A DNA stretch of 64,000 nucleotides from an uncultured Candidatus Saccharimonas sp. (lineage in GTDB: Bacteria > Patescibacteriota > Saccharimonadia > Saccharimonadales > AQU-01): NCBI GenBank assembly GCA_943358095.1, contig CALRGT010000003.1, positions 6,169-70,168 on the forward strand. Direction: 5' to 3'. Below are positions 1 through 64,000 of the stretch, piece after piece; within the stretch, counting starts at the first letter, position 1, and the number at the start of each line of letters is the position of its first letter. The notes below the pieces were generated by a model, which was not told the origin of the DNA, did not search any database, and worked only from the letters and a program-made list of their open reading frames with translations. The translations under genes and the position numbers were made by a program.

Positions 1-1133
1 GGGTAGTGCTGGCAAATGGCGAAGTAATAGAGACGAGACGATTAAGCAAACGAGAGCTCGACAAAAAGCTTGGCCTAACGACTCTAGAGGGCGAAATTTA
101 CCGTTCATTAGATACGCTTATCGAAGAAAATAGCCAACTAATAAAGAACTTTCGACTGGGAGTTAGCAAGAACTCTGCAGGATTTGATATTTTTGATGTG
201 AAGCACAAGGACGGCTCCTTTGACCTTTCCCCGCTTATAATTGGTTCACAGGGAACACTAGGAATCGTTACCGAGGCTGTATTGTCGACATCGCCACATA
301 ATCCAGACACAACTGTTATTGCTGCTTTGTTTGACGATATTCAGGTGGCCGAACAGGTTATACTTGAGCTTCGTAAATTGCCAGAATCACCTAGTGCTAT
401 CGAAATGGTGGACGAGGCATTGTTAAATTTTGTCGACCAGCAAAATCCTCATCAGCTGAAGGGTGTATTTACTAAGCCTTTTCCTAGAATTGTTTTGTTG
501 ATAGAGTTTGATAATTTGAACGCAAGACTACAGAGTAAAATGGTTAAAAAAGCGACAAAGATACTTAAGAATAATCAGGTTGTTTACAAAGTAGAATCTG
601 AGGACCTAGCCAAAGAAAAATTATGGAAAATCCGCAACTCATCGGCAATTTTATACAGTCATTCAGATGGAGGAGCAAAACCATTACCAATAATAGAAGA
701 CGGTATCGTACCTGTTGAGAAATTTAGTGAATTTCTAGCTGGTATATATTTGCTATTTGAGAAATATAAACTAGTACCATCAGTTTGGGGTCACGCCGGA
801 GATGCGAATTTGCATGTTCAGCCAATATTAGACCTATCATTAGTTGGTGACAGGCAGAAGATTTTTAAATTAATGGAAGAATACAGTGAGTTAGTCATAG
901 GTTTAGGCGGCAGCACTTCAGGTGAGCATGGTGACGGCAGACTAAGAGCCCCTTATCTTAAGAAGCTCTACGGTGATGAAATTTATGCTATCTTCCAGAA
1001 AATAAAACTGATATTTGATCCTTATAATACAATGAACCCAGGCGTTAAGGTGAATGTGTCGATTGACGAGATTAAGCCTTTGCTTAGGCAGGAGTTTACA
1101 ATTAATCATGCTCAGCATCTACCTCACAACTAA
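1..1133 (+). CDS. FAD-linked oxidase, GlcD/D-lactate dehydrogenase family (5' end outside window)
   Basis: Frame stays open to the window edge. C-terminal FAD-oxidase signature GEHGDGRLRAPYL and FDPYNTMNPG tail. Stop at 1131-1133. Confidence 0.8.
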   Translation, partial: VVLANGEVIETRRLSKRELDKKLGLTTLEGEIYRSLDTLIEENSQLIKNFRLGVSKNSAGFDIFDVKHKDGSFDLSPLIIGSQGTLGIVTEAVLSTSPHNPDTTVIAALFDDIQVAEQVILELRKLPESPSAIEMVDEALLNFVDQQNPHQLKGVFTKPFPRIVLLIEFDNLNARLQSKMVKKATKILKNNQVVYKVESEDLAKEKLWKIRNSSAILYSHSDGGAKPLPIIEDGIVPVEKFSEFLAGIYLLFEKYKLVPSVWGHAGDANLHVQPILDLSLVGDRQKIFKLMEEYSELVIGLGGSTSGEHGDGRLRAPYLKKLYGDEIYAIFQKIKLIFDPYNTMNPGVKVNVSIDEIKPLLRQEFTINHAQHLPHN

Positions 1134-1136
1134 TTT

Positions 1137-1400
1137 ATGAAGGCGTATGACTTAATAGGACTAATCGGCGCGATATTTCTTCTTTTTGGATTCTATAGAG
1201 TTACTATTGGTAAATGGACCAACAAATCACTGTGGTACGAGCTAGATAATGTGATAGGACCAGTGCTACTAATAATTTACCAGTTACACCTACGAGCGTA
1301 TATTAGCGTGGTCCTTAATGCGGTTTGGGCGATTGTCGCCTTTAAGGGCATAACTTCCTACGCTGAAAGATTTGTTACTGCTCGTAGGTCAAAGCAATAG
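1137..1400 (+). CDS. small membrane protein, unknown function
   Basis: 87-aa ORF 4 nt after the previous stop. Two or three hydrophobic helices. No family recognised. Confidence 0.5.
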   Translation: MKAYDLIGLIGAIFLLFGFYRVTIGKWTNKSLWYELDNVIGPVLLIIYQLHLRAYISVVLNAVWAIVAFKGITSYAERFVTARRSKQ

Positions 1401-1469
1401 AGCTTGAGTTTTTGTCTAAAAAATAGTAATATAACAGAGTTATTATGACTGTAGGCGGTTGCCGACTTA

Positions 1470-1553
1470 GCGCGAGTGGTGGAATGGTAGACACGCTTGT
1501 CTGAGGGGCAAGTGCCGCAAGGTGTGGAGGTTCAAGTCCTCTCTCGCGCACCA
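1470..1553 (+). tRNA. tRNA-Leu(GAG)
   Basis: Acceptor GCGCGAG/CTCGCGC. Anticodon stem CTTGT/GCAAG with loop CTGAGGG. Long variable arm, T-loop TTCAAGT, encoded ACCA. Confidence 0.9.
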
Positions 1554-1566
1554 TAGTAATAGATTA

Positions 1567-1643
1567 GGGCGCTTAGCTCAGTTGGCTAGAGCATCTCGTT
1601 TACACCGAGAGGGTCGGGGGTTCGAGTCCCTCAGCGCCCACCA
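1567..1643 (+). tRNA. tRNA-Val(TAC)
   Basis: Acceptor GGGCGCT/AGCGCCC. D-arm GCTCAGTTGGCTAGAGC. Anticodon stem TCTCG/CGAGA with loop TTTACAC. T-loop TTCGAGT, encoded ACCA. Confidence 0.95.
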
Positions 1644-1652
1644 AGAATAAAA

Positions 1653-1675
1653 CCGACCCTAAAGGTCGGTTTTTT
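1653..1675 (+). terminator. intrinsic terminator after tRNA-Val
   Basis: Hairpin CCGACC-ctaaa-GGTCGG followed by TTTTTT. The 5' arm CCGACCCT is antisense to tRNA-Val AGGGTCGG. Confidence 0.8.
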
Positions 1676-1716
1676 CATGGCTTGGCGATGAAGCAAATGA
1701 ACTGCTTCATTTGCGT

Positions 1717-1832
1717 GGGGCGAAGAACAGTCGGAGCCTTGTGCGCCGGTACTTGGCGCACGGCGAGACGGGGTCGACCGCAAAATGCAAGGCATTTTGA
1801 CGGGTGACTCGAAAGTCCCTCAGCGCCCACCA
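1717..1832 (+). pseudogene. degenerate tRNA-Val-derived copy (tRNA-like remnant)
   Basis: GGGCG...CGCCC acceptor-like pairing. A 7-bp hairpin has loop GGTACTT with TAC central. The last 19 nt, AGTCCCTCAGCGCCCACCA, are identical to the tRNA-Val 3' end. No intact D or T arm. Confidence 0.6.
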
Positions 1833-1840
1833 AAGAAAAA

Positions 1841-1871
1841 TGCCAGACTTTATGTCTGGCATTTTTCTTTT
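1841..1871 (+). terminator. second intrinsic terminator after the tRNA-Val-like remnant
   Basis: Hairpin TGCCAGAC-ttta-tGTCTGGCA followed by TTTTTCTTTTT. Confidence 0.8.
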
Positions 1872-1922
1872 TAGACTTACTTATTTAGAGGTAGTACAAT
1901 TAGGTCATAAATAAGGAGCAAT

Positions 1923-2687
1923 ATGGGTACATTAATAACAATTTTGGTAGTTGGATTATTTATTATTCTAGTAAATAGTGTAAGGATTATTAATCAGTAC
2001 GAGCGTGGTGTTGTTTTTCGCCTTGGTAAAGTTCAGGGTGATATTAAGCAGCCCGGCCTAAGATTAATTATCCCAATTATCGACCAAATGCGTAAAGTCC
2101 CACTACGTACAATTACTCTGCCGATCGAAACACAAAAAATTATCACAAAAGACAATGTTTCGATCGATGTTTCGGCTGTTGCTTATTACCAAGTAGCAGA
2201 TCCAATTAAATCAATTGTTGAGATCGAGAATGTTGTTTCGGCAACTTATCAGATCGCTCAGACTACCGTGCGTAATGTTGTTGGCCAGTCAACTATGGAT
2301 AATGTGTTGAGTGAAACTACGGAATTGAACGAAAAAGTTAAGTCTATTTTGGATATAGCTACCGAAAAATGGGGTATATATGTTAGCAATGTTGAGCTAA
2401 AGGACATCCAGCTACCTGAAAGCATGCAGCGAGCTATGGCCAAACAAGCTGAAGCAGAGCGTGAAAAACGTGCAAAAATTATTGCTGCTGAAGGTGAAGC
2501 CCTAAGTGCTGCCAAGTTAGGTGAAGCAGCTGATATCATCAGCGCTCACCCAATTGCATTGCAACTTCGTAATCTCCAGGTTCTTAGTGAAATTGCGGTC
2601 GAAAAGAACTCAACTATCATTTTCCCAAGTCAATTCATGGACACAGTCTCAAGCGTCAAAGAATTCATGGCCAAAGAGACTAAGTAA
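1923..2687 (+). CDS. SPFH/band-7 (stomatin-like, slipin) family protein
   Basis: N-terminal TM helix. Motifs [31 protein letters not shown] and a C-terminal [12 protein letters not shown] coiled region typical of the stomatin/HflK-C family. Confidence 0.9.
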
Positions 2688-2688
2688 A

Positions 2689-3015
2689 GTGTCAGATTCT
2701 AAAACATTAAAAGAATATCAAAAACAAGTCGACGACCAATTGCAGCCTTATTTAAAACCATATTGGGATCCGCTCAGTAACATGGCCAGGCTTACGGAAG
2801 AGGCGGGGGAAGTAGCAAGAATACTCAATCATCAATTTGGCGATAAGCCCAAGAAAGATAATGAAGAGCATGAGGATCTTGCTGACGAGCTCGCCGACAT
2901 TATCTATACGGTCATTTGTTTGGCTAATAGCCAGGGCATAGAACTTGACCCAGCACTAGAAAGGGCGATAGCAAAACTAGAGACAAGAGATGCTGGTAGA
3001 TTTGCTAAGAAGTAG
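2689..3015 (+). CDS. MazG-type nucleotide pyrophosphohydrolase domain protein
   Basis: GTG start 2 nt after the SPFH stop, in frame with ORF 2521-3015. EEAGEVARIL ... ELADIIYTVICLAN is the MazG EExxE/ExxD helix pair. Confidence 0.8.
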   Translation: MSDSKTLKEYQKQVDDQLQPYLKPYWDPLSNMARLTEEAGEVARILNHQFGDKPKKDNEEHEDLADELADIIYTVICLANSQGIELDPALERAIAKLETRDAGRFAKK

Positions 3016-3066
3016 TAAACTTGAAAAACCCCCTGTTTTCAAGTAGAATACTCTGGTTACTAGCGT

Positions 3067-3142
3067 GGCTCTTTAGCTCAGTTGGTAGAGCAGGGGCCTG
3101 AAGAGCCCTGTGTCCCCAGTTCGAGTCTGGGAGGAGCCACCA
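3067..3142 (+). tRNA. tRNA-Phe(GAA)
   Basis: Acceptor GGCTCTT/AGGAGCC. Anticodon stem GGGGC/GCCCT with loop CTGAAGA. T-loop TTCGAGT, encoded ACCA. Confidence 0.95.
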
Positions 3143-3152
3143 AAGTAAAAGT

Positions 3153-3180
3153 CTCAGCCGTAAGGCTGGGGCTTTTTCTT
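3153..3180 (+). terminator. intrinsic terminator after tRNA-Phe
   Basis: Hairpin CTCAGCC-gtaa-GGCTGGG followed by CTTTTTCTTT. Confidence 0.75.
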
Positions 3181-3322
3181 TGGCCTAGGCTTTGCCTAGG
3201 GACTCGAACTGCTACAGTTCGCTAATTCACTGAAAAGTAAGTTTCTTTTCAGTGAATTATATCCTGAGACCGAGTCGCATCGTGCGACGCGGCTCGAGGG
3301 AGTATTCTGGGAGGAGCCTCCA
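3181..3322 (+). repeat. tRNA-Phe-derived trailer (inverted + direct self-fragments)
   Basis: GACTCGAACTG (3201-3211) is the exact reverse complement of the tRNA-Phe T-loop region CAGTTCGAGTC, followed by a direct CAGTTCG. A 14-bp hairpin carries CTGAAAAG (compare anticodon loop CTGAAGAG). It ends with TCTGGGAGGAGCCtCCA versus tRNA TCTGGGAGGAGCCaCCA. Confidence 0.6.
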
Positions 3323-3331
3323 ATAAAAACA

Positions 3332-3613
3332 TTAGTCTAGATGCTTAAAATTACGCGTTAACAGCCAAAGCATACAAAGTCCAAGAAGTCCGGTGAGTAT
3401 ATCTGTTAAGTAAGAGGAATCAACCGGCAATAACCTATCTAAAATATTCCAGGACGCACGCCAAAATAACACTGTTGCTATTGCGATGCCGATATAATGC
3501 ACTTGTCCAAGTTTTCGCTTCTTCATCAACCCATCATAATCGTTTATGTCTTTTAAGTCTATTGCCTTAGTGTTTGTTTGTGCACTTGTCTCTGTAGTTA
3601 CATTTTGATACAA
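3332..3613 (-). CDS. small membrane protein, unknown function
   Basis: 93-aa ORF with two C-terminal hydrophobic helices. No family recognised. Confidence 0.5.
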   Translation of the reverse strand: MYQNVTTETSAQTNTKAIDLKDINDYDGLMKKRKLGQVHYIGIAIATVLFWRASWNILDRLLPVDSSYLTDILTGLLGLCMLWLLTRNFKHLD

Positions 3614-3629
3614 TCTCTTGAGTAAACAT

Positions 3630-3706
3630 GCGGGTGTAGCTCAGTTGTTTAGAGCGCGTCCTTGCCAAGGACGAGGCCAAGGGTTAGAGTCCCTTTACCC
3701 GCACCA
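3630..3706 (+). tRNA. tRNA-Gly(GCC)
   Basis: Acceptor GCGGGTG/TACCCGC. Anticodon stem CGTCC/GGACG with loop TTGCCAA. Unusual D-loop AGTTGTTTA and T-loop TTAGAGT. Encoded ACCA. Confidence 0.9.
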
Positions 3707-3715
3707 AAATTAGAG

Positions 3716-3741
3716 CCCCACGAAAGTGGGGTTTTAATTTT
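3716..3741 (+). terminator. intrinsic terminator after tRNA-Gly
   Basis: Hairpin CCCCAC-gaaa-GTGGGG followed by TTTTAATTTT. Confidence 0.75.
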
Positions 3742-3750
3742 GGTTTGAGA

Positions 3751-3843
3751 TTCTAACCCTTGGCCTCGTCAAAATCAAATAATAGGCCAAGTGTCTTCCT
3801 CGACCGCCTACGGTCGAGGCGTTAGAGTCCCTTTACCCCTAAC
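3751..3843 (+). repeat. tRNA-Gly-derived trailer (inverted + direct self-fragments)
   Basis: TTCTAACCCTTGGCCTCGTC (3751-3770) is the reverse complement of tRNA-Gly GACGAGGCCAAGGGTTAGAg (19/20). Then a direct AGGCCAAG, an inserted 8-bp hairpin CCTCGACC/GGTCGAGG, and GTTAGAGTCCCTTTACCC, 18/18 identical to the tRNA 3' part. Confidence 0.65.
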
Positions 3844-4017
3844 TAGAAATTTGATTTATCGCGTCGATGCTAGTATTTACGATGAGTCAAAAGTAGTCGT
3901 GCCTGGCTGTTTAACTCGCGACCTTATTGAGGGCTAGCTCTAGGTAACCCGTTGATTTATTAACAAGTGTAATTTATAATTACGCTAAAGGTAATTGGTT
4001 TTATAGGGTTTGAGGGG

Positions 4018-5703
4018 ATGAGGATAGCTTTAATGCAGAGATTTAGAACTATATTGTCTAAATTGGCGCTGTTAAGTGCGGCGTTGATAATAAGTGGTGC
4101 TCCTAGAGCATTTGCTTTGGTTGGCCCGCACTCATTTACCAATACCGAAACTGGCGATGTTTATTTGGGCGGCGACTACATAGAGCTTGGTATAAGTAAA
4201 CCTGGATCATTCGGAACTACTCTCGGTACAATTCCCACAGGTTTTTTTGGAACCTCTATAGTTAGTGTCGGCATGACTACTAATCCATCTGGATTGGGTG
4301 AGACTCCTAACTTGATTATGGATTACTTTTTACCAGGCTCGCCAGAAGAGCGTTGGGTAGTTGGATATAAAGAGAATGGAACGCCTGCAATTGGCTCTAA
4401 CAGCCTACTTATGAATAATTTATATAATAATAGCCTAGATATGCCAGACAACGTTGTGACTAATCAATCGACAGGAGATCTACTAAAGGCCACGAGTCTT
4501 GGTACGCTAAACAACAAACTACAGACAACGCAGGTTATATCTTTTAACCGTGCGGATAAGTATTTTAGAAATCAGGTAACCTTAAAGAATGTGGGTGTCG
4601 CATCCATAGACAGCGTACGTTTTATGCGTAATTTTGACCCTGATAATACTGTTTTTCAGGGCGGAAGTTACACTACTCACAATACAATACCGTTCACCCA
4701 AGAAGCCGGTGACGGTAAGGCAGTAGTTATTGCTGATACTAACCGACCAGGACTAGTCGACCCGGTTAAAGCAGTGAACGGCTCAGACTCACCAATAATG
4801 TTTTATAGTAGTGATTCCCGAGCAAGAGTTTCAATATACGGGTTTAGTAACAAGAATCCCTATCAGGCACAAGCATATGATGAGGCGCTACCGAAAGGAA
4901 CTGTTATTGTTGGTGACTTATCCGTTACTATAACTTTTGATGTCGGAACGTTGGCTCCAGGTGCATCCGAGACAGTAGTTTACTATACTAGCCTCGATAA
5001 CCGTGATTTCACAGAAGTTGTAGCCGCGATCGAGAGTAATGATAGCGACAACATCGAAAAAGCAGTAGAAGATGCAGCACCAAATAACGGTGATAGTAAC
5101 GGCGATGGCATAGCTGACAGTACGCAGGATAGCGTCGCAGCTTTTCCAAACAGCGTGGTTGGAGGCGGCGCCTACCAGACGCTCACTAGTAGCGGTGACT
5201 GTTCTACTGTCAAAGAGGTTAGCGGTGGTGCAGTAGAAACATTTGGCGTAGATAGCTCATACAAGTACCCGCTCGGCCTCGCTAGCTTTACTTTAGCTTG
5301 TGCTAATCCTGGTGGAACAGCACATATAAAAATATTTTATGACAAGGTATATGATACGACTGCCTGGAAGGCTAGAAAATTTGTCAAAGGTTCGTTTATC
5401 GACATTCCTGGGGCCGTTTTTGGAGCTGCTGACGTTGGCTCCACAAAGGTGACTACTTTGTCTTACGATGTCACTGATGGTGGGATCCTAGATTCAGATG
5501 GATTAACAGATGGCGTAATCATAGATCCAGCGGGTCCTGCGCAACTTAAATTAACCGCACCCAACACTGGTTTTTATAACGATCAATCTGGGCTAAAGGC
5601 TTTGATGACAGGACTATCTTTACTTACTGCTGGAGTCTTGAGTTTGTGGTTTATTGGTAGACAGCACGCTCGATTCCTCGGCGACAGCTCAGACATTAAA
5701 TAG
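4018..5703 (+). CDS. secreted cell-surface protein with LPXTG-like (APNTG) C-terminal sorting signal
   Basis: N-terminal signal peptide ending APRAFA. Acidic D/G-rich repeat (NNGDSNGDGIADS). C-terminus is APNTG + hydrophobic helix + RQHAR tail. Confidence 0.7.
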   Translation: MRIALMQRFRTILSKLALLSAALIISGAPRAFALVGPHSFTNTETGDVYLGGDYIELGISKPGSFGTTLGTIPTGFFGTSIVSVGMTTNPSGLGETPNLIMDYFLPGSPEERWVVGYKENGTPAIGSNSLLMNNLYNNSLDMPDNVVTNQSTGDLLKATSLGTLNNKLQTTQVISFNRADKYFRNQVTLKNVGVASIDSVRFMRNFDPDNTVFQGGSYTTHNTIPFTQEAGDGKAVVIADTNRPGLVDPVKAVNGSDSPIMFYSSDSRARVSIYGFSNKNPYQAQAYDEALPKGTVIVGDLSVTITFDVGTLAPGASETVVYYTSLDNRDFTEVVAAIESNDSDNIEKAVEDAAPNNGDSNGDGIADSTQDSVAAFPNSVVGGGAYQTLTSSGDCSTVKEVSGGAVETFGVDSSYKYPLGLASFTLACANPGGTAHIKIFYDKVYDTTAWKARKFVKGSFIDIPGAVFGAADVGSTKVTTLSYDVTDGGILDSDGLTDGVIIDPAGPAQLKLTAPNTGFYNDQSGLKALMTGLSLLTAGVLSLWFIGRQHARFLGDSSDIK

Positions 5704-5814
5704 TCATTCGCAACCAAAATATTTATTATCGTAAGTCGTTAATATTCGTGTGCAAAAACAGTAGAAGTCGGTGCCTATTTCGTAGTTTAGTTATAAGCAA
5801 TAGAGCTATGTATA

Positions 5815-6615
5815 ATGGTAGATATGAAAACACTCAACGAAATCATTGATCTATCCGGAAAGTCGGCAATTGTAACTGGTGGGGCAAAAGGTATTGGATA
5901 CGGCATAGCCTATAGGCTGGCAGAGGCAGGTGCAAAGGTGCTGATAGCAGATCTTGACGATGTAACAGCGCAGGAGGCCGCAAACGAGCTTACCGGTAAG
6001 GGCTGGACTGTTAAGGCGATAAGAACTGATGTATCTGACGAACAGGCCGTAAAAATGATGATAGACGCCTGTAAAGAGCTGTATGGCTCAGTTGATATTT
6101 TGGTGAATAACGCTGGCATTTATCCGTCTGAGCCGGTTTCTAGTATGACAGCCGAAGGATTCGACAAGGTCATGCATGTAAACCTCAGAAGTGTATTCCT
6201 AACTACTAAGTACGCGTCGGAAGTTATGAAAGAGCAGGGTGGTGGCAAAATTATTAATGTGTCATCAATTGACGCGCTACATCCATCAATGATTGGGCTC
6301 GCTCATTATGACGCCTCAAAGCACGGCGTATGGGGGTTCACCAAAAATTCAGCTCTTGAACTTGCCGAACATAAGATTTGGATTAACGCGATTGCACCAG
6401 GTGGCATAGCTACTCCTGGAGTCGTTGCCAGTAGTGGTGGTGCTAGCGGCGAGCAAATGGCAGAGGCGACAAAGGCTTTTCTTGGTAAGATCCCTATGCA
6501 TCGAATGGGCGAATCCGACGAGATTGGAAAGGTTGCATTATTCTTAGCAAGCGACATGTCTAGCTATATGACAGGTAGTCAAATAGTGGTCGACGGCGGA
6601 GTACTATTAAGCTAA
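5815..6615 (+). CDS. SDR family oxidoreductase (FabG/glucose dehydrogenase-like)
   Basis: TGGAKGIGYGIA cofactor motif, NNAG, and catalytic S...YxxxK (YDASKHG). Confidence 0.9.
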   Translation: MVDMKTLNEIIDLSGKSAIVTGGAKGIGYGIAYRLAEAGAKVLIADLDDVTAQEAANELTGKGWTVKAIRTDVSDEQAVKMMIDACKELYGSVDILVNNAGIYPSEPVSSMTAEGFDKVMHVNLRSVFLTTKYASEVMKEQGGGKIINVSSIDALHPSMIGLAHYDASKHGVWGFTKNSALELAEHKIWINAIAPGGIATPGVVASSGGASGEQMAEATKAFLGKIPMHRMGESDEIGKVALFLASDMSSYMTGSQIVVDGGVLLS

Positions 6616-6841
6616 ATTTCGTTAAAAAGCTTATGTCTATTGACATTATGGTGTAAAATCTAAATAGCTTCCTTAAAAAAGAAGTAGGTTTCCGCTAAAG
6701 CCAAAAGCTGGTTGTGGAAACAGAAAGTTTGAAGTCTAGGGGATACCCTGGGAATATTCAATACTACTAAAAAAGATATCGAGCAATATACTCGATTCAT
6801 CGGTTAGAGCTTTGATTGCTGCAGAAATCAAAACTCCGACT

Positions 6842-6883
6842 AAAAATTATAAACACCTCACAAAAGGGGTGTTTATAATTTTT
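6842..6883. terminator. bidirectional hairpin terminator in AT-rich spacer
   Basis: 16-bp perfect stem AAAAATTATAAACACC / GGTGTTTATAATTTTT with a 10-nt loop. A-run and T-run flanks. Confidence 0.6.
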
Positions 6884-7148
6884 AGGCCCAATAGTGACTA
6901 AGAACTATTTATGAATTTACCCTTTTATTGTATTTTTGACACCACTAACAATTATGACGATTGTGACACTAAAATATGTGCTTAAAATATTTTAACAGAT
7001 TGAGATTATGTCAAAATAATGACATTATAGTTTGTTCATAAATTAAAACTATTGCAAAAGCCAATTTTGAGGCATATAATTTGTCGGTAAATTACATTAG
7101 ATACGCTCTAATGAAAAATAATAAATTAATTATTACGTAGGAGTTTTT

Positions 7149-7472
7149 ATGGCTGTTAATGGTGAATATCTATCAATGCCCGAAGATAATGGTTTTGGTC
7201 TACAAGATGGTTGGTCATCTAGATTAAAGAGCGTGTTTTCATCACGAAAAGAAGAAGTTACTGCTGTAGAGCACGTTGAACATACTAGCCACCACACTTC
7301 TCCTATCCCAGAAGTAGCTCTAGGTGGTATCGTTATCAATCAAGGTGTTATTCCTGCCACTAAAAGAAACGGTCAGATAGACGAAAATCATCCTGGTTAC
7401 GAAATTAATATTTACAAGTCGTCATCATTGCTCTCAGCTGAAGGACAGTCAGCGGAAAGATTCATAGCTTAA
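7149..7472 (+). CDS. hypothetical protein
   Basis: 107-aa ORF with strong SD (AGGAG) 7 nt upstream of ATG. No family recognised. Confidence 0.5.
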   Translation: MAVNGEYLSMPEDNGFGLQDGWSSRLKSVFSSRKEEVTAVEHVEHTSHHTSPIPEVALGGIVINQGVIPATKRNGQIDENHPGYEINIYKSSSLLSAEGQSAERFIA

Positions 7473-7493
7473 CAGCTCTATTAGTGTCCTATT

Positions 7494-9104
7494 ATGCACG
7501 CAAAGAGTATAATAGGACACAGTTATATGGATCCGTCTACAAAAAAATCTGATATATTTATTTTGCTCCAAGAGCAGTTATTAAATGCGCGCGCGAACGA
7601 CCAGCTTATTCGCGCCGACAACACCAAAGGCAAGAAGATCACCGTGCCTAATACAGGCAAGGCTATATCGTCAGCCTACGAGCAGTTGCGCAATGCTGCC
7701 GAGTACGCAGAAGATCATTTAATTTTGCAGAGAGCGATTAGAAGATTTTTGAAGCGTAGTTTGTTTATCGGCAAGGTTGAGTTGGTTGATCTTGGTGAGG
7801 ATTTAATTATAGAACTCGTGCAAGCAGGTTATCTTAAGGAGACGGAGCTAGGCTCAAAAGTTGCCGGCTCTATTAGTCAGTTAGCAGCTAGCTACGAGGA
7901 TGTTTATCACCGGCTTCGGCAATCGCATGTTACTAAGGTACAGGCTCAAGATTGGGTGCTATCTATATTGTCGGTAGAGATTGAGTCGATCCTGAACCCT
8001 CAAAACCATCATTACGCACTATTATATGTTGCTCAGTATCATTTTATGGATATGCTGCCGCGCCGAAAACTTGTTGTTAATCAAACCGAAGATGATCAAT
8101 ACGAGATTTCATTATATGCGGCCGTACATCTTGCCTTGTTTAAGTCAGATATAGCAGTGGTTAGGCACGATATAATGCGCGTTTATCAGCAATCTCCAGA
8201 CGATTTGAAGGGTTTTATATCTATGAACCGACATATTGACGATTTGTATCTCGCCAAGCTAACTCATCGACTTAGGCGTAATGTCGGCAAGAACGGTGCT
8301 CCGTTTAGGATTCTTAAAAGTATGTGCGACGATTTCCCCAATACAGTAGACATGCTCAGTGATCGTCAGCAGTTTCTGCAGGCATACAGACGACAAATTG
8401 ATATCGAGTTCGAGAATGTACACAAAAGAGTGAACAAGGGAATTGTTAAGAGTATTTTCTTTATCCTTATTACAAAAGTTATTATCGGTGTTGGCATTGA
8501 GGTTCCCTATGATCTTGTAACTACTGGCGCAGTAGCTGGCGTTCCGTTGCTGGTGAATCTTGCCACGCCTCCACTTTATATGGCAAGTCTAAAGTTTAGT
8601 CTTAAATCGCCACAATCACTTAGCAAGCAGACTCTCATAGAATATATAAACACTATGATTTACACTGACGACAAGCCGCCTCTATTGATGGTTAGGCCGG
8701 TGTCTAGTAGTCGATATATGGTTAATTGGGTGTATTCTATTTTGTTCTTTGTGCCGTTCGCTTTGCTTGTTTATATTCTAAAATTGCTAGATTTTAATAT
8801 TCCACAGATGATCATATTCTTTACATTCTTATCTACTGCCAGCTTCCTAGGTTTCCGACTGAGCAGTAAGATTCGTGAAGTTGAATTCGGCGATCGTCAG
8901 TCATCCGGTTTTATGACGTCATTAAGAGATTTTTTCTATCTGCCGTTTATAGTTTTTGGGCAATGGATATCTGGTAAGTATTCTAAGATTAATTTAGTAA
9001 GTAATGTGCTGGATATTGTTATAGAGTTGCCGTTAAAGACAATACTTAAATTAGCGCGTCAGTGGGTTACTTTCCTAGATCAAAAACAAGAAGAAATATA
9101 CTAG
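7494..9104 (+). CDS. hypothetical membrane protein (soluble N-terminal ~320 aa, C-terminal multi-TM region)
   Basis: 536-aa ORF with 4-6 hydrophobic helices in the C-terminal third. No family confidently recognised. Confidence 0.6.
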   Translation: MHAKSIIGHSYMDPSTKKSDIFILLQEQLLNARANDQLIRADNTKGKKITVPNTGKAISSAYEQLRNAAEYAEDHLILQRAIRRFLKRSLFIGKVELVDLGEDLIIELVQAGYLKETELGSKVAGSISQLAASYEDVYHRLRQSHVTKVQAQDWVLSILSVEIESILNPQNHHYALLYVAQYHFMDMLPRRKLVVNQTEDDQYEISLYAAVHLALFKSDIAVVRHDIMRVYQQSPDDLKGFISMNRHIDDLYLAKLTHRLRRNVGKNGAPFRILKSMCDDFPNTVDMLSDRQQFLQAYRRQIDIEFENVHKRVNKGIVKSIFFILITKVIIGVGIEVPYDLVTTGAVAGVPLLVNLATPPLYMASLKFSLKSPQSLSKQTLIEYINTMIYTDDKPPLLMVRPVSSSRYMVNWVYSILFFVPFALLVYILKLLDFNIPQMIIFFTFLSTASFLGFRLSSKIREVEFGDRQSSGFMTSLRDFFYLPFIVFGQWISGKYSKINLVSNVLDIVIELPLKTILKLARQWVTFLDQKQEEIY

Positions 9105-9165
9105 ATTACTGATAGGTCACTTATTCCACTCCGCAACTCATTGTGTTGTTAGCCTATCTATTAAT

Positions 9166-9203
9166 AAATATACCGCTAGCCAATGACTAGCGGTATATTT
9201 GTT
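9166..9203. terminator. bidirectional terminator between convergent genes
   Basis: 13-bp stem AATATACCGCTAG / CTAGCGGTATATT, loop CCAATGA, T-rich 3' flank. Confidence 0.7.
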
Positions 9204-9222
9204 CTAGATCTATGTAAATCTT

Positions 9223-11154
9223 CTATTCGAAGGTTACTGGTACTAGTTCGGCGTTAAGCCTCGAGTCTTGGCCTAGTCCGTAGTAGTCATAGGCAGGACT
9301 TGAGTTGTTTGCAAGTGAGGTGTATAGAAGTGAACGTAGTTTCCTGATACCCTTGTGACGCTTAGGAATAAATCTTTCACGTGCTACGTAAATAATCCAG
9401 TCTTTCATGTCGTCGTTTGGTGTTAGTTTGTCATTTGCGGCAATGTCACGTATTACTTGTTCGACATCAGGCTGTTCCATGAAGCCAAAGTTAGCGCTAA
9501 TTGCAAGTAGACTAGTGCCTTTCTTGTGGTTGTTCTCGAACTCTTTAATCGTGTAACGATCGGCCTCGTCAACATATGGTCGCTTAATTTGTTTAATGTT
9601 AAGGCTAATAATATGGTTTGGTAGACTTTGGTAACGATTAATGAATAGCTCGAGCAGTGGTGGCGCCATGTCGGTAAGCTTATTGACGCTACGGTCAGAT
9701 AGTACTAATAGGCTACGTTCAAAGACGTGCTCTTGCTTGTGCTTAATTTTCAATATTTTGGCAATGGTAAGGGTCGAGTGACTGTTCAGGGTCTTAGACC
9801 AGTGGTGGCGACCCCATCCCCACGCACCCATAACCGCTGACAGCGTTAAGCCTATTGTGATCGGAACATAACCGCCCTGGAAGAACTTTAGACTATTTGC
9901 AGTCAGGAACATACTGTCAAGCGCTAAGATCGGCAAGAAAACAGCAAGACTTACAAGTTTTGACCATCTCCAAATTTTTTGGGAGATTAAAATCATACTT
10001 AAGGTAGTCACAAACATTACGCCCGAAACAGCCAGGCCGTAGGCACTGGCCAGATTGGTGCTACTGCCAAAGCCAATCACTAGAAGTACACAGCCAACAT
10101 ATAGGGCCCAGTTTACGAACGAGATATAGATCTGACCATGGTGGTGTTCGTGGGTATGGCTGATACGGAGACGCGGCAAGAGGCCTAGAGCGATACCCTG
10201 TGATGTTAGACTAAAAGCCCCAGAAATAAGGGCTTGGCTTGCGATTACCGTTGCCAGGCTGGCAAGAATTACCATTGGAACGAGAAGTGCAGACGGAACT
10301 AAGCTATAGAAAAGACTCCCACCTATTACTTCTCGGCCTTGGAGTAGAAAAGCACCTTGGCCCAAGTAATTTAATATCAGGCAGGGCATAACAACAACGA
10401 ACCAACTTATACGAATTGGTAGTGCCCCAAAATGTCCCATATCGGCATATAACGCTTCGCCTCCGGTTATGACCAGCACAACCGATCCAAGTAAAATAAA
10501 TAATTTTTCAATCGGGAATAGCGTAAACGCACGTACGGCAAATGCAGGGTTAAATGCTTCCAGAATAGAAGCATCACTAATAATTTCGCGGATACCGAGT
10601 GCAGCCAGTGATATGAACCATATCAATATAATTGGTCCAAATAACTTACCAATCTTATGTGTGCCATATGACTGGATCGCAAATAGGCCTGTTAGTATCA
10701 ATATAGTAATTGGGACAATATATGCGCTTAGTGTTGGGGTAATCACTCTAAGGCCTTCGACGGCAGACAGTACACTGATAGCAGGGGTGATCACACCTTC
10801 ACCAAATAAAAGTCCAGCTGACATCATGAGTAAGGCAAAAACTGGCAAAACAATTTTTTGCCTATATCGTTGAAGAAGCGCGAAAAGTGAAAAGACTCCA
10901 CCCTCTCCTTCGTTATCGGCTCTAAGTACCCAAAATATGTACTTAAAAGCAATGACAATAATAAGTGTCCAAATTATAAGGGATATTAGGCTAAGTATAT
11001 TTGTTCTGGACAGTTCTGGCCTAAAGTGCCCAAAGAACATTTCGTTTACTGAATACAGTGGACTGGTGCCGATATCGCCGTAGACTATACCGAGTGCACC
11101 AAATGATAATCCGAGCACTCCTAATTTGGAGCGCTTTGTAAGGTGATCTGACAT
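9223..11154 (-). CDS. kup: KUP/HAK/KT family potassium transporter
   Basis: 643 aa, 12 TM plus cytosolic C-domain. N-terminal GALGIVYGDIGTSPLY and ADNEGEGG motifs are diagnostic of Kup. Confidence 0.95.
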   Translation of the reverse strand: MSDHLTKRSKLGVLGLSFGALGIVYGDIGTSPLYSVNEMFFGHFRPELSRTNILSLISLIIWTLIIVIAFKYIFWVLRADNEGEGGVFSLFALLQRYRQKIVLPVFALLMMSAGLLFGEGVITPAISVLSAVEGLRVITPTLSAYIVPITILILTGLFAIQSYGTHKIGKLFGPIILIWFISLAALGIREIISDASILEAFNPAFAVRAFTLFPIEKLFILLGSVVLVITGGEALYADMGHFGALPIRISWFVVVMPCLILNYLGQGAFLLQGREVIGGSLFYSLVPSALLVPMVILASLATVIASQALISGAFSLTSQGIALGLLPRLRISHTHEHHHGQIYISFVNWALYVGCVLLVIGFGSSTNLASAYGLAVSGVMFVTTLSMILISQKIWRWSKLVSLAVFLPILALDSMFLTANSLKFFQGGYVPITIGLTLSAVMGAWGWGRHHWSKTLNSHSTLTIAKILKIKHKQEHVFERSLLVLSDRSVNKLTDMAPPLLELFINRYQSLPNHIISLNIKQIKRPYVDEADRYTIKEFENNHKKGTSLLAISANFGFMEQPDVEQVIRDIAANDKLTPNDDMKDWIIYVARERFIPKRHKGIRKLRSLLYTSLANNSSPAYDYYGLGQDSRLNAELVPVTFE

Positions 11155-11276
11155 TATTACCTCTTAATTGATTAATTATTGTAAAAGCTTGGAGAAGTTT
11201 TTGTTTGAATTTAAGTGCCTATAGTAACACATCTAAATACGCAAAAAAAGTCTTTTCAGATATAATTTATTTAGCT

Positions 11277-11666
11277 ATGAATACAGCACCAAACAATGAG
11301 CCAGAAAGAAGCGTCGAATCTGAAGAGATTCGCCTTGGTGTTCATAATATAGACCCGACAAGGGATATGAGTATATCTGCTAAAGATTCAGAAGGTAGGG
11401 CGGTAAGTCTTAGTGACTTCCGTACGGAAAATAACGGAGAAGATGACGACGAGCATGTTTTGGCCAGAGTAGGCTATACGACAAAAGATGGAGAGTTCCA
11501 AGCCGAAGAAGTTCGGATGAGCAAAAGAGTCGTTGCAGCCGGCAAAACAACAATGGAGGTTGTTCAGCGCAACAAGGGTAAGATTGCTGTTGTTGGGTCG
11601 GTTGTGGTCGCTATTGCAGCTGGAACTGGGTTGTTGATACGTCGCAATCATCGTAGTGGCGACTAA
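11277..11666 (+). CDS. hypothetical protein with C-terminal TM anchor
   Basis: In-frame ATG 10 nt after a TATAAT box (11261-11266). The TTG at 11205 in the ORF track is less likely. No family recognised. Confidence 0.5.
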   Translation: MNTAPNNEPERSVESEEIRLGVHNIDPTRDMSISAKDSEGRAVSLSDFRTENNGEDDDEHVLARVGYTTKDGEFQAEEVRMSKRVVAAGKTTMEVVQRNKGKIAVVGSVVVAIAAGTGLLIRRNHRSGD

Positions 11667-11742
11667 ATTATTCCGCATATTATTTACAGAGACGTTGAGT
11701 CTAGAGCTCTAATCCTATAGAATGAACTGGATAAGATATAAT

Positions 11743-11816
11743 GGCGCCTTGGCCGAGCAGTTAGGCAGAGGTCTGCAAAACCTCGTAGATGGGTGCGACT
11801 CCCATAGGTGCCTCCA
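11743..11816 (+). tRNA. tRNA-Cys(GCA)
   Basis: Acceptor GGCGCCT/AGGTGCC. Anticodon stem GAGGT/ACCTC with loop CTGCAAA. T-stem ATGGG/CCCAT with atypical T-loop TGCGACT. Discriminator T + CCA. TATAAT directly upstream. Confidence 0.8.
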
Positions 11817-11834
11817 ATGATATACTTATATTAT

Positions 11835-11922
11835 GGGCGAGTGGCGGAATTGGTATACGCGATAGACTTAAAATCTGTTGACTGAATAAGTCTTGTGGGT
11901 TCAAGTCCCACCTCGCCCACCA
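11835..11922 (+). tRNA. tRNA-Leu(TAA)
   Basis: Acceptor GGGCGAG/CTCGCCC. Anticodon stem ATAGA/TCTGT with loop CTTAAAA. Long variable arm, T-loop TTCAAGT, encoded ACCA. Confidence 0.9.
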
Positions 11923-11932
11923 TAATAAAATG

Positions 11933-11954
11933 CTCCCTTTTTAGGGAGTTTTTT
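11933..11954. terminator. terminator after tRNA-Cys/Leu pair
   Basis: Hairpin CTCCC-ttttta-GGGAG followed by TTTTTT, with an A-run on the other side. Confidence 0.7.
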
Positions 11955-11961
11955 ATTACTG

Positions 11962-12690
11962 CTAGTATTTCCACTGATCAGGTATTTTGTTGATGCACTC
12001 TGGAATTTTCTGTAATTCGTTTAGACCGGATCGGCCAATGCAGCGGATATTCTTCATGGCCTTATTAGTAAAGCTGCCTTGTTCTATTATCGAGCCATCG
12101 TCGGCAATGTAGCTGAAGGGGTCTGCAAAATAGTTGCCAAGGAATTTTGCCGATCCTTCCATGAATGTTTTTGCGCTTGCGGGAACGGAATTACCAAGCC
12201 TAAGCTGTTCGTTTGCCAGTAGGACGCTATTAAGCAAGAAGCTTTTTCGGGGTCCAGCTACATTGTGCAAATCTGATTCTACTACTAGTGTTGCTTCGTT
12301 GGTGGGCCTTGGTTGGCCGAGCTGTGTTGCTATAATCGCTATTTCAACTTTTTCGACATAGTCTTCGTCGTGGCCCATTTCTAATAAATTAGTTCTGGCA
12401 GTTGCTGCGGCCAGAGCCTCCTTGCTGACAAAGCCATTTTTTTGCGGGTCTAGTTGAAAGTCGGCGTCATGCCATAAAATTGCATCGTCAACTACGTCAG
12501 CATCTAGCGTTACTCCAAGCCGGCTCAGATTAGGAATCCGCTTGCTTGCATACTCTCTCATAGACGTCACATGATTCCAATTATGATAGTCAAGATTGTA
12601 GTAGTGAGTCTTTGCTAGCTCTTGGGAGTAGGCCCTAAGTTCGGGAGAAGATTTATCCATTGTTATTTCATTATAATAGAGTATTGTCAA
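11962..12690 (-). CDS. hypothetical protein, possible HD-domain phosphohydrolase
   Basis: H...HD pattern (NWNHVTS ... ILWHDADF). Weak assignment. Confidence 0.4.
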   Translation of the reverse strand: MTILYYNEITMDKSSPELRAYSQELAKTHYYNLDYHNWNHVTSMREYASKRIPNLSRLGVTLDADVVDDAILWHDADFQLDPQKNGFVSKEALAAATARTNLLEMGHDEDYVEKVEIAIIATQLGQPRPTNEATLVVESDLHNVAGPRKSFLLNSVLLANEQLRLGNSVPASAKTFMEGSAKFLGNYFADPFSYIADDGSIIEQGSFTNKAMKNIRCIGRSGLNELQKIPECINKIPDQWKY

Positions 12691-12753
12691 GTATGCAAGA
12701 TGTTGCGATTAGAGGTATAATACAAGTACATTTAAGTAAGAGGGATTTAAAAA

Positions 12754-13314
12754 ATGACTATATATTATATTATCGGCGCTATCCTATTGTTGGTTGCAAT
12801 TATTGCCTCAATGTACAACGGTTTAGTTAAGATAAACACAAGAGTAGACGAAGCTTGGAGCGATATTACTGTCCAACTCAAAAGACGCACAGATTTGATA
12901 CCAAATCTTATAAATACCGTTAAGGGCTATGCCAAGCACGAAAAAGAAGTGTTCGAGCAAGTTACCGAGGCTAGATCTGGTTTGATGAACGCTCAAGGCG
13001 TCGCAGAAACAGCTAAGGCCGAGAATGCCTTCCAACAAACCCTAAAGAGTTTATTTGCGGTTGCAGAAGCTTATCCAGACTTGAAGGCAAACGAAAGCTT
13101 TCAGCAATTACAGACTGAACTAGTTGATACTGAAGACAAGATTCAGGCCTCACGACGATTTTATAATGGTTCTGTACGCGACCTAAATGTTAAAGTAAAG
13201 GTTTTCCCAACCAATATTTTTGCAAACATGCTAGGTTTTAAGGTGCGCGAATTTTTTGAAGTTGCGGAGAGCGAGCAGGCAGAAATCCAGAAACCTGTCG
13301 AAGCTAAATTTTAA
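12754..13314 (+). CDS. lemA: LemA family protein
   Basis: N-terminal TM then [32 protein letters not shown] and [12 protein letters not shown], a typical LemA signature. Confidence 0.9.
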
Positions 13315-13391
13315 CAAAATCTACAAGTTGATGATTGATATGATCAATACCACGAAAGGAATGCTAGAAACTATTTGCTAGCGGATAACTT

Positions 13392-14273
13392 ATGTACTCT
13401 GAGATAGAAAGCAATAAGCGCAAAACATGGTTTCTGATGTTTAGTTTTGCTGTTTTTATAACTCTACTGGGCTATATTTTTAGTAAAGCTTATGGGCAGC
13501 CTTCTATAACTTTTGCAGTAGGTATAGGAGCGATTTTCTACACTGTTTTTCAATATTTTGTTGCAGACAAATTAGCTACGGCCGTGAACGGGGCCAAGCA
13601 AATTACAAAAGCAGATAATCCAAGGTACTGGCGAATTGTAGAAAATCTTGCAATAACAGATGGATTACCAATGCCGAAAGTCTATATCATAGAAGATCCT
13701 TCGCCTAACGCTTTTGCCTCTGGGCGAGATCCAAATCATGCCTTGGTATGTGCGACTACCGGTATTTTAGATATTATGACCGACAGCGAACTCCAGGGGG
13801 TATTTGCGCACGAGATGGGTCACATTAAGAACTATGACATTAGAGTTAGTATGATAGTTTTTGGATTAGTTAGCCTAGTGGCGATATTAAGCGATATATT
13901 TTTGCGCATGATGTTTTGGGGTAACAACGACAATGACAACAACAATAATAACGCTATTTTCATTGTGCTAGGAATTGCAGCGGCAATATTAGCGCCAGTA
14001 GCGGCCACTCTCATACAGTTATCCATCAGCAGGAATAGAGAATATTTGGCAGATGCAACCGGTGCATTAACGACCCGCTATCCACAAGCTTTGGCTAGCG
14101 CTTTACAGAAGATTGAACAATCCGGTAGCGTACTTCGTAAGCAGAATACATCTACAGCTCATTTGTTTTTTGCCAACCCACTAAAAAAGAAGAGTTTACT
14201 AAATATGTTCAGCACACATCCACCTATCGAGGAGAGAATTAAACGACTTCAAGGAATGGATTTGCACGCTTAA
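13392..14273 (+). CDS. htpX: M48 family zinc metalloprotease HtpX
   Basis: HEMGHIKNYD zinc motif, 4 TM, C-terminal STHPPIEERIKRL. Contains an Asn/Asp low-complexity insert. Confidence 0.9.
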   Translation: MYSEIESNKRKTWFLMFSFAVFITLLGYIFSKAYGQPSITFAVGIGAIFYTVFQYFVADKLATAVNGAKQITKADNPRYWRIVENLAITDGLPMPKVYIIEDPSPNAFASGRDPNHALVCATTGILDIMTDSELQGVFAHEMGHIKNYDIRVSMIVFGLVSLVAILSDIFLRMMFWGNNDNDNNNNNAIFIVLGIAAAILAPVAATLIQLSISRNREYLADATGALTTRYPQALASALQKIEQSGSVLRKQNTSTAHLFFANPLKKKSLLNMFSTHPPIEERIKRLQGMDLHA

Positions 14274-14274
14274 T

Positions 14275-15288
14275 ATGGCTACCAAAAAGAGTGCTCCCAA
14301 GCAAGAGTTCAAGATAATCAAAAAGACTAAAAAGTTATTTGTTAAAAAAACCGACATCAAGACAGCTACTGTTGGCTCGGCAAAGCGGCCGCGTAAAATC
14401 AAACAAGCCGAGCATAAATCTTTCAAACTAAGTAAGCGGATTAAGCACTATAATCGACCTATTGCCGGCCCGATAAAACTTACAAGGTATACATTTCGAC
14501 CGTTCATAAAGCACTGGCGTTTATACGCTGGTATCGTGCTAGTTTATTTAGTGCTAAATGTTATTTTTGTGCATGGTTTTGGTAGTGGAATTGATCTAGT
14601 GGCTCTAAAGGAATCTATTCAAAACAATAAAGCCGCAGATCAGGGTAATCTCGCGACAGCTACGACGCTTTTTAGCTATCTACTAACTTCTAATGGCGGT
14701 AGTTCGGCGGGTACTGGACTATTTCAAACACTGCTAGTACTTCTGGTGAGTCTGTCTATTATCTGGACTCTAAGGCAGATTACTGTTGAATCAAAAATTA
14801 GAATTCGCGACGCTTTTTATAAAAGTACCGGTCAATTAATACCGTTCATTCTTGTGTTAACTGTAGTCGCCTTGCAACTAATTCCGTTAATAGCCGCAAA
14901 CTGGTTGATCACAAACATTATTGGTGGCGGGGTAGCTTCTGCTGCTGTAGAGAGGTTTGTAACATATATAATTGCCGGACTGTTCACGTTGTTATCGTTG
15001 TACATGTTGAGCTCATCATTATTCGCATTATATATAGTAACCCTGCCAGACATGACGCCTTTTAAGGCGCTTAAGGGAGCCAGAAAACTTGTTATGCACC
15101 GACGCTGGACTATCATGCGTAAAATAATCTTCTTGCCATTCTTGCTGATAATTACAGGGGCTGCGATTATGTTGCCGATGCTATTATTGCTACCTTCTTT
15201 TGCGTCGTGGGTGTACTTCATATTGTCGCTACTGATACCGTTTGTTATTCATAGCTATATGTACAGTTTGTATCGGGAATTACTGTGA
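14275..15288 (+). CDS. hypothetical polytopic membrane protein with Lys-rich N-terminus
   Basis: 337-aa ORF starting 2 nt after the htpX stop. 5-6 TM helices. No family recognised. Confidence 0.6.
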   Translation: MATKKSAPKQEFKIIKKTKKLFVKKTDIKTATVGSAKRPRKIKQAEHKSFKLSKRIKHYNRPIAGPIKLTRYTFRPFIKHWRLYAGIVLVYLVLNVIFVHGFGSGIDLVALKESIQNNKAADQGNLATATTLFSYLLTSNGGSSAGTGLFQTLLVLLVSLSIIWTLRQITVESKIRIRDAFYKSTGQLIPFILVLTVVALQLIPLIAANWLITNIIGGGVASAAVERFVTYIIAGLFTLLSLYMLSSSLFALYIVTLPDMTPFKALKGARKLVMHRRWTIMRKIIFLPFLLIITGAAIMLPMLLLLPSFASWVYFILSLLIPFVIHSYMYSLYRELL

Positions 15289-17315
15289 ACAAGCCCGATG
15301 CAATAAATAGGCTAAGTAAATTAATTTCTCAGCTCTCGCAATATGCCTATGAGTATTATGTGCTCGACAAAACCACCGTTAGTGACGCTGTCTATGATGG
15401 TCTTATTCAAGAGGTAAAAAAGATCGAGGAGGAATATCCTGATCTTATTTCGCCCGAATCGCCGACGCAAAGAGTTGGGGCTGGTCCTGCGGATGACTTT
15501 CAGAAAGTTCCGCACTCTACCAGAATGCTTAGCTTGAACGACGTCTTTAGCAGAGAAGAAGTTGAAGCGTGGGTGTTAAGAATGGAGAAGTTGATACCAG
15601 GCAGTAAGCACGAATATTCTGCAGAGATAAAGATGGATGGTTTGGCTTGTTCTTTGATATATCAGGACGGTGTTCTTATAAGAGCTATTACTAGAGGCGA
15701 CGGTTTTGTGGGCGAAGATGTGACGACTAATGTCCGCACTATTAAAAGCGTGCCACTAAAATTACGACATAATGATGAGTCGTCATCGGCTAGTAAATTC
15801 TTAAGCGGTCGTACAGAAATCCGTGGCGAAATTATTATGCTAAAGAAAGATTTCGAAAAATTGAATGCCGCGCGTGAGCTAAATGGACTTCCGGTATTTG
15901 CTAATCCTCGCAACTTAGCTGCCGGCACTATTAGGCAGCTTGATCCTAGGTTGGTGGCAGAAAGGCCCTTGCAGTTTAGGGCCTATGATTTGATACGCGA
16001 CGATGCCAGTGAAGTTCCGACTTACGTGTTTGCATATGAGACTATTCGACGTCTTGGAATTATTGTGACTCCAGAAAACGACATGTTTAGTAATATTCAG
16101 GACGTGATGGATTTTGTTGAAAAATGGGATAAGAAAAGGCACGCTCTGTCATTTAATACTGACGGCCTAGTGATTAAAATTAACGATCGTAAATTATATG
16201 CTGAGCTTGGCGTCGTGGGCAAGAATCCGCGCGCAGCTGTAGCCTACAAATACGCCGCTGAAGAAGCCACTACAATTGTGCGCGACATAGTGATTAGTAT
16301 TGGTAGGACAGGTGCAGCAACTCCTGTAGCAGTATTTGACCCTGTAGTTGTCGCCGGAACAACTGTTCAGCATGCTAGTCTGCATAACGCCGACGAGATT
16401 GCCCGTAAAGATATACGAGTTGGCGATACGGTTGTTATATATAAAGCGGGCGATATTATACCTCAGGTTCAGTCTGTAATAGAGAGTTTGCGTCCAAAAA
16501 ATTCTAAGCGTTTTAATATGGAGGATGAGCTGGCTACGCAGTTTCCAGGGCTACAGTTTGAGCGTCCTGAAGACGAAGTCGTATACCGTATAAAAGGCGA
16601 CGCTGGGAATATTTTACTAAAAAAAGCGCTAGAGCATTTTGCCAGTCGGGGTGCTCTTGATATAGAGAGTCTGGGCGAAAAAAACGTTGAAGCTCTTATC
16701 GACGCACAGCTTGTTTATGATTTGGCAGATATATATAGACTCAAAAAAGAAGATGTCTTGACGGTTGATAGGTTTGCCGAGATTTCGGCCAGTAAATTGG
16801 TGTCAGCGATAGCCGAAAAGCGTAATCCGCCAATGGCAAAATTCGTCTATGCTCTAGGTATACGACATGTTGGTACGCAAACAGCTATAGACCTAGCTCA
16901 CGCCTTTAAATCACTTGATACATTAGGCACAGCTACCTATAAACAGTTAATGTCAGTTGATGGTATAGGCGAAATCGTAGCAGACTCGATATTGATGTGG
17001 TTCGAGGACGATGATAACCAGAAGTTACTAGCAAAATTCCGCAACTTGAGTGTCTGGCCGGAGGACGACTCTGCTATTAATGGTAAGTTGACGAATAAAA
17101 GTTTTGTCGTTACGGGTACTTTGGAGTCGATGAGTCGTGACCAAGCTGCTGACAAGATTCGTGCACTTGGTGGCACATTTCAAAGCTCAGTCGGCAAGGG
17201 TACAACATATCTAGTTATGGGTACCAATGCTGGTAAATCCAAAGCCGAAAAAGCCCGAAAAGTTGGAACAGAAGTTATTGACGAGCCCGAACTGATTAAA
17301 ATTTTAGAAACTTAG
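15285..17315 (+). CDS. ligA: NAD-dependent DNA ligase
   Basis: Adenylation motif KMDGLA, OB fold, Zn finger region, HhH and C-terminal BRCT (FVVTGTL...GGTFQSSV). GTG start overlaps the upstream stop by 4 nt. Confidence 0.95.
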   Translation: MNKPDAINRLSKLISQLSQYAYEYYVLDKTTVSDAVYDGLIQEVKKIEEEYPDLISPESPTQRVGAGPADDFQKVPHSTRMLSLNDVFSREEVEAWVLRMEKLIPGSKHEYSAEIKMDGLACSLIYQDGVLIRAITRGDGFVGEDVTTNVRTIKSVPLKLRHNDESSSASKFLSGRTEIRGEIIMLKKDFEKLNAARELNGLPVFANPRNLAAGTIRQLDPRLVAERPLQFRAYDLIRDDASEVPTYVFAYETIRRLGIIVTPENDMFSNIQDVMDFVEKWDKKRHALSFNTDGLVIKINDRKLYAELGVVGKNPRAAVAYKYAAEEATTIVRDIVISIGRTGAATPVAVFDPVVVAGTTVQHASLHNADEIARKDIRVGDTVVIYKAGDIIPQVQSVIESLRPKNSKRFNMEDELATQFPGLQFERPEDEVVYRIKGDAGNILLKKALEHFASRGALDIESLGEKNVEALIDAQLVYDLADIYRLKKEDVLTVDRFAEISASKLVSAIAEKRNPPMAKFVYALGIRHVGTQTAIDLAHAFKSLDTLGTATYKQLMSVDGIGEIVADSILMWFEDDDNQKLLAKFRNLSVWPEDDSAINGKLTNKSFVVTGTLESMSRDQAADKIRALGGTFQSSVGKGTTYLVMGTNAGKSKAEKARKVGTEVIDEPELIKILET

Positions 17316-17340
17316 TCAGAATAAGCATAAGTGTTATATT

Positions 17341-18045
17341 GTGACTATGAAATATTCCAGTAATAAATTTTATTGTTTTTCGCCACCAGTAATGCTGGCA
17401 ACTATTATTATCGAACTTAGCTTGGCGATTTATACATTAGTTCGCTACAAACTAAATCCAAAGAAAAGATTAGTTCTTGCAATTTTGCTGTTATTGGCCA
17501 CGTTCCAGCTAGCGGAATATAGCGTCTGTGGACGGTTTAATCTTAATGCAGAAGCATGGTCGAGGGTCGGTTTTGTTGCTATTACGATGTTGCCACCTCT
17601 AGGTATACATTTGATAAAAGTAATAGCCGGCAAGAGTGCAAAGCTCTTGTTGCTCGTCGCCTATCTGTCTGCCTTGGTATGGATAGTGGCGTTTACTTTT
17701 AGCAGTAATGTATTTGCAGGCCAGGTGTGCGCAGGTAATTATGTGATATTTCGTCTAACCAGTACCGCAAATCTAGGTTATTTTATTTACTATTACTCCT
17801 GGTTGTTTATTAGTATATTTTTGGCTCTACATTGGTCGAGAAACACCAAAAAACAGACATCAAGGGCGTTAATGCTATTAGTCTTGGGGTATCTAGTATT
17901 TTTGGTGCCTACTACTGTAACAAACAGTTTATATCCTAATTCAGGCAGGGGTATACCTAGTATTATGTGTGGCTTTGCCGTTTTCTATGCGATTATCTTG
18001 GTATTCGGCGTTATGCCTTTGTCGCTTGACAAACGTAAAGCTTAA
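17341..18045 (+). CDS. hypothetical 7-TM membrane protein
   Basis: 234-aa hydrophobic ORF. No family confidently recognised. Confidence 0.55.
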   Translation: MTMKYSSNKFYCFSPPVMLATIIIELSLAIYTLVRYKLNPKKRLVLAILLLLATFQLAEYSVCGRFNLNAEAWSRVGFVAITMLPPLGIHLIKVIAGKSAKLLLLVAYLSALVWIVAFTFSSNVFAGQVCAGNYVIFRLTSTANLGYFIYYYSWLFISIFLALHWSRNTKKQTSRALMLLVLGYLVFLVPTTVTNSLYPNSGRGIPSIMCGFAVFYAIILVFGVMPLSLDKRKA

Positions 18046-18142
18046 GCTTTAAATGAATAGTATCTCGTGCGCTCTGCGGCGCGTGAAATAAAAACAACCA
18101 AAACAAAAAAAACCACCCGCCGCGGGTGGGCGCGCACGAATT

Positions 18143-18173
18143 ATAAAAACCCTATCAAGTATAGGGTTTTTAT
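18143..18173. terminator. bidirectional hairpin terminator
   Basis: Stem AAAAACCCTAT / ATAGGGTTTTT, loop CAAGT. A second GC-rich hairpin CCACCCG/CGGGTGG (18113-18129) with an A-run lies just upstream. Confidence 0.7.
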
Positions 18174-18176
18174 AAT

Positions 18177-18270
18177 GATGGAGGCACAGAGACAGCCCAC
18201 TTCAATCCGAGCCCTAGCGCCAAGCTGAAGCTTGTCGCGGTCCAGGGCTCGAAGCTCAATAACTTGACCA
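18177..18270 (-). repeat. tRNA-Ala-derived trailer (inverted + direct self-fragments)
   Basis: In tRNA sense: CTTCGAGCCCTGGACC is antisense to tRNA GGTCCAGGGTTCGAG. It is followed by a direct AGGGCTCG and CTGTGCCTCCATCA (tRNA has CTGTAGCTCCACCA). Confidence 0.6.
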
Positions 18271-18298
18271 AAATAAAAACCCATCCTTATGGGATGGG
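18271..18298 (-). terminator. intrinsic terminator after tRNA-Ala
   Basis: On the minus strand, CCCATCC-cataa-GGATGGG followed by TTTTTATTTT. Confidence 0.75.
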
Positions 18299-18307
18299 AT
18301 CTTATTT

Positions 18308-18384
18308 TGGTGGAGCTACAGGGACTCGAACCCTGGACCTCTTCACTGCCAGCGAAGCGCTCTAGCCAACTGAGCTACAGCCCC
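18308..18384 (-). tRNA. tRNA-Ala(GGC)
   Basis: Reverse complement reads GGGGCTG...TAGCTCC-ACCA with G3:U70. Anticodon stem CTTCG/TGAAG with loop CTGGCAG. T-loop TTCGAGT. Confidence 0.95.
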
Positions 18385-18420
18385 AAAATAACGTTGAATT
18401 TGATTGTTAATATTATGGTG

Positions 18421-18429
18421 ATTATACCA
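18421..18429 (-). promoter_or_regulatory. extended -10 promoter element for tRNA-Ala
   Basis: Minus strand reads TGGTATAAT about 37 nt upstream of the tRNA 5' end. Confidence 0.5.
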
Positions 18430-18503
18430 GTTGGCCAGAGCGCTTAAGCGCATCTTTTATTTTTGCAACAAGTTGCCCCAACTGAGCTTCGTCCCCAAAA
18501 TAA
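18428..18503 (-). repeat. tRNA-Ala-derived leader (direct 5' fragment + inverted D-arm fragment)
   Basis: In tRNA sense: TTTTGGGGACGAAGCTCAGTTGG (tRNA has TTTTGGGGCTGTAGCTCAGTTGG). Then GCGCTCTGGCCAACTGG, antisense to the D-arm CTCAGTTGGCTAGAGCGC (15/18). Confidence 0.6.
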
Positions 18504-18664
18504 TCAAAATTAATTATACCATGATTTATAGATAGTAAGGCTGCATCAGAGTAGTTTAGCCTAGACGCAACTTAACAGTGCATTCTGATGTACTGTAGAT
18601 TCTACTAGAAGTCATATATACTTAAGTGGCTAGTTGATCGCCAAATTTACTGCTAGCAATATAT

Positions 18665-18700
18665 GGGGCGATGCATGGTTTACTCTGCAGAGCTCCACCA
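18665..18700 (+). other. tRNA-Ala acceptor-like minihelix sequence on the opposite strand
   Basis: GGGGCG-(20 nt)-AGCTCCACCA. 5' GGGGC can pair with GCTCC, keeping the G3:U70 geometry, and it ends in ACCA. Function unknown. Confidence 0.3.
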
Positions 18701-18745
18701 CATCTTAGAACTACAGGATAATTAACAGACCTGGCTTACAAAAAT

Positions 18746-20032
18746 ATGAAAGATCAATTCAAAAAAATTATAGTCTCATTGCTTGGTAGGCAAGTTATTC
18801 GGCTTAGGGCTCGGAGTGATTTTACAGTAGTTGCTGTTGGCGGAAGCGTCGGCAAGACTGGCACAAAATATGCTATTGCTACACTGTTAAATCAGAAACT
18901 TAGAGTGCAATATCAGCAGGGTAATTACAATGACATAGTAACTGTTCCATTGGTGTTTTTTGGAATTACAGAGCCTAGTTTGTATAATCCGTTCGCTTGG
19001 CTTTTGGCGCTGATAAAGACAGAAATACTACTTCACAAAGATTATCCTTTTGACGTTGTTGTGCTCGAGCTCGGTACTGATGGTCCGGGCCAGATATCGC
19101 GATTTTCCGAATATTTGAACATTGATCTAGCTGTAGTCACTGCTATAGCCGACGAGCACATGGAGTATTTTGGCTCACTTGACGCAGTTGCTCTAGAAGA
19201 GCTGGAACTGATAAATATATCCAAAAGGACTATTATTAATAGCGATTTATGCGACAGTAAATATCTACCAAATGATAAATCCTTTGATACATATGGTTTT
19301 GCTAAGGCTGATTATCAACTAACAGATTTAGTAACCGAAAACCAAAAGTTTGATTTTACTATTATGAAAGGCGAAAGTAAGTTATTAGCATCTTCATATG
19401 AAGGTATCGCTAAGTCACAGCTATATTCATTGCTTGCTGCCACGGCAGTCGCAGATATTTTGAGCGTACCAGTTGAAGAGATTAGTTTGGGTATAAAAAA
19501 GATTACAGCTGTTAATGGGCGCATGAACCTTTTGAACGGAATAAGTAACTCCACCATTATTGACGATAGCTATAACTCAAGTCCTTTGGCTGTAAAGAGC
19601 GCTCTAGATGCTTTGTCGGCATTTAAAGGCGATTATAAGATTGCTATTTTGGGTAACATGAACGAATTAGGTAATCTGTCTGCAGCTGCACATATTGAAA
19701 TTGGGGATTATTGTAATCCAAGATATATAGATTTATTGGCCACAATTGGTCCTGACGCAAACCAATACTTAGCTGCAGCTGCAGAAAAGAAGGGTTGTGT
19801 CGTGGAGCGATTTGACAGCCCATATAAAGCTGGCGAATGGGTTAAGCAGAGGATCAAAGATGGAACAATTGTATTGGTTAAGGGTTCACAAAATGGCGTT
19901 TTTGCCGAAGAATCAGTTAAACAATTATTGTCTGATAAGAACGACGTCAGCAAGCTAGTACGTCAGTCTAAGTACTGGCTTAAAATCAAGCAAAAACAGT
20001 TTACTCAAAGAGATAACGGGGTCAGGAAATGA
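18746..20032 (+). CDS. murF: UDP-N-acetylmuramoyl-tripeptide--D-alanyl-D-alanine ligase
   Basis: Mur ligase P-loop GGSVGKTGTK, central and C-terminal Mur ligase domains (DDSYNSSP). Overlaps ddl by 4 nt. Confidence 0.85.
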   Translation: MKDQFKKIIVSLLGRQVIRLRARSDFTVVAVGGSVGKTGTKYAIATLLNQKLRVQYQQGNYNDIVTVPLVFFGITEPSLYNPFAWLLALIKTEILLHKDYPFDVVVLELGTDGPGQISRFSEYLNIDLAVVTAIADEHMEYFGSLDAVALEELELINISKRTIINSDLCDSKYLPNDKSFDTYGFAKADYQLTDLVTENQKFDFTIMKGESKLLASSYEGIAKSQLYSLLAATAVADILSVPVEEISLGIKKITAVNGRMNLLNGISNSTIIDDSYNSSPLAVKSALDALSAFKGDYKIAILGNMNELGNLSAAAHIEIGDYCNPRYIDLLATIGPDANQYLAAAAEKKGCVVERFDSPYKAGEWVKQRIKDGTIVLVKGSQNGVFAEESVKQLLSDKNDVSKLVRQSKYWLKIKQKQFTQRDNGVRK

Positions 20033-20934
20033 AAGTTCTTGTACTTGGCGGAGGCGACTCACCAGAAAGAGACGTATCGCTCAGATCGGCCAAGTCAGTC
20101 GCTTTGGCATTGCGAGATGCAGGTCACGATGTGGTCGAAGCCGATCCAATAAATGGTGATGATATCTTTAATGGTATAGATCAATCGGTACTAGTTTTTC
20201 CTATTCTTCATGGAGCAGGTGGTGAGGACGGGATTATACAGAAAAAGTTAGAAGAAAGAGGGCTGCGTTATTTAGGATCAGACAGCACCGTTTCGAAAAT
20301 TTGTTTTGACAAAAACGCCACCAGAGTAAAATTGAATGACTCCGGCATAAAGGTCGCAGAAGGCGGCAGCGTGACAAAATCTGATTATTGGACCAACGAA
20401 CTAATCACTAGGCCTCATGTTTTAAAGGTGCAGCATGGTGGCTCAAGTATTGGCACCTATATTATCCGTGATCCTGGTCATATAAATAAAGAAGAGGTTG
20501 ATGCAGTATTTGAACTTGATGACCACGCGATTATAGAAGAATTGGTTGTTGGGATTGAGATAACTGTACCAATTTTGGACGATAAAGCCCTGCCAGTTAT
20601 TGAAATAGTGCCCCCGCAAAACGAAGATTTTAACTATGAAAATAAATATAACGGAAAGACTGGCGAGTTATGTCCGCCTCAATCAATAGATAGTGAAGTG
20701 CAGGCCAAGGCGCAAGAGCTAGCCGTTTTAGTGCACAAGAACCTCGGTTGCCGTGAACTATCGAGGATAGATATGATTGTGCGTCAAAATGGCGAAATAG
20801 TTGTATTAGAAGCGAATACGATGCCAGGCATGACGGATCAGAGTCTGTATCCTAAGGCCGCGCTTCAGTACGGGCTTACAATGCCTGATTTGATGAATAT
20901 TTTTGTTGATCTAGTTGATCGCCACAAAATATAA
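20029..20934 (+). CDS. ddl: D-alanine--D-alanine ligase
   Basis: ATP-grasp; ILHGAGGEDGIIQ and EANTMPGMT motifs. Confidence 0.95.
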   Translation: MKVLVLGGGDSPERDVSLRSAKSVALALRDAGHDVVEADPINGDDIFNGIDQSVLVFPILHGAGGEDGIIQKKLEERGLRYLGSDSTVSKICFDKNATRVKLNDSGIKVAEGGSVTKSDYWTNELITRPHVLKVQHGGSSIGTYIIRDPGHINKEEVDAVFELDDHAIIEELVVGIEITVPILDDKALPVIEIVPPQNEDFNYENKYNGKTGELCPPQSIDSEVQAKAQELAVLVHKNLGCRELSRIDMIVRQNGEIVVLEANTMPGMTDQSLYPKAALQYGLTMPDLMNIFVDLVDRHKI

Positions 20935-20996
20935 GACCAGTAAAAGTAAACAGAGGTGTGGTTATAGCTAAAAGTCCTATATAATAATATTTAACT

Positions 20997-23432
20997 ATGA
21001 AGAGATATAACCCAAAAGATATTGAAGTTAAGTGGCAAAAGTGGTGGGACGACAACAAGACCTACCAAGTAGATTTTGACAGCCCAAAAACTAAGTATGT
21101 CGGAATGGGTATGTTTAATTACCCAAGTGGCGCAGGTATTCATATTGGCCACGCTATGAGCTATACGGTAAGTGACGTTATGGCACGTTTTAAGCGCCAG
21201 CAAGGTTACGAAAGCTATAACCCGATTGGTTGGGACGCTTTTGGATTGCCAGCCGAAAATTATGCAATCAAGACTGGCGTGTCGCCTCAAGCCAATATGG
21301 CTACTATTATTCCGGGCTATCACAAGCAATATAAGGCTATGGGTTGGAGCAATGACTGGTCTAAAGAGATTTCTACTCACGAGCCAACGTACTACAAATG
21401 GACTCAATGGATATTCACGCAAATGTTTAAGCAGGGATTGGCTTATCAAGATGCGCGAATGCAGTGGTGGTGCGAAAAATGCCAAACAGTGTTGTCGAAC
21501 GAGCAAGTTATTGACAGTAAATGTTGGAGGCATGATAGTGCTGATGATGTAGAGGTCGCTAAGCGTGAAGTTAAGCAATGGTTTTTCAAGATTACTGATT
21601 ATGCCGATGAGTTGCTTGAGGCGATTGACGACTTAAACTGGACTGATACTGTTAAAACTGCACAGAAAAATTGGATTGGTAAAAGCAAAGGCGCGGAAGT
21701 GACTTTTGCAGTTGATGCTAGCGACGAAAAGCTCGTAGTATTTACTACTAGGCCGGACACATTATATGGTGCGACATTTATGGTGCTGGCGCCAGAGCAT
21801 GATCTAGTCGACAAGTTAACGACTGAACCTCAAAAAGCAGAAGTAAGTAACTACGTTAAACAGGCTACTAAAAAATCAGAAGTAGAACGCCAGGCCAGTA
21901 AAGATAAAACCGGTGTATTTACTGGAGCTTATGCCACTAATCCTATTAACCAAGCCAAGATTCCAATTTGGATTGCTGACTATGTTTTGGTTGGTTATGG
22001 CACTGGTGCGATTATGGCTGTGCCAGCCCACGACGAGCGAGACAAGGAATTTGCAGTCAAGTACAGTCTGCCAATAATTAAAGTTGTCGATACGCCTGAA
22101 GACGATATTAGTGTCGAGGCTAAAATGATTAATTCTGACACCTTTAATGGCTTAATGTCGAGCGATGCCCGCGAAAAAATTGTTGCAGATCTGCAGGTGA
22201 ATAATCTGGCAGAATCAAAAACTACCTTTAAAATTCGTGATTGGAGTGTGTCGCGTCAACGTTATTGGGGAGCGCCAATACCGATTATTAATTGTCAAAA
22301 ATGTGACCAAGTTTTGGTACCGGACGACCAATTACCGGTCGTACTTCCGGAACTGGAAGACTTTCAGCCAAGTGGCGATGGTCGTAGCGCGCTAGCTAGA
22401 GCCAGTGAATGGCTTAAAGTTAAGTGTCCAAATTGTGGCGGCGATGCCGAGCGCGAGACCGATACGCTAGATACTTATATTTGTAGTAGTTGGTATATGC
22501 TGCGCTATCTTGATCCGCATAATAGTGAGGCAATATTCAACAGCCAGCAAGTAAATAAATGGCTACCGATTGATTTTTATAATGGCGCTGATCATGCCAC
22601 TGCTCATATGATATATGCTCGTTTTATGACTAGATTCTTCCACAAGCTTGGTCTTATAGACAATCCTGAGCCATTCAAGAAGTTCTTGTTTAACGGTAAG
22701 GTCACCGCTGCTGACGGCCAGATGTTTAGCAAGAGTAAGGGTAATGGCGTTGATCCACTTGAGATTATAAATAGCGGATATGGAGCCGACGCCTTAAGGA
22801 CATATTTGATGTTTGCTGCGCCACTAGAATTGTCTGCAAAATGGGATGCTCAGGGCGTGCCTGGTACTTACAGGTTCCTGAATAGAGTATGGAATATTGT
22901 TCAAGAATATCTAGAATTACAGCCAAGTTCAGAAACTAATAACGATGCTCCACTGCGCATTATTCATCCAGCTATTAAGAAAGTTACTTCTGACATTGAA
23001 GAGCAAAAATACAATACGGCAATCGCTGCTATGATGCAGGCCTGTAATAGTCTGTATGACCTGAAGGCAATGAGCGGTTTTGATGATACGACTAGTTGGC
23101 GACAAGCTTTGGAGAGTTTAGTGATGTTGGTTACTCCGTTTGCTCCACATATGTCTGAGCAGCTATGGCATGATCTTGGTCACGAGGATAGTGTAAATAA
23201 GGGCCACTGGCCTGTATGGGATGACAAGTTCTTGGCTTCCGACACAATGACGATAGCAGTGCAGGTTAATGGTAAATTACGAGCCGAAATAGAGGTTCCG
23301 TCAGACGCCGATCAATCTGCTGTATTGGCGGCCGCTAAAGCAAATCTAAAAGTCGCTGGCTATTTGACCAGCGACCCTATTAAAACAATTTATGTGCCCG
23401 GCAGACTACTTAGTTTAGTCGTCCGCGCGTAA
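20997..23432 (+). CDS. leuS: leucine--tRNA ligase
   Basis: 811 aa; HIGH-type motif (GIHIGHAMSY), KMSKS variant (MFSKSKGN), CP1 editing domain. Confidence 0.97.
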   Translation: MKRYNPKDIEVKWQKWWDDNKTYQVDFDSPKTKYVGMGMFNYPSGAGIHIGHAMSYTVSDVMARFKRQQGYESYNPIGWDAFGLPAENYAIKTGVSPQANMATIIPGYHKQYKAMGWSNDWSKEISTHEPTYYKWTQWIFTQMFKQGLAYQDARMQWWCEKCQTVLSNEQVIDSKCWRHDSADDVEVAKREVKQWFFKITDYADELLEAIDDLNWTDTVKTAQKNWIGKSKGAEVTFAVDASDEKLVVFTTRPDTLYGATFMVLAPEHDLVDKLTTEPQKAEVSNYVKQATKKSEVERQASKDKTGVFTGAYATNPINQAKIPIWIADYVLVGYGTGAIMAVPAHDERDKEFAVKYSLPIIKVVDTPEDDISVEAKMINSDTFNGLMSSDAREKIVADLQVNNLAESKTTFKIRDWSVSRQRYWGAPIPIINCQKCDQVLVPDDQLPVVLPELEDFQPSGDGRSALARASEWLKVKCPNCGGDAERETDTLDTYICSSWYMLRYLDPHNSEAIFNSQQVNKWLPIDFYNGADHATAHMIYARFMTRFFHKLGLIDNPEPFKKFLFNGKVTAADGQMFSKSKGNGVDPLEIINSGYGADALRTYLMFAAPLELSAKWDAQGVPGTYRFLNRVWNIVQEYLELQPSSETNNDAPLRIIHPAIKKVTSDIEEQKYNTAIAAMMQACNSLYDLKAMSGFDDTTSWRQALESLVMLVTPFAPHMSEQLWHDLGHEDSVNKGHWPVWDDKFLASDTMTIAVQVNGKLRAEIEVPSDADQSAVLAAAKANLKVAGYLTSDPIKTIYVPGRLLSLVVRA

Positions 23433-23771
23433 AGGCGAACAAGCTGGCACGACAATAGGTGTACCTAAAGGAATTTCATCCATATTTTCACTTTGAATTG
23501 AGTCATTGTATTTGTCTACCCAGTCAATAAAGTCGTCTCGGTTCATACCGGGACATACCTTCGTCGACATATCCCACAGAGGTCTGTCTACTAATACAGT
23601 ATTAAGACTAGCCGGTAAATCTGGCTTACCTTCACAGGCAGATACAGTAACCATAGAGCTCATTGCTATTAGTGGGAGGGCGGCCTTAGCAATTGCTCGT
23701 TTTAATGGTCCGGTCTTGCGATCATTCGTGTTCGGTTCAAATGTACCTGGAATAATTTCAATAGTGTTCAT
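23415..23771 (-). CDS. putative lipoprotein, unknown function
   Basis: Internal Met gives a signal peptide with lipobox (MVTVSAC). The 3' end overlaps the leuS stop by 18 nt, convergently. Confidence 0.5.
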   Translation of the reverse strand: MNTIEIIPGTFEPNTNDRKTGPLKRAIAKAALPLIAMSSMVTVSACEGKPDLPASLNTVLVDRPLWDMSTKVCPGMNRDDFIDWVDKYNDSIQSENMDEIPLGTPIVVPACSPLRADD

Positions 23772-23888
23772 AAAAAGTATTATAACATAGTAGACTAACT
23801 TTAGCAATATATTTACGGTTGCGTAAAGGGGTGGTTAAGAGGTATAATATGTTCAAATAATATAAAATAACTAAAAGGACAGCTATTC

Positions 23889-24038
23889 ATGGGTAAACCA
23901 AAGAAACGAACCAGCCCCCGCAGAACCGGTACACGCCGTAGTCACTTAGCTTTGAAGTTAGCCCGAGCGGTTAACGCCAAATCTCCAGTTAAGGCCTACA
24001 CGACTCGTCGTGAATCTGGCAAAGCCGCAGTCAAATAA
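23889..24038 (+). CDS. rpmF: 50S ribosomal protein L32
   Basis: 49-aa ORF missing from the ORF track. MGKPKKRTSPRRTGTRRSH matches the L32 N-terminal signature (PKRRTSKSRxxxRRSH). Promoter TTGCGT-17-TATAAT upstream. Confidence 0.85.
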   Translation: MGKPKKRTSPRRTGTRRSHLALKLARAVNAKSPVKAYTTRRESGKAAVK

Positions 24039-24097
24039 GACTGCAAAAATCTTCGTAGTAACAGTTTTAGTCAAGGAAAGTAGCCACTTAACATTAT

Positions 24098-24577
24098 ATG
24101 AGCGCAAATCGCCACCTCGGTCGCATCGTAGCCCTACAGACTCTATATGAGCAGGATTTTCGACGTGAATGTGGCGATGAGCTATTTGACCTAAAAGAAG
24201 TACTTGACCGCAATATAGGCCGTTACCACAAGACTATTGAAGACCCTGAGTTCATTGTTTCGTTGGTTAATGGCGTGGCGTCGCGTGCAGAGGAGTTAGA
24301 TAGTGTTCTTCAACCTATAGCTCCAGAGTGGCCCATCGACCAAATTGCCCGCATGGATAGAGTTATATTACGCATGGGCCTTTATGAATTAACTCATCAA
24401 AAAGATGTTCCATCCAAGGTGGTTATAAACGAAGCTGTTGAATTAGCAAAATCATTTGGTGGCGACAATAGTTCAAAATTTGTTAATGGTGTGCTTGGTA
24501 CAGTATTACGACAGCATCAGGCCGAGGAAATTACTTTACCTGCAAAGGCTAAAGTCAAGAAAGTGGTGGCAAAATAA
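24098..24577 (+). CDS. nusB: transcription antitermination factor NusB
   Basis: RIVALQTLYE ... VVINEAVELAKSFGGDNSSKFVNGVLG, a canonical NusB C-terminal motif. Confidence 0.9.
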   Translation: MSANRHLGRIVALQTLYEQDFRRECGDELFDLKEVLDRNIGRYHKTIEDPEFIVSLVNGVASRAEELDSVLQPIAPEWPIDQIARMDRVILRMGLYELTHQKDVPSKVVINEAVELAKSFGGDNSSKFVNGVLGTVLRQHQAEEITLPAKAKVKKVVAK

Positions 24578-24579
24578 TT

Positions 24580-25080
24580 ATGAAAAGACCATTACCAATT
24601 GGTGGAATCAAGAAGCTGGTGGGTAGACGACGCCCAGCTATCAGTGAAGTGTTGAGCGAACCGACAGCTGGCGGTGTAGTTTATCGTCGCAATACGACTA
24701 CTAATGCCGTCGAAATATTATTGATCCAAGACGCCAAAAATCGTTGGACAATACCGAAGGGTCACATTGAAGAGGGTGAGTCAGCCAAAGAGACTGCCGC
24801 TCGAGAAATAGGCGAAGAAACAGGCCTAACTGACGTAACTGTCATGAACTGGCTCGGTAAGATTAACTTCCGCTATCGTCGTCAGCAGAGCCTAGTATTG
24901 ATGACTACAGAGATATTCCTGGTGAAGGCCAATGGAGATACTGATGCTTTGAAGCCCGAAGATTGGATGAACGGCATTCAGTGGTTTCCGACTAGTGAGG
25001 CTTTGGACAAGATAGAATACGAAGATATTAGTAAGATTATTTTAATTGGTTTAACTAAGTTACGACAGGCGGGGCTGTAA
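24580..25080 (+). CDS. NUDIX hydrolase
   Basis: Nudix box GHIEEGESAKETAAREIGEETGL. Confidence 0.85.
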   Translation: MKRPLPIGGIKKLVGRRRPAISEVLSEPTAGGVVYRRNTTTNAVEILLIQDAKNRWTIPKGHIEEGESAKETAAREIGEETGLTDVTVMNWLGKINFRYRRQQSLVLMTTEIFLVKANGDTDALKPEDWMNGIQWFPTSEALDKIEYEDISKIILIGLTKLRQAGL

Positions 25081-25088
25081 ATTATCCT

Positions 25089-25790
25089 ATGCAAGATTTT
25101 TCGACTTATAAGCAGTTCGCAACAGATAAACTAGCAGTAGAATTTAACGATTTAGGCATTCTAGTGACAGCATTTACTCATCGTTCGTACGTAAACGAAC
25201 ACCGTAAGACTGTCCAGACTCATAACGAGCGTCTCGAGTTTTTGGGTGATGCCGTATTAGAGCTAGTCGTAACCGAGTATTTATATGGTAGTTTTGATGA
25301 TCCAGAGGGTGTGCTTACAAACTGGCGCAGTGCACTTGTAAGAACAGAAAGTATTAGTGCAGCTGCTACTCGTCAAGAGTTAGAGCCGCTGCTTCGTCTA
25401 AGTCGTGGTGAGAAGCGTGGTACGGCTCGCGCTAGAGCTCAGATTCTAGCCAATTGTTACGAGGCTGTTATTGGTGCGTTGTATGTTGACCAAGGCTATG
25501 ATGCTGCTAAGAAATTTATTGAGAATAGTTTGCTTACTACTTTTAGTGAAATTCTAAAGACTGGTTCGTGGATGGATCCAAAATCACATTTACAAGAGTT
25601 AGTTCAGAGCCATGAAGGTCATACTCCTATCTATAGAGTGATTAGCGAGGAAGGTCCTGACCATGACAAGGTTTTTACTGTTGGTGTATTAGTTGATGGC
25701 GAGATTAAGGGGCAGGGGCAGGGGCCTAGTAAGCAGGCTGGGCAGCAGAAGGCGGCGGAGTCGGCATTAGAGGCTTATAAACAGGTTTAG
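25089..25790 (+). CDS. rnc: ribonuclease III
   Basis: RNase III signature NERLEFLGDAVL and a C-terminal dsRBD (GPDHDKVFTV...AEQQAAESAL-like). Confidence 0.95.
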   Translation: MQDFSTYKQFATDKLAVEFNDLGILVTAFTHRSYVNEHRKTVQTHNERLEFLGDAVLELVVTEYLYGSFDDPEGVLTNWRSALVRTESISAAATRQELEPLLRLSRGEKRGTARARAQILANCYEAVIGALYVDQGYDAAKKFIENSLLTTFSEILKTGSWMDPKSHLQELVQSHEGHTPIYRVISEEGPDHDKVFTVGVLVDGEIKGQGQGPSKQAGQQKAAESALEAYKQV

Positions 25791-25877
25791 GGTAGTCGAC
25801 ACGCATCTTTGGCACATTTTCGGCGAACTATTATTTGATGGAATCGTTTTTCCTAGTTCCCTAAAAGGGGCTATTTA

Positions 25878-26097
25878 GCCACTTTTGATTCGGCAAAAGT
25901 GGCGCAAAACCGAGGGGCGGTGGCCACAACTCGATATAGCTTCCTAACAAGGAGCACAACACAGCCTGCGGAACTAGCTGCTTCGCAGCGTCAGACAGTC
26001 CTCGGCAGGAAGTGTTGTTGTGCTCTTGTAGGAATCTATCTCGGGTTGCACCCAGGCCCCACATAAGCCCATGGATGCCCGCTGGAGGCGGGCTATT
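25878..26097 (+). ncRNA. candidate structured RNA / palindromic repeat element, copy 1 (unclassified)
   Basis: 10-bp hairpin GCCACTTTTG/CAAAAGTGGC, then a long imperfect rod helix. Ends in terminator GCCCGC-tggag-GCGGGC + TATT. Paralogous to complement(28400..28621) with paired substitutions. Confidence 0.45.
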
Positions 26098-26143
26098 GAT
26101 TGGTATATAGTTAGAGCAAATCAAGGTCTGCTATGATTAAATC

Positions 26144-26680
26144 ATGTCAGTAGATAAATCACGTAATTTTGAATTAGAAATAGATGAAAATCTAAAACTC
26201 CGTCAGTTAATTCCCGACGAAGCCAATTTAATATTTAGTATTGTGGATAGTGAAAGAGAGTATTTAGGTAAGTGGTTGCCGTGGGTCAAAACAACCCAAA
26301 CACCAGAAGATTCTAAAGATTTTATTGAAAGTATTATAGAAAAGCGACAAGAAGGCTCAGAATTTGGTTTTGGAATAATCGTCAATGACCAGCCAAAAGG
26401 CCATATAAGCTTAATGCATGTTAGTGATGGCAAAGGGCCAGAAATCGGTTATTGGATATCAAGCCAGGAATCAGGCAAGGGCATAACTAGTAAAGCGGCT
26501 AAAACGGTCACCGAATTTGGTTTTAAGACATTAGGTCTAGATAAAATAACAATTCGAGCCGACCACAGAAATATAGCTAGCAACAAAGTCGCCGAAAAGT
26601 TGGGCTATATCCTGACGGGTCAAGAGTATGCGGGCACGGAAACTGCAATGAATGTTTGGGAAAAGACTAAACCTATATAA
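26144..26680 (+). CDS. GNAT family N-acetyltransferase (RimJ/RimL-like)
   Basis: 178 aa; acetyl-CoA motif region GKGITSKAAKTVTEFGF and C-terminal N..A..VAEKLGY. Confidence 0.85.
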   Translation: MSVDKSRNFELEIDENLKLRQLIPDEANLIFSIVDSEREYLGKWLPWVKTTQTPEDSKDFIESIIEKRQEGSEFGFGIIVNDQPKGHISLMHVSDGKGPEIGYWISSQESGKGITSKAAKTVTEFGFKTLGLDKITIRADHRNIASNKVAEKLGYILTGQEYAGTETAMNVWEKTKPI

Positions 26681-26690
26681 GACCATGGAT

Positions 26691-26713
26691 GCCCGCTGGA
26701 GGCGGGCTATTTT
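26691..26713 (+). terminator. intrinsic terminator after GNAT gene (third copy of the repeat's terminator module)
   Basis: GCCCGC-tggag-GCGGGC + TATTTT. The ~35 nt AAGACCATGGATGCCCGCTGGAGGCGGGCTATT are shared with 26063-26097 and complement(28400-28436). Confidence 0.8.
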
Positions 26714-26730
26714 GATGAGTGAGGATGGGG

Positions 26731-27510
26731 TTAGTTTTTGGAGCTGAGTGTACCTAGGACTATTATCCAGGCCAATAACGATTTAGCGATTAGGCTGAGC
26801 CAAACATAGGCGCGCTCGCCGTATGCATAGTCCTTCCATTTGCCGATCTTTTTGTACTGTAACCACATGTTGACAGCAAAAGTATTGAACAGTAAGAACG
26901 TTAACAAAAAGCCGAGCTTGGCGTACCACGGTATAGAATCGGCTATATTGCTAGTACTTGCCCAGAAGTATATGCCACCGATTATCCAAGGTACGATGCC
27001 AGCAATAATACCTATATTAAACGGGAACCATGATGTTTTCTTGGTTAGTTGATTGTAACGTTCCATTTCTAGACCCCAGATGTTCATAAGGAAATTAAGA
27101 GTAAAAACAAAAACTACGCTCGGCAACTCGTTTAATCCACCCATCATAAGTAGGACGGTAATCATCAGTGATGAACTGATGGAGTATTCCAGCCAGCGCA
27201 TAGGGTTTATGCCTTTTTTGATATTGGCTTCATAGCGGCGATAGTACATTGGTGAGGCTACGAAAAGATGAAAAAAGGCTGCAACTAGCAGAAATAGTGG
27301 ACCAACAACTGCTATAGGTATATCAACAAGTATCTTGGTCGCAAAAGTGAAGTCACCATCAGGAGCCACATCAAAAAAGCGAGTAATAATAGGTATCTTG
27401 AGCGAATAGTTCAAAATTATGAGCATTATCGTCGCCTGCAAAAGATGCACGGAACCCATAATAATATTAAATCGTCGAAGTTTTTTGGTCTGGTTGTTTT
27501 TAAATATCAT
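26731..27510 (-). CDS. heliorhodopsin
   Basis: 7 TM. Recalled heliorhodopsin 48C12 motifs are all present: FNxxxGxVHLLQ, MRWLEYSISSSLMI, GIIAGIVPWI, GERAYVWLSLIAKSLLAW (Schiff-base Lys). Confidence 0.9.
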   Translation of the reverse strand: MIFKNNQTKKLRRFNIIMGSVHLLQATIMLIILNYSLKIPIITRFFDVAPDGDFTFATKILVDIPIAVVGPLFLLVAAFFHLFVASPMYYRRYEANIKKGINPMRWLEYSISSSLMITVLLMMGGLNELPSVVFVFTLNFLMNIWGLEMERYNQLTKKTSWFPFNIGIIAGIVPWIIGGIYFWASTSNIADSIPWYAKLGFLLTFLLFNTFAVNMWLQYKKIGKWKDYAYGERAYVWLSLIAKSLLAWIIVLGTLSSKN

Positions 27511-27518
27511 ATAAATAA

Positions 27519-27546
27519 ATTATAGCATAAGCACAATGCCGTCAAA
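27519..27546 (-). promoter_or_regulatory. sigma70-type promoter of heliorhodopsin, near-leaderless
   Basis: Minus strand has TTTGAC(G), a 16-nt spacer, then TATAAT. Only 8 nt lie between the -10 box and the ATG. Confidence 0.6.
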
Positions 27547-27554
27547 CCCTTCCT

Positions 27555-27580
27555 GCCACTTTTGCCGAATCAAAAGTGGC
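27555..27580. repeat. third copy of the 26-nt hairpin GCCACTTTTG-6 nt-CAAAAGTGGC
   Basis: Same hairpin as at 25878-25903 and 28596-28621. Here it sits immediately upstream of the heliorhodopsin -35 box. Confidence 0.8.
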
Positions 27581-27674
27581 ATAATCACGATAAGCTTATC
27601 AGGAAAAGGCGCTTGTCATATTAAGCAGAAGTATTCTAGCCTTTTGCCCGTAATGAATGCTCTATTATTTCTAA

Positions 27675-27959
27675 ATGAGCGATATTAACTTCTGCCCACA
27701 TTGCGGTCACGACTTAGCGATGTATCAAAATAACGATTACTCTACTGCAGACAACACAGAGGATGAAAATCTTTTAATAGCTGTAAAATGCGTAATAGAG
27801 GCCAATAAAGCGTCGACATCACTGCTTCAAAGAAAGATGAGGATCGGTTACGGTATGGCAGCGCGTTTGATAGAGACGATGGAAGAACGGGGCTATATAG
27901 GGCCTGCTATTGACTCTAAACCACGAGATGTACTAATAGATAGTATTGATCGAATGTAA
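27675..27959 (+). CDS. zinc-ribbon + stand-alone FtsK gamma (winged-helix) domain protein
   Basis: N-terminal CPHCGH. The C-terminal [32 protein letters not shown] matches the FtsK/SpoIIIE gamma domain. Confidence 0.8.
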
Positions 27960-27963
27960 TGGT

Positions 27964-28401
27964 ATGAATATTTACCTAGATATTGACGGAGTGATAGTCG
28001 CGAATGATAATAACGCAGCTAATTATGCTGCGGAGTTTATTGAGTACGTATTAAATAAGTTCCCAGACACAACCTACTGGCTGACTACTCATTGTCAAGG
28101 TGACGCAAGTCAACCGATTAAGGACATTGGTCATTTGTTTGATGCCAAAACCATTGATTATATGAAGATGATTAAACCGACAACTTGGTTAGACTCACCA
28201 AATAAAACATCGGCTATAGATTTTAGCCAACCCTTTTTATGGTTTGACGACGACTGTTTTGACGGCGAGAGGCAAGAGTTAATCAAGAACAATGCACTAG
28301 ATAATTGGATAGAAGTTGACTTAAGTAAAGATCCAGACCAACTGCTAAAATTCATAACCAGTTTTCCGATTGCTTCTGAAATGGCACAAGAAGGCTCATA
28401 A
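27964..28401 (+). CDS. hypothetical protein, HAD-like N-terminal motif
   Basis: MNIYLDIDGVIV resembles HAD motif I (DxDGV). The rest is unrecognised. The ORF track's start at 27946 overlaps the upstream gene. Confidence 0.5.
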   Translation: MNIYLDIDGVIVANDNNAANYAAEFIEYVLNKFPDTTYWLTTHCQGDASQPIKDIGHLFDAKTIDYMKMIKPTTWLDSPNKTSAIDFSQPFLWFDDDCFDGERQELIKNNALDNWIEVDLSKDPDQLLKFITSFPIASEMAQEGS

Positions 28402-28621
28402 AAAATAGCCCGCCTCCAGCGGGCATCCATGGTCTTATGTGGGGCCTGGACGCGACCCGAAATAGATTCCTACAAAAAGACAACAAACTACTCCCCGAGG
28501 ACTGTTTGAAGTCCGATAGGACAAGTTCCGGAGGGCGTGTTGTCCTTTTTGTTAGGAAGCTATATCGAGTTGTGGCCACTGCCCCTCGGTTTTGCGCCAC
28601 TTTTGCCGAATCAAAAGTGGC
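28400..28621 (-). ncRNA. candidate structured RNA / palindromic repeat element, copy 2 (unclassified)
   Basis: The reverse complement aligns over its full length with 25878-26097: the first 73 nt have 1 difference, the last 72 nt about 5, and the central 75 nt are diverged but still fold. Minus-strand terminator + TTTTTT at 28400-28424. Confidence 0.45.
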
Positions 28622-28750
28622 ATAAATAAACTCCGCATCTGCGGAGTAAAAATAACTATATATAAGAAAAAAACGTTAGAAAATATCATAGACTGTAAGA
28701 AACGTGGCATAATCCGCAAAAAGCGCAATTGCGAGCCAGCAAGCCAGCAG

Positions 28751-28779
28751 TTGACTTATCTGTTATTCCCCTGTAAAAT
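28751..28779 (+). promoter_or_regulatory. sigma70-type promoter upstream of rpsP
   Basis: TTGACT, 17-nt spacer, TAAAAT, about 45 nt upstream of the rpsP ATG. Confidence 0.6.
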
Positions 28780-28825
28780 ATTCTTTATATATTCATAAAG
28801 TTAAGACCGGGAGTGATATTAATAA

Positions 28826-29209
28826 ATGTTAGCAATTCGTATGCAACGCACAGGCCGAAAAGGACACGCTAGTTTCAGAGTTGTCGTTCAGGATTCTTCA
28901 CAGACACCAACTAGTGGTAAGGTCGTTGTTCAAATTGGTAGCTATGATCCTCACACCAAGGCTGCAATTATTTCTAAAGACAAAGCTGAGTTCTATCTAG
29001 AGCACGGTGCACAGCCATCTGAAAGAGTAGCTTATCTTCTTAAAAAAGAAGGTGTTAAAATGCCTACTTGGGTAGAAAAAGCGACTAAAAAATCTGCTAC
29101 TACTCGTCACCCTGAAAAACTACGCCGAAACCGACCACCAGAGCCAAAAGCTGAAGCTCCAGTCGAAGAAGAAACTGCCGACGTTGTCGAAGCAGTACCT
29201 GCCGAATAA
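28826..29209 (+). CDS. rpsP: 30S ribosomal protein S16 (with C-terminal extension)
   Basis: MLAIRMQRTGRKGHASFRVVV is a canonical S16 N-terminus. Basic/Pro-Glu-rich tail. Confidence 0.95.
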   Translation: MLAIRMQRTGRKGHASFRVVVQDSSQTPTSGKVVVQIGSYDPHTKAAIISKDKAEFYLEHGAQPSERVAYLLKKEGVKMPTWVEKATKKSATTRHPEKLRRNRPPEPKAEAPVEEETADVVEAVPAE

Positions 29210-29304
29210 ACTACAACAATTCAACGTGCTTTTAGTCGACCAGCAAGAGATTTGGTCTGCTATAATAGTACGTATCACTACCGCTTAAAAGGAGATTACC
29301 AAAC

Positions 29305-29787
29305 ATGAGTAGCATTGACGAACAATTTGTCGAATTTATAGTAAAATCACTAGTCGGCAACCCCGACGCTGTTAAAATCGAGCGACGCATTGATGAAAAG
29401 GGCGTATTGCTAGAGTTGACTGTTGATCCAGAAGATTTGGGCCGTGTTATTGGCAAAAGAGGCGCTACAGCTCAGAGTCTACGAACTCTACTTCGTGCAT
29501 TGGGTACCAAGAATGATGCAAGATACAATCTAAAGATCGTTGACAATGGCGAACCTCGTCCGCGACGCGAAGACGATCAGTCTAGCTACGGCGACTCAGT
29601 TCATCAAGATTCTGCTCCAGCTACACAATCAAGCGAAGTAAGCGAAACTAACTCCTGGAACACTCCTGTTGCTGACAACAAAGAAGACGACGACTTGTTT
29701 CCGTCTAAAACTGATGACAGTAGTTCATCTAGTCGTGCAGAACAAACTCGCAAAGAGCTTGAAGACCTAGACGACCTAGACCTGTAA
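29305..29787 (+). CDS. KH domain RNA-binding protein (YlqC-like) with long acidic C-terminal tail
   Basis: GRVIGKRGATAQSLRTLL KH motif in the first ~80 aa, followed by ~80 aa of D/E/S-rich tail. Confidence 0.85.
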   Translation: MSSIDEQFVEFIVKSLVGNPDAVKIERRIDEKGVLLELTVDPEDLGRVIGKRGATAQSLRTLLRALGTKNDARYNLKIVDNGEPRPRREDDQSSYGDSVHQDSAPATQSSEVSETNSWNTPVADNKEDDDLFPSKTDDSSSSSRAEQTRKELEDLDDLDL

Positions 29788-29788
29788 A

Positions 29789-30364
29789 TTACTTACTTGT
29801 TGGAAAAGTAGGTTCCAAGTAACCCGGACTATTCGGGGTTATTATATCTGGTGATAATTTGTGAATAAAGGCTGAACGAAAAATAATTCTAGAATCAGGC
29901 CATTCTGGGGTATTGTTTGGCCTGGCGGCGTGCAAGTCGTGATCTGGGTCAAAAACAGAGACAAAACCGTCTGGTGCTGTTACAAAGTTTGCTTCGATAA
30001 ACTTTTTGTCTAATTCGCCGGTTCTCTCTCGTTCTAAAGATTCATCACGCGTAAACAGTGTGCTGGCGTTCTCTCCATTAGCTGTCAGGGCTAGGGTGAC
30101 AAATGTCGCTTCACCAGGTCGTAGACTGTCTCTGTGTACGTCTGTTGAACGATTGCTACAGATAAGGCTTAGGTCACTGCGTTCATTTATCTTTAGAGTT
30201 CGTTCGGGGTTATGATCATTAAATTCGGGCATAAGTATTCGGCCTACCCATTTTGCAAAAATCTCACCACGATGCTTGATTTGGTTGGTACGGCCATATG
30301 AATCGAATTGATCAAAAGGACTAAAAAATTCTTCGCCTAACTCTTTCGCGTCTGCATAAAACAT
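29789..30364 (-). CDS. hypothetical protein, possible 2OG-Fe(II) oxygenase-like fold
   Basis: 191-aa ORF antisense to the rpsP-trmD operon direction. HxD (VHRD) ... H (DLHAA) ... RxxFRS spacing is suggestive only. Confidence 0.35.
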   Translation of the reverse strand: MFYADAKELGEEFFSPFDQFDSYGRTNQIKHRGEIFAKWVGRILMPEFNDHNPERTLKINERSDLSLICSNRSTDVHRDSLRPGEATFVTLALTANGENASTLFTRDESLERERTGELDKKFIEANFVTAPDGFVSVFDPDHDLHAARPNNTPEWPDSRIIFRSAFIHKLSPDIITPNSPGYLEPTFPTSK

Positions 30365-30386
30365 GGTATAATAATAACATTAATCT

Positions 30387-31046
30387 ATGAAAATTCAAAT
30401 CATCACACTATTTCCAGACATGTTCCCAGGTGTATTCAACGCAAGTATGCTGTGGAAGGCGCAAGACCGAAAGCTAGTAGAAATAAGCTATATTGACTTA
30501 AGGCAATTTGGTCATGGTCCTCGAAAGCAGGTTGATGATACGCCTTATGGCGGTGGTGACGGTATGTTACTAAAAGTCGACCCACTCGTAGAGGCGATTG
30601 AGCTAGCCAAGAAGAACGATCCGACGGCTGTAGTTATTCTTCCTACGCCGAGAGGCAAAACTTATAAGCAGTCTGACTCTAAGCGATTAGCAGCCGCTCA
30701 AAACGGCCTAATATTTGTCTGCGGACGCTACGAGGGATACGACGAGCGTGTAACTAATTGGGTGGATGAACAGTTTAGCATTGGTAATTATGTTTTGACT
30801 GGAGGCGAGCTGCCTACTATGGTTATCGCCGACAGTGTTATAAGGCTAATTCCAGGAGTTCTTGGTGGCGAAAATAGTGTTGAGTTTGAGTCCTTCCAGC
30901 AAGATGACAATAATATAGAATTTCCTCAGTACACGCGCCCAGAAGAATTCAGAGGATTAAAAGTACCGGATGTTTTGCTAAGCGGGCATCACGCCGAAAT
31001 CGAAAAATGGCGCATACAAGAATCTTCTAAAATGAGCGAGAAATAA
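30387..31046 (+). CDS. trmD: tRNA (guanine37-N1)-methyltransferase
   Basis: MKIQIITLFPDMF, YGGGDGML, CGRYEGYDERV and SIGNYVLTGGELP motifs. Confidence 0.95.
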   Translation: MKIQIITLFPDMFPGVFNASMLWKAQDRKLVEISYIDLRQFGHGPRKQVDDTPYGGGDGMLLKVDPLVEAIELAKKNDPTAVVILPTPRGKTYKQSDSKRLAAAQNGLIFVCGRYEGYDERVTNWVDEQFSIGNYVLTGGELPTMVIADSVIRLIPGVLGGENSVEFESFQQDDNNIEFPQYTRPEEFRGLKVPDVLLSGHHAEIEKWRIQESSKMSEK

Positions 31047-31047
31047 C

Positions 31048-31986
31048 ATGGTAAATAAAGAAATGCTAAGTTGGTCCGTGGAGGTTCCTGCCAGTGATTA
31101 TGGGGACTATGATCCGTTTATTATTACACGAGCTCAGGCACGTGACTCTGTGGCTCGGGCAAAACAACAAACCATAGGTTCTACTTCTGACCTATATAAA
31201 CTTGACGGCGATACTACTGAAGCTATGTGGCAAAGAGTTATGCAGTCGGCCATTATCATGACGCCGAGCACAAGAGAAGTAATTGCTAGTAATAATATTG
31301 TTATAGATAATGTGGTTCCATCTGGAGTTGCTCTAGGCGGACTTAGGCTTGTCGCGGAATCTGCCAATACCGCCACCGTAGAACCTGAAGCACCTAACAT
31401 AAGATTAGTTATCCCGGCAATTGGCGGAGAGTACAGAAGACTCAAAAAAACTGTTGAAAGATACGTTGGTGTTACAAAAGACAATCCAGACGCTATAAGT
31501 GGAGGTGGATCGGATAGAATACAAGAATTAATCGAAACGCCAAAATTAATGGAAAATGTCGCAATAGAACTGGCCGCCTCACGTAGAATCCTTAAATACG
31601 GCTTACTGCCAGACGAGGCTTTGCCTGAAGGTATGCGAGAACATGGCTTTGAATCTTGGCGAAAAGTAGTAAATAACAACGTAAGCGCTGCAGATCGCAA
31701 GAAACAAAACAGTCAAACACTTAGAGGGCTATATGTCGAAAATGACCAGGCGATGAAAAATTTGCGCGGAAATGTTTGGCCAATAATATCTAGTCGAATA
31801 ATTGGTATCGACCCAACAAAAGATGTGATGTTTAACGTCGTGCACGGCAGTGTAAGTAATGAATCTCCAGATAGTTATTTGATATCCTTTAGGAACAAAT
31901 TGACCAGCGAAGTGTCTCCTGTTGAAGGAAAAGAAATGATAACTTCTATTTATAGCCCAAGAAGGACGATAAGACGAGTCAAGTAA
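31048..31986 (+). CDS. hypothetical protein (occupies the position normally held by rplS)
   Basis: 312-aa ORF whose ATG lies 2 nt after the trmD stop. No family recognised. Confidence 0.55.
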   Translation: MVNKEMLSWSVEVPASDYGDYDPFIITRAQARDSVARAKQQTIGSTSDLYKLDGDTTEAMWQRVMQSAIIMTPSTREVIASNNIVIDNVVPSGVALGGLRLVAESANTATVEPEAPNIRLVIPAIGGEYRRLKKTVERYVGVTKDNPDAISGGGSDRIQELIETPKLMENVAIELAASRRILKYGLLPDEALPEGMREHGFESWRKVVNNNVSAADRKKQNSQTLRGLYVENDQAMKNLRGNVWPIISSRIIGIDPTKDVMFNVVHGSVSNESPDSYLISFRNKLTSEVSPVEGKEMITSIYSPRRTIRRVK

Positions 31987-32041
31987 ATAATTAATCATCA
32001 CTTACTGTTATAATTAGACAGTAAAGAAAGTGAGGGTAATT

Positions 32042-32422
32042 ATGAAGTTTATTAAGCCAGTTTATGCACATTGTGATTTGCCTTGTGGGGTTTACGATCC
32101 TGCTCAAGCTCGAATCGAAGCAGAGTCTTGCCATATGATAATGACAAAATATGCAGATTTGCACAGCGAAGAAGACAAATGGCGAGCAGTATTTATCAAA
32201 GAAGAGCGTGCCGACATGGTCAAGAACCATCTATGGGTGTTGTGGACCGATTATTTTAAGCCTGAACATCTAGCTAAGTTTCCTGATTTGCACGATTTAT
32301 TTTGGCGAGCTACAAAGCAAGCTGGCAGCGTCAAGAAGTCTGTCGACCCGGCCGAAGGTCAAAAGTTGCTAGACCTAATTGCTGAGATTACTGATATTTT
32401 TCAACAACCCAAAAAAGCTTAA
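32042..32422 (+). CDS. sodN: nickel-dependent superoxide dismutase precursor
   Basis: Leader MKFIKPVYA followed by the Ni-hook HCDLPCGVYDP. SD GAGGG upstream of ATG 32042. Confidence 0.9.
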   Translation: MKFIKPVYAHCDLPCGVYDPAQARIEAESCHMIMTKYADLHSEEDKWRAVFIKEERADMVKNHLWVLWTDYFKPEHLAKFPDLHDLFWRATKQAGSVKKSVDPAEGQKLLDLIAEITDIFQQPKKA

Positions 32423-32428
32423 TTTTTA

Positions 32429-32728
32429 ATGAATTTACCGCTAATGATACGACAAGTGCGTGGTGCTAGCATGGAGCCGTCACTTCCTGCTGGTAAGTAT
32501 GTGTTTGCTATAAGGCGAGTTCGCCCAAAAAGTGGGCAAATAGTAATTGTGCTACACAATAACGTAGAGAAGATTAAGCGAATCAACGAAGTTGACGGCG
32601 CTCATGTGTTTTTGCTGGGAGACAATCCAGCAGAGAGTAATGACAGTCGGGATTTTGGACTTGTGCTATCTAATACAATTATCGCTACTGTAATTTGGCC
32701 TAGACGTAATCTGGCGAGTTCTCTGTAG
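32429..32728 (+). CDS. sodX: S26-family NiSOD maturation peptidase
   Basis: GASMEPSLPAG serine motif, GDNPAESNDSRDFG box. Immediately downstream of sodN. Confidence 0.8.
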   Translation: MNLPLMIRQVRGASMEPSLPAGKYVFAIRRVRPKSGQIVIVLHNNVEKIKRINEVDGAHVFLLGDNPAESNDSRDFGLVLSNTIIATVIWPRRNLASSL

Positions 32729-33620
32729 TGCTTAATTGCTCTGTTTCTTTTAATTGAATTATTTTGGATTTTAAGGCAAAGATAAATTCGATTATATAAA
32801 ATGCTGAAAAGGCAAAGATAACACCAATTATGACATCAAAAACATAATGCTCTCCTTGATAGACGACACCAAAGTACATAAGTATTGGATAGATGCTGGA
32901 TAAAGCACCCCATTTCTTGCCAAAAAGTTTAAATATAATAACCGCGAACAAAGTGGCATATGCACAGTGGAGCGAAGGAACGGCAGCGACAGGATTGGGT
33001 GCGATTTTATTGTACAGTGAAGGGAAGTCGTTAACTCCAAGTGCTGCCCAAACATGGCTAGAGACTCTTGTTATTGGCTCAATAATCTTCTTGTCGCTCG
33101 CCATCCAAGGAGGTGCGGCCGGATATATAAAGTAAGTAACGAATCCTGCAAAAGACAGTACCACGTAGCTGTACATAAAACGCCAGTAGTAGCTATCTCG
33201 CATCTTCCATATAATTATCGCTAAGGCTAAAGGCATAACAAAGTGGAGCATGTAGTTTATATATAAGACAAAATCATACCACTGCACACTACCGTGCCAT
33301 AACTGCCGTTGCAGTGCGGCGGTTGGTAGTGAGCCAAATAGTCGTTCGTCAAACTTTGCCATAAAAGTGTAGTTAACATGATTATTAATTGAGTGAGCAA
33401 GGCCGCGAAACGACTCATATACTATAAGCAAAGCAACAAAAGGCAGCAGTCTTTTGAGCAGTTCCTTGGCCTGGCTAAGTGACAATCCAGCAAAAGTTAA
33501 GAATACTAATAATTTATCTGGAGTAGGAAAGCTGGGTTTGTTAATAAATATCAAGACACAGGCTACTGTTCCAATTATTCCGACGATTCTTAAAGCTTTA
33601 CGATAATTTAAGTTTTTCAA
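32700..33620 (-). CDS. PAP2 superfamily membrane phosphatase/phosphotransferase-like protein
   Basis: 6-7 TM. PSLHCAYA and downstream H/D motifs are typical of PAP2_3/IPC-synthase-like proteins. Confidence 0.7.
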   Translation of the reverse strand: MKNLNYRKALRIVGIIGTVACVLIFINKPSFPTPDKLLVFLTFAGLSLSQAKELLKRLLPFVALLIVYESFRGLAHSINNHVNYTFMAKFDERLFGSLPTAALQRQLWHGSVQWYDFVLYINYMLHFVMPLALAIIIWKMRDSYYWRFMYSYVVLSFAGFVTYFIYPAAPPWMASDKKIIEPITRVSSHVWAALGVNDFPSLYNKIAPNPVAAVPSLHCAYATLFAVIIFKLFGKKWGALSSIYPILMYFGVVYQGEHYVFDVIIGVIFAFSAFYIIEFIFALKSKIIQLKETEQLSTTENSPDYV

Positions 33621-33633
33621 TTTAACACCAAAT

Positions 33634-34053
33634 TTAAGATTTTTCTAATGAATTTATGCGGTCATGATCAAGTCCGTAAAAGTGAGCTACCTCGTGCCAT
33701 ACCGTATGTCGAACACGTTCGCGTAGTTCGTCTATCGAGTTGCTGGCCATCTCTAACGGGTTTTTAAAAATAGTGATTTTGTCTGGCAGTACTAGGTTAT
33801 AATTTGAGCCTCGGCGGGTTAGTGGAATACCTTCATATAGCCCAAATAGTGATTGGTCGTGGCGTAACTTTAGCTTGTAGATTTGTTCTGCCGAAGGGGT
33901 GTCTTCAGTCACAAACACTATATTATTAAGATGCTCGATGTATTTTGGTGAAATAGCGTCCATGCCGGCGCCCACCATTGCTGCAAATTCTTCCTCACTG
34001 ACAGATATCATTACTATATAATAGCAAACTTGAGCCGGCTTTGTATTAGCCAT
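33634..34053 (-). CDS. zincin-like metallopeptidase family protein (DUF1025-type)
   Basis: C-terminal HEVAHFYGLDHD. The likely true start is the internal MISVSEEEF (34011). Confidence 0.7.
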   Translation of the reverse strand: MANTKPAQVCYYIVMISVSEEEFAAMVGAGMDAISPKYIEHLNNIVFVTEDTPSAEQIYKLKLRHDQSLFGLYEGIPLTRRGSNYNLVLPDKITIFKNPLEMASNSIDELRERVRHTVWHEVAHFYGLDHDRINSLEKS

Positions 34054-34099
34054 AATGGTGCAAAATTAGTGTAATATAGTAGTAGGCATAAGGAGATAT

Positions 34100-34777
34100 A
34101 TGGCAGGAACTAGAGAATTTATAAAAATCAGCTCAATTGATCCAGTTGTCGACTATTTATCAGATGCGATATCTACTGCATTAGCCCAAGACAAGAAAGT
34201 TTTATGGCTTGTCCCTGGCGGATCTTCTATAAAGATCGCAGCAGAAGTTAGTAAGCGATTGGCGGGCTCGTCACTTAAAAATTTGTATGTTAGTTTGACG
34301 GACGAAAGATACGGAGACGTTGGACATGCTGACTCTAACTGGCTACAACTTGTGCAAGCCGGATTCAATCTACCTGAAGCAAATTTGCGTCCTGTGCTTA
34401 TTGGCCAAGATTTTGACAAGACAGTAGAGGAATACGGCAAAGAAGTTGACAAGGATATGCAGGCTGCAGACTTTCGTATTGGGTTTTTTGGAATTGGTCC
34501 GGACGGTCATACGGCAGGTATTTTGCCAGGTAGTCCTGCTGTGAGCGATAAGGGGCTTACTAGCGGATATGATGCAGGAGTATTTAAGCGCATAACTATC
34601 ACAGGTAACGCTATAGATAGGTTAGATGAGGCAGTAGTTTATGCAGTTGGTGAAGACAAGTGGCCAGTGATCGACCAACTAGATACCGACCTGTCAGTTA
34701 ATCAACAGCCAGCCCAAATGCTCAAGGCCGTACCGAGACTTATAATATTTAATGACCACAAGTCTAGCCAGCTTTGA
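34100..34777 (+). CDS. pgl: 6-phosphogluconolactonase
   Basis: NagB/RpiA/DevB-type fold. LVPGGSS, DERY, GIGPDGHTAGILPG motifs. Adjacent to zwf. Confidence 0.85.
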   Translation: MAGTREFIKISSIDPVVDYLSDAISTALAQDKKVLWLVPGGSSIKIAAEVSKRLAGSSLKNLYVSLTDERYGDVGHADSNWLQLVQAGFNLPEANLRPVLIGQDFDKTVEEYGKEVDKDMQAADFRIGFFGIGPDGHTAGILPGSPAVSDKGLTSGYDAGVFKRITITGNAIDRLDEAVVYAVGEDKWPVIDQLDTDLSVNQQPAQMLKAVPRLIIFNDHKSSQL

Positions 34778-34854
34778 TAAATTCAACTGGCGCGATTAGC
34801 TAAAAGTGTACATACTATATTAAGAGGGACAATTAAAAAGAAAAGCTTACAACT

Positions 34855-36207
34855 ATGAACTCAAGACTAACAAATCCGACCATTCTTATCATAATAGGTA
34901 TATCAGGTGATTTAGCTAGGCGTAAATTGTTGCCTGCAATCCGCAAGATACATGATGCTGCGGTATTACCAGAAAACTTCCGTATCATAGGCATTTCTAG
35001 AAGAGATATTAGCGTTGAAGATGTTTTGCCTATTGGAGGCGATCAAGAGTATCTACGCAGTAGCATAGAGATCAGGCAGATGGACCTAGGTAACGAAAAT
35101 GATTATCGAGCATTAGGGGAATACCTAACAACCATTGAGCAGGAGTTTGGTGCTGAAACTCAACGAATATTTTATTTGTCAGTTCCGCCACTTGCATCAC
35201 AGCCAGATATTGAGCTAATGGGATTGTCCGGTCTTTCAAAAGCGCCTCGCACAAAACTTTTGATCGAAAAGCCTTTTGGTACCGACCTGGAAACAGCTGA
35301 AGAGTTAGTAGAAAACATAAAGCTTCATTTTGCAGAAGACCAAGTGTATCGAATTGACCATTATTTAGCCAAGGAGATGACTCAGAACCTTGTAGTATTC
35401 CGCAGCAGCAATGCTTTGTTTAGGAACACCTGGAACAAGGATAATATAGAATCGATAGACATCACCGCTAGTCAGCACATTGGCATAGAAGGTAGGGCGG
35501 CATTTTATGAGCAAACAGGGGCACTGCGCGACATCGTGCAGAGCCATCTACTCCAGCTAGCTGCGCTGACGCTAATGGATTTACCGAATGGTGATGACTG
35601 GCAAGCAATTCCCGTTAGTCGCCTGCACGCACTCGAAAAGCTCAGTCTCAGCGGCTCAGCAAATGACACCGTCACCAGAGGTCAGTATAGAAGTTATCGC
35701 CAAGAAGTCGACAACGAAACTAGCAATGTGGAGACTTTTGTTTCACTTAAATTAGCATCGTCCGATCCAACGTGGCAAGGCGTGCCGATAACTTTAACTG
35801 CCGGCAAGGGACTGAACGACACCCTTACAGAAATCACTATTACTTATAAAAAAATTGGCACAGAAGAGCCTAATGTTCTGATTTTACGTATTCAGCCAAA
35901 TGAGGGTGTTGAGTTATATCTATGGACCAAAGAACCCGGTTATGACCGTAAGTTGCGTCAAGTACCGCTTAGCTTCTCTTATAGCGAGCAATTTGAAGGA
36001 TTGCCAGAGGCCTATGAACGCGTATTTGTTGATGCCATGAAGGGCGACCGAAGTTTGTTTACGAGCAGTGACGAGGTGCTAGCATCTTGGAAAATTCTAA
36101 AACCTGTGCAGGATAATTGGAAGTCAATAGGCGACCAAGGACTTATTATTTATGAGTCTGGAAGTAAGCCGGGCGACGTTGTTGGCACGATACCCGCTAA
36201 AGATTAA
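34855..36207 (+). CDS. zwf: glucose-6-phosphate dehydrogenase
   Basis: GISGDLARRKLLPA dinucleotide motif, RIDHYLAKE active-site nonapeptide, DIVQSHLLQL. Confidence 0.95.
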   Translation: MNSRLTNPTILIIIGISGDLARRKLLPAIRKIHDAAVLPENFRIIGISRRDISVEDVLPIGGDQEYLRSSIEIRQMDLGNENDYRALGEYLTTIEQEFGAETQRIFYLSVPPLASQPDIELMGLSGLSKAPRTKLLIEKPFGTDLETAEELVENIKLHFAEDQVYRIDHYLAKEMTQNLVVFRSSNALFRNTWNKDNIESIDITASQHIGIEGRAAFYEQTGALRDIVQSHLLQLAALTLMDLPNGDDWQAIPVSRLHALEKLSLSGSANDTVTRGQYRSYRQEVDNETSNVETFVSLKLASSDPTWQGVPITLTAGKGLNDTLTEITITYKKIGTEEPNVLILRIQPNEGVELYLWTKEPGYDRKLRQVPLSFSYSEQFEGLPEAYERVFVDAMKGDRSLFTSSDEVLASWKILKPVQDNWKSIGDQGLIIYESGSKPGDVVGTIPAKD

Positions 36208-36257
36208 GACATTGTGGCTCTGGATAAGTAAAACAGAAAAGGCTATACTTAAGCGTA

Positions 36258-36887
36258 ATGGATAAAATGGATGAACTCGACGAAATGATAAGTGCAAATG
36301 AGCCCGCTCCCGAGCAGGTCCATCAACCTTATTTCGAGACAAGTCAGCCTCAACCCACTGCATCTCGAATTAAACTGCCGTTTAAAGGAGTCAGGAGATC
36401 GGTTAGGCTATTGATTGCAGGGGCGATTATTACGATAATGTTCTTTATTCTGAATGTATTTATACCTAAACCAAAGGTTGTTAACGTCAAGGTATTGGCA
36501 GCCGATAAAGCAGCTATGGTTTTACTAATAGATAAGCAATGTCAGGATGGAGCTAAGATCTATGGTTTGACCTCAGGCGTTACGGGCTTTATCGTTTCAG
36601 ACGAAATTGCATCTAGGGGTCTTGCGGCCAACTCAGCTGTAATTAATTTTAAGCAAATAGAGTCAGCTGGCGTGGCTACGATTAGTTGCGCTAACGGTCA
36701 ATCACCATTAGATGTGTACTCTGATGCTTTATTTTTAAAGACTAATAATATATGGAAAATTGCTGGCACTAAGATTACTATCCCAGGAAGTGGGTTCCTG
36801 TGTTCCACGCTTTCTAACAATAAAGTACCCAAGGATTTTATTAGTACATGCTCGGACAAAGACGGTGCTGCTAGTCACGCCCGCTAA
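36258..36887 (+). CDS. hypothetical membrane-anchored protein
   Basis: 209-aa ORF with a single TM near residue 55-75. No family recognised. Confidence 0.5.
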   Translation: MDKMDELDEMISANEPAPEQVHQPYFETSQPQPTASRIKLPFKGVRRSVRLLIAGAIITIMFFILNVFIPKPKVVNVKVLAADKAAMVLLIDKQCQDGAKIYGLTSGVTGFIVSDEIASRGLAANSAVINFKQIESAGVATISCANGQSPLDVYSDALFLKTNNIWKIAGTKITIPGSGFLCSTLSNNKVPKDFISTCSDKDGAASHAR

Positions 36888-36906
36888 GCCTTATTGGTAT
36901 TTTTAT

Positions 36907-39528
36907 TTAATTTGATGTGTATTGTCTGTGCAGATAGGTGCCGTATGTTTTGTCGCCTCTACATAGTTTTACTGTTTTACATACAGCGCCGTCGTACTTA
37001 GAGTAGGTTAAGAAGGTAGAGAACTTACTGCCTAGTTCTGCGCCAGTTACATTCTCAGCCATCTCTCTTATAGGATATCCAATGTAGTGCTTGAGAGGTA
37101 TCTTGAGAATGTTGGCATAGTGCTGGTTCATATAAGCTTCGTAGCTTCTATCTACAAATTTTGAAGTGTAAATGTGATCGCTGTGATCGGGTATTATTGT
37201 GCCATTATAATCACTCAAAGTATTTATAAATGATGGGTGATAAGTGGCCATTATCTCCAGCAAGGAATCAGTCAAATTTTGAGTGCTATAAGTTGAGTCG
37301 CCATACAAAGCTTTAATGCTTGGTATTGAATCATTATAAAGCTTCTCTATACTTTCATTATTTGTGATTTTAAATCCGCCTCCTCTCAAATTACCATCAG
37401 GTAAGTGCATGTAAAGTAAAAGTATTTTATCGTTCCCTACAGGATTAGATGCAGTTATATAATGCCCGTTATCAAGCTCTACAGTACGATCAACCCAGAA
37501 ATTGTCTATTCCAGCCATTTTGGAATATGCGGCCTCTGAGCCTCTCTCTCTTCTTAGCCAATAGAAACTATTATTACCACCATCACCTGTTGTTAGGTAT
37601 ACAGTACGTACACACAATCCAGCAGTGATATATTTTTGGATATCAGGGTTCATAAATAATATATCATCATCTTGGTGAGCGACTATATTTAGAACGCTCG
37701 CTTTAGTACAAGAAGTATTGGTGAGATTTTTCATCTTTGTTGGTACGACAGCCAAAGTAGTTTGCTTACTTATATTATTAGCTATCGCTCTGTCGCGGTC
37801 TGAGTAGTCGTAGAACAATAAGAGTTCTTTTGGATTTTTGACGGTACCCGAAACTACAATGCTGCTGTTTGGTTCGCCGTATTTTGATATGACGGTGTTG
37901 ATGCTACATCCAGGAAAGTCAGTTTGACCCTTTTCTACAGAAAGCAGGTATGCAAAACTGCTGGTTTTTAAGTCCATCTGCCATTCGCTACTTGTTAGTA
38001 CGTTTTTATAGGTTGTACAGTCGCTAAGTGGCAGCACCCTTACTTTGCCTTTAGAGACTTGTTTGATCGGTAATACTCGCCAATAATCCCCTATCAATAC
38101 GCTAACTGGCTGAGCATTAAGAATTTGTGATATGACTGAATTACGAAATGTGAATTCGTCGTTAGATGACGACTCTAGTCGATTGTAGTTGTAGATAGCA
38201 GGCATGCTTATAAAACTGAGCAATGCAATAGAATAGCCGGCTATAACTAACTTTTCTGAAGATATATTAAATTTGCGTAAATATGTGGTGCCGGCTATGA
38301 AAATTGTAAATAATGCGATGCTAAGATATCTCGCGTCGCCAGCGTAATAATGATTAGTCACTACGAATGCTCCTAATGCCGCAACAGTAGACCAGATCAT
38401 TGCTACAGACAATGTATTGTTGATGTCGGCGCCAAAATCTCCATGCTTTCTTAGACTATTTTTGATAATCATAAACACCGCCACAATACCCACAATAAAT
38501 AACGCGAAGTTTATTAATAATGCAGGTCCAGAGTATGAAAGTATATTTGCTAAAGCGTGTTTAGGAAATTGGCTTAAAATATTTGTGTCGTAGGCAAAGT
38601 TAGCTCCAAAGTTCACTAGAAGGCCACTAACTCCATATGCGATGCCGAGAATTAATTGATGTAGGCTTGACGCTAGATTGTACGTATTAGTTGATTGTGA
38701 CGAAAAATTTACTACACCAATAGTACTAACTAATCCTAGTATTGAGTATGATCCTGCTGCTCCTGCTAATACCCCAAGCACCCATCTGGCTGATGTCGTT
38801 ACTAGATTCCACCTTCGACTAAGCGCGTATACGAATAGCGCTATCAGTGCGCCGCCTAAAGATATATTAAAGAACAATGCGTCAGATGCTATGAGTACGC
38901 TCAGGCCAATTACTCCTACCAGGAAGAGCCTATGCTTGATTTTTGGAGAACGTAGCAGCGCCAAGATACTGGCTATATATAAGACATATTCTATATTTCT
39001 GGTAGTGGCCATGCCCATATTGACTGGCAATAAAGCTCCAGCATAGGGCTGAGCAGGTATTTGTAGAAGTACTGAAGCTAGAGCTAAAAAAATAGTTCCA
39101 ATTACTAAAGGTCGCTTTTCGATTTTGTAGAGTATTTTGCAAAAAAACAAAACGGTTGCTAGGGCCAGTATGATTGTTGCGACCTGATAACTTCTGGCTG
39201 TGTCGCCAAAAAGATGAATTACATAAAATACTGGCCATTTCAAAAACTGAGAATGTTGTCCAGGTAGTGTTGAGTTTCCGAAGCTCGTAGAAGATTCGTA
39301 TAGGTATGGGTTTACTAATTGGTCGGCGTTGTTGCTATGCACTCTTGCGCTAAGGCCTGCCCAAATGACTGTGCTTATTATAAGAAATATGACCGACCCT
39401 ATAAGATAATTTCTCTGATATTTTTTGTCGTTAACCATCTTCTCAAAGATGTTTACACGTGATTGCTTGTGATTATTGATGATAGTACGTTTGTTGTTTT
39501 TGTTAGGTTTACTCATAGATTCAATCAT
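36907..39528 (-). CDS. fusion protein: polytopic membrane domain (GT-C/ArnT-like topology) + C-terminal PIG-L/LmbE family deacetylase
   Basis: 873 aa. About 13 hydrophobic helices in the N-terminal 450 aa. The C-terminal domain has VAHQDDDILFMNPD (the AHPDDE-type PIG-L motif). Confidence 0.7.
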   Translation of the reverse strand: MIESMSKPNKNNKRTIINNHKQSRVNIFEKMVNDKKYQRNYLIGSVIFLIISTVIWAGLSARVHSNNADQLVNPYLYESSTSFGNSTLPGQHSQFLKWPVFYVIHLFGDTARSYQVATIILALATVLFFCKILYKIEKRPLVIGTIFLALASVLLQIPAQPYAGALLPVNMGMATTRNIEYVLYIASILALLRSPKIKHRLFLVGVIGLSVLIASDALFFNISLGGALIALFVYALSRRWNLVTTSARWVLGVLAGAAGSYSILGLVSTIGVVNFSSQSTNTYNLASSLHQLILGIAYGVSGLLVNFGANFAYDTNILSQFPKHALANILSYSGPALLINFALFIVGIVAVFMIIKNSLRKHGDFGADINNTLSVAMIWSTVAALGAFVVTNHYYAGDARYLSIALFTIFIAGTTYLRKFNISSEKLVIAGYSIALLSFISMPAIYNYNRLESSSNDEFTFRNSVISQILNAQPVSVLIGDYWRVLPIKQVSKGKVRVLPLSDCTTYKNVLTSSEWQMDLKTSSFAYLLSVEKGQTDFPGCSINTVISKYGEPNSSIVVSGTVKNPKELLLFYDYSDRDRAIANNISKQTTLAVVPTKMKNLTNTSCTKASVLNIVAHQDDDILFMNPDIQKYITAGLCVRTVYLTTGDGGNNSFYWLRRERGSEAAYSKMAGIDNFWVDRTVELDNGHYITASNPVGNDKILLLYMHLPDGNLRGGGFKITNNESIEKLYNDSIPSIKALYGDSTYSTQNLTDSLLEIMATYHPSFINTLSDYNGTIIPDHSDHIYTSKFVDRSYEAYMNQHYANILKIPLKHYIGYPIREMAENVTGAELGSKFSTFLTYSKYDGAVCKTVKLCRGDKTYGTYLHRQYTSN

Positions 39529-39564
39529 TACAGTATGACTTAAAATTGCGTTTCTTAAAAGAGG

Positions 39565-39984
39565 TTATTCGATAGGTGGAAAGTTGTTATCGCCAAAAAT
39601 ACGGGTTTTGTATAGATAAAAGTTCCAAATAGTAGTCGCACCAAGCGCGATGGTTCTACTTATTGGTGCCGGCACTCTATCGCCTAATGTTTTTGCTAAC
39701 ATAATAGTGAAGTAGAAATTGAATAGTACTAAAGCTGATGCATAAAAGACTTGCTTAAAAAGTACTTTTTTGTGCATACGTTTGTCTCTGAATGTTAATA
39801 GTTTCTGTGCCCAGAATGACACCACAAAACCTGTCCAATAACTTATGCCAACCGCTAATATAGTGTTTGCTCCGAATTTTTGGGCAATTACTATAATTAT
39901 TAGCTCCAGTAAATATATTGACACCCCTACTACTAAATAGCGACCAGTGTTTGTCTTAAGGAATTTGCTATATTTACTGCGCAT
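39565..39984 (-). CDS. GtrA family membrane protein
   Basis: 139 aa, 4 TM. RYLVVGV...E N-terminal motif and WNFYLYK C-terminal motif. Confidence 0.8.
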   Translation of the reverse strand: MRSKYSKFLKTNTGRYLVVGVSIYLLELIIIVIAQKFGANTILAVGISYWTGFVVSFWAQKLLTFRDKRMHKKVLFKQVFYASALVLFNFYFTIMLAKTLGDRVPAPISRTIALGATTIWNFYLYKTRIFGDNNFPPIE

Positions 39985-40952
39985 TAATTTTTGCCAGAAT
40001 GAATCGACTTACTCCTGTCGATAACATATAAAGGTCTTCGTTTGCTAAGTGTGTGAATATGTGAGACGTAAAGCGATAGTAGCCCGAGCGACAACAGAAC
40101 TATCCCTACGAGAAAAACAATTAAAATGCCAAGCATGGCATTACCTGTAAATTTCCAGCTTAGAGGGTCGTTCATTATTAGTTGTTCAATTATGACTGCC
40201 AACCCTAGAAGTAAGGAGCAGGAAGTTATAAATATTCCTACCCAGCCAAACATATAAAGAGGGCGTGGTGATGAAGATATGAAGCTATCCGTAGCGAGTT
40301 TAAATAGCATATTTCTAGTATATGATGGGCTACCTCCGTCTCTATCGTTGGCGTTAAACTCAATATATTCACGGTCAAAACCTAGCCAGTCAATAAGACT
40401 GCGAGTTACCCGGTTATTTTCTGGAAGTTCTAGGAATGCCGATTGAACGCTTCGGTCAATTAGACGAAAGTCGCTCGAGCCAATGTTTACGGCTTGGCCT
40501 GTTATGGCTTTAAAAAGCTTGTTGAATATCTTGGGTCCACTGTTCTTTAGTAGGCCTTTTCCGCTAGGATTGACTCGTATGCCTATTACAACTTGGGCAC
40601 CAGACTGCCATTTGGCTATAAACTCTGGTATTAGATCTACTGGGTGTTGACTGTCAGCGTCCATTGTTATTATTGCGTCACCTTTAGCTTCTGCGATTCC
40701 GGCAGTTAGTGCTGCCTCTTTGCCAAAGTTGCGAGATAGTCGGACGTAGTTAATGTTGCTGTAATCTTTCTGAAGGGATTTTATAATTTTGGGGGTGTCG
40801 TCGACGCTGCCATCATCGCAATAGATTATTTCAAAAGTCAGATTAGTATTTTTAAGAACATCGTAAAGTTTTATATGAAAAGCTGGTAGAGCCTCGGCTT
40901 CGTTGTAGGCCGGTATGACCATTGAAATATTGGGACTATTAGAATTTTTCAT
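39984..40952 (-). CDS. family 2 glycosyltransferase (polyprenyl-phosphate sugar synthase type, 2 C-terminal TM)
   Basis: SMVIPAYNEAE, DDGSVDDT, DADSQHP (DXD) motifs plus two C-terminal TM helices, as in DPM1/ArnC/GtrB-like enzymes. Confidence 0.9.
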   Translation of the reverse strand: MKNSNSPNISMVIPAYNEAEALPAFHIKLYDVLKNTNLTFEIIYCDDGSVDDTPKIIKSLQKDYSNINYVRLSRNFGKEAALTAGIAEAKGDAIITMDADSQHPVDLIPEFIAKWQSGAQVVIGIRVNPSGKGLLKNSGPKIFNKLFKAITGQAVNIGSSDFRLIDRSVQSAFLELPENNRVTRSLIDWLGFDREYIEFNANDRDGGSPSYTRNMLFKLATDSFISSSPRPLYMFGWVGIFITSCSLLLGLAVIIEQLIMNDPLSWKFTGNAMLGILIVFLVGIVLLSLGLLSLYVSHIHTLSKRRPLYVIDRSKSIHSGKN

Positions 40953-41120
40953 GTATTGGCTAGATTATACCAAATATCAAGCCTTGCTGTCGCATCTAGT
41001 TGTGTGATTGGTTTATTGCAGTTCTTTGCTGGCTATATATACAATCGAAAAACTATAAGAATAATATGGTATTTCATGGGATTAGTGGTGTATTATGGTT
41101 ATGGTAGGAGGGGACAATTT

Positions 41121-41708
41121 GTGAGGGTTACTGTTTTCGGTGAAACCAATCGCGCTAAACACTTTATATTAAATAGAGCTCTTTCTGCAGGTTATTCTGT
41201 TAATGTGATCGAAAATGGCAAAAAAAAACATCCCAAGCGAAAGAATCTCAAGGTATTTAGTGGCAGGCCTCAAGACGTAAAAAGCATTAATCGAGCAACC
41301 AAAAACACTGACGCGGTATTATGTTTATTGCAAGACGCTCTGAGCGATAAATCTGAAGCTTTTATCTATAATCTTGTTTCTGTAATGGAGAGCAAGTCTA
41401 TTCGCAGGCTAGTAATTTATTCTTGCACTCAAGAGCAAAATGCTGGTGCAAGTATGGAGACCAGTAGGCTGGTTGCATTATTCAAATTTAAGAAATCCCC
41501 AAGCCATAGCGACATAAAAGAGATTCTTAAAAAATCAAATATAGACTGGACAATCGTTGGGCACCCTCCAGTTACAAGAACACTCAGCAGCGATATTACT
41601 AAAAGCCAGGAATACCCTGAAAGCTTCGGAGCGGATTTAGCTAAACGATTAGTCTCTCAGATAACAGACTCATCATCAATTCGTGAAACACTACTACTCT
41701 CGGCGTAA
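41121..41708 (+). CDS. NAD(P)-binding (NmrA/SDR-a5-like) domain protein, degenerate Gly motif
   Basis: GTG start with an AGGAGG SD 8 nt upstream. VTVFGETNRAKHFILNRALSAGYSV resembles a Rossmann N-terminus with GxxGxxG degraded. Confidence 0.5.
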   Translation: MRVTVFGETNRAKHFILNRALSAGYSVNVIENGKKKHPKRKNLKVFSGRPQDVKSINRATKNTDAVLCLLQDALSDKSEAFIYNLVSVMESKSIRRLVIYSCTQEQNAGASMETSRLVALFKFKKSPSHSDIKEILKKSNIDWTIVGHPPVTRTLSSDITKSQEYPESFGADLAKRLVSQITDSSSIRETLLLSA

Positions 41709-41711
41709 AGA

Positions 41712-43115
41712 CTAATTAACTGTGTAGTTAGAGGCGCTTAGCTCATTTTGAGTTTGATTCCATCTTAGACGTTCTAGAATCATATTATATGTTCGTTGGT
41801 TTGATGGCTTGGTTGTTTTGTTGGATGTTTGGACGCCTATTACACTAAATTTAAACTTGAAGGGTAATAGCCCAAGATTGCTTGTTTTAATTTGATCAAA
41901 ACAATCATCGTGAAAGGAAGCACATCTTTCTCCCAAGCTAACCCATGACTGTAGCATAGTTTCTGTTTCCGGGCTTTGATCAATACTCATTGTTAAGCTT
42001 ATAGCTGCTGAACGAGTTACTTCCTCGCTGAACTGCTGGTCAAATATAAAGTTACCCATAGAGTAGGCGATTAATTTTCCTTTATACACTTCTGTTGGCT
42101 GCACCCAATGTGGATGATTGCCGAGCACTATATCTGCACCATAATCTATCATCTTATGGTACAGAGCCTGTCTCTCTGCGTCTACAACAGAACTGTATTC
42201 AACACCCATATGAGGCATGACAATAACTGGCATATATTTTGCATATAATTTGATAGGCTCTAGGTCCTTGTCTTTTATTTTGTAATTCACGCCAGCAAAA
42301 CCACACATTGCTACTGGGATTTTTACTTCCTTCTGTGTGTCATCCAGGCGCACCCTAGCAGGAATCGCTATGACCTCGCAAGCATCGGTGCTTATACTCG
42401 GATCAAAATGTCCAAAATATTGAATTGCGTAATCGTCCAGTGCTTTTCTAGTTGCGAGTAGTCCTTCTTCGTCTTTGTAGTTATTGGTGTGGTTGTTAGC
42501 GAGCGAGAACACATTGAACCATTTAGATGCCTCTGAAAGATACGATACAGGGCAGTTAAATATCAATTTCTCTTTCTCATCTTTAATTGATGCTTGCACT
42601 CCTGGAACTGAAGGACATTCAAGGTTAGCTACCCACGCATCGTAGCTGTCTTTTTTGAACTCGCCTAAATGTCTAAAGGGGTAGGCTTCTTTTAATGAGG
42701 TTTCTTGCGCCCACTTGTTTAGATTCCGTCCCCAGTAAACGTCGCCCGCAAATAGAACTCTACTTTCTAGAATTGTTGATTCCGGAAGTTTGGTCGAGTA
42801 GTCCTCCATCCGAATGGCATGACTACGTAGAGAAATGTTTACAGCAAGTCCAAGGCCAATCATGGCCAGCACCACCATACAGAGTATATTTTTGCGTTCA
42901 TCTTCTGTATATCGTTTATTGTAGCGTGCTCTACTTTTCTTTGCTTTGAACTTCAATAGAATAATTTTATTTCGCTTAATCTTATTAGCATTACGAATTA
43001 CTTTACGAATTCGATTAATGCGAAACTTCAATACCTTTAATCTTCTCTTAATAAGTCTTCGAGATTTTTTCGTAAGAAGTGCCATATTAATTACTTTCCT
43101 TTTCAGGATGCCCAA
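41712..43115 (-). CDS. capA: CapA/PgsA family poly-gamma-glutamate synthesis protein (metallophosphatase fold) with highly basic N-terminal extension
   Basis: VANLECP, SLANNHTN, LGNHPHW and YSMGNFIFDQ motifs. About 70 aa Lys/Arg-rich N-terminus, then a TM. Confidence 0.85.
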   Translation of the reverse strand: MGILKRKVINMALLTKKSRRLIKRRLKVLKFRINRIRKVIRNANKIKRNKIILLKFKAKKSRARYNKRYTEDERKNILCMVVLAMIGLGLAVNISLRSHAIRMEDYSTKLPESTILESRVLFAGDVYWGRNLNKWAQETSLKEAYPFRHLGEFKKDSYDAWVANLECPSVPGVQASIKDEKEKLIFNCPVSYLSEASKWFNVFSLANNHTNNYKDEEGLLATRKALDDYAIQYFGHFDPSISTDACEVIAIPARVRLDDTQKEVKIPVAMCGFAGVNYKIKDKDLEPIKLYAKYMPVIVMPHMGVEYSSVVDAERQALYHKMIDYGADIVLGNHPHWVQPTEVYKGKLIAYSMGNFIFDQQFSEEVTRSAAISLTMSIDQSPETETMLQSWVSLGERCASFHDDCFDQIKTSNLGLLPFKFKFSVIGVQTSNKTTKPSNQRTYNMILERLRWNQTQNELSASNYTVN

Positions 43116-43770
43116 AACCTAGAAATCCGTAATTCTGTACAAATGAAAAATTCCGGTATTTCACTCCACCATTCAAATTGCCGCCAATCATACCGGCTCT
43201 TCCGATTTCATCGCCAACGTCTACGACAATATCTACGTGCCCAAGATTATCTTCATAATCGCCGCGCCAGAATATAACAAAATCACCAATTTCTGGCTGA
43301 AGTCCTTTCTGTGTTATCTCTGCGCTGTCGTGCCACGTACCATGTTCCTTTAGATATTCTGTGAACTTACGAGAATTTGTTATTCGCCAATTTTGAGTTA
43401 AATTATCTGCTACTGGCGATCCTGCCTTCATAGTAACCCAGCTCGCAAACATGGTGCACCATTGTGAATGATAACCCTGCGTGTACATGTCGACCTGGGG
43501 TCCGCTATTAGATCCCATAGGAGATTCAAGGACGTTTTTTCTGAACTCCTGCATAGCAATATCAGCCCGTTTTATGCCATAAAATTCTTTTGGTTTTACT
43601 TCAGCCTTGGCTGTCTCTAATAATTGTTTTTGGATTTTTATTTCTGGCTGCGCTGCGACGTCAAAAAATAGGTCCTTGTAGCCAAAGTATGTATAGAACG
43701 TAACTGTAAACAAGACTAATCCAATTCGCACAAAGACTCTTTTATTAATGAAATTAAATTTAATGCGCAT
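43087..43770 (-). CDS. CHAP domain amidase/peptidase
   Basis: N-terminal TM. Catalytic Cys context QWCTMFASWV and His context LGHVDIVV. Confidence 0.7.
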   Translation of the reverse strand: MRIKFNFINKRVFVRIGLVLFTVTFYTYFGYKDLFFDVAAQPEIKIQKQLLETAKAEVKPKEFYGIKRADIAMQEFRKNVLESPMGSNSGPQVDMYTQGYHSQWCTMFASWVTMKAGSPVADNLTQNWRITNSRKFTEYLKEHGTWHDSAEITQKGLQPEIGDFVIFWRGDYEDNLGHVDIVVDVGDEIGRAGMIGGNLNGGVKYRNFSFVQNYGFLGFGHPEKESN

Positions 43771-44977
43771 GATTTTTCTCTAAGAATTTTAATAGCGCTT
43801 GAGATTGCTTGGTGTGGATATTAACAGACCCTAATAGCAAAAACTCGTCCTCTACAATAGCTTTTGATATAACTTTAAGAAGCTTTGTTCCTGCTAGTTC
43901 TGAGTGCATGCTCTCGTTCCCCATACTTACAACCACGACATTCTTGTTTTTACGTTTGCGAGTTAATTTTGCAACTTCCTTAATGACATTTTTTTCATAA
44001 TCACCGAATGCGAAGATATAGTCAGCGCCAATTGATTTGACTGCAATATTCGCAAATTGTGATACTCGATCAGGTCTATCGTGCCTATTGTTTAGAATTA
44101 CGGCTCTGATAGTCTTGTCGCCTACTTTAGTGCGCAAGGCTTTAGACGTCATTATGAAACTTTCTGAATCGTTAATAGCAAAAAGATTTGCCCAATGTAT
44201 AGTCTTTTTGTGTTTAATTATTTTCTTTAGCGCAAAGGCACCAGGATCAGGTTGTGCTTTATGCATGCCATTTAGAGCCGTGCTTCGCTTTATGCCAGTT
44301 AGTTGCGCTACTTTTATTGCTATAGCGACATTCGACTTATACTCAAAGTGATCAAACATAGACATTTGTTTATCGCCAATTCTCATACTCCCTACGGCAT
44401 GAAATTTTGTATTACGTCTCTTGCACTCTTTACGAAGAATCGTAAGAAGTTTAGGGTTTGTTTCCGCTGTAATTAAATGGCCATTTTTGGGTATAGTTGC
44501 ACATAGACTTCTGGCAATTTCCGGCAAGGTTTGCCCAAGCATATCCATATGATCTTCTCTAATATTCGTAATGACACCAATAGTTGAGTGCATGATTTTT
44601 TCTTCAAGATACTTCTGGTATATCGGGTTAATTGCCATGCATTCAAAAACAATAGCTCTGTATCCTTGGCCTTTGTACATGTCTATAATTTGTTTTTGTT
44701 CTGCAATATCTGCTTCTGTTCTCGGTATTTCCATATCTTTGCGATGTCCTATTACTAGGCGGGCAGCTGAGCCAGTAGTTTTACCAAGAGTATTGATTCC
44801 ACCCTCTCTTAGCGAGGCTGCAATTAATCGGGTAACCGTAGACTTACCGCGAATGCCGTTAACGTGAATTCGATGTTCAAACTCTTTTAAAACTAAGTGC
44901 GAATGCTTACGCTCTATTAGAACGCTGTTCGTAATATATATTGCAAATAATATGGCAATTACAATCGGAATATACAT
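43760..44977 (-). CDS. capB: poly-gamma-glutamate synthase CapB/PgsB (Mur ligase family)
   Basis: HVNGIRGKSTVTRLIAA, ECMAINP, NIREDHMDMLG, PDPGAF and NNRHDRPDRVSQFA closely follow recalled B. subtilis PgsB. Confidence 0.9.
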   Translation of the reverse strand: MYIPIVIAILFAIYITNSVLIERKHSHLVLKEFEHRIHVNGIRGKSTVTRLIAASLREGGINTLGKTTGSAARLVIGHRKDMEIPRTEADIAEQKQIIDMYKGQGYRAIVFECMAINPIYQKYLEEKIMHSTIGVITNIREDHMDMLGQTLPEIARSLCATIPKNGHLITAETNPKLLTILRKECKRRNTKFHAVGSMRIGDKQMSMFDHFEYKSNVAIAIKVAQLTGIKRSTALNGMHKAQPDPGAFALKKIIKHKKTIHWANLFAINDSESFIMTSKALRTKVGDKTIRAVILNNRHDRPDRVSQFANIAVKSIGADYIFAFGDYEKNVIKEVAKLTRKRKNKNVVVVSMGNESMHSELAGTKLLKVISKAIVEDEFLLLGSVNIHTKQSQALLKFLEKNHAH

Positions 44978-44979
44978 GA

Positions 44980-45942
44980 CTACACCGCCAATCTTGCTAT
45001 GTATGCTAATAGAAGGGAAGGAAACACGCCTTTAATCAGAGATTCACGGACAGGCTGCAAACAAAGCTCGTTCGTTAATACGGCGACAGCAATAATGGCA
45101 ATAGTCGGTGATGGATGATATTTATTCATGTGTACAGCTAGAGCGGTATAATCTAGTATAGAAATCGTCAGATAGCCCATAACTAGACTGGCTACAAACC
45201 TTTCCAGCCCAATAATCAGCGTGTATTTTTGGATAAGTTTCATAGCCCAGAAACTAATTACTACGGCTATGGATATGCACATCGCTTGCAGTGGCGCGAT
45301 AAATATTAGAAGAGCAAGAAATGGACCGATCACATATCCACCACCACGAATACCGAAGCGATAATAGATCAAGGCTGCAGTAATTAAACTTATAGGTATC
45401 ACAATAAATGGAGCAGTCAATGTTAGCGGTGTGTATTGAGCCAATTGAACGTTTAATGAGGTGAGGTCATGTTTTGGAATCACAGACGCCAATATCACAC
45501 CTGCCGACCCAGTTAGCGCAGTAACAAGTAATGTTGAAGTAATAATTCGCGACTTGCCATATTTATGAGCGCTAATAGTAATAAGTCCTGGTATGACAAG
45601 ACTAACGATTGAAGATTCTATATAAGCATTTCCGTAAGTTCTAAAAACGTACATCGTGATAAGTCCAAGAAGTGTAGATATGGACATGCAGATAATGGTA
45701 ATCCAACGACTACTAAGTGCGTGCTTGGACACAAATATGCGATAAATAGTCCAGCATATAACAGTAGAAATAAGTAAAACAATAAAGGATTTAAAGCTGA
45801 CGAATAACGTTCCTGCCAAGATTCCAGGTACGATAATACCGCCTGGTGTTACCCCATACTTTTTTTTATAAAGTATTGAGATAATTGCTCCCAGTAGAAA
45901 TAGAATGCGAATAAGTTCGATCGAACTGTCTAATATCTCCAC
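44980..45942 (-). CDS. capC: CapC/PgsC-like membrane protein, apparently duplicated (about twice the usual length)
   Basis: 320 aa. GVTPGGIIVPGILAG and SLVIPGLIT resemble PgsC GIVPAGLVVPGYLA / GIIVPGLIAN. Its stop lies 2 nt before the capB start. Confidence 0.7.
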   Translation of the reverse strand: MEILDSSIELIRILFLLGAIISILYKKKYGVTPGGIIVPGILAGTLFVSFKSFIVLLISTVICWTIYRIFVSKHALSSRWITIICMSISTLLGLITMYVFRTYGNAYIESSIVSLVIPGLITISAHKYGKSRIITSTLLVTALTGSAGVILASVIPKHDLTSLNVQLAQYTPLTLTAPFIVIPISLITAALIYYRFGIRGGGYVIGPFLALLIFIAPLQAMCISIAVVISFWAMKLIQKYTLIIGLERFVASLVMGYLTISILDYTALAVHMNKYHPSPTIAIIAVAVLTNELCLQPVRESLIKGVFPSLLLAYIARLAV

Positions 45943-46185
45943 GATACCTTGCCCACAATAAGTTAACAGGGGTAGTATAACATATAAGTTGACTTTTTGT
46001 CAATGCTGTAGCGTTATATTTTCAATAATGTAAGATAGATTATGCTTACCAAGATCTGTCACTAGTTTGTCTTTTATAGAAAATTGTAAGCAGATCATTT
46101 AGATCGTGCTTGTGCCTTTAAATTTTTCACTATATATTTAATATGTATAGATAATCATACGATTAAAAAAGATAGGATTCGCATT

Positions 46186-46734
46186 ATGTCCAAAAAAGCA
46201 GATAGAAGAACACTAGATGTCACTTTCACTTTATTAGGTCTTGCAGTCACCGTAATATTATTTGTTGCTGGCTGTATAGGGATGTATGCCTATAATTTTG
46301 CAACTTCTACAGTTAGAAGTGAATTGGTTCAGCAGAAAATCTTTTTTCCACCAGCAGGTAGTCCAGGCTTAAGTGCTAGTGAGTTTCCTGATCTTCAGAA
46401 ATATGGTGGCCAGCAGGTAGACGATGGCATTAAAGCGAAGGCTTATGCAAACGGATTCATCGGAAGGCATCTAGATAAAGTCGCTAATGGAAAAACATAT
46501 TCAGAAGTAAGCGCCGAGTCAAAACTTGATCCAACCAACGCAAAACTAACGGCACAAAAAGCAACTCTATTCCAGGGCGAAACATTACGAGGAATTTTAC
46601 TTGGTGATGGCTATGCCTATTGGACATTTGGTTTGATCGCTTATTATGCATCCATACTCGCACTTACCGGTTCGGCTGTAATGTTATTGCTAGTAATCCT
46701 AGGCTACCGACACATTCGTCATAATAAGAATTAA
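46186..46734 (+). CDS. hypothetical membrane protein (N- and C-terminal TM)
   Basis: 182-aa ORF. No family recognised. Confidence 0.55.
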   Translation: MSKKADRRTLDVTFTLLGLAVTVILFVAGCIGMYAYNFATSTVRSELVQQKIFFPPAGSPGLSASEFPDLQKYGGQQVDDGIKAKAYANGFIGRHLDKVANGKTYSEVSAESKLDPTNAKLTAQKATLFQGETLRGILLGDGYAYWTFGLIAYYASILALTGSAVMLLLVILGYRHIRHNKN

Positions 46735-46759
46735 AAACGAAAAAATTATTTTATTAGGC

Positions 46760-46915
46760 GTGACGCTAGTTATTGTATTGGCTGGAGCGTATTTTGTGGT
46801 TAATCGTAGTTCAAGTACACAAACCTACACTAGTCCATCAAGTGCTGTCATTACAACAAGCTCAACAACTTGCACTTCTCAAATTATTATGATGCCGCCA
46901 ATGAACCGCCAATAA
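46760..46915 (+). CDS. possible small Ser/Thr-rich membrane-anchored peptide
   Basis: 51-codon ORF from GTG (or from in-frame ATT codons at 46745/46748, which add KIILLG). Hydrophobic N-terminus. Below the ORF-track cutoff. Weak. Confidence 0.25.
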   Translation: MTLVIVLAGAYFVVNRSSSTQTYTSPSSAVITTSSTTCTSQIIMMPPMNRQ

Positions 46916-46963
46916 AAATAGCCGACAAATGTCGACTATAGTTATTTGCTAAACGTTGAGCTT

Positions 46964-47155
46964 TTAGTAAGCTTTTGTTGCGCCTTCTTCTAATGCTTTT
47001 TCGGCATTAACTTTAGACATCATCGCACAAACGGTAGTTCCACACGTTGCGTGCTTTCCCTTGGCCATGTAGCCGCCCTTTGATGTTTGATGAATCTCTG
47101 GTGCTGACAATTCAACGCCCTTTTCTTTGCACTTAACGCAGTATCCTGTAACCAT
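46964..47155 (-). CDS. DUF5679-type small zinc-ribbon protein
   Basis: 63 aa; CVKC ... CGTTVC cysteine pairs. Confidence 0.6.
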   Translation of the reverse strand: MVTGYCVKCKEKGVELSAPEIHQTSKGGYMAKGKHATCGTTVCAMMSKVNAEKALEEGATKAY

Positions 47156-47436
47156 TTCTATGTACTCCTTATATTATTGCTTTATCAGTAGGCATTATAG
47201 CCCTAATCAGTATTTTCTCTAAGTAAAAGTAAAAATTACAAAGGTATTATATTCGGTAAAATATTGAAGCCTAGTCCGTAGAAATATCAAAATTGTTTTA
47301 TATAATTGTAAATGCGCAATCATAATAAGATTTCAGCCGCATGATTTTACGCACATCCCGTATTTAGTACTCGAACTACTTCTACTCTTGCCTCATAGAA
47401 TAGGCTTAAGAGTGTCGTAGGGTGTAATATTAGTAC

Positions 47437-48003
47437 ATGGCAATTGAAACACCGAAGTATAAAGTTTTAGAAAAAAATGGGCATATTGAGCTAAGAAAAT
47501 ATGACGGCTATATAACAGCAAATGTAGAAATTAAAGCCGATAGCTATAAATCTGCCGGCAGTATGGCATTTAGAGTTTTGGCCGATTATATATTTGGGAA
47601 TAATACGAAAAATACAAAGATAGCTATGACTGCTCCTGTAATTAGCCAAAAACCTGCTACTTCAGAAAAGATAGCAATGACTGCTCCTGTAACTACGGCT
47701 AAACTTGACGATCAAAAGTACGTTATTTCATTTACAATGCCAGCAAGTTTTACGTTAAAGGATTTACCTAAGCCCAATAATGACAATGTAATTATTAAAA
47801 GTTTGCCTGCGCACGAAGTAGTTGCTATTGAATTTTCGGGGTACACATCAGAAGGTGATATTGAGAAGAAGTCCGCTGAACTCAGGGAGTGGGCTAATAA
47901 AAAACAAATTAAGCTAGCCAATCAGCCGTCTGTACTAAGATATGATCCACCATGGAAGCCAGGATTTATACGACGAAACGAAGTCTGTTTTAGTGTCGTC
48001 TAG
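47437..48003 (+). CDS. SOUL heme-binding family protein
   Basis: IETPKYKVLEK...IELRKY N-terminus, repeated IAMTAPV motif, C-terminal YDPPW....RRNEV. Confidence 0.85.
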   Translation: MAIETPKYKVLEKNGHIELRKYDGYITANVEIKADSYKSAGSMAFRVLADYIFGNNTKNTKIAMTAPVISQKPATSEKIAMTAPVTTAKLDDQKYVISFTMPASFTLKDLPKPNNDNVIIKSLPAHEVVAIEFSGYTSEGDIEKKSAELREWANKKQIKLANQPSVLRYDPPWKPGFIRRNEVCFSVV

Positions 48004-48028
48004 ATTAGTATGCCGCTGTGCTCGTGGA

Positions 48029-48433
48029 TTATCTATTTAAATAAGTAATCCCAAGCTGCACGGTGGTCGCGAATGCGCCCCAAACAAGATAAGGGATATT
48101 TGCATAGCTGACCCATCTGAGTTCGGGAGCTTTTAGCCAAACTGCTAAGAGTGCCCATATAAGTGTGGCTACTATGAGTAATATATCTATAGACGCAAGT
48201 AAATTATTCGCCAAACCGAATTGTATGTATGTAAAGGCAAAGTTGAAAATAAGATTAAGAGCAAAGGGCAAAGCAACCACCCTCGGAATTAGCTTTTTAT
48301 ATGCACTGTAAAAAACCACACTATAGGAAACTGCAATTATCACATACAAAAACGGCCATACGAGACCGATTACCCACGACGGTGGTGTCCATGACGGCTT
48401 AATGTACTGTGAGTATAGTGCTCTTCCATCCAT
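48029..48433 (-). CDS. tspO: TspO/MBR tryptophan-rich sensory protein
   Basis: 134 aa, 5 TM. KPSWTPPSWVIGLVWPFLY and the aromatic-rich C-terminus are typical of TspO. Confidence 0.85.
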   Translation of the reverse strand: MDGRALYSQYIKPSWTPPSWVIGLVWPFLYVIIAVSYSVVFYSAYKKLIPRVVALPFALNLIFNFAFTYIQFGLANNLLASIDILLIVATLIWALLAVWLKAPELRWVSYANIPYLVWGAFATTVQLGITYLNR

Positions 48434-48524
48434 TAGTTCCTGCGATTCTGTATAACATAATTATTAGTTTAATAACTTAATTGTATCAAAAAAAGACCAA
48501 TTTGGTCTTTAAACTCAAGCATTT

Positions 48525-48598
48525 TGGCTGGGGATGAGGGATTCGAACCCCCGATCGTGGAACCAGAATCCACTGCCTTACCACTTGGCCAATCCCCA
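48525..48598 (-). tRNA. tRNA-Gln(CTG)
   Basis: Reverse complement reads TGGGGAT...ATCCCCA-GCCA with U1:A72. Anticodon stem GTGGA/TCCAC with loop TTCTGGT. T-loop TTCGAAT. Confidence 0.9.
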
Positions 48599-48690
48599 AT
48601 AGCAAACGTAGCGTGGTTATTATAACAATTCGTATCTGTTTAGGCTAGTTGTTATGTGTAGATCGTCGACAAAGTAGTATACTTAAAATA

Positions 48691-49350
48691 ATGAAATTAG
48701 CTCACGTTCATCACAGGGTAAAATTAGAGCCGGTTTGGCACGTCCAGTTTGCCGTATTCATGGCCATAGTTCTGCAGGTCGTTTTAAGTAATAGTCTTAC
48801 GTTCGGCCCCAAGTACTTAATTGCTATTATCGAGTTTATTCTGCTTGCTGCGTTAATTGTTATGCCTCGCGACGGTAACTTGTCCTGGAGAATTAAAAGA
48901 AGTGCAGCCCTAATTTTAATAGGCGTTATATCTTTAGCTAACATAATCTCACTATTCCTTGTGACTCATTCTCTACTCATAACAAACACTGTTACGGGTA
49001 GGCAGTTAATCGGCTCGGGTGTGGCGATATTTCTGACAAATATTATTGTTTTTGGACTTTGGTATTGGGAGCTTGATAGTAACGGGATTCAAGGACAGTC
49101 TACGAAAGTTCGCCCAGTAGATTTCTTGTTCCCACAAATGACGCCAGGTGAGCACGTAGTTGAGCGTGGACTTTGGGTCCCAACATTTTTTGATTATCTA
49201 TATATATCAATAACTAATGCCACAGCTTTTAGCCCAACCGATAGCCAGCCTTTGTCGCATAGAGCAAAATTATTGATGGCCTCACAGTCTCTAATATCTT
49301 TGATTACCGTTGCACTAGTTGCCGCTAGAGCTGTATCTATATTGTCTTAG
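48691..49350 (+). CDS. DUF1345-type membrane protein
   Basis: Start taken at MKLAHVHH. 5-6 TM. The C-terminal FFDYLYISITNATAFSPTD resembles DUF1345. Confidence 0.55.
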   Translation: MKLAHVHHRVKLEPVWHVQFAVFMAIVLQVVLSNSLTFGPKYLIAIIEFILLAALIVMPRDGNLSWRIKRSAALILIGVISLANIISLFLVTHSLLITNTVTGRQLIGSGVAIFLTNIIVFGLWYWELDSNGIQGQSTKVRPVDFLFPQMTPGEHVVERGLWVPTFFDYLYISITNATAFSPTDSQPLSHRAKLLMASQSLISLITVALVAARAVSILS

Positions 49351-49402
49351 TTTTTAAAGTAAATCTTCTGGTGTGCTAAACTATAAGAGCTTTAACAATT
49401 TA

Positions 49403-49494
49403 AAAATATAAAGAGTGTAGCGAGGGTTCTAGCCCAATGACCTACCGGCAACCTACTAATTAATAGCAAGGTGCTCCATCTAGTCCGTAGTTAT
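49403..49494 (+). promoter_or_regulatory. SAM-I-type riboswitch aptamer upstream of metK
   Basis: The conserved core is readable: AAGAG-tgtagc-GAGGG-ttct-AGCCC-aatGA-cctaCCGGCAACC-...-GGTGCT. The P4 region looks short. Confidence 0.75.
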
Positions 49495-49495
49495 T

Positions 49496-50668
49496 ATGGA
49501 AACGATATTTTGCCAAAACATATCCTTTCCATATATTCACGGGGAAGGATATTTTATTTCAAACTCTACAAAAACAACACTATTTACTAGTGAATCAGTT
49601 GCCGCAGGGCATCCAGACAAAATCTGTGACGCCATAAGTGATGCAATTCTTGACGCAGCCTTAGCGCAAGATCCAAAAACGAGAGCCGGTATTGAGGCGG
49701 TTGCTGGCGCAAATCAGATCAGCCTATTTGGTGAAATTACCACTACCGCCAAACTAGACTATGAGGCGATTGTTCGAGAAGTTATTAAATCTCAAGGTTA
49801 CATTGAGCCAAAGTGGGGCTTTTCTGAAGAGTCAAAGTTCACAAGTTATTTACATCAACAATCGCCAGAGATATCGCAGGGCGTTGACCAAGATGGGGCT
49901 GGCGATCAAGGAATGATGTTTGGTTATGCCTGTAACGAAACCCCAGAACTTATGCCGATGCCGATTACTTTGGCACATGCTTTAGCGCGTAGAATCGACG
50001 AAGTCCGTCAGAAAAAAATACTCGATTATATCCGACCCGACGGCAAGGCGCAGGTTACTGTCGTCTACGAAGATGGCATACCTACTGCTATAGCTAACGC
50101 CGTTATTGCAGTAGCACATTCCGAGCAAGTTAGCGCCGATCAAGTTCGTGCTGGAGTTATTGCTGAGATTATTACCCCAGTTTTAGCTAAATATGGCTTC
50201 ACAGTGAGCGACGAAAATATAACTGTAAATGGCACAGGCTTATGGCATATACCAGGTCCAGAATCAGACGCAGGATTAACTGGTAGAAAAATTGTAGTAG
50301 ATACATATGGTGGTTACGCTCGTGTTGGAGGAGGCGCCTTTAGCGGTAAAGATCCGAGCAAGGTGGACCGTTCTGGCGCTTATGCGGCACGATATATTGC
50401 TAAAAATATTGTTGCTGCCGGTCTAGCGGATAAATGTGAGGTTGGTCTGGCATATGTAATTGGTAAGCCGAATCCTTTAATGCAAACAATTGAAACATTT
50501 GGAACTAGTAAAGTTTCTGACAAAGAACTTTACGACTTCAAAGATAAATTGATAGATACTTCGGTACGAGGAATAGTCGAAAAATTGCAGCTACTTAGGC
50601 CGATTTATTCTGCGACAAGCGCATATGGACATTTTGGTAAGCCAGAATTGCCGTGGGAGCAGGGGTAG
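49496..50668 (+). CDS. metK: S-adenosylmethionine synthetase
   Basis: LFTSESVAAGHPDKICD, GAGDQGMMFGYA and GGGAFSGKDPSKVDRS motifs. The ORF-track ATG 49496 lies inside the riboswitch platform. The conserved N-terminus is better served by ATT at 49556 (see findings). Confidence 0.95.
   Translation: METIFCQNISFPYIHGEGYFISNSTKTTLFTSESVAAGHPDKICDAISDAILDAALAQDPKTRAGIEAVAGANQISLFGEITTTAKLDYEAIVREVIKSQGYIEPKWGFSEESKFTSYLHQQSPEISQGVDQDGAGDQGMMFGYACNETPELMPMPITLAHALARRIDEVRQKKILDYIRPDGKAQVTVVYEDGIPTAIANAVIAVAHSEQVSADQVRAGVIAEIITPVLAKYGFTVSDENITVNGTGLWHIPGPESDAGLTGRKIVVDTYGGYARVGGGAFSGKDPSKVDRSGAYAARYIAKNIVAAGLADKCEVGLAYVIGKPNPLMQTIETFGTSKVSDKELYDFKDKLIDTSVRGIVEKLQLLRPIYSATSAYGHFGKPELPWEQG
49520..49559 (+). 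terminator. riboswitch expression-platform hairpin (terminator/SD sequestrator)
   Basis: 11-bp stem ATATCCTTTCC / GGGAAGGATAT followed by TTTTATTT. The 3' arm contains the GGAAGGA Shine-Dalgarno. Confidence 0.7.
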
Positions 50669-50675
50669 TTAAATT

Positions 50676-51431
50676 TTAAGTATTTGGCCGGACTATGTCG
50701 GAGGCTAATCGAAGCATGCCAGCTGTCGCTACGCCATGAGTCAGAATGCTCATATGGCCCAGATTGGGTCCAGATATCCTTTCGATTCCGTCGTTAGCAT
50801 CTTCTGATTCTTGGCTCCAAGGGACAAACAGGACTCTTCGTGCTCCGGCGTAGTCGGGTAGGGCGCTAGAGGAGGTAACGAACTTGCTAGAAGTTGCAGT
50901 CATGGTGAGTTTTGGATGATTATCGGACTTTTGCGCTTCTTCTGCTAATCTGGCGGTCTCGTCGCTAAATTCCTCGCTGTTTATCAGTCGTCTCATCAGT
51001 AGTTCCGTCATTCCACCGATCGGTCCAGAGAACTTCCCACGGTGAGGTGAGTCGACTGTTATACCCCCAGCAATTCTTGAATCTTCAGTGTTCTGACATA
51101 ATCTCGCTACAGATAGCCCGCCAAGCGAGTGACCAACTAGTACGGCTTGGACGCTGTCTGGATATTTGTCTAGTTTGCGTTCTACTAGATCAGAAATATT
51201 TTTGTGAGTTTTTTCTATGGGCTGTATTCCAAGCCTAGGAAGTACGAGTGGTTCTTCGAAATCCCAACTCCCCTCACTCTTGAATGTCTTGCTTAGTTCG
51301 TTGAAATGGACGGTTGCAGTAGAGACGACATTTGCCCAAGGTAAGTGCGGCGTCTGGAGCTTCATGTTAATGGCTCCGGCTATCGGTATAACAACTTTAT
51401 CATGAGATTGGCCTAGCTTTTCAGCGGACAT
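50676..51431 (-). CDS. alpha/beta hydrolase (lipase/esterase-like)
   Basis: Nucleophile elbow GHSLGG. No signal peptide seen. Confidence 0.7.
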   Translation of the reverse strand: MSAEKLGQSHDKVVIPIAGAINMKLQTPHLPWANVVSTATVHFNELSKTFKSEGSWDFEEPLVLPRLGIQPIEKTHKNISDLVERKLDKYPDSVQAVLVGHSLGGLSVARLCQNTEDSRIAGGITVDSPHRGKFSGPIGGMTELLMRRLINSEEFSDETARLAEEAQKSDNHPKLTMTATSSKFVTSSSALPDYAGARRVLFVPWSQESEDANDGIERISGPNLGHMSILTHGVATAGMLRLASDIVRPNT

Positions 51432-51562
51432 TTTGGTCTCTTGCTTAGTTGAATATATTTATACGCCTAAATTTTTAATAAAGCTAGTGATTAAAATAGA
51501 GGTGTATTTGTAAAATTAGAGAAATAGTATAAGGTTGGTCGTTATCAGATTATTCGGTTATA

Positions 51563-52492
51563 ATGACATGGATGCTAAACGTTTATTTTAATACTACAAA
51601 AACCCCAAAGGTACGCAGTTATACGGTGCCACGAGCCGGCGCGTGGGTTAATATTGAGGCCCCAACAACAGTAGAGCTAGAATATATCGCCAAGAAATTA
51701 AAGCTTGATATAGACTTACTGAACGACGGAATTGACCCAAATGAATCGCCTCGTATTGAGAGGGACGTAAACAGTATTTATATTTATACGCGTTATTGCT
51801 TGCCTGAAAGCGAGAAGCAGACTACAAGCCCGCTGCTACTAATACTTACTCCAAATAACCTAGTGACCATAGCGCGAAGGCCATACAATGACCACAAACC
51901 AATAATTAAAAAGGCGGGGTCTACACAAAATCAGGCACAGCTGGCTCTCGAAATACTTACTCAAATTAACAATGGTTACAGTAAGAGAATTAATAATGTT
52001 AGTAAGCGAATTTGGCAGATTCGCAGCCAACTGGATAAGTCGCATATTGATAACAAGGATTTTATTTCCTTTATTGATCTTGAAGAAGATTTGAGTGACT
52101 TTTTGTTGGCGCTAGAGCCTATGAATACAAGTTTGAACACTCTATTATCAGCAAAATATTTCCGAGCCTACGAAGAAGACAGGGATGATTTCGAAGATCT
52201 TGAACTGACCACCAAGGAGCTTATTGGCTTAGCAAATTCACGACTAAAAACAATTCAGAATATACGCGAAGCCTATAGTACTATTACGGCCAATAACTTA
52301 AATAAAGTTTTTAAGTTGATGACTAGTATCACCATTCTTATGAGTATTTTTACTATTATTACTGGTGTTTATAGTATGAATATCGCACTGCCACTTGCTC
52401 ACGAAGGTTATGTGTTCTGGGTGTTGCTAGGATTCTCAGCGCTTATTATTGGTGTATTGGCGACAATCTTCCGCCGCAAAAAATGGCTTTAG
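51563..52492 (+). CDS. corA: CorA family divalent-cation transporter (SMN variant of the GMN motif)
   Basis: 309 aa; cytosolic N-domain and two C-terminal TM helices with GVYSMNIALP at the position of YGMN. Confidence 0.8.
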   Translation: MTWMLNVYFNTTKTPKVRSYTVPRAGAWVNIEAPTTVELEYIAKKLKLDIDLLNDGIDPNESPRIERDVNSIYIYTRYCLPESEKQTTSPLLLILTPNNLVTIARRPYNDHKPIIKKAGSTQNQAQLALEILTQINNGYSKRINNVSKRIWQIRSQLDKSHIDNKDFISFIDLEEDLSDFLLALEPMNTSLNTLLSAKYFRAYEEDRDDFEDLELTTKELIGLANSRLKTIQNIREAYSTITANNLNKVFKLMTSITILMSIFTIITGVYSMNIALPLAHEGYVFWVLLGFSALIIGVLATIFRRKKWL

Positions 52493-52705
52493 TTATTTGT
52501 TAATAATTTGACCTTTTGCGACTAAATGCGATTGTCCAACCACGTCTTTTAGGCTCTCTGGACGCAACTTTTCGGCTTAGGAATGTTATCCATATAACTA
52601 GTATAGCGCGTATTGCCAAAGAAGTACTTGCTTAAAAATCCCGCTTATGCCATAATATAAGTAATAGTTTTACAAGCGCTAATCAAGATAAGGAGCGCCT
52701 TTTTT

Positions 52706-54526
52706 ATGCAAGACCCAAACAAGATACGAAACATCGCAATTATTGCCCACGTTGACCATGGCAAAACAACATTAGTCGACGGACTATTAAAGCAGTCACA
52801 GACTTTCCGCGACAACCAAGCTGAAATGTCACAAGACTTGATTATGGATAGTGGCGACCAAGAACGCGAACGCGGAATCACCATTACGGCAAAAGTTACA
52901 GCTGTTCAGCACGGTGACTACCGCATTAATATTATCGACACACCTGGTCACGCCGACTTTAGTGGTGAGGTTGAGCGTATTTTGAATATGGCCGATGGTT
53001 GTCTTCTAATCGTAGATGCCCAAGAAGGCCCAATGCCTCAGACTAAGTTTGTGTTATCAAAAGCACTAGCTCAAGGCTTGAAGCCAATTGTAATTATCAA
53101 CAAAATCGACAAATTCGGTAGCCGTTTGGGTGAAGTAGAAGACGAACTAGCAGATTTGTTCCTAGAACTTGCCGTTCACGAAGATCAGTTACATTACCCA
53201 GTTTATTATGCAATTGGTCGTGCTGGTAAGGCTTGGCAGAATCCTCCAACAAACCCAGACGAAGACGCTAATCTTGATGTAATTTTCGACGCAATCATCA
53301 GCGACATTCCAGCTCCAGTAGTGGAAGCAGACAAGCCTTTCCAGATGCTTGTTACTGCATTGGCTTGGGATAACTTTAAGGGTAAATTTGCTGTTGGCCG
53401 AATATCTCGTGGTTCTATTAAAGCTGGTGAAGCTGTTACTCTTTGTCGCAAGGACGGAACATTATTAAAGTCAAAGGTTGACCTCGTATTCATGAGTCAT
53501 GGTGTTAGTCGTTTTGAAGTTCCTGGTGGTGTTGCTGGTGATATTGTCCAGTTGACAGGTATTGGTGAGGCTCAAATCGGTGAAACTCTAGCTGATGCTG
53601 TTAATCCTGAGGCTTTGCCGGTACTAGAGGTAGAAGCTCCAACCCTAAAAATCTATCTAGGTCCAAACACTAGTCCTTTTAAGGGCACAGAAGGTGAATT
53701 TACGACTAGTCGTCAGATTGGTGATCGCTTAAAGAAAGAACTTGAGATTAATGTTGGTCTACGTGTAGAAGAAGAGTCAATCGGCTTCTTGGTTTCTGGA
53801 CGTGGCGAACTTCACCTTAGCGTACTTATAGAAACTATGCGACGTGAAGGTTTTGAATTCGAAGTTGGTCGTCCACAAGTTGTTACCCACGAAGAAAAAG
53901 GTAAGACAATGGAGCCACTTGAAGAAGTTATCATCGAAATCCCTGCAGAGCATGTTGGTGCTGTCCAAATGGAACTTGGAACAAGACGAGCAGCATTGAA
54001 AGAGCAATTTACTAGCAATAAAGGTGTGACCAAGCTAGTTTACGAAATGCCTACCCGCACACTACTAGGTATGCGAAATATTCTTTTGACTAACACTAAG
54101 GGCACTATAATCATGAACACTTTGCCGCTTGGTTTCCAAGAGCTTGGGTCTAGTTTGCAACAGTTGCGAAACGGCGTCTTGATCGCTTTTGAAACAGGTG
54201 TTACTACTCCATACGCATTGCAGAACGTAGAAGAACGCGGTGTTTGTTTTATCGGGCCAGCAATTCGTGTTTATGCCGGTCAAATTATTGGACTTAACAC
54301 TCGTGGTGAAGATATGGAAATTAACGTTTGTCGCGCTAAGCAACTTACGAACATGCGAAGTAAGTCTAGTGACGGAACTGTACAGTTGACCCCTCCAATT
54401 AACTTCAGTCTTGAAGAGTGCTTAGATTTCCTAGAAAAAGATGAACTACTAGAAGTTACACCTAAGTCTCTTCGTTTACGCAAACGCGAACTTGATCCTA
54501 ACAAGCGAAAACGCGCTCCAAAGTAG
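52706..54526 (+). CDS. typA: translational GTPase TypA/BipA
   Basis: IRNIAIIAHVDHGKTTL, DTPGHADF and NKID G-motifs; 606 aa with the BipA C-terminal domain. Confidence 0.95.
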   Translation: MQDPNKIRNIAIIAHVDHGKTTLVDGLLKQSQTFRDNQAEMSQDLIMDSGDQERERGITITAKVTAVQHGDYRINIIDTPGHADFSGEVERILNMADGCLLIVDAQEGPMPQTKFVLSKALAQGLKPIVIINKIDKFGSRLGEVEDELADLFLELAVHEDQLHYPVYYAIGRAGKAWQNPPTNPDEDANLDVIFDAIISDIPAPVVEADKPFQMLVTALAWDNFKGKFAVGRISRGSIKAGEAVTLCRKDGTLLKSKVDLVFMSHGVSRFEVPGGVAGDIVQLTGIGEAQIGETLADAVNPEALPVLEVEAPTLKIYLGPNTSPFKGTEGEFTTSRQIGDRLKKELEINVGLRVEEESIGFLVSGRGELHLSVLIETMRREGFEFEVGRPQVVTHEEKGKTMEPLEEVIIEIPAEHVGAVQMELGTRRAALKEQFTSNKGVTKLVYEMPTRTLLGMRNILLTNTKGTIIMNTLPLGFQELGSSLQQLRNGVLIAFETGVTTPYALQNVEERGVCFIGPAIRVYAGQIIGLNTRGEDMEINVCRAKQLTNMRSKSSDGTVQLTPPINFSLEECLDFLEKDELLEVTPKSLRLRKRELDPNKRKRAPK

Positions 54527-54539
54527 ATAGTAGATAATT

Positions 54540-54690
54540 GATACATTTGTCATTGATACATTGATGCATTAATTTTGCATTTGGGCATTTAACATTGCAC
54601 ATTTATTTGGGCATTTGGCCTCCGTAGCTTCAATGACAAATGTGAAATGATAAATTAATGAGTCAATGACAAATGCATCAATGGTCAATT
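54540..54690. repeat. cluster of short direct and inverted repeats in convergent intergenic region
   Basis: CATTTGTCATTGA (54544-54556) is complementary to TCAATGACAAATG at 54630-54642 and 54663-54675. ATTTGGGCATTT is repeated at 54579-54590 and 54605-54616. Confidence 0.7.
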
Positions 54691-54702
54691 GTCTTCACGC
54701 CC

Positions 54703-55338
54703 TTATTCATTATCCAATGACTTCCAAATATACCAGCAGGCAACTGACTCGTAAGGATGCCAATTATTGATATCAGAAATTCTTAATATGTCGCTTGCAG
54801 TTGGTTTGCCGGGTAAATTGTACAGTGTCTTAACACCGTTTTTGACTCCAAGGTCTCCAGTTGGAAGTACATCAAGTCTACCAATCGAAAATATCAAAAA
54901 CATATGTGCAGTCCATTCGCCAATGCCTTTGACGGCAATTAATTCTTCAATAACCGATTCGTTGGGTAAGTTAATTAGATGATAAAGCTTTAGTCTGCCG
55001 TCAATTATATGCTCGGCGAGATCGCGTATATAATTAATTTTAGATGTACTTAGTCCAGCGCTTCGAATGTCTTCTGGTGACTTTTTTAGTATGTCTTCAG
55101 GCGTTGGAAAAACGTTGCTATCGCCAAAAAGATTTACGAATCTTGTTTGAATGGTGTAAGCCGCCTTTACGCTAAGTTGTTGTGAAATAATACTATTAAC
55201 AAGTTCTTTGTAATAATTTTGATGTGGCTTAATATCGAATGGGCCGAATCGTTTTATAAGAAACGCTAGTACTGGATCGTTTTTTGACAGATGAGACATT
55301 GCCGCGCGAGTACTTTTAGAGATAATGGGCATAGTCAA
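54703..55338 (-). CDS. HhH-GPD family DNA glycosylase (AlkA / 3-methyladenine glycosylase II-like)
   Basis: HhH motif LIAVKGIGEWTAHMFLIF followed by DVLPTGDLGV with the catalytic Asp. Confidence 0.85.
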   Translation of the reverse strand: MTMPIISKSTRAAMSHLSKNDPVLAFLIKRFGPFDIKPHQNYYKELVNSIISQQLSVKAAYTIQTRFVNLFGDSNVFPTPEDILKKSPEDIRSAGLSTSKINYIRDLAEHIIDGRLKLYHLINLPNESVIEELIAVKGIGEWTAHMFLIFSIGRLDVLPTGDLGVKNGVKTLYNLPGKPTASDILRISDINNWHPYESVACWYIWKSLDNE

Positions 55339-55436
55339 ATTGTATACCTAAACTGCAAATAAGTATCGTAGTGGCTTATTTGTACTAATATAATTAACTT
55401 GCAAACATCGCAGTAATCATTTAAAACTATTCTATT

Positions 55437-56021
55437 ATGATCGAACTTCGACCGAAAAGATTTATGATGGACAAAGACAAAGATGTTGCAGAACGACTAC
55501 GCGACGGCGACAATGACGATTTTTTTGCAAATATCAGACATGGCAACCAAGATATGCCGTGGGGCGGAACTATCGAAAAGGCTGGCGAATTATTTGTTGC
55601 AAAAGGCAATAGTCCTAGACTACCTAGAATCCGAGATGCTTTTAGTGCGGGGGTATCGGTAGCGGTTGAAAGTTTTTTTGAATCTGAAGTTCCTGTATCG
55701 TTAAGGCCAGCAGTACTTGATGTTTTTAGCGAGACTCCATTGCCACGCAAATTACGAAATGGTTCTTCTAGTGCGATATTGGATAATTTTATCGAACTTG
55801 CATATATCGGCTACAATCTTCATCCAGAACTAAATGAAGTCGCCATAAGAACCCGAGATTATTACATTCAAATAGACGAAGAAGCGAAATTGGGTCACCC
55901 CGCATTCTTGGGTATTGGTTTAGGTGCATATTTAATAGATGATGCTTACGAGAGCGCACTTGATAATAAGGTGAACGCTGTGATGAAGGCCGAAAATTGG
56001 CCAATTGACTTGATAGGCTAA
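55437..56021 (+). CDS. hypothetical protein, paralog 1 of a three-gene tandem family
   Basis: Shares VAVESFFESEVPV, GYNLHPE and AYLIDDAYE blocks with the next ORF. Confidence 0.6.
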   Translation: MIELRPKRFMMDKDKDVAERLRDGDNDDFFANIRHGNQDMPWGGTIEKAGELFVAKGNSPRLPRIRDAFSAGVSVAVESFFESEVPVSLRPAVLDVFSETPLPRKLRNGSSSAILDNFIELAYIGYNLHPELNEVAIRTRDYYIQIDEEAKLGHPAFLGIGLGAYLIDDAYESALDNKVNAVMKAENWPIDLIG

Positions 56022-56090
56022 ACGTCGCGACGATCTAAAAACAAAAATAGTGTTGCTTATTAGTTGGTTTGAGCTTAAAAATAGGTATAA

Positions 56091-56708
56091 ATGGAATCAC
56101 ATCTACCAGAAAAATTTAAGTTAGATAGTAACGGCAGAGTGTTGGATTATCTTAGGCATAAAGACCACAATAGCGGCCTAGATATGATGAGACAGCGCTA
56201 CGCAGGGTTGCCATTAATGGCTCCGGCGGTTGCTGCTAGTCGTAATTACGCACCGGTTAATGAAAGAATAAGTTCGGCATTTTTAAGACATGGTTTTGTT
56301 ACTGGAGCTTCTGTAGCGATTGAGTCTTTTTATCAATCCGATGTTCCGGTAGATATAAAAATTTCTCTAGCGGAAGAACTTATAAAAAGTAAGGTAGCTA
56401 ACGATTCCAAAAGTAGGCGGTCTAATGATGTGCTGCGAAATTTTTATGACTTAGCATCAAAAGGAATAAACTTACACCCAGAAGCCGTAGAATTAGTCGA
56501 TTTAACCGAGAGGCACTTTGAGGATCGCGGTCCCGTGGAAGAAATGGGCACTGCCGCTTTCTGTGGAGCCGGTATGACTATTTTGTGGGTCGATGAGGCC
56601 TACGACAGGGTTATTGATGGTCAATTTGATGCAATAAAGCCTGAGATTGATTGGGATTCTAAGTCCTGGGGTCCTGGTTGGAATACTCCATATCCTCCAA
56701 AAGCCTAA
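56091..56708 (+). CDS. hypothetical protein, paralog 2 of a three-gene tandem family
   Basis: VAIESFYQSDVPV, GINLHPE, ILWVDEAYD, C-terminal IDWD. Confidence 0.6.
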   Translation: MESHLPEKFKLDSNGRVLDYLRHKDHNSGLDMMRQRYAGLPLMAPAVAASRNYAPVNERISSAFLRHGFVTGASVAIESFYQSDVPVDIKISLAEELIKSKVANDSKSRRSNDVLRNFYDLASKGINLHPEAVELVDLTERHFEDRGPVEEMGTAAFCGAGMTILWVDEAYDRVIDGQFDAIKPEIDWDSKSWGPGWNTPYPPKA

Positions 56709-56774
56709 AAGCATATCTATATAATATTAAGTTAAAGCTTGCAAATTATCTGTTTTTCGCTTAAGGTATATGAT

Positions 56775-57407
56775 ATGTACGAATATAACGCACCTATATT
56801 GCGGCTAGATAGCACTGAAGAAATAGCAGCACGAATTCAAGAAGATGTTTTATTGGCGACGTGGGATTTCCATAATACCTATATTCCAAGAAGCCAAGGT
56901 AAGCATATTGTTGAAGTTGCAAATTCTCTGTTTATAGACCGACGCTCAGATTTAGACTTATATCGTGGCCAAGCTTTCTGTACGGGGGCTGCGGTAATGT
57001 TGGCGGCATTAGACTCGACAGTTATTGATCCTGAAATACATATCGAAACAATGAATCAGTTTACCTCACAACCTATGCCATACAGAAAAGATACTAGGCA
57101 TCAAAAGAAGATTGATTTAGTCGATAAGATGGCTGGGCTGGGGCACGTTCTTCACCCTGAAATGACGGTAGCAACAGAAGCAGTAGCTCAAGATTTTCTA
57201 AACAAAACTATGGAAATGTCAGTTGAAGATGCTGTGCGAAGCGGTACTGGCTACACTCTTTGGAGAGCTCATCGTTCATGGCAAGAGGCTCGTAGAATTA
57301 TTGCGGCAAAAAATGGCACTACACACGAAAACGAGGAAGCTCAGTTAAGTTCAGAAGTTGCCAGGTTAACCGTAGATCTCGATTGGGATGATTTGTTAAA
57401 AGGCTAA
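56775..57407 (+). CDS. hypothetical protein, divergent paralog 3 of the tandem family
   Basis: In-frame ATG with SD AAGG. GHVLHPE block, GTGYTLWRAH and C-terminal LDWDD align with paralogs 1-2. Confidence 0.55.
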   Translation: MYEYNAPILRLDSTEEIAARIQEDVLLATWDFHNTYIPRSQGKHIVEVANSLFIDRRSDLDLYRGQAFCTGAAVMLAALDSTVIDPEIHIETMNQFTSQPMPYRKDTRHQKKIDLVDKMAGLGHVLHPEMTVATEAVAQDFLNKTMEMSVEDAVRSGTGYTLWRAHRSWQEARRIIAAKNGTTHENEEAQLSSEVARLTVDLDWDDLLKG

Positions 57408-57459
57408 AATGCCCCCTAGTGCGGTTTGTTAAATAGTCGTCGTATTGTATATTTAGGTT

Positions 57460-57882
57460 ATTACAAAACACATTGCCCAAGCCGTCGTATACAGAAGAAA
57501 TCTAAATGGATTAGAGTTTCTTGTTATGAAGCGTGTTCCTAAAGATGGTGGATTTTGGCAGGCAATAACAGGTACCGTTGAGCCCGGTGAAGAAATATTA
57601 GACACGGTTAAACGAGAACTTGTCGAAGAGGCGGGTATTAGCGAACCAATGTATATAAGCGCCAAGCTAGCTGAATACGAATGGTTTAACAGCAAGGGCG
57701 GTTACGGTGGTCGCGACACAATATTTGCAGTAGAGGTCAGCCCGATCGCAGAGGTTGTGATTAGTATAGATGAACATAGCGAGTATAAGTGGCTGCAGAT
57801 AGAAGACGCCTTAGCTCTACTTAAATTTGATGGTAATAAAAAATCAATGCAGCTAGTTTTGGAGCACGCAAATAGTCGTTAA
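57460..57882 (+). CDS. NUDIX hydrolase (NudB-like context), start codon uncertain
   Basis: Nudix box GTVEPGEEILDTVKRELVEEAGI. The ORF-track ATG (57526) leaves only 15 aa before the box. The frame is open back to a TAG at 57454-57456, with ATT at 57460. Confidence 0.75.
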   Translation: MTKHIAQAVVYRRNLNGLEFLVMKRVPKDGGFWQAITGTVEPGEEILDTVKRELVEEAGISEPMYISAKLAEYEWFNSKGGYGGRDTIFAVEVSPIAEVVISIDEHSEYKWLQIEDALALLKFDGNKKSMQLVLEHANSR

Positions 57883-57883
57883 G

Positions 57884-58231
57884 CTAGGATTCTTTATCAA
57901 ATCTTATATAGTCCAGCTCTCTTGGAGTTAGTCCACCCCAGATTCCATCTTGTTGAACTGTGTCGATTGCGTAATTTTTGCAATCTATTCGTACATCACA
58001 TTGGTTGCAAATATATTTGGCGGCTCTTTCTCGGGTAATTCTTTGAGAGTTAGTCTCTACTTTTATTATTAACGGTTTGGAAGTTTGTGGCGTTTCATTT
58101 TCTGGAATGGAAAGTTCTGTGTAGGCGACTTTTGAATAAAATAATTCTGTTTGTCCCTTACAACTGGCGTACTTAACCCAAGACCTACCAGGCCCTTCGC
58201 GGTAATAATCAAGTATCGAGTCCTCTCTCAT
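57884..58231 (-). CDS. WhiB-like (Wbl) iron-sulfur transcription factor
   Basis: Cys pattern C-x(n)-CNQC-x5-C followed by GIWGGLTPRE. Start taken at MRED (a GTG at 58255 is also possible). Confidence 0.75.
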   Translation of the reverse strand: MREDSILDYYREGPGRSWVKYASCKGQTELFYSKVAYTELSIPENETPQTSKPLIIKVETNSQRITRERAAKYICNQCDVRIDCKNYAIDTVQQDGIWGGLTPRELDYIRFDKES

Positions 58232-58279
58232 CCAATAGATGGTATCACTAATCACCAGATTCTAGTATGGATAGATTTG

Positions 58280-58579
58280 CTATCTAATTCTTATTCGACC
58301 TTTGACTGGTGAGGGGAAGCCCCTGCGTAGTCGTTCGAGTTCATTAAGTCCAGCCCAGATGCCGTATTCTTCGTTCTTTGATGACTGTTCTAGGCATTGC
58401 TCTATTACAGGACAGCTGGCGCACATATTCCTTGCGATAGTCTCGCGGCGTTCTCTCGCTTTTGAGCTTTCGTTGTAAGGTGAATAAAACTTATCAGTCA
58501 TACCACGACAAGCTGCCTGGCCTATCCAGCCTTGCACAGCATCAGGATTATTTAGTTTTTCTTCAATTTTCTCTCTCAT
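58280..58579 (-). CDS. WhiB-like (Wbl) iron-sulfur transcription factor
   Basis: AACRG...CASCPVIEQC...GIWAGLNELER. Start at MREK (58579) is supported by a TTGCAC-17-TATAAT promoter 9 nt upstream. Confidence 0.8.
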   Translation of the reverse strand: MREKIEEKLNNPDAVQGWIGQAACRGMTDKFYSPYNESSKARERRETIARNMCASCPVIEQCLEQSSKNEEYGIWAGLNELERLRRGFPSPVKGRIRIR

Positions 58580-58588
58580 CGGATAATA

Positions 58589-58624
58589 ATTATAAAACAA
58601 TAAAGTAATTCGTGCAATATTGCA
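58589..58624 (-). promoter_or_regulatory. near-consensus promoter with overlapping 12-bp palindrome upstream of the WhiB-like pair
   Basis: Minus strand has TTGCAC, a 17-nt spacer, then TATAAT. The perfect palindrome TGCAATATTGCA (58613-58624) overlaps the -35 box. The ATG lies 9 nt after the -10 box. Confidence 0.6.
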
Positions 58625-58687
58625 TGGCACGGCCCATAAACAACAGAGGGCTACTAATTTACAAGTAAACATGGTATAATAGTATTA

Positions 58688-59173
58688 ATGAATGATTTTT
58701 CTAAATTCGAACGTGATTTGGCTTTTGATGCCGATAGTTATGCTGAGTCATACGACATGCAACGGCAGGCTACGCGTGAGCACCTCTCTAGTCTTATGGT
58801 GCAGGGTTATTTAAGTACTAATGTTATTCCTAGCGGATCTTTAGTGGAGGTAGAGCTAGCATCTAGAAGCGTAGCTTATGATCCAGATGAGAAATTGCGG
58901 AGAATAATTGGAACTATGGCTGGTGACGGTAGCTTGAAAGTGATCGGTGATAGTTCTGATGGTAGACAGCTCATAGGGCAGAGAATAGTCATGGGGAACT
59001 GGAAGATAGCAGACGAGGCAAATAACGATATAGTTTATACTCCAGGTACTGTTAATCCTGATGCAAACCTAGGCTATCATAATTATTGGGACGGCGAAGT
59101 TAGCGCGACAGATCTAGGTAGTCCGCCTGCTTCATTTACGGTTGATGGCATCCCTTTTATCTTTGAAAAGTAG
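58688..59173 (+). CDS. hypothetical protein
   Basis: 161-aa ORF divergent from the WhiB-like genes. No family recognised. Confidence 0.5.
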   Translation: MNDFSKFERDLAFDADSYAESYDMQRQATREHLSSLMVQGYLSTNVIPSGSLVEVELASRSVAYDPDEKLRRIIGTMAGDGSLKVIGDSSDGRQLIGQRIVMGNWKIADEANNDIVYTPGTVNPDANLGYHNYWDGEVSATDLGSPPASFTVDGIPFIFEK

Positions 59174-59243
59174 TATTCCTCTACTTCAGATTAATCTCAG
59201 GAAGTAGTATATAATTAGTAGCACCAGTAATAAGGAGTTTTTT

Positions 59244-59501
59244 ATGAGGAATTACGGTCAGTTCGAAAGAGTAGTTACTCAGCAACCTATGCACGATCCG
59301 CGTCAAGGTACGTGTTTATTGATGCTCGCAGTCTTCCTGCTAGTTGCAACGCTTGCTATGTATCTTGTTTATAGAATATTTTCAGAGTCAAAGTGGGCTT
59401 ATCGTTTCCAGGATCCGATTGATATTGCTGAAGCTAGATTCGCTAATGGCGACATAACTAAAGCGCAACTTTCAGATATTCGTAAAGAACTAGAACAGTA
59501 A
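59244..59501 (+). CDS. small membrane protein with C-terminal SHOCT-like domain
   Basis: One TM, then IAEARFANGDITKAQLSDIRKELEQ, resembling the SHOCT motif. Confidence 0.6.
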   Translation: MRNYGQFERVVTQQPMHDPRQGTCLLMLAVFLLVATLAMYLVYRIFSESKWAYRFQDPIDIAEARFANGDITKAQLSDIRKELEQ

Positions 59502-59547
59502 ACTATTGGTTTGCTCATATAAAATTATTTAATCGCTATGATTGCAA

Positions 59548-60375
59548 TTAATGCAGTTGTAGCGATTTTATAATTTCAATAGCTAGTTTGTAGGCATTAC
59601 TTTTAATAATATAATCGACTGGAACTGTATTAATTGCCATATCGTCTTTTAGTTCCTTTGATGAGTAGCCGCCCGATACAATAAAGGTTTCTGGTTCTTT
59701 GCCGTAATCTGGTCCAAGTGTATCACCAACTTTTAGTTGAAAGTTGCCAGCGACGAAAAAATAAGCAAAATTGTCGGCAGTATCGAGTCCAAAATTTGTT
59801 ACTAGTGTATCGGCTCTTTGCCCAACAGCAGGTTTTTTGTAAATTGTTTTAATGGATTCCTGAATCGCCACTCCTCGACCAATATATTTCCTGTCAGCAG
59901 CTCTAGCTCCCTTTCTGATATATATTCTAAAGTTACCGCTTACTGGATCACCATCTAAATTTTTATAATTAAATACTGGCGATTCTATCCTAGTGCCGTT
60001 GTCAGAAGTTTCTGTCGCAGTCCAGTCTGACGGATATGTTAGGGTTAGACCCATAGGTCCGTTTTCGTATTCTTTAGTTGTTGTAGTGTTAGGTAGGTCA
60101 GCAACTTCAACTTTTTGTTCCGATTTTTTCTCTATATTTGTAGTAGTTTTGGCGGCCGGATTTTTATGTGTAAAAAGCTTCACAGCGCCAATTATTAGAC
60201 CGGCGAAAATGCCCAGTGCAAGCAGTAACATAATTAGTTTTTTAGATTTTTTGGATTTTCGTGATCCGTTACGACGCACGGCCTTATTGTTTTCTTCGTC
60301 GATTTCGACGGACTGATTATACGGATCATTAATCTGCATATAGATTATTATGCTACTAAACTCGTATATATTCAA
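59548..60375 (-). CDS. hypothetical membrane-anchored extracytoplasmic protein
   Basis: Basic stretch + single TM + ~200-aa soluble domain. No family recognised. Confidence 0.55.
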   Translation of the reverse strand: MNIYEFSSIIIYMQINDPYNQSVEIDEENNKAVRRNGSRKSKKSKKLIMLLLALGIFAGLIIGAVKLFTHKNPAAKTTTNIEKKSEQKVEVADLPNTTTTKEYENGPMGLTLTYPSDWTATETSDNGTRIESPVFNYKNLDGDPVSGNFRIYIRKGARAADRKYIGRGVAIQESIKTIYKKPAVGQRADTLVTNFGLDTADNFAYFFVAGNFQLKVGDTLGPDYGKEPETFIVSGGYSSKELKDDMAINTVPVDYIIKSNAYKLAIEIIKSLQLH

Positions 60376-60406
60376 ATGCTGCCCGGCATAATGCCTGCTC
60401 TAGTAA

Positions 60407-61195
60407 CTAACGAATGAAGTAAACAACAGAAACAGAATACTGTAGTTTATTTTCGCCTGGCTGCACAACAAGGCTGTTGGTTGCATCTCTAGCCATGCTA
60501 TTGCTTACAGACGAATCTAAAGCAATAGGGTATGGTTGGTACATATTTCCAAACCCAGCGCCATCTGTCACCGACTTTACGTTAGATACTTTAAACCCAA
60601 GATTTTTTGCTGACTGATCGGCTTTGGCACGAGCTTCCTTGGTGGCTTTGTCGCGTGCCTGGCTTTCAAGCTCTTTGCGTTTTGCGTCGCTAAAACTTGC
60701 TTGAGGAGACACCTCTCCTAACGGTGAAGTTGTCGTTATGTAGTCTTGGATTTTTTGAGATAGTTCTGTTTTAGAAACTTTGATGGTGTACATGAGAGTA
60801 TAGGTTGCTTGCTTGGCGCTGTCGTCATAAAAATAATTGTAGTCGTATCCACTAGAGTTTGTTTTTATGTCTTTATCGACGACTCCTAGACCTTTTAGTT
60901 TTTCCGTTATCTCATTACTCTTTTTTGTTAAATTGGCTAGAGCTATAGTTTTGTCGGTATTCTTAAATGTATAACTAGGAGTAAAGACGTATTCGTCGGG
61001 CGTTGCAGTAACTGATGCCTCGCCAGTAACAGAAACGGTGCGGTCATTATTAGATTTTGTCGTCCATGGTTTCCAAATAAATACTATCGCAATAATTATA
61101 ATCAAAAGCACGAGACTGATTATTCGATAGTCGATGATAAGTTTTGTCTTATTTTTTTGTGGTTCTGAATGATTGGAGCTTGCCGGGTCGTTCAT
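60407..61195 (-). CDS. SIMPL (DUF541) domain protein
   Basis: Start at MNDPASS with an AAGGAG SD. TM, then RTVSVTGEASVTATPDEYVF, typical of SIMPL/26-kDa periplasmic antigen family. Confidence 0.7.
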   Translation of the reverse strand: MNDPASSNHSEPQKNKTKLIIDYRIISLVLLIIIIAIVFIWKPWTTKSNNDRTVSVTGEASVTATPDEYVFTPSYTFKNTDKTIALANLTKKSNEITEKLKGLGVVDKDIKTNSSGYDYNYFYDDSAKQATYTLMYTIKVSKTELSQKIQDYITTTSPLGEVSPQASFSDAKRKELESQARDKATKEARAKADQSAKNLGFKVSNVKSVTDGAGFGNMYQPYPIALDSSVSNSMARDATNSLVVQPGENKLQYSVSVVYFIR

Positions 61196-61385
61196 ATAAT
61201 TTAAAATCTCCTTAATTTGATTGCGATAAGCATAAGTATAATATTTATTCAATTATTTTTAAAGCTGATAAGCCTGAATCGCAGTTGAGTTTTTGGCAAA
61301 AACTCCAATCTGTATTGCAATTGAATTTTACTAACCATAGACTATGAGTAACAGTACGTAATAAATAAACAGGAAGTATTAATAT

Positions 61386-61715
61386 ATGGACGATCAAACA
61401 AACACACCAGTAGATATGAGTAGTGCAGAGCCTGCTCCAATAGTGATCGATCAATCAGCCGCTGCAGACGCGCCGTTTCCAGTTCTTCCGTCGCTAAATC
61501 AAAACGACGAAATAATGCCCAACGAAGCTGACTTGCCTCCATTGCCAAGCTTTGACGTTGCTACCCCAAGTTACTTGCCAAATGACAGCACCTCAAGCTT
61601 TCCCGCCAACGGAGGCCCTGTTGTTGGAGTAGAACACGATCCAAGTACTGATGCTATAGGCGCAGTCGAACCTGAATCAACAGGAGCGGCGACGACTATT
61701 CCGACGTCTCTGTAG
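61386..61715 (+). CDS. hypothetical Pro/Asp-rich protein
   Basis: 109-aa low-complexity ORF. Coding status uncertain. Confidence 0.35.
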   Translation: MDDQTNTPVDMSSAEPAPIVIDQSAAADAPFPVLPSLNQNDEIMPNEADLPPLPSFDVATPSYLPNDSTSSFPANGGPVVGVEHDPSTDAIGAVEPESTGAATTIPTSL

Positions 61716-61719
61716 TCGG

Positions 61720-61983
61720 GTGATGCTTAACAAGATTTTTCGAGACAAACAGGGGAAGGTAGTTATTATCCAATTCCCAAACATCCCTCTATCTGTATGG
61801 ATAGTTGGTTTGTTGTTAGCCAAGGTCTTGCCCTCGGGCGACTTTTCTAATTTCTGCAAACATATATCCACTCTTGGGTTGGTTGTTTGGGGGATAATAG
61901 AAATTCTGTATGGCGTTAATTATTTTCGTAGAATATTGGGAGCAGTCATTACTATTTCTACAATTTACGGATTAACTAGATAA
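61720..61983 (+). CDS. small membrane protein, unknown function
   Basis: 87 aa, 2-3 TM, starting 5 nt after the previous stop. Confidence 0.45.
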   Translation: MMLNKIFRDKQGKVVIIQFPNIPLSVWIVGLLLAKVLPSGDFSNFCKHISTLGLVVWGIIEILYGVNYFRRILGAVITISTIYGLTR

Positions 61984-62087
61984 AACCATAAATTAGTGAG
62001 TTAGATCATAGTCAGCACTATTAAAGTTGGGATAAAATAAAGGTGGAAGTGAGATACTTCCAACGAGTCCCGACTAGTTCGGGACTC

Positions 62088-62513
62088 TTATGTTGAAGAA
62101 GCGCAATCTTGACAGAGTCCTCTGATTTCCAGTTGATGGTCTGTCATAGTTAGGCCCTGGCTCTTAGCGAGTAAGGATATGCTAGCTTCAAGGTCGGAAT
62201 TGTCCTGCAGAGTTATGATTAGCCCGCATTTCATACAGCTAAAGTGGTGGTGATGGTGTGTGAAGGCGTCGCTTAGCTCTATCTTATATTTCCAACCTAA
62301 AGCTAGTCGCTGTGTAATGCCAAGGCTTTCGAATAGTCCTACCGTACGATAGACGCTGGCACGGTCTACAGATTTACCAAGCAAGTTTATTAACTCGTTC
62401 ATGGTTTGTGGTTTGTGACTACTAAGCACTTCAAAGACTAATTTTCGTGGGTTAGTAAGGCTTTGGCCCTTATTTTTAAGCACTTCTGATAATTTTTTGA
62501 GTTCAGGATTCAT
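62088..62513 (-). CDS. Fur family metalloregulator (Zur-like)
   Basis: Winged-helix N-domain (RASVYRTVGLFESLGI), HHHHF and CxxC...CxxC motifs. Divergent from a ZIP transporter. Confidence 0.85.
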   Translation of the reverse strand: MNPELKKLSEVLKNKGQSLTNPRKLVFEVLSSHKPQTMNELINLLGKSVDRASVYRTVGLFESLGITQRLALGWKYKIELSDAFTHHHHHFSCMKCGLIITLQDNSDLEASISLLAKSQGLTMTDHQLEIRGLCQDCASST

Positions 62514-62514
62514 A

Positions 62515-62537
62515 TCGCAACAATAGCATTATTGCGA
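62515..62537. promoter_or_regulatory. candidate Zur/Fur operator (imperfect 23-bp palindrome)
   Basis: TCGCAACAATAGCATTATTGCGA in the 74-bp divergent intergenic region. The arms TCGCAA / TTGCGA are perfect. Confidence 0.5.
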
Positions 62538-62587
62538 CATAATTGCAATAACTGGTTGTTTCCTCTAAGATATCTACTAAGCAACTA

Positions 62588-63370
62588 ATGAAAGGTAACT
62601 ATATGGCTACATATTGGCACGTAATATTTTATTCGATGATCGGTGGTGTTTTTTCTTTACTGGGTGGCATATTACTTCTTAGCAGACAAAAAAGTGCCGA
62701 AGTTTTAGCAAGATACGCTACTCCATTTGCGGCTGGAGCTCTCTTGTCAGCAGTATTTCTTGATCTATTAACTGACGGGCTCGAAGTTTCAAGCCCAGAA
62801 TCAGTCATGTGGTCGGTACTTGTAGGTATCTCTATTTTCTTCTTCCTAGAAAGATTTTTAAGATGGTTTCATCATCATCATGCCCACGCAGGTGATGTAA
62901 TAAGCCACAGAGTAGGAATGATAGTAATCGGCGACACGCTGCATAATGCCCTAGACGGTGTCGCCATTGCCGCAAGCTTCCTAATAAGCGTGCCAACCGG
63001 TATCGTTACAACTATTGCGGTTGCCGCTCATGAAATACCCCAGGAAGTTGGTGATTTTGGTTTGTTACTTGCAAGAGGCATGAGTCGCAGAGCCGTTTTG
63101 ATTGTGAATTTCTTTAGCGCACTGGCCACGGTACTTCTTGCCGTTATTACATTTGCGCTTGGAAGTGAGCAGAGATTACCAATCGGGATACTAATTGGAC
63201 TAAGCGCTGGATTCTTACTATATATTGCAATGAGCGACCTAATACCTGGTATACATGAGAGTTCGCCTAAAAAGAAATTGTTTGACTGGCGTCCAGTAAT
63301 GTTCGTCTTGGGCATTGTTACTGTCGCGGTCTCAATACAGATAGCTCATAGACTTACGCTCGTCGGTTAA
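62588..63370 (+). CDS. ZIP family zinc transporter (ZupT-like)
   Basis: 8 TM. His-rich loop WFHHHHAH and HNALDGVAIA / HEIPQEVGDF signature helices. Confidence 0.9.
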   Translation: MKGNYMATYWHVIFYSMIGGVFSLLGGILLLSRQKSAEVLARYATPFAAGALLSAVFLDLLTDGLEVSSPESVMWSVLVGISIFFFLERFLRWFHHHHAHAGDVISHRVGMIVIGDTLHNALDGVAIAASFLISVPTGIVTTIAVAAHEIPQEVGDFGLLLARGMSRRAVLIVNFFSALATVLLAVITFALGSEQRLPIGILIGLSAGFLLYIAMSDLIPGIHESSPKKKLFDWRPVMFVLGIVTVAVSIQIAHRLTLVG

Positions 63371-63395
63371 GTTTAAATTAATGTACAATATAGGT

Positions 63396-64000
63396 ATGCA
63401 AGAAATTATATTATTATTTTTGGTAGTCAATGCCGGCTTAGTAATATTTTTAATTCGATCCAAGAAACCTAGTCAAGACAGTCAGTCGCAATTAATGCTC
63501 AAGGCCGACATACAAGCTATGAGCGCTCAAGTTGAGAAGTTGCAAGAGAAGCTTAGCGGGCAGCTCGACACCAAACTAGACAAGAATCAAGAAAGTATGT
63601 CGCGTCAGCTAGCGTCAAGCGCCAAACTAGTAGCCGAAGTGACAGAGCGTTTGACTCGGCTTGATGAGACAAATAAGAGAGTTGTTGATGTTGCTGACGA
63701 GCTAAAGCAATTACAAAATGTTTTGCAGAATCCAAAACAGCGCGGAGTTTTGGGTGAGTTTTACTTAGAGCAAATACTTCAGAATTTATTGCCGCCAGGA
63801 TCATATGAACTTCAATATAAATTAACTGATGGATTTATAGTTGACGCCGTAATTATGCTAGACGGTAAAATGTTGCCGATTGACAGTAAGTTTAGTTTAG
63901 AGAACTATAACCGTTTGATAGATGCAAAAGGCGCAGAACGCAAATTATTGGAACGAGCCTTTAAGGATGATCTCAAAAAGCGCATCGACGAAACAGCAAA
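63396..64000 (+). CDS. rmuC: DNA recombination protein RmuC (3' end outside window)
   Basis: N-terminal TM, coiled coil, then NPKQRGVLGEFYLEQIL ... DAVIMLDGKMLPIDSKF, typical of RmuC. Open to the window end. Confidence 0.85.
   Translation, partial: MQEIILLFLVVNAGLVIFLIRSKKPSQDSQSQLMLKADIQAMSAQVEKLQEKLSGQLDTKLDKNQESMSRQLASSAKLVAEVTERLTRLDETNKRVVDVADELKQLQNVLQNPKQRGVLGEFYLEQILQNLLPPGSYELQYKLTDGFIVDAVIMLDGKMLPIDSKFSLENYNRLIDAKGAERKLLERAFKDDLKKRIDETA

Follow-up and report, generated by a model that had tools for sequence, protein, structure and literature searches.

Does the 259-amino-acid (aa) reading frame that lies among strain-variable genes between rnc and rpsP of a Saccharibacteria genome encode a working heliorhodopsin, and what do its promoter and its surroundings say about how the protein is made and used? 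We addressed this question in a stretch of DNA of 64 kb (hereafter the window), in which the gene occupies positions 26731..27510 of the minus strand. The window matches contig k141_1915700 of ENA ERZ27280309. Its host, a freshwater member of the Saccharimonadales, belongs to a metagenome-assembled genome (MAG) lineage of the family UBA10212. A 99% identical gene was found in MAG RH-23may17-197, which is classified as Patescibacteria; Saccharimonadia; Saccharimonadales; f__UBA10212 and has a GC content of 41.6% (Chiriac et al. 2022 supplement, Microbiome 10:84).

The heliorhodopsin profile (PF18761) was matched over its whole length, with profile positions 1-242 of 242 covered by protein residues 11-255 (273 bits, E 2.6e-81, cut-off 26.7). 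The sole strong matches in a PDB search were solved heliorhodopsins, TaHeR (6is6, E 6.7e-54) and 48C12 (6su3, E 4.4e-47). An AF2 model computed with 31 relatives as input reached a mean pLDDT of 83 and comprised seven long helices and, between TM1 and TM2, the long extracellular beta-hairpin that is a trait of the family (strands 38-48 and 54-65). In a Foldseek search with this model, 6is6/6su3 came first with TM-scores of 0.83-0.86, and the type-1 rhodopsins that followed did not exceed 0.63. Comparisons of sequence, profile, solved structures, and predicted fold all concur with the identity that the sequence-only reading had assigned to the 259-aa frame. The gene starts at the ATG at 27510, and this start is secure: an in-frame TAA lies inside the -10 box, 4 codons before the ATG, so the N-terminus cannot be longer, and a start at the alternative M18 would delete residues 8-17, which align with TaHeR and all homologues. 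On the loops of the model, we counted 15 Lys/Arg residues on the predicted cytoplasmic segments vs 4 outside, a positive-inside pattern that predicts the inverted heliorhodopsin topology with a cytoplasmic N-terminus.

All of the residues expected of a heliorhodopsin from the motifs picked out earlier, two His, the Glu counterion, and the retinal Lys, were present and aligned exactly with reference residues. H22 in VHLLQ corresponds to 48C12 H23, H81 in FFHLFV to 48C12 H80, the counterion E108 in RWLEYSISSS to 48C12 E107 and TaHeR E108, and S239 and K243 in SLIAKSLLAW to 48C12 S237 and K241, K243 being aligned also to TaHeR K238. The Lys and Glu, for which misalignment had been considered, thus fall exactly on their counterparts in both references, and one helix assignment changed: H81, previously placed in TM3, lies in helix 2 (model helix 66-85). 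The Schiff-base Lys sits in TM7 within an SxxxK motif (S239-L-I-A-K243), where type-1 rhodopsins have DxxxK. H81, E108, S239, and K243 were invariant in 31 relatives and H22 nearly so; R105 is a further key residue, and the fenestration residues F164, G171, F208, N209, and A212 were conserved. The 48C12 structure paper enumerates 17 conserved polar residues, 15 of which are identical in the window heliorhodopsin. The 2 departures are S76, replaced by A77, through which the counterion would lose one hydrogen-bond partner, and Q213, replaced by M215, Met being a frequent variant at this position according to the same paper.

A neighbor-joining tree of 75 sequences, which carries no support values and is to be read as indicative, resolved 2 types of heliorhodopsin in Saccharibacteria. 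The sister group of the window type consisted of freshwater actinobacterial heliorhodopsins (Planktophila, Nanopelagicus, Aquiluna, and Rhodoluna; 60-66% identity), and the other type, 40-46% identical, is one that Saccharibacteria share with Dojkabacteria and WWE3; both types occurred in one MAG (L072, L073). From these sequence relationships, transfer of heliorhodopsin between Actinobacteria and their presumed epibionts, in either direction, is plausible. Such a transfer could have left a decaying relic from Actinobacteria, useless to a cell without retinal synthesis, and the identity to these closest non-CPR relatives, the position of the gene in a variable, island-like locus, and the missing retinal pathway in the window could all be read in this way. 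We consider this scarcely credible. The frame is intact with every key residue kept, the dN/dS is 0.04-0.06 (compared with 3 species), the identical protein occurs on 14 public contigs from different samples, and the clade is widespread in Saccharimonadia. The sequence comparisons indicate instead that the heliorhodopsin gene is genuine, intact, and under selection.

The promoter carries an extended -10 element, TGCTATAAT (27519..27527, minus strand), which we recognized from the sequence, its conservation across species, and its enrichment in the window. The element reads TG-C-TATAAT, and its TATAAT (27524-27519, minus strand) ends 8 nt before the heliorhodopsin ATG; the 8 intervening nucleotides are TTATTTAT, and a Shine-Dalgarno (SD) sequence is absent. 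A -35-like hexamer, TTGACG (27540..27545, minus strand), precedes the -10 box with a 15-nt spacer and, in strain and species comparison, is kept among strains and not in other species. A promoter scan with spacers of 16-18 nt did not report the heliorhodopsin promoter because of this 15-nt spacer. Of the TTTGAC-16-TATAAT promoter proposed from the sequence alone, the TATAAT and its 8-nt gap therefore stand, and the TTTGAC (27546-27541) is off by one base relative to TTGACA.

Of 11 related Saccharibacteria loci, 8 have the motif TTATGCTA[AT]AAT ahead of the orthologue. The same -10 box lies 5-8 nt from the ATG in 3 species of the window's sub-clade (L009, L010, and L072; 84-85% protein identity), which with the window's own species make a short-spacing set of 4. 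It lies 24-34 nt upstream in 7 deeper relatives with 67-70% identity (L012/L013, L014/L016, L015, L022, and L024). In this deeper group, an SD of the GGAG type is clear in L015, L022, and L024, L012/L013 show no more than a weak AGGG, and the best candidate in L014/L016 is a doubtful GGGA at a large distance upstream; a TTG start with AGGAG was found in the leadered relatives L021, L022, and L024. All short-spacing genes start with ATG. Leaderless mRNAs require an AUG start, a requirement that the ATG of the short-spacing genes fits. The pattern of -10 spacings is what would be expected from loss of the leader in one lineage. The marks of a leaderless gene are a -10 box whose end precedes the start by about 5-9 nt, an AUG, and no SD, and the heliorhodopsin gene shows all of them.

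Across the window, a TGn-extended -10 motif ending 4-10 nt before the start was present at 9 of 69 genes vs 1.4% of internal ATGs, a 9-fold enrichment at gene starts, and a hexamer with at least 5/6 matches to TATAAT at the same distance was present at 11 of 69 genes vs 4.1% of internal ATGs. SD-like motifs were identified in only 21 of the 69 window genes. The perfect TGNTATAAT occurred 11 times in the window vs 4.9 expected, a count reached in 1 of 100 shuffles, and 3 of the 11 copies sit 7-8 nt from an ATG. The leaderless-type promoter is common in this genome and not peculiar to the heliorhodopsin gene. A literature search on leaderless translation in Saccharibacteria returned nothing specific.

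The heliorhodopsin mRNA could still carry a leader if transcription started further upstream, with A/U-rich, SD-independent initiation and a TATAAT whose closeness to the ATG is incidental. The suboptimal -35 box and 15-nt spacer would fit such a start, as would the AT-rich region, where hexamers resembling a -10 box abound (one lies at such a distance from 4% of internal ATGs). On the other side, the TGn-extended box is conserved across species where the surrounding sequence is not, the box keeps a distance of 5-8 nt from the ATG in 4 species, and the motif has its 9-fold enrichment at gene starts. Further, the hairpin and divergent genes allow little space for a second promoter, the intergenic gap in L010 being only 34 nt. 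Transcription from further upstream is unlikely on this balance, though it deserves more weight than any of the other rival readings considered here. The heliorhodopsin mRNA is probably leaderless, and the cross-species comparison of upstream regions gives backing to the leaderless or near-leaderless mRNA suggested earlier.

We then considered the gene neighborhood. In the window, the order of the locus is rnc, repeat, GNAT, heliorhodopsin, hairpin, FtsK-gamma, 145-aa gene, repeat, and rpsP. The GNAT gene (26144..26680, plus strand; RimJ/RimL-type, Acetyltransf_3) was annotated by Pfam, and its direct repeats and the strain comparison mark it as a strain-variable cassette: it sits between direct repeats of 40 nt that match the 3' end of a repeat of about 225 nt and is missing in L002, L004, and L007 despite an identical heliorhodopsin. 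Upstream of heliorhodopsin, a gene for a Zn-ribbon and FtsK-gamma protein (27675-27959, plus strand; Pfam) is followed by a gene for a 145-aa protein without a Pfam match (27964-28401, plus strand). Together with repeat copy B, these 2 genes form a 1041-bp unit between identical 30-nt direct repeats of the hairpin. Some strains harbor a 6-10-kb type I restriction-modification island (fused HsdM/S, HsdR, RadC, and a 216-aa gene) between heliorhodopsin and FtsK-gamma, and some an additional 208-aa gene between 2 repeat copies. The GNAT and FtsK-gamma genes likewise look leaderless. These strain comparisons indicate that the heliorhodopsin gene and its promoter are a constant unit in a cassette locus between rnc and rpsP.

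When 10 window neighbors (nusB, NUDIX, rnc, GNAT, FtsK-gamma, a 151-aa ORF, rpsP, KH, a 191-aa ORF, and trmD) were searched by tblastn against 80 heliorhodopsin loci, none was found within 6 kb of the orthologue outside the window's species. The suggestion that GNAT and FtsK-gamma might be conserved neighbors does not hold, as both are absent beside the orthologue in all other species examined and variable between strains, and so they give no clue to the function of heliorhodopsin. Two neighbors recurred among 14 loci of the clade: a KcsA-like K+ channel gene of 107-121 aa, which is divergent and upstream of heliorhodopsin in 4 of them (only 34 nt away in L010), and a SOUL haem-binding gene, which adjoins heliorhodopsin in 3. 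Neither of these genes is adjacent to heliorhodopsin in the window.

Two full copies of the repeat of about 225 nt bracket the 4 genes. Copy A (25873..26097, plus strand) consists of a 5' hairpin, an imperfect hairpin of about 150 nt, and a terminator-like hairpin; copy B (28404..28625, minus strand) is inverted relative to copy A and 87% identical to it. The 5' hairpin of the repeat recurs unchanged as a perfect 10-6-10 hairpin, GCCACTTTTG-N6-CAAAAGTGGC (27555..27580), which lies upstream of the -35-like box at a distance of 9 nt. The 3' end recurs at 26672..26713 (plus strand), with a GC hairpin at 26691-26707 and a T-run; this copy is the terminator of GNAT and the sole hairpin downstream of the convergent heliorhodopsin gene. 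The repeat RNA is predicted to fold with a minimum free energy of -102 kcal/mol (z = -6.4) into a perfect 10-bp hairpin, GCCACUUUUG-AUUCGG-CAAAAGUGGC, the imperfect hairpin of about 150 nt, and a GC hairpin followed by a U-run. Compensatory changes were identified at 5 pairs among 4 repeat copies, and the apical stem of the variants is fully different in sequence yet complementary. The homology of strain variants upstream of heliorhodopsin stops inside the 5' hairpin, the 6-nt loop of which is inverted between variants, with the promoter-side arm constant.

The repeat was compared with several known element types. An Rfam search returned nothing at E<=1 in the window region and chance-level matches only at E<=10 in L002 and L122. 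One repeat variant has a slight resemblance to SRP RNA (CAGGAAGCAGCCAAG), which Rfam did not support. An integron attC site has complementary R''/R' boxes at the base of one imperfect hairpin, 57-141 nt in length, and an integron integrase in its vicinity; the repeat has about 225 nt and 3 serial hairpins, by eye no RYYYAAC/GTTRRRY pair closes its structure, and neither an integrase nor another recombinase family was identified by Pfam among the window genes. The hairpin arms are unlike dif, which sets aside an Xer/dif site, and the 2 ends of the repeat are not mutual inverted repeats, as they would be in a TIR-type MITE. Nor would a simple exchange by a tyrosine recombinase at the hairpin explain the inversion of the 6-nt loop against a constant heliorhodopsin flank. 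Searches of plasmid and viral collections gave no match to the repeat, and a literature search with the hairpin sequence returned primers only.

With the hairpin stems as query, a metagenome scan identified 47 GC-rich contigs, which come from bacteria of sediment and soil. These contigs share a 33-nt core, GCCACTTTTG-TTTCGG-CAAAAGTGGC-CAAAACC, followed by a long hairpin, and in an alignment of 14 GC-rich sequences, 14 of 46 predicted pairs covary. Some of the GC-rich copies are ordered as element, small genes, and element, with small genes that appear toxin-antitoxin-like by eye. A covariance model built from the 14 GC-rich copies matches only the 26-nt hairpin in the window, so that a cross-phylum homology of the complete element, beyond the 33-nt core, is not established. 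On the simplest reading, the repeats serve as movable stretches of homology, through which recombination adds and removes cassettes in a naturally competent organism. More tentatively, and with the chances against it, the locus may be a novel cassette-exchange system in which the repeat is either a site of recombination or an RNA (guide or structural), spread across phyla and analogous but unrelated to attC, with heliorhodopsin as one unit. The boundaries of the locus would be copies of the repeat, with the 10-bp hairpin with a UUCG-type loop, (G)CAAAACC, the long covarying hairpin, and the terminator-like hairpin in this order. If it is true, light sensing would be among the traits shuffled between Saccharibacteria strains.

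We searched for the ability of the host to supply the chromophore. Pfam annotation of all genes in the 64-kb window, out of a genome of roughly 1.1 Mb, combined precomputed hits for 16.7-64 kb with a direct scan of the remaining ORFs and identified no BCD/blh, phytoene synthase/desaturase, lycopene cyclase, or other crt family, in agreement with the earlier remark that no blh/crt gene lies in the window. The low dN/dS implies that the protein is in use and hence that the chromophore comes from an external source. The partner organism suggested in the sequence-only reading fits a published hypothesis for Saccharibacteria: rhodopsin-bearing members of the group are without blh, and co-occurring Nanopelagicales carry blh and were proposed as retinal-supplying hosts (Jaffe et al. 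2022).

On this basis, we propose a mechanism in 4 steps. From the alignments, all-trans-retinal would form a Schiff base at K243 with E108 as counterion and would be held by S239, S112, H22, and H81. The cell would make no retinal and would take it up through the lateral fenestration (F164, G171, F208, N209, and A212), probably from Actinobacteria that carry rhodopsin and blh. Light would drive a slow photocycle with no net ion transport, and the Lys/Arg-rich cytoplasmic loops may relay the signal to a partner protein, giving a regulatory or sensory role. Expression would proceed from the extended -10 promoter TGCTATAAT, with transcription from the AUG or 1-2 nt before it and SD-free translation of a leaderless mRNA. 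The sensor reading leans on published binding of a partner by AbHeR and on published context analysis, the regulatory precedents being glutamine synthetase as the partner of AbHeR and photolyase as that of TfHeR. As to the monoderm envelope expected of a heliorhodopsin host, the literature cited regards Saccharibacteria as monoderm-like. Neither glutamine synthetase nor photolyase nor histidine kinases, the published partners or types, were found in the Pfam lists of the window.

The protein might alternatively be an ion transporter, light-gated or light-driven, similar to the viral heliorhodopsin proton transporters of subfamily 2. Ion transport is known for some heliorhodopsins, Thr204, at the position of a Glu in subfamily 2, is a polar residue within an extracellular half that is hydrophobic elsewhere, and the small K+ channel gene beside the orthologue, present in 4 of the 14 related loci, would allow a link to ion flux. 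The window protein nevertheless keeps the cytoplasmic cavity residues of the 48C12 type, the Pro174 bulge, and the fenestration motif, the last 2 of which are missing in subfamily 2. It groups with bacterial freshwater heliorhodopsins in the neighbor-joining tree, and 48C12 and TaHeR are established not to transport ions. Transport is therefore very improbable.

A 2025 preprint describes heliorhodopsins as carotenoid-antenna light harvesters and not as sensors. Under such a "two-antenna" model, a second, exogenous carotenoid would bind at the fenestration and signaling would not be primary. The proposed carotenoid-binding motif is present, with aromatic 162/206 as F164/F208, G169 as G171, N207 as N209, and small 210 as A212, and an episymbiont on carotenoid-producing Actinobacteria would reach xanthophylls. 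Against this stand the basis of the model in preprint docking and motif statistics, with no demonstrated output function, the Ile at position 166 in place of the Cys of 48C12, and the lack of a known sink for harvested energy where ions are not transported. We rate light harvesting as improbable, less so than transport. The explanation that we favor, and consider likely as a whole, is jointly that of a functional heliorhodopsin acting as a sensor with exogenous retinal, expressed from a leaderless mRNA and encoded as a constant unit in a variable locus.

As a heliorhodopsin, the gene is already known, ordinary, and adds little, since heliorhodopsins of Saccharibacteria, the SLIAK motif, and host-derived retinal have been published, and with them the central claims made from the sequence. 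The locus architecture and the unclassified repeat are the only parts possibly worth more work, and the variable locus with its repeat might show how reduced genomes swap accessory genes. A short, clean, and probably leaderless unit in a genome of roughly 1 Mb is also a candidate test case for heliorhodopsin function, as such a genome holds few possible partner proteins. The recurrent divergent K+ channel neighbor in sister species is a candidate partner.

The heliorhodopsins closest to this one in origin were reported by Chiriac et al. 2022 (Microbiome 10:84), who screened the MAGs of this lineage for rhodopsins, counted 80 heliorhodopsins in Saccharimonadia, and found SLIAK among the commonest Lys motifs. 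Their sequences come from the same lineage and data set as the window gene; their work contains no analysis of promoter, leader, or locus at strain level and does not mention the flanking repeat.

Among solved structures, TaHeR (Thermoplasmatales archaeon SG8-52-1, 6IS6) is 40% identical over the full length with a TM-score of 0.83/0.86, and its E108, K238, and H23 align exactly. TaHeR likewise lacks a pathway for retinal, which enters it through a fenestration, whereas its host is archaeal and the extracellular loop 3 region of the window protein is 5 residues longer. HeR-48C12 (actinobacterial fosmid, Lake Kinneret; 6SU3/6UH3) is 39% identical, and the Pro bulge and fenestration residues are common to both proteins.

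AbHeR comes from a freshwater actinobacterium (Actinobacteria bacterium IMCC26103), a member of the group whose heliorhodopsins are placed as sister to the window clade. Its partner is glutamine synthetase, which it binds and activates by way of intracellular loops with a positive charge, and the window protein has such loops too. AbHeR, however, lies in an operon with glutamine synthetase in a host that makes retinal (crtEBIY, blh), whereas the window holds no glutamine synthetase, operon partner, or retinal genes. SacR (Jaffe et al. 2022) comes from Saccharibacteria, shares phylum and habitat with the window protein, and was likewise proposed to depend on external retinal. It belongs to an unrelated family (PF01036), no member of which was identified in the window, and differs from the heliorhodopsin in its opposite topology and in being an outward proton pump.

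We identified a ~225-nt structured repeat at the heliorhodopsin locus, with copies at 25873-26097 (+) and 28404-28625 (-) and fragments at 26672-26713 and 27555-27580, and further copies in contigs L002, L005, L006, L113, L139, and L148. The repeat comprises a 10-bp UUCG-loop hairpin, a ~150-nt covarying hairpin, and a terminator-like hairpin. It forms the borders of the strain-variable cassettes flanking the heliorhodopsin gene, and breakpoints between strain variants are located in its hairpins. The repeat matched no Rfam family, and no recombinase gene was found near it in the window.

The 33-nt core of this repeat (GCCACTTTTG-TTTCGG-CAAAAGTGGC-CAAAACC) was also identified in 47 GC-rich contigs of unrelated sediment and soil bacteria (L091-L190), for example at L122:5436-6900 and L111:1100-1700. 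There it lies within a ~190-nt element that had no match in Rfam, plasmid, or viral collections; alignment of 14 sequences shows covariation at 14 of its 46 pairs. Some copies form arrays in which the element alternates with small genes that, by eye, look toxin-antitoxin-like. A hairpin with 10-bp stems identical to those of the ~225-nt repeat was present at L114:1462-1493 and L135:4226-4257, 6 nt 5' of the rpmF start codon and on the strand opposite to rpmF, in a GC-richer CPR-like contig carrying rpmF-nusB-rnc and rpsP-KH-trmD genes as in the window.

In the heliorhodopsin tree (L009-L087), Saccharibacteria harbored 2 types, with freshwater Actinobacteria sequences sister to the window's type (60-66% identity) and the second type being CPR/Chloroflexi-like (40-46%). 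Both types occurred in 1 MAG (L072 and L073, contig CALRAM010000001.1), and together these observations hint at host-epibiont transfer of heliorhodopsin genes. Among 14 Saccharibacteria loci with orthologous heliorhodopsins, 4 had a divergent KcsA-like K+ channel gene (107-121 aa, PF07885, TTVGYGD filter) directly upstream (L010:1282-1647, L072:5599-5928, L014:5145-5468, and L015:5155-5478), and a SOUL haem-binding gene adjoined heliorhodopsin in 3 (L011, L012, and L024). Neither gene adjoins the window heliorhodopsin. Elsewhere in the window of this reduced genome, a TspO/MBR (tetrapyrrole-binding) gene adjoins a SOUL haem-binding protein gene (47437-48433).

Leaderless-type promoters were common across the window (for example, 23771 (-), 58688 (+), 26144 (+), 27675 (+), and 30364 (-)): a TGn-extended -10 element ended 4-10 nt 5' of the start in 9 of 69 genes. 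An SD-like motif preceded only 21/69 genes. These counts suggest that leaderless or non-SD initiation is widespread in this Saccharimonadales lineage.

The window further encodes a Ni-superoxide dismutase with an adjoining S24/S26-type peptidase (32042-32728), 2 adjoining genes of the WhiB family, an actinobacterial-type regulator (57884-58672), and a SAM riboswitch upstream of metK (49403-49511). A PGA_cap, CHAP, Mur_ligase_M, and Caps_synth_CapC gene cluster (41712-45942) resembles capBCA-like systems for poly-gamma-glutamate capsule synthesis.

Follow-up and report, generated by a model that had tools for sequence, protein, structure and literature searches.

Introduction

Several classes of short structured repeat and of cassette-carrying island are described in bacteria. 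In enterobacteria and pseudomonads, REP and BIME sequences (with REPINs and RAYT transposases) are mosaics of separable modules that form hairpins between genes, in either orientation. From their place at gene ends they can stop transcription or make transcripts more stable, and they serve as recombination substrates and as targets of IS110-family insertion. A REP or REPIN is recognised as a palindrome of 20-40 nt with a conserved tag (GTAG or CGTC), linked to a RAYT gene and repeated tens to hundreds of times in a genome. The Correia (NEMIS) elements of Neisseria and the ERIC/IRU elements are 100-250 nt long, supply terminators or promoters to their neighbours and are RNase III substrates; Correia elements number in the hundreds, end in inverted repeats of 26 bp and duplicate a TA target. 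Integron cassettes are small promoter-less genes, among them acetyltransferase and defence-type genes, present in strain-variable number and each bounded by a structured imperfect palindrome. Their attC sites show R'' (RYYYAAC) and R' (GTTRRRY) boxes, with intI and attI nearby and the cassettes pointing one way. In the pdif/Xer islands of Acinetobacter plasmids and the gonococcal genetic island, short palindromes with a 6-bp spacer stand inverted; dif itself is a 28-bp site of 11-6-11 layout with an inner ATAA-N6-TTAT core. Defence-island hotspots are single slots between core genes that hold a different defence system in each strain.

The element described here is non-coding, about 240 nt long and composed of four hairpins in the order hp0, H, a rod of about 145 nt, and T. 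Two full copies lie in the window, by which we mean the whole 64-kb stretch of Candidatus Saccharimonas DNA analysed. The element shares the listed habits of REP/BIME sequences but is far longer and lacks a GTAG or CGTC end tag, and RAYT was not seen. In Saccharimonas, unlike those sequences, it occupies one locus, and H is near-identical across phyla whereas REPs are lineage-specific. With three H sites in 64 kb, one locus and no fixed tag, a REP/REPIN assignment was rejected; REP-like copy number is reached only in Nitrospira and Xanthomonadales, among the matches listed. The element resembles Correia, ERIC and IRU elements in size and in being rod-like once transcribed, but has none of the Correia end repeats, target duplication or copy number.

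The surrounding island is integron-like in its cargo, in the palindromes that bound it and in its variation among strains. However, it has no integrase, attI, R-box consensus or fixed crossover point, and its cargo lies in both orientations. An attC identity was ruled out, with no integrase in the gene calls for 10 kb on either side and GTTRRRY absent by eye from the module borders. With pdif/Xer islands it has in common inverted short palindromes, a 6-bp spacer and an FtsK-gamma protein, but here H is part of a much larger structured unit and breakpoints vary. H has a 10-6-10 layout (arms GCCACTTTTG and CAAAAGTGGC) and, by eye, no dif-like core, and on this ground and that of the variable breakpoints a Xer/dif site was also rejected. 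Finally, its defence slot is like that of a defence-island hotspot, except that it is framed by copies of a structured repeat and not by core genes alone.

Results

Two inverted copies of a folded element

Copy 2 (28404-28621, minus strand) aligns with copy 1 (25878-26097, plus strand) at about 89% mean column identity over 258 aligned columns, in the opposite orientation, as the first-pass annotation had it. The two are inverted repeats with arms of 98 nt at 93% and 83 nt at 90% identity. The H 26-mer (GCCACTTTTGATTCGGCAAAAGTGGC) has three exact sites in 64 kb, at 25878 (+), 27555 (-) and 28596 (-), where 100 shuffles gave an expectation of zero, and a relaxed H core returned the same three sites only. 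The T 29-mer (CCATGGATGCCCGCTGGAGGCGGGCTATT) likewise has three sites, at 26069 (+), 26683 (+) and 28404 (-), against zero expected. Both modules thus do occur a third time on their own, as had been reported: H at 27555-27580, ending 9 nt from the heliorhodopsin -35 hexamer, and T at 26672-26713 (42 nt, 95% identity), ending the GNAT gene. The same annotation had described a separate, terminator-like minus-sense hairpin upstream of copy 2. The hairpin is present, at 28630-28647, but as 97 of 101 family members outside Saccharimonas have an hp0 ahead of H, it is best read as hp0, a part of the element. The parts and their surroundings are listed in Table 1.

Table 1. Parts of the element and neighbouring features in the window
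Feature	Position	Strand	Remarks
hp0, copy 1 (weak)	25859..25870	+	CCCTAAAAGGGG, H begins 7 nt on; read from sequence; position matches hp0 of the wider family
H hairpin, copy 1	25878..25903	+	Arms 10 bp, loop AUUCGG
Linker, copy 1	25904..25913	+	GCAAAACCGA, single-stranded; CAAAAC motif common to several phyla
Rod, copy 1	25914..26060	+	Fold and compensatory pairs; apex GGAACUAG-hairpin-CGUCAGACAGUCC at 25970-26001 (pattern search)
T module, copy 1	26058..26103	+	Hairpin 26077-26093, weak U tail; left 40-nt direct repeat of GNAT cassette
GNAT acetyltransferase cassette gene	26144..26680	+	Presence varies among strains
Lone T module	26672..26713	+	Hairpin 26691-26707; right direct repeat of GNAT cassette; predicted to terminate GNAT and the convergent heliorhodopsin gene
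Heliorhodopsin gene	26731..27510	-	Constant cargo of the island
Heliorhodopsin promoter-like site	27519..27545	-	TTGACG (-35, 27540-27545), 15 nt, TGnTATAAT (-10, 27519-27524), near ATG; flank kept in all variants
Lone H hairpin	27555..27580	-	Left arm is the constant promoter-side boundary; loop and right side from minus-strand copy
Palindrome GATAAGCTTATC	27589..27600	-	Occupies hp0 position of lone H
Zinc-ribbon + FtsK-gamma small protein	27675-27959	+	Constant right-hand cargo
145/151-aa DxDGV (HAD-like) ORF	ends 28401	+	Constant right-hand cargo; with FtsK-gamma gene spans 27675..28401
T module, copy 2	28398..28443	-	Hairpin 28408-28424, tail UAUUUUUUAU
Rod, copy 2	28441..28585	-	Apex GGAACUUG-hairpin-CUUCAAACAGUCC
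Linker, copy 2	28586..28595	-	GCAAAACCGA
H hairpin, copy 2	28596..28621	-	Exact 26-mer match
hp0, copy 2	28622..28647	-	Hairpin ACTCCGCAGATGCGGAGT and tail TTATTTAT (28630-28647); kept beside H in L118 and L132
rpsP promoter-like site	28751..28779	+	Right edge of inserted block (vs empty site of L136)

Both full copies fold as a hairpin, a rod and a terminator, with z = -5.8 and -6.8 relative to shuffled sequences. RNAalifold, applied to 10 distinct Saccharimonas copies of three rod types, gave 66 pairs, of which 13 show compensatory double changes, and the fold is preserved among the three rod types by such changes. The apex pattern has two matches in the window, both at rod tips, where 0.24 are expected in 64 kb. 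There was no sense-strand excess of G-U pairs or of folding stability, and the antisense strand was slightly favoured, a preference equally compatible with a palindrome at the DNA level and with an RNA; choosing the strand by these measures was abandoned for want of a sense bias. No conserved promoter was found upstream of hp0/H, either in Saccharimonas or in an anchored consensus of 78 Nitrospira-type copies.

For an intrinsic (Rho-independent) terminator we looked for a G+C-rich hairpin, directly followed by a U-rich tract, at a gene end. All three T copies match this pattern, with seven stem pairs (six G-C) and a 3-nt loop. The tail is TATTTTTTAT in copy 2 and TATTTTGATG in the lone T; that of copy 1 is weaker (TATTGATTGG), its U tract being UAUUGAUUGG. 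The copies are placed exactly at the ends of the GNAT gene, the 145-aa ORF and the heliorhodopsin gene. The lone T abuts the GNAT stop codon, and the hairpin of copy 2 (28408-28424) adjoins that of the plus-strand gene ending at 28401 (the 145-aa ORF), in agreement with what had been noted there. Judged by sequence, the T hairpins are predicted intrinsic terminators and may act as insulators at cassette ends.

A strain-variable block inserted between rnc and rpsP

Copies 1 and 2, with H outward, bracket a strain-variable block that occupies what is otherwise a short rnc-rpsP spacer. Of six relatives, five lack the block and have rpsP directly after rnc; the two genes are about 80-125 nt apart in L136, L137, L139, L140 and one further relative. 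The element itself is entirely absent from four of the five relatives with readable DNA. In the diverged L138 there is an inverted pair of such elements only, without cargo, and the orthologous minus-strand copy adjoins rpsP. The spacer is thereby occupied in two diverged Saccharimonadia lineages and empty in others. These comparisons show the block to be an insertion between rnc and rpsP; no target duplication was seen relative to the empty spacer of L136.

Thirteen related contigs differ in block cargo, which includes GNAT, orf208, orf306 and four different restriction/defence cassettes. The order is rnc - E(+) - [orf208+E] - [GNAT+T] - heliorhodopsin - [variable defence cassette] - FtsK-gamma/ORF145 - E(-) - [orf306+H] - rpsP, with heliorhodopsin oriented opposite to the other cargo genes. 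The slot between heliorhodopsin and FtsK-gamma holds a different system in each strain: a type I RM system with RadC; an SNF2 helicase, a methylase and a ResIII endonuclease; an MmeI-like enzyme, a helicase and T5orf172; or SRA-HNH, a C5 methylase and PLD-SNF2. Further full or partial element copies stand at cassette borders. Direct H repeats bound FtsK-gamma/ORF145 in the window, orf306 in L118 and L132, and, with a half-H, orf208 in L006. The element copies exchange sequence with each other; the rnc-proximal one is E1-type in the window and 97-99% E2-type in L128-L130. The orientation of the island is the same in all 13 variants, with no inversion polymorphism, and crossover between the inverted copies is therefore infrequent. 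Gene calls for 10 kb on either side include no recombinase or integrase.

In the Saccharimonas lineage the H and T modules were found only at this locus. Exact H occurs in six metagenome contigs, all six being the rnc-rpsP island, and in both Saccharimonas genome contigs it is again the island, among the matches listed; every T match is the island as well. The genome and metagenome scans were for exact H, so that copies with a diverged H elsewhere would escape. The first-pass annotation had asked whether the modules might be ubiquitous and unconnected with this cassette. Within Saccharimonas all the matches listed lie in the island, so that in this lineage the proposal is not refuted on that count; in other phyla H is multi-copy.

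The lone modules are recombination joints

The window at 27555-27780 is identical to L005 at 220 of 225 positions, starting from the H that heads a full minus-strand copy in that contig, where the copy is followed by a second FtsK-gamma gene. Since H and the next 200 bases match a segment that begins at the head of that full copy, the lone H at 27555-27580 is a deletion joint, between the promoter-side H and the H upstream of FtsK-gamma. The lone H has its loop flipped relative to L002, L006 and L128, with the left flank unchanged, and in L005 the H of the minus-strand copy is likewise followed by the palindrome GATAAGCTTATC. Two 40-nt direct repeats enclose the 614-bp GNAT cassette, and the lone T is the second of them. 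Other strains lack the cassette and have a single hybrid T instead; in L002, for example, one hybrid T stands where the window has T-GNAT-T. The lone T is thus a joint left when the GNAT cassette was gained or lost between two T repeats. Breakpoint positions vary: at the left arm in the window and L129, within the right arm in L002, in the loop in L130, 9 nt past H in L118 and L132, and inside T. Together these comparisons show the lone H and the lone T to be joints left by recombination between two copies, within H or within T.

The H at the heliorhodopsin promoter is truncated, or present as the left arm only, in L002, L129 and L130, in which the heliorhodopsin promoter and protein are intact (97-100% identity). 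Since H is broken in three strains with an intact gene, it is not a required operator of heliorhodopsin, and the earlier reading of it as a signal for that gene is not supported. The left H arm, 9 nt from the -35 hexamer, is retained in all variants. Of the proposal that one element family supplies reused modules to several genes, the separable H and T modules and the position of T at gene ends stand; the purposeful deployment of the lone modules is not supported, as these are joints.

A putative multi-phylum family

Exact H arms were found in at least 120 stretches, with loop, CAAAAC flank, hp0 and apex in common. Many dispersed copies occur in Nitrospira and Xanthomonadales, and others in Desulfuromonas, Kazan, Acinetobacter and Saccharimonadia, among the matches listed. 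We defined the family by hp0 lying 7-8 nt upstream, an H of the form YUUUUG-N6-CAAAAR with paired outer arms, a CAAAAC linker, a rod of 130-170 nt and the apex AACUNG-hairpin-UCARACA. The H arms covary (CCUAC/GUAGG in Acinetobacter, GAUAC/GUAUC in L138), and the apex stem has 59 double-change cells compared with 25 ± 5.5 in shuffles, none of 500 shuffles being as high. In the sense orientation the loops of H and hp0 are UUCG, UACG, UCCG or CUUG, and the recurrence of UNCG and CUUG loops suggests that the structure matters in RNA. E1 and E2 show all five features, the apex by pattern search only. An apex covariance model, R1, built without the Saccharimonas copies, did not recover E1/E2 or L138, with no significance. 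Because R1 fails on E1/E2, their probable membership is argued, beyond H, linker and architecture, from a short motif of 13 nt. On these grounds the element appears to belong to a wider family without annotation that shares hp0, H, the CAAAAC linker and a rod with this apex.

The neighbours of family copies are mostly unrelated housekeeping genes, and no neighbour gene is constant. Clustering of 148 neighbouring ORFs gave no recurrent partner, transposase or RAYT, and Y1 transposase is absent from the 25 commonest Pfam families of these 148 neighbours in other phyla. The copies are randomly oriented relative to neighbouring genes (from crude gene calls), and the modules occur separately and as mosaics. 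Co-oriented Nitrospira copies near toxin-antitoxin, Fic and restriction genes were considered as a possible attC array, and this was rejected: the copies are dispersed, their neighbours are housekeeping genes and R boxes are missing. An IS110 bridge RNA or a TnpB or IscB omega RNA should adjoin a recombinase or nuclease gene on the same strand. No such gene lies near the window element, and just one of about 110 copies, in L060 (Nitrospira), is upstream of an IS110 pseudogene, so that IS110 was rejected as the partner.

No Rfam family reached its gathering score at the element, at gathering and permissive thresholds (6S, SRP, HEARO, sRNA-Xcc1 and others). The sole match with E ≤ 10 in 25700-28800 was OmrA-B over hp0 (E = 4.4), a chance level, and searches of the Acinetobacter copy and nine further family loci yielded noise or nothing. 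An SRP-like string, AGGAAGCAGCCAAG, in the E3 rod was unsupported by every covariance model. Collections of plasmids, phages, viruses and E. coli contained no whole-element match. Searches of the literature for the hairpin sequence, Nitrospira REP/RAYT and Acinetobacter sRNAs yielded nothing relevant; the only sequence match was to an unrelated Thermus CRISPR repeat.

Discussion

Copy 2 is probably one of two inverted elements of about 240 nt that bracket an accessory block inserted between rnc and rpsP, with the lone H and T as joints and the element itself a member of a wider family. In the proposed mechanism the rnc operon would read into copy 1, whose rod would form a double-stranded 3' UTR and a possible RNase III target. 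The repeats may serve mainly as portable homology that allows cassettes to be swapped, and the T hairpins would terminate or insulate transcription at cassette ends.

The first-pass annotation saw instead a small-RNA gene whose signals are deliberately reused, H binding a protein or regulating the heliorhodopsin promoter and T being a dedicated terminator. A strong fold conserved through compensatory changes, the UUCG, UACG, UCCG and CUUG loops of H and hp0 in the sense orientation, and a T that in each full copy is placed to end a transcript running from H through the rod all agree with such a gene, as do the orthologous minus-strand copy beside rpsP in L138 and the left H arm, which all variants keep at 9 nt from the -35 hexamer. 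We nevertheless consider it unlikely, given that no conserved promoter precedes hp0/H, that the promoter-side copy is internally deleted in three ways with heliorhodopsin intact, that the lone H is a deletion joint, that four of five readable relatives have no element, and that neither an orientation bias relative to neighbours nor a sense-strand G-U bias exists. Somewhat less improbable is selfish non-autonomous DNA of the MITE or REP/REPIN type, moved by a transposase in trans, with local insertions that then decay. It would account for the multi-copy, dispersed state in Nitrospira and Xanthomonadales, the random orientation, the unrelated housekeeping neighbours, the separate modules and mosaics, the IS110 pseudogene beside one copy, the patchy phylogenetic distribution of a near-identical H, and the filling of the same spacer in two diverged Saccharimonadia lineages but not in others. 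A MITE, however, is recognised by inverted repeats at the two ends of the unit, by duplication of the target site and by kinship with an autonomous IS. Here the hp0-side and T-side ends are not inverted repeats of each other, the comparison with L136 revealed no duplication, and neither transposase nor RAYT recurs among the 148 neighbouring ORFs; a MITE was rejected on this basis. Every Saccharimonas copy found is, moreover, in one locus, plasmid and viral collections hold no match, and UNCG-type loops point to selection at the RNA level.

Direct repeats of H around cassettes and of T around GNAT also recall a core site of site-specific cassette recombination, attC-like or Xer/pdif-like, in which H, and perhaps T, would be recombined and the FtsK-gamma protein of the island might act as activator. 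The 10-bp arms and 6-bp spacer of H have the geometry of a tyrosine-recombinase site, a stand-alone zinc-ribbon and FtsK-gamma protein is constant cargo, and the cargo consists of defence-type and acetyltransferase genes. Such a site is nonetheless very unlikely: genes called within 10 kb include no recombinase, breakpoints have no fixed position, H is unlike the dif consensus or attC R boxes (by eye), inverted sites have produced no inversion polymorphism, and in other phyla the copies are scattered among housekeeping genes and not in integrase-linked arrays.

Returning to the bracketing elements with their joints, the finding bears on annotation, in that lone "regulatory hairpins" by promoters can be recombination scars and not operators. 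The 5' hairpin led to a family new to annotation, with a conserved architecture and covarying stems in several phyla, and for a non-coding sequence of 26-35 nt to be near-identical in different phyla implies either a common partner or horizontal transfer of recent date. More speculatively, and in our view with rather little chance of being right, hp0-H-rod is an undescribed multi-phylum class of structured nucleic acid, in which the near-invariant, UNCG-capped H and its CAAAAC flank are the handle for a putative conserved protein that moves the elements or exchanges cassettes. If true, the rnc-rpsP island would amount to a compact, integron-like platform carrying defence systems and a light sensor within a reduced CPR genome. 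For Saccharimonas itself, an episymbiont with a tiny CPR genome, the locus is a swappable restriction/defence slot beside heliorhodopsin, with structured repeats as its frame and a ribosomal-gene neighbourhood that is otherwise conserved.

Inverted Copies of the Element in the Window

Direct reading of the sequence gave two full copies of the element, E1 and E2, each predicted to fold into a 5' hairpin (H), a rod of ~145 nt and a terminator hairpin (T) (z = -5.8 and -6.8). They are inverted repeats, 98 nt at 93% and 83 nt at 90%, with 89% mean column identity on alignment; divergence is mostly in the inner rod, and H, the outer rod and T are near-identical. The exact 26-nt H and the 29-nt T core each occur three times in the 64 kb, where shuffles expect none. 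A relaxed H core returned only the three known sites, and the apex pattern AACTNG-N(8-38)-TCARACAR only the two rod tips (0.24 expected). The terminator scan recovered all three T hairpins and an extra minus-strand hairpin. Re-reading the region, together with the repeat, module and terminator scans, bore out every coordinate of the first-pass annotation.

Locations of features in the window and in related or family contigs
Feature	Location	Strand	Remark
tRNA-Val 3' end + trailer; second copy	1625-1651; 1814-1840		89%, 189 nt downstream
tRNA-Gly(GCC) 3' half; inverted copy	3670-3691; 3749-3770		22 nt, 95%, 57 nt downstream
rnc	25089-25790		after nusB, NUDIX; left of E1
E1 (copy 1)	25878-26097	+	between rnc and GNAT
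Exact H	25878; 27555; 28596	+; -; -
T core	26069; 26683; 28404	+; +; -
T direct repeats	26058-26097; 26672-26711		40 nt, 93%
GNAT	26144-26680		lone T next
Heliorhodopsin	26731-27510	-	between lone T and lone H
-10-like box TGnTATAAT	27510-27545		heliorhodopsin
-10-like box TATTAT	27640-27677		FtsK-gamma gene
Small zinc-ribbon/FtsK-gamma protein	27675-27959		right of lone H
DxDGV ORF (ORF145), 145/151 aa	end 28401		then E2
E2 (copy 2)	28404-28621	-	rpsP, KhpA, trmD to its right
Extra hairpin	28630-28647	-
SAM-I riboswitch RF00162	49403-49511	+	57.9 bits; threshold 44.4
Inverted repeat arms	54525-54574; 54645-54694		50 nt, 74% complementary, 70 nt apart
Defence slots	L128 2253-11833; L129 2899-9641; L131 701-7437
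43-nt repeats	L132 1560-1625; 2826-2870		both sides of orf306 cassette
ORF145-start fragment	L005 7345-7480		reverse complement
Second, truncated FtsK-gamma	L005 8425-8700		reverse complement; beyond E(-)
Structured region after rnc	L138 8712-9135	+	~420 nt, non-coding
A. baumannii copy	L135 2485-2640		downstream of corA
IS110-family transposase gene	L060 3283-4500		frameshifted

Candidatus Saccharimonas sp. RH-23may17-197 has, on one of its contigs, nusB, NUDIX and rnc genes 99-100% identical to these, which places the window in a Saccharimonas (CPR/Patescibacteria) genome. The -10-like boxes of the heliorhodopsin and FtsK-gamma genes lie ~6-8 nt from ATG, a spacing that suggests leaderless or nearly leaderless mRNAs.

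Elsewhere the window carries a SAM-I riboswitch. The inverted copy of the tRNA-Gly(GCC) 3' half would pair with the T arm and acceptor end of the tRNA as a long hairpin. No tRNA was called at the second tRNA-Val end, which may be a tRNA fragment or an att-like integration remnant. The A+T-rich inverted repeat holds repeated TGATACATT/CAATGA motifs.

A Variable Inserted Island Between the Copies

Between rnc and rpsP, E1 and E2 enclose an island that was inserted there and that varies between strains. Among six relatives, found through RNase III homologues at 78-84% identity, the rnc-to-rpsP gap is only ~80-125 nt in five. The sixth, L138, has ~800 nt there, without cargo and with two inverted structured elements. 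In its plus-strand element, hp0 (the hairpin upstream of H) and an H-like hairpin precede a branched body of ~300 nt. The minus-strand element, an E homologue, adjoins rpsP; its H covaries (GAUACUUUUUG-AUUCGG-CAAAAAGUAUC), its linker is CAAAAAACCG, and it has a rod and an apex of GGAACUC-hairpin-CUCAAACAAUCC. The region after rnc on this 1.05-Mb Saccharimonadia contig is highly structured (z = -7.3); it starts with hp0 and the H-like hairpin (GUUACUUUCUUG...CAAGCAAGUAAC), flanked by CAAAG, and its branched body is different.

Lineage contigs came from two sources, carriers of the identical heliorhodopsin and six metagenome contigs with exact H, all six of which are this rnc-rpsP locus. They show at least seven island architectures. 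A plus-strand element always directly follows rnc, and optional cassettes (orf208 with an element, GNAT with T) come next. Heliorhodopsin is constant cargo. The slot between its promoter and FtsK-gamma, empty in the window, holds one of four defence cassettes: type I RM (hsdM/S, hsdR) with RadC (radC) in L002/L005; an SNF2 helicase, N6/N4 methylase and ResIII endonuclease (ResIII/RE_endonuc); an MmeI-like enzyme, helicase and T5orf172; or SRA-HNH, a C5 methylase and a PLD-SNF2 helicase. The set changes from strain to strain, making the slot a hotspot for defence systems in this CPR genome. The block closes with FtsK-gamma, ORF145 and the minus-strand element, E(-); L118 and L132 have an extra orf306 cassette and a lone H ahead of rpsP. 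The 43-nt repeats of L132 (GACCGAAATTAAGCAGATCAYAGGAGTCGCTTAGTATTTGCGC) adjoin the T of E(-) on one side and the lone H on the other.

The first-pass annotation had proposed that one element family supplies transcription signals to at least three units of this cassette. In exact-match scans of the collections, the lineage's H and T matches all fell at island loci, T nowhere else; within the reach of these scans, the modules are specific to this locus in the lineage.

Lone Modules Are Recombination Joints

The lone H and lone T had been read as signals reused by separate transcription units. They are instead recombination joints, and the copies homogenise. All variants share the heliorhodopsin-side flank and the H left arm unchanged (...GTCAAACCCTTCYT|GCCACTTTTG), and the sequence beyond differs: L128 has a full E3 (a third rod type), L002 and L130 have an internally deleted E3, L129 has nothing further of the hairpin, and the window has a flipped loop followed by the right arm and ATAATCACGATAAGCTTATC... 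Window positions 27555-27780 match L005 at 220/225, starting at the H that heads a complete minus-strand copy and reaching into the second FtsK-gamma gene. The lone H is therefore a deletion joint, joining the plus-oriented H on the promoter side to a minus-oriented H upstream of FtsK-gamma; deletion between opposite orientations is possible because the H arms are palindromic. Strains with a destroyed hairpin retain an intact heliorhodopsin gene (97-100% identity), so H is not a required operator of its promoter. In L005, an ORF145-start fragment (ATGAATATCTATTTGGATATTGATGGGGTTTAG) ahead of FtsK-gamma and the second FtsK-gamma copy indicate tandem duplication of the FtsK-gamma-ORF145-E unit.

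Likewise, the lone T is the right one of the two direct repeats on either side of the 614-bp GNAT cassette; where GNAT is missing, strains have a single hybrid T. Next to rnc, the window has an E1-type copy and L128-L130 have one that is E2-type at 97-99%, which implies that element copies exchange sequence.

Conserved Structure and a Wider Family

Ten distinct full copies from related contigs fall into three rod types, and the E3 rod is almost wholly unlike E1/E2 in sequence. As a unit of several hairpins the element is conserved: RNAalifold on the ten copies gave 66 pairs, 13 with compensatory double changes and few broken. The rod ends GGGGC.../...GCCCC are kept across rod types, as is the apex GGAACU[AU]G-hairpin-UCA[GA]ACA[GA]UCC, the tip hairpin itself being swapped wholesale. 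An Rfam search of the window element matched no family.

Scanning genomes for the H arms irrespective of the loop gave at least 120 stretches. Among the matches listed, most are from Nitrospira/Nitrospirales and Rhodanobacteraceae/Lysobacterales; Desulfuromonas, some Bacteroidota, candidate division Kazan and one spirochaete supply others. A handful of Flavobacteriia and Prevotella matches were plain terminators and do not belong to the family. The H loop is UUUCGG in 80 of 101 distinct copies (variants UUACGG, UUCCGG and UCUUGG), a UNCG or CUUG tetraloop on the sense strand. Copies share the 3' flank CAAAAC(C); 97/101 have a stable hp0, often also UUCG-capped, at most 32 nt upstream, and the rod (130-170 nt) is tipped by CNAACUCG-hairpin-CUCARACA. 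The 8-bp apex stem covaries, with 59 double-change cells against 25 ± 5.5 in shuffles (0/500 as high), clearly above slid controls. Modules also occur singly in other-phylum genomes, whose family loci matched nothing in Rfam. Neighbours are unrelated housekeeping genes, and no recurring partner protein was found, with gene calls at the G+C-rich loci being crude.

Acinetobacter baumannii chromosomes carry 1-3 copies, with compensatory arms CCUAC.../...GUAGG and a UUCG-capped hp0; a search of E. coli found none. L135 is an A. baumannii assembly that was deposited under a phage record; its copy has nothing annotated. The A. baumannii unit comprises hp0 GAACCUUCGGUUC, an H variant, CAAAACCAUUA and an A+U-rich rod within which CAAAACCATTA is directly repeated. 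In a Nitrospirales MAG (L060, CAWDGE010000005.1), the IS110 gene lies ~190 nt downstream of one hp0-H-rod copy, on the same strand, surrounded by other short Nitrospira repeats (CTGCTGCTCAGGA...).

An apex covariance model built without Saccharimonas sequences gave no significant hit to E1/E2 or L138; beyond H, linker and architecture, the sequence link of the Saccharimonas elements to the family is suggestive.

Nature of the Element

The predicted T hairpins would end transcription at cassette ends, and the lone T, between convergent genes, would do so in both directions. The terminator scan found no terminator-like site between rnc and E1, which makes it probable that transcription of the rnc operon continues into E1. 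In that case the mRNA of RNase III would carry in its own 3' UTR a near-perfect duplex, a natural target for that enzyme. The repeats would also supply homology for cassette exchange.

Three other explanations, whose estimates are not mutually exclusive, were weighed. The UNCG loops and covariation argue for constraint at the RNA level, and the element could be a free-standing small-RNA gene with modules reused on purpose. We think this unlikely: an essential RNA gene is countered by the lack of a conserved promoter and of G-U bias on the sense strand, and by the promoter-side copy having decayed freely. A selfish MITE- or REP-like element is a tentative, minority possibility. Family copies, scattered around Nitrospira chromosomes, lie in either orientation relative to neighbour genes. 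With joints at T as well as at H, a site-specific cassette system centred on H seems quite improbable.

Among named classes, the element failed the defining tests of REP/REPIN, MITE, attC, dif/pdif, bridge RNA, omega RNA and every Rfam family; for dif, attC and Correia the comparison was by general features. In its behaviour it most resembles REP/BIME and Correia-type repeats, and the rnc-rpsP locus resembles a defence-island hotspot. The element is a structured intergenic repeat framing variable cassettes, a known kind of system; what is unusual compared with known repeats is a head hairpin kept almost to the base across phyla.

Follow-up and report, generated by a model that had tools for sequence, protein, structure and literature searches.

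In a Candidatus Saccharibacteria genome, three co-oriented genes on the minus strand encode a GT2 glycosyltransferase, a GtrA-family protein, and an 873-aa fusion protein, and it is likely that they form a self-contained glycosylation cassette of the GtrB/GtrA/GT-C type combined with de-N-acetylation outside the cell. They lie in a window of 64,000 nucleotides, the whole stretch of DNA analyzed, where an earlier note had placed three minus-strand open reading frames, all of which were found:

39984..40952, minus strand: GT2 gene (322 aa), polyprenyl-phosphate glycosyltransferase of the GtrB/ArnC/DPMS type
39565..39984, minus strand: GtrA gene (139 aa), GtrA-family small membrane protein, proposed polyprenyl-P-sugar flippase or flippase helper
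36907..39528, minus strand: fusion-protein gene (873 aa), GT-C-fold membrane domain, middle domain, linker, and PIG-L/LmbE deacetylase

The genes had been read as a head-to-tail operon, which their spacing and the synteny of related loci bear out. The GtrA start overlaps the GT2 stop by one base (TAATG) and 36 nt separate the GtrA gene from the gene for the 873-aa protein, supporting an operon. Among 52 related loci with a usable upstream flank, 44 carry GT2 and/or GtrA directly upstream on the same strand (both in 28, GT2 only in 10, GtrA only in 6), so the adjacency is not due to chance; moreover, three homologues (P0096, P0114, and P0118) carry GtrA as an N-terminal fusion to the large protein. 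A consensus scan also returned a promoter-like site, with 10/12 consensus matches, just upstream of the GT2 start:

40964..40993, minus strand: candidate promoter-like site (GCGACA, 18 nt, TATAAT, with an upstream TG)

Because such sites were not enriched relative to shuffled sequence (11 found, 14.8 expected), this one is considered a candidate only.

The assignments of the two smaller proteins both held. The GT2 protein matches Pfam Glycos_transf_2 (PF00535, E 2.6e-34), carries DDGS and DAD motifs in its translation, and consists of a cytoplasmic GT-A domain followed, as had been described, by two C-terminal TM helices (hydrophobic segments at aa ~237-255 and 274-292). Synechocystis GtrB (5EKP, E 5.7e-52) and ArnC structures (E ~1e-34) are homologous to it over the full length, and its identity with E. 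coli ArnC is 29% across 309 aa (E 2e-40). The PpgS model matches it weakly and in the N-terminal part only (E 3e-10). With regard to the donor sugar, its best solved homologue makes Und-P-glucose and its top NCBIfam match, the HexNAc enzyme PgfS (198 bits), lies far under the equivalog cut-off, both of which count against a HexNAc donor. The GtrA protein matches GtrA_DPMS_TM (PF04138) over the full profile (positions 1-117 of 117, E 2e-12).

Public records label the 873-aa protein only as 'PIG-L family deacetylase'. Its AlphaFold2 model (pLDDT 88.4, pTM 0.84) includes a large membrane domain:

38164..39426, minus strand: GT-C-fold membrane domain (aa ~35-455), ~11 TM helices, N-terminus inside, C-terminus outside
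39199..39348, minus strand: first extracytoplasmic loop (aa 61-110), with invariant N67, D69, Q70, H92, K97, and P99

By sequence, this domain falls outside all existing Pfam and NCBIfam families and has no match in the PDB, nor did hhalign match it to E. coli ArnT. A Foldseek comparison with GT-C structures, which the earlier note had suggested, gave high-probability matches to GT-C enzymes exclusively: every match with probability ≥0.9 was one of these (ArnT, STT3, PglB, AftA, DPY19, ALG12). The best was ArnT (5ezm, E 6.7e-4, TM 0.40/0.42), and STT3, PglB, AftA, and ALG12 gave TM-scores of 0.32-0.45 with probability ≥0.92, whereas non-GT-C membrane proteins, including transporters, reached TM-scores of ~0.1-0.2 and probabilities ≤0.35. 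The modeled domain thus has a GT-C fold, the likeness being at the level of the fold (TM ~0.4, E ~1e-3). The conserved Asp expected in the first extracytoplasmic loop of such an enzyme is present as D69, within N67-x-D69-Q70, and is invariant in a 78-sequence alignment (A1), from which the invariance of the other loop residues was also read. In the model, short helices (aa 68-75, 80-84, and 95-106) occupy this loop between TM1 and TM2, and its paucity of K+R is consistent with an outside position. Its invariant Asp and Lys are candidates for a catalytic and a phosphate-binding residue, respectively, and all of the invariant polar residues D69, K97, R177/N178/E180, D216, and H393/D398/R400 are on outer loops. 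Given TM-scores of just ~0.32-0.45 with E ~1e-3 and the lack of sequence matches in Pfam, NCBIfam, and the PDB or, by hhalign, to ArnT, one could suppose that the GT-C resemblance is superficial, and that the protein is a membrane-anchored deacetylase whose membrane domain acts as a scaffold or transporter or is polymerase/ligase-like. We regard this as very improbable, because the confident structural matches are all GT-C, the GT-C hallmarks are present (the N-terminus is inside, and EL1 is long, contains helices, and bears an invariant Asp), and the domain is syntenic with genes for making and flipping a GT-C donor.

Across the 78 sequences, K+R are abundant in predicted inner loops and scarce in outer loops, and this bias yields an N-in, 11-TM, C-out topology. 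Topology prediction, which had been suggested as a way to place the PIG-L domain, therefore puts it outside. All six invariant cysteines follow the last TM helix, and in the PIG-L domain C607, C639, C850, and C856 are conserved among the secreted and anchored members of its clade and absent from a cytoplasmic paralogue. Among the closest relatives of the domain, some are anchored by one N-terminal TM helix and the others combine a signal peptide with DUF7402/F5-8-type-C, PKD, PA14, or Fn3 modules. From the positive-inside bias, the invariant cysteines, and these secreted or TM-anchored relatives, the deacetylase domain is predicted to lie outside the cell.

The part beyond the membrane domain had been described as a C-terminal region of ~400 aa containing PIG-L; the PIG-L domain is there, and the region is now divided into a middle domain, a disordered linker, and the deacetylase:

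37801..38163, minus strand: middle extracytoplasmic alpha/beta domain (aa ~456-576), with an invariant GDYWRV motif and C504/C541
37717..37800, minus strand: flexible linker (aa ~577-604)
36910..37716, minus strand: extracytoplasmic PIG-L/LmbE (CE14-type) zinc de-N-acetylase domain (aa ~605-873)
37666..37677, minus strand: H618-Q-D620-D621 (HXD1D2), first zinc ligand, general base, and second zinc ligand
37174..37185, minus strand: H782-S-D784-H785 (HxDH), holding the third zinc ligand

The linker is poorly conserved in A1, and its pLDDT is below 50 at aa 577-589. The PIG-L profile (PF02585) matches aa 613-793 (E 2e-14, 54.7 bits versus a cut-off of 28.2), and the motif VAHQDDDILFMNPD that had been recognized corresponds to aa 616-629. 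The metal-binding residues are intact: the HxDD...HxDH residues are invariant in the 78 family members (A1) and also in alignment A3, and H782-S-D784-H785 aligns with NHPDH of a canonical cytoplasmic PIG-L. Foldseek matched the domain to BshB/BC1534 (2ixd), MshB (1q74), BshB (6p2t), and diacetylchitobiose deacetylase (4xm1), with E ~1e-4 and target-normalized TM-scores (TMt) of 0.41-0.62. The LmbE/PIG-L superfamily (CE14), which we take to include MshB, BshB, Mca, PIG-L, diacetylchitobiose deacetylase, and teicoplanin deacetylase, shares with this domain a Rossmann-like fold and the HXD1D2+H zinc site, and the Pfam score of the domain exceeds the gathering threshold. In contrast to that superfamily, the domain is predicted to be extracytoplasmic, has conserved cysteines as putative pairs, and contains an ~80-aa insertion with P-D-G (D711 and G712 invariant, P710 in at least 90% of sequences); ~163 residues separate metal ligands 2 and 3, versus 97-148 in characterized members. 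The HXD1D2 motif is part of the published LmbE definition, HXD1D2+H (PMC4101496), and a 2014 review of the superfamily reports no member that is secreted or extracellular.

With 219 representatives in a set of 1.84 billion proteins, the family of the membrane domain is a small one, essentially restricted to Saccharibacteria and mostly fused to PIG-L; more than 120 full-length homologues of the 873-aa protein were found (41-47% identity), all with PF02585. Nevertheless, the deacetylase is missing from 31 of the best 150 representatives, as well as from L063, and from about a quarter of the full-length membrane-domain relatives. The middle domain is kept in such homologues (L063 and the 31 representatives, of 500-799 aa) and, according to hhalign, in the proteins of three split forms (L066, L068, and L069), where a gene for a TM-anchored PIG-L adjoins one for a homologous polytopic protein (hhalign probability 92.8%, E 3.9e-7, 435 columns). 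In L068 the split form also adjoins GT2-GtrA, in the order GT2-GtrA-PIG-L; in L066 the two split genes stand in the same order as in the fusion. The relatives lacking PIG-L and the separate membrane-anchored deacetylase in three genomes point to the deacetylase as a tailoring add-on to the membrane domain.

One may ask whether PIG-L acts on a sugar that the cassette does not deliver, with the fusion merely anchoring and co-expressing it; candidate substrates would then be GlcNAc in the peptidoglycan of the cell itself, a glycan in the wall of the host cell where the epibiont contacts it, or scavenged chito-oligosaccharides. The secreted actinobacterial relatives, which have generic carbohydrate-binding modules and are not adjacent to GT2/GtrA genes, and the varied GlcNAc substrates accepted by LmbE-family enzymes (PMC4101496) fit this explanation. 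However, the fusion, the split adjacency, and the L068 gene order tie PIG-L to the pathway across deep divergence, and a conserved transferase-like domain of 450 aa, with its invariant outward polar residues, would be superfluous for anchoring alone, so we find a substrate from elsewhere improbable.

The GtrB/GtrA/GT-C logic pointed out in the earlier note agrees with a GT2 homologous to GtrB/ArnC, a full-length GtrA, and a membrane domain of GT-C fold. Based on homology, GT2 would use a UDP-sugar at the cytoplasmic face to load polyprenyl (undecaprenyl) phosphate with an N-acetylhexosamine, and GtrA would move the lipid-linked sugar to the outer leaflet. There, the GT-C-fold domain, a putative transferase by its fold, would attach the sugar to an envelope acceptor, which could be a protein, a lipid, a polysaccharide of the wall, or a polymer resembling teichoic acid. 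Finally, the linker-tethered PIG-L domain may strip the N-acetyl group from the attached sugar, its presumed substrate, leaving a free amine (GlcN or GalN) and hence a positive charge on the surface. The earlier prediction of coupled transfer and N-deacetylation is supported by the GT-C fold and the intact zinc site, while we infer the sugar, the acceptor, and the order.

That transfer comes first and deacetylation second is put forward tentatively, from sequence comparisons, at slightly less than even chances. The nearest relatives of the PIG-L clade are soluble, secreted, and equipped with carbohydrate-binding modules, which implies polymer substrates; these relatives, the transferases without PIG-L, and the disordered or Pro/Ala-rich deacetylase tethers count for this order. 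On the other hand, the precedents nearest in logic, the Ara4N pathway with its ArnD and the mycobacterial GalN route as proposed, deacylate the lipid-linked donor beforehand. By analogy with Und-P-Ara4FN/ArnD/ArnT and with the proposed conversion of polyprenyl-P-GalNAc to GalN for Rv3779, the outside PIG-L domain could de-N-acetylate the flipped polyprenyl-P-HexNAc before the ArnT-like GT-C domain transfers a cationic HexN. ArnD works at the cytoplasmic face, though, and is of a different family, which weakens the parallel. In line with a donor deacetylated in advance, the best structural match of the membrane domain, ArnT, transfers a cationic amino sugar, the deacetylase is kept at the membrane by fusion and in the TM-anchored split forms, and PIG-L itself has a lipid-linked GlcNAc substrate, GlcNAc-PI (PMC4101496). 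Yet soluble, secreted relatives with carbohydrate-binding modules are ill-suited to a membrane-embedded substrate, transferase relatives exist without PIG-L, and reaching the membrane surface needs no long flexible tether; we therefore consider this course, the leading alternative, somewhat unlikely.

Among known systems, the reviewed three-component Gtr-type systems include GtrB/GtrA/Gtr* for O-antigen glucosylation, GtlA/GtcA/GtlB of Listeria, and CsbB/GtcA/YfhO, which decorates the lipoteichoic acid of B. subtilis and S. aureus with GlcNAc (PMC8035078, PMC11127046). They share with the present locus adjacent, co-oriented genes for a membrane-linked GT-A/GT2 enzyme making a C55-P-sugar, a small GtrA-type membrane protein, and a polytopic transferase of GT-C fold, one of whose outer loops holds a conserved acidic residue. 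Here, however, the GT-C component matches no YfhO, PMT_2, or other Pfam family and bears a C-terminal extracytoplasmic PIG-L domain, of which neither review makes mention. The Ara4N pathway (ArnC, ArnD, ArnE/F, ArnT) resembles the cassette in its ArnC, 29% identical to GT2 over its full length, in ArnT as the best structural match, and in making an N-acylated amino-sugar lipid, removing the acyl group, and transferring a cationic sugar outside. It differs in that ArnT lacks sequence similarity to the membrane domain, the flippase is ArnE/F rather than GtrA (proposed here), and the deacylase ArnD, annotated as a deformylase, is a separate protein of a family other than PIG-L/LmbE, instead of being transferase-fused and outside.

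The galactosamine decoration of mycobacterial and corynebacterial arabinogalactan (PpgS (Rv3631), Rv3632, Rv3779) likewise involves a polyprenyl-P-HexNAc GT2, a small GtrA-like membrane partner, an outside GT-C transferase, and a de-N-acetylated final sugar, its deacetylase and flippase being described as unidentified as of 2022 (PMC9671496). In our case, the transferase carries a candidate deacetylase in the same polypeptide, and the likeness is one of pathway logic. PplD of Streptococcus pyogenes is also a membrane-anchored extracellular zinc deacetylase that converts wall-polymer GlcNAc, the rhamnopolysaccharide linkage GlcNAc, to GlcN and so introduces positive charge (PMC8807736). PplD seems to come from another enzyme family (PMC8807736 does not mention PIG-L or LmbE, and PplD is cited in a CE4/NodB family review), and it has no transferase fusion and lies outside any three-component cassette.

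The earlier note knew of no characterized example of this fusion and, in agreement, our literature search found no paper describing a transferase/PIG-L fusion. In summary, the pairing of a transferase with an outside deacetylase is a conserved but uncharacterized arrangement, and the cassette probably places a positively charged amino sugar on the cell envelope.

The cassette consists of three minus-strand ORFs, which lie in the window where the earlier note had placed them:

39984-40952, minus strand, GT2 glycosyltransferase (322 aa)
39565-39984, minus strand, GtrA protein (139 aa)
36907-39528, minus strand, large membrane protein with a C-terminal PIG-L domain (873 aa)

The stop codon of the GT2 gene overlaps the start codon of the GtrA gene (TAATG), and only 36 nt separate the latter from the large gene. 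The flanks hold zwf, a 6-phosphogluconolactonase-like gene, a PAP2 phosphatase gene, trmD, metK, typA/bipA, and a poly-gamma-glutamate-like cluster. These genes either have no relation to envelope glycosylation or are not kept as neighbours elsewhere; the cassette is therefore a compact, self-contained three-gene unit. In order to survey its conservation, we scanned one genome per GTDB species (303 relatives), retrieved 79 loci, and searched them by tblastn with the proteins of the window. Among the 52 loci with a full-length fusion gene and sufficient upstream sequence, 28 have a co-oriented GT2-GtrA pair immediately upstream, whereas 10 have GT2 only and 6 have GtrA only at this place. The linkage of GT2, GtrA, and GT-C genes by which a three-component system is recognized is thus kept across loci, and in three homologs (P0096, P0114, and P0118) GtrA is even fused to the N-terminus of the 873-aa-type protein. 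The cassette is a real, conserved feature.

Two elements on the GT2 side were considered as further parts of the system, a divergent NAD-binding ORF and a poly-gamma-glutamate synthesis-like cluster (41712-45942, minus strand) located immediately upstream of the cassette:

40956-41708, plus strand, NAD_binding_10 ORF
within 41712-45942, minus strand, CapC/PgsC-like protein of 320 aa with two CapC stretches
within 41712-45942, minus strand, PgsB (TIGR04012, 351 bits, exceeding the cut-off)
within 41712-45942, minus strand, CHAP-domain protein and PGA_cap/CapA protein

Both the NAD-binding ORF and the PgsB/PgsC/CapA/CHAP cluster were rejected because they are absent near the fusion gene in all 79 related loci searched. 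The Pgs-like cluster suggests a PGA-type surface polymer in the source Saccharibacterium. As called, the NAD_binding_10 ORF begins with a TTG codon, and only 3 nt lie between it and the start codon of the divergent GT2 gene. Since the Pfam match of this ORF does not begin until aa 71, its translation probably starts well downstream, which would leave space between the two genes for a shared, divergent promoter. Scans for promoters and terminators found no excess over shuffled sequence, and the promoter is therefore counted as a candidate only.

The GT2 protein matches Pfam Glycos_transf_2 (PF00535; aa 10-169, E 2.6e-34), with DDGS at aa 46-49 and DAD at aa 98-100. Its homology to GtrB and ArnC extends over the full length: aa 7-312 align to Synechocystis GtrB (5EKP, E 5.7e-52), C-terminal membrane region included, and aa 8-313 align to ArnC structures (E ~1e-34), with 29% identity to E. 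coli ArnC. This homology, which takes in the juxtamembrane region, agrees with the two C-terminal TM helices described earlier, as do peaks of hydrophobicity at aa 237-255 and 274-292, and by sequence the protein belongs to the polyisoprenyl-phosphate glycosyltransferases of the GtrB/ArnC/DPMS type. All NCBIfam equivalog matches fall below their cut-offs, the best being PgfS (198 of 500 bits) ahead of ArnC (137 of 529 bits), so that the sugar specificity is not assignable from NCBIfam. In S. mutans, PgfS catalyzes the first step of a protein-glycosylation pathway with HexNAc (GalNAc), and the similarity to it, far below the cut-off, gives only a faint hint of the GT2 sugar. We infer that the donor carries an N-acetylhexosamine, chiefly because a deacetylase is present in the cassette. 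The 139-aa protein is a GtrA family member: GtrA_DPMS_TM (PF04138) is matched over positions 1-117 of 117 (E 2e-12, 47.8 bits vs a cut-off of 26.1), and a crude hydropathy scan resolves 2-3 of the 3-4 TM helices typical of this family of ~120-140 aa proteins.

The large protein comprises a membrane domain (aa ~35-455), a middle domain (~456-576), a linker (~577-604), and the PIG-L domain (~605-873). It was modeled with AlphaFold2 from a 78-sequence alignment (mean pLDDT 88.4, pTM 0.84), with pLDDT below 50 only at aa 1-20 and 577-589; a second model covered aa 25-600 (pLDDT 85.4). The modeled membrane domain has ~11 TM helices, and its first extracytoplasmic loop (EL1, aa 61-110) is long and contains short helices. 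Foldseek comparison of the full model with the PDB matched the membrane part to the GT-C enzymes ArnT (5ezm/5f15), DPY19, PglB, STT3, and AftA. With the aa 25-600 model, ArnT 5ezm gave E 6.7e-4 and TM 0.40/0.42, and STT3, PglB, AftA, ALG12, and DPY19 gave TM values of 0.32-0.45 with probabilities of at least 0.92, whereas transporters and channels reached TM ~0.1-0.2 and probabilities of at most 0.35. The GT-C likeness proposed in the earlier note is thus recovered as a moderate, fold-level one, clearly apart from transporters and channels; that the membrane domain is something other than a transferase appears very improbable.

No named GT-C sequence family (ArnT/GT83, PMT_2, YfhO, or others) could be given to this domain, as sequence and profile matches are lacking and fold comparison alone worked. 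Pfam returned no family for it, the sole match in 52 scanned sequences being a weak one to PMT_2 (E 0.0057); NCBIfam, PDB phmmer, and profile hmmsearch returned no match, and an hhalign comparison with E. coli ArnT was empty.

Across 78 sequences, the N-terminal tail is rich in K+R residues (8.3 per sequence), with further K+R-rich loops at aa 137-139, 194-199, 237-239, 358-368, and 418-423 and K+R-poor loops at aa 63-110, 157-178, 271-333, and 391-399. This distribution indicates an N-in, C-out membrane domain. All invariant polar residues of the domain (N67, D69, Q70, H92, K97, R177, N178, E180, D216, N310, H393, D398, and R400) map to the predicted outer side. N67, D69, and Q70 are located within EL1 and D216 in the outer turn between TM5 and TM6. 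GT-C enzymes typically conserve an acidic residue, as DxD or a modified DxD, in their first extracytoplasmic loop (PMC8035078). Invariant D69 supplies the EL1 aspartate that the earlier note had named as a test of its proposal. Enzymes of this class are polytopic (8-13 TM helices), with a cytoplasmic N-terminus and large loops or a domain facing outward; the large protein shares this build and belongs with them at the level of fold and motif.

At the other end of the protein, Pfam detects PIG-L at aa 613-793 (E 2e-14, 54.7 bits vs a gathering score of 28.2), and the motif quoted in the earlier note, VAHQDDDILFMNPD, is found at aa 616-629. A PDB sequence search with the isolated domain gave no match, but Foldseek did match it to BC1534/BshB (2ixd), MshB (1q74), BshB (6p2t), diacetylchitobiose deacetylase (4xm1), and TT1542 (1uan), with E ~1e-4 to 1e-3 and TMt 0.41-0.62. 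In the HXD1D2+H arrangement of LmbE/PIG-L enzymes, His, Asp, and His are the zinc ligands and D1 is the general base (PMC4101496). The metal-binding residues, also named as a test, are present, as H618-Q-D620-D621 and H782-S-D784-H785 are invariant. The spacing between ligands 2 and 3 (D621-H785, ~163 residues) exceeds the 97-148 residues of characterized members, which is a descriptive range and no strict criterion; the long spacer is due to a clade-specific ~80-aa insertion that carries a conserved P-D-G, with D711 and G712 invariant. The C-terminal domain belongs to the LmbE/PIG-L superfamily, with an atypical location and this insertion.

Six cysteines are invariant (C504, C541, C607, C639, C850, and C856), all past the last TM helix, whereas the membrane domain has no invariant cysteine and a single column with Cys in 73% of sequences. 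Most of the secreted or anchored relatives in the alignment share the four in the PIG-L domain, whereas the canonical cytoplasmic PIG-L of L068, one of the related loci, has none of them. The nearest relatives outside Saccharibacteria are 34-41% identical and come from Amnibacterium, Actinoplanes, Micromonospora, Nakamurella, a Yonathbacteria MAG, and others; they possess an N-terminal signal-like sequence, then PIG-L, then DUF7402/F5-8-type-C, PKD, PA14, or Fn3 modules. Three independent lines, namely topology, invariant cysteines after the last TM helix, and secreted relatives, thus place the deacetylase outside the cell.

The loci L070-L078 (Amnibacterium, Actinoplanes, Micromonospora, Nakamurella, other Actinobacteria, and one "Gammaproteobacteria" MAG) hold a secreted PIG-L/LmbE clade that is apparently uncharacterized. 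Its proteins combine a signal-like N-terminus and a PIG-L domain having the same cysteines with 1-3 DUF7402/F5-8-type-C modules, or with PKD/PA14 modules. L077 encodes two tandem paralogs, and no GT2 or GtrA gene adjoins these secreted PIG-L genes in L070-L078. A 2014 review of the superfamily mentions no LmbE/PIG-L member as secreted or extracellular, and our literature search for a characterized one found none. PplD was considered as an extracellular PIG-L precedent; its paper does not mention PIG-L/LmbE and it is cited in a CE4/NodB review, so we treat it as a functional analog only.

Identical or 97%-identical proteins occur in Candidatus Saccharibacteria MAGs, named only "PIG-L family deacetylase". 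PF02585 is present in each of the best 120 homologs of the 873-aa protein, which are full-length proteins of 819-1089 aa with 41-47% identity; 3 of them have an N-terminal GtrA domain. In the 79 loci, the full-length form is confined to records labeled Saccharibacteria, Saccharimonadales, Patescibacteria, or unclassified. When the membrane domain by itself (aa 25-475) was searched exhaustively with HMMER in 1.84 billion representative proteins, only 219 matched at E <=1e-3 and 151 at E <=1e-30. Among the best 150 representatives, 99 have at least 800 aa and the AHxDD[DE] motif; 31 have 500-799 aa and lack it, many stopping just past the middle domain; and 17 of less than 500 aa, which we regard as fragments, also lack it. 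Of the other three, two (500-799 aa) carry the motif and one (at least 800 aa) does not. These counts indicate a narrow family in which the PIG-L fusion is the dominant, not the sole, form.

A split form is found in three Saccharimonadia genomes (L066, L068, and L069), where the PIG-L domain is a protein of its own (~390 aa) that has a single TM helix at its N-terminus as well as a long tether rich in Pro and Ala; its gene adjoins that of a polytopic protein of 526-569 aa. Compared singly with the fusion family, by pairwise BLASTP or single-sequence hhalign, the polytopic proteins of L068 and L066 gave no significant match, whereas a profile of the three sequences aligned with that family over 435 columns (aa 64-561 of the 873-aa protein, probability 92.8%, E 3.9e-7; hhalign). 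In L066, the two genes are co-oriented and follow the domain order of the fusion. GT2 and GtrA directly precede the PIG-L gene in L068. Like the GtrA fusions, these split loci strengthen the case for linkage. It is improbable that the PIG-L domain acts on an unrelated substrate.

Several of the retrieved sequences depart from these forms. Adjoining the split locus, L068 encodes a canonical, Cys-free PIG-L of 241 aa (10504-11229, plus strand; PF02585, E 2e-29) that is presumably cytoplasmic, so this genome has inside and outside PIG-L proteins side by side. A MAG labeled Bacillota encodes a membrane-plus-middle-domain protein without PIG-L (L063, 7788-9749), and no GT2, GtrA, or PIG-L gene is located within 8 kb of it; many of the PIG-L-less forms (L063 and the 31 representatives of 500-799 aa, from the P0150-P0299 set) end right past an LLFYD motif. 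L033 contains a second partial match to the fusion (17798-18529; aa 422-663, 36% identity) ~7 kb downstream of its full-length copy and at the end of the fetched locus, which may be a paralog. Fusion-type sequences also occur in two non-Patescibacteria bins, L065 (15-1175, labeled Limnocylindrales), in which the middle domain plus PIG-L extends past the contig start, and P0089 (labeled Candidatus Binatia); these could reflect mis-binning or rare horizontal transfer.

The cassette is proposed to work like the GtrB/GtrA/GT-C systems reviewed elsewhere (PMC8035078, PMC11127046), in which no deacetylase fusion is mentioned. GT2 would synthesize polyprenyl-P-HexNAc, GtrA would flip it, the GT-C domain would move the sugar onto an envelope acceptor, and the tethered PIG-L domain would strip the acetyl group to yield cationic HexN. 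We consider the general logic, a Gtr-type three-component system with an added deacetylation tailoring step, to be likely. Our confidence in the order, transfer first and then deacetylation, is tentative; we favor it because the closest relatives of the PIG-L domain are soluble and carry carbohydrate-binding modules, because about a quarter of the full-length transferase representatives lack PIG-L, and because the deacetylase is held on flexible tethers. In the converse order, which we regard as possible and rather unlikely, the outside PIG-L domain would deacetylate the flipped polyprenyl-P-HexNAc and an ArnT-like GT-C would then install cationic GlcN or GalN on the envelope. Consistent with that order, ArnT is the top structural match of the membrane domain, PIG-L itself works on lipid-linked GlcNAc (PMC4101496), and both the ArnC/ArnD/ArnT pathway and the proposed mycobacterial GalN pathway deacylate a lipid-linked sugar before transfer. 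The deacylation factors of the GalN pathway were "as yet unidentified" in 2022 (PMC9671496).

The earlier note knew of no characterized example of the fusion, and our literature search for the fusion, its membrane-domain family, or Saccharibacteria GtrA/GT-C systems likewise found no relevant paper. The membrane domain represents a GT-C-fold family that is wholly absent from current domain databases and whose public label is only "PIG-L family deacetylase", and the analysis exposes a branch of the LmbE/PIG-L superfamily that is extracytoplasmic and probably disulfide-bearing.

Saccharibacteria are ultrasmall epibionts with a largely unknown surface chemistry, and their surface must mediate attachment to host bacteria and resistance to cationic agents. 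The cassette predicts a specific envelope feature, a free-amine hexosamine decoration, and names the genes responsible. Since the fusion unites steps that are usually separate, it offers a candidate enzyme class for the missing deacetylation in analogous pathways, such as that of mycobacterial arabinogalactan GalN. Should deacetylation of the donor come first, the PIG-L domain would give the LmbE family its first extracytoplasmic enzyme of defined role and would also be the first deacetylase to act on a lipid-linked donor in the outer leaflet, and the secreted, probably disulfide-bearing PIG-L clade, present in Actinobacteria, would be the type of enzyme to consider for the mycobacterial and corynebacterial arabinogalactan GalN deacetylase.
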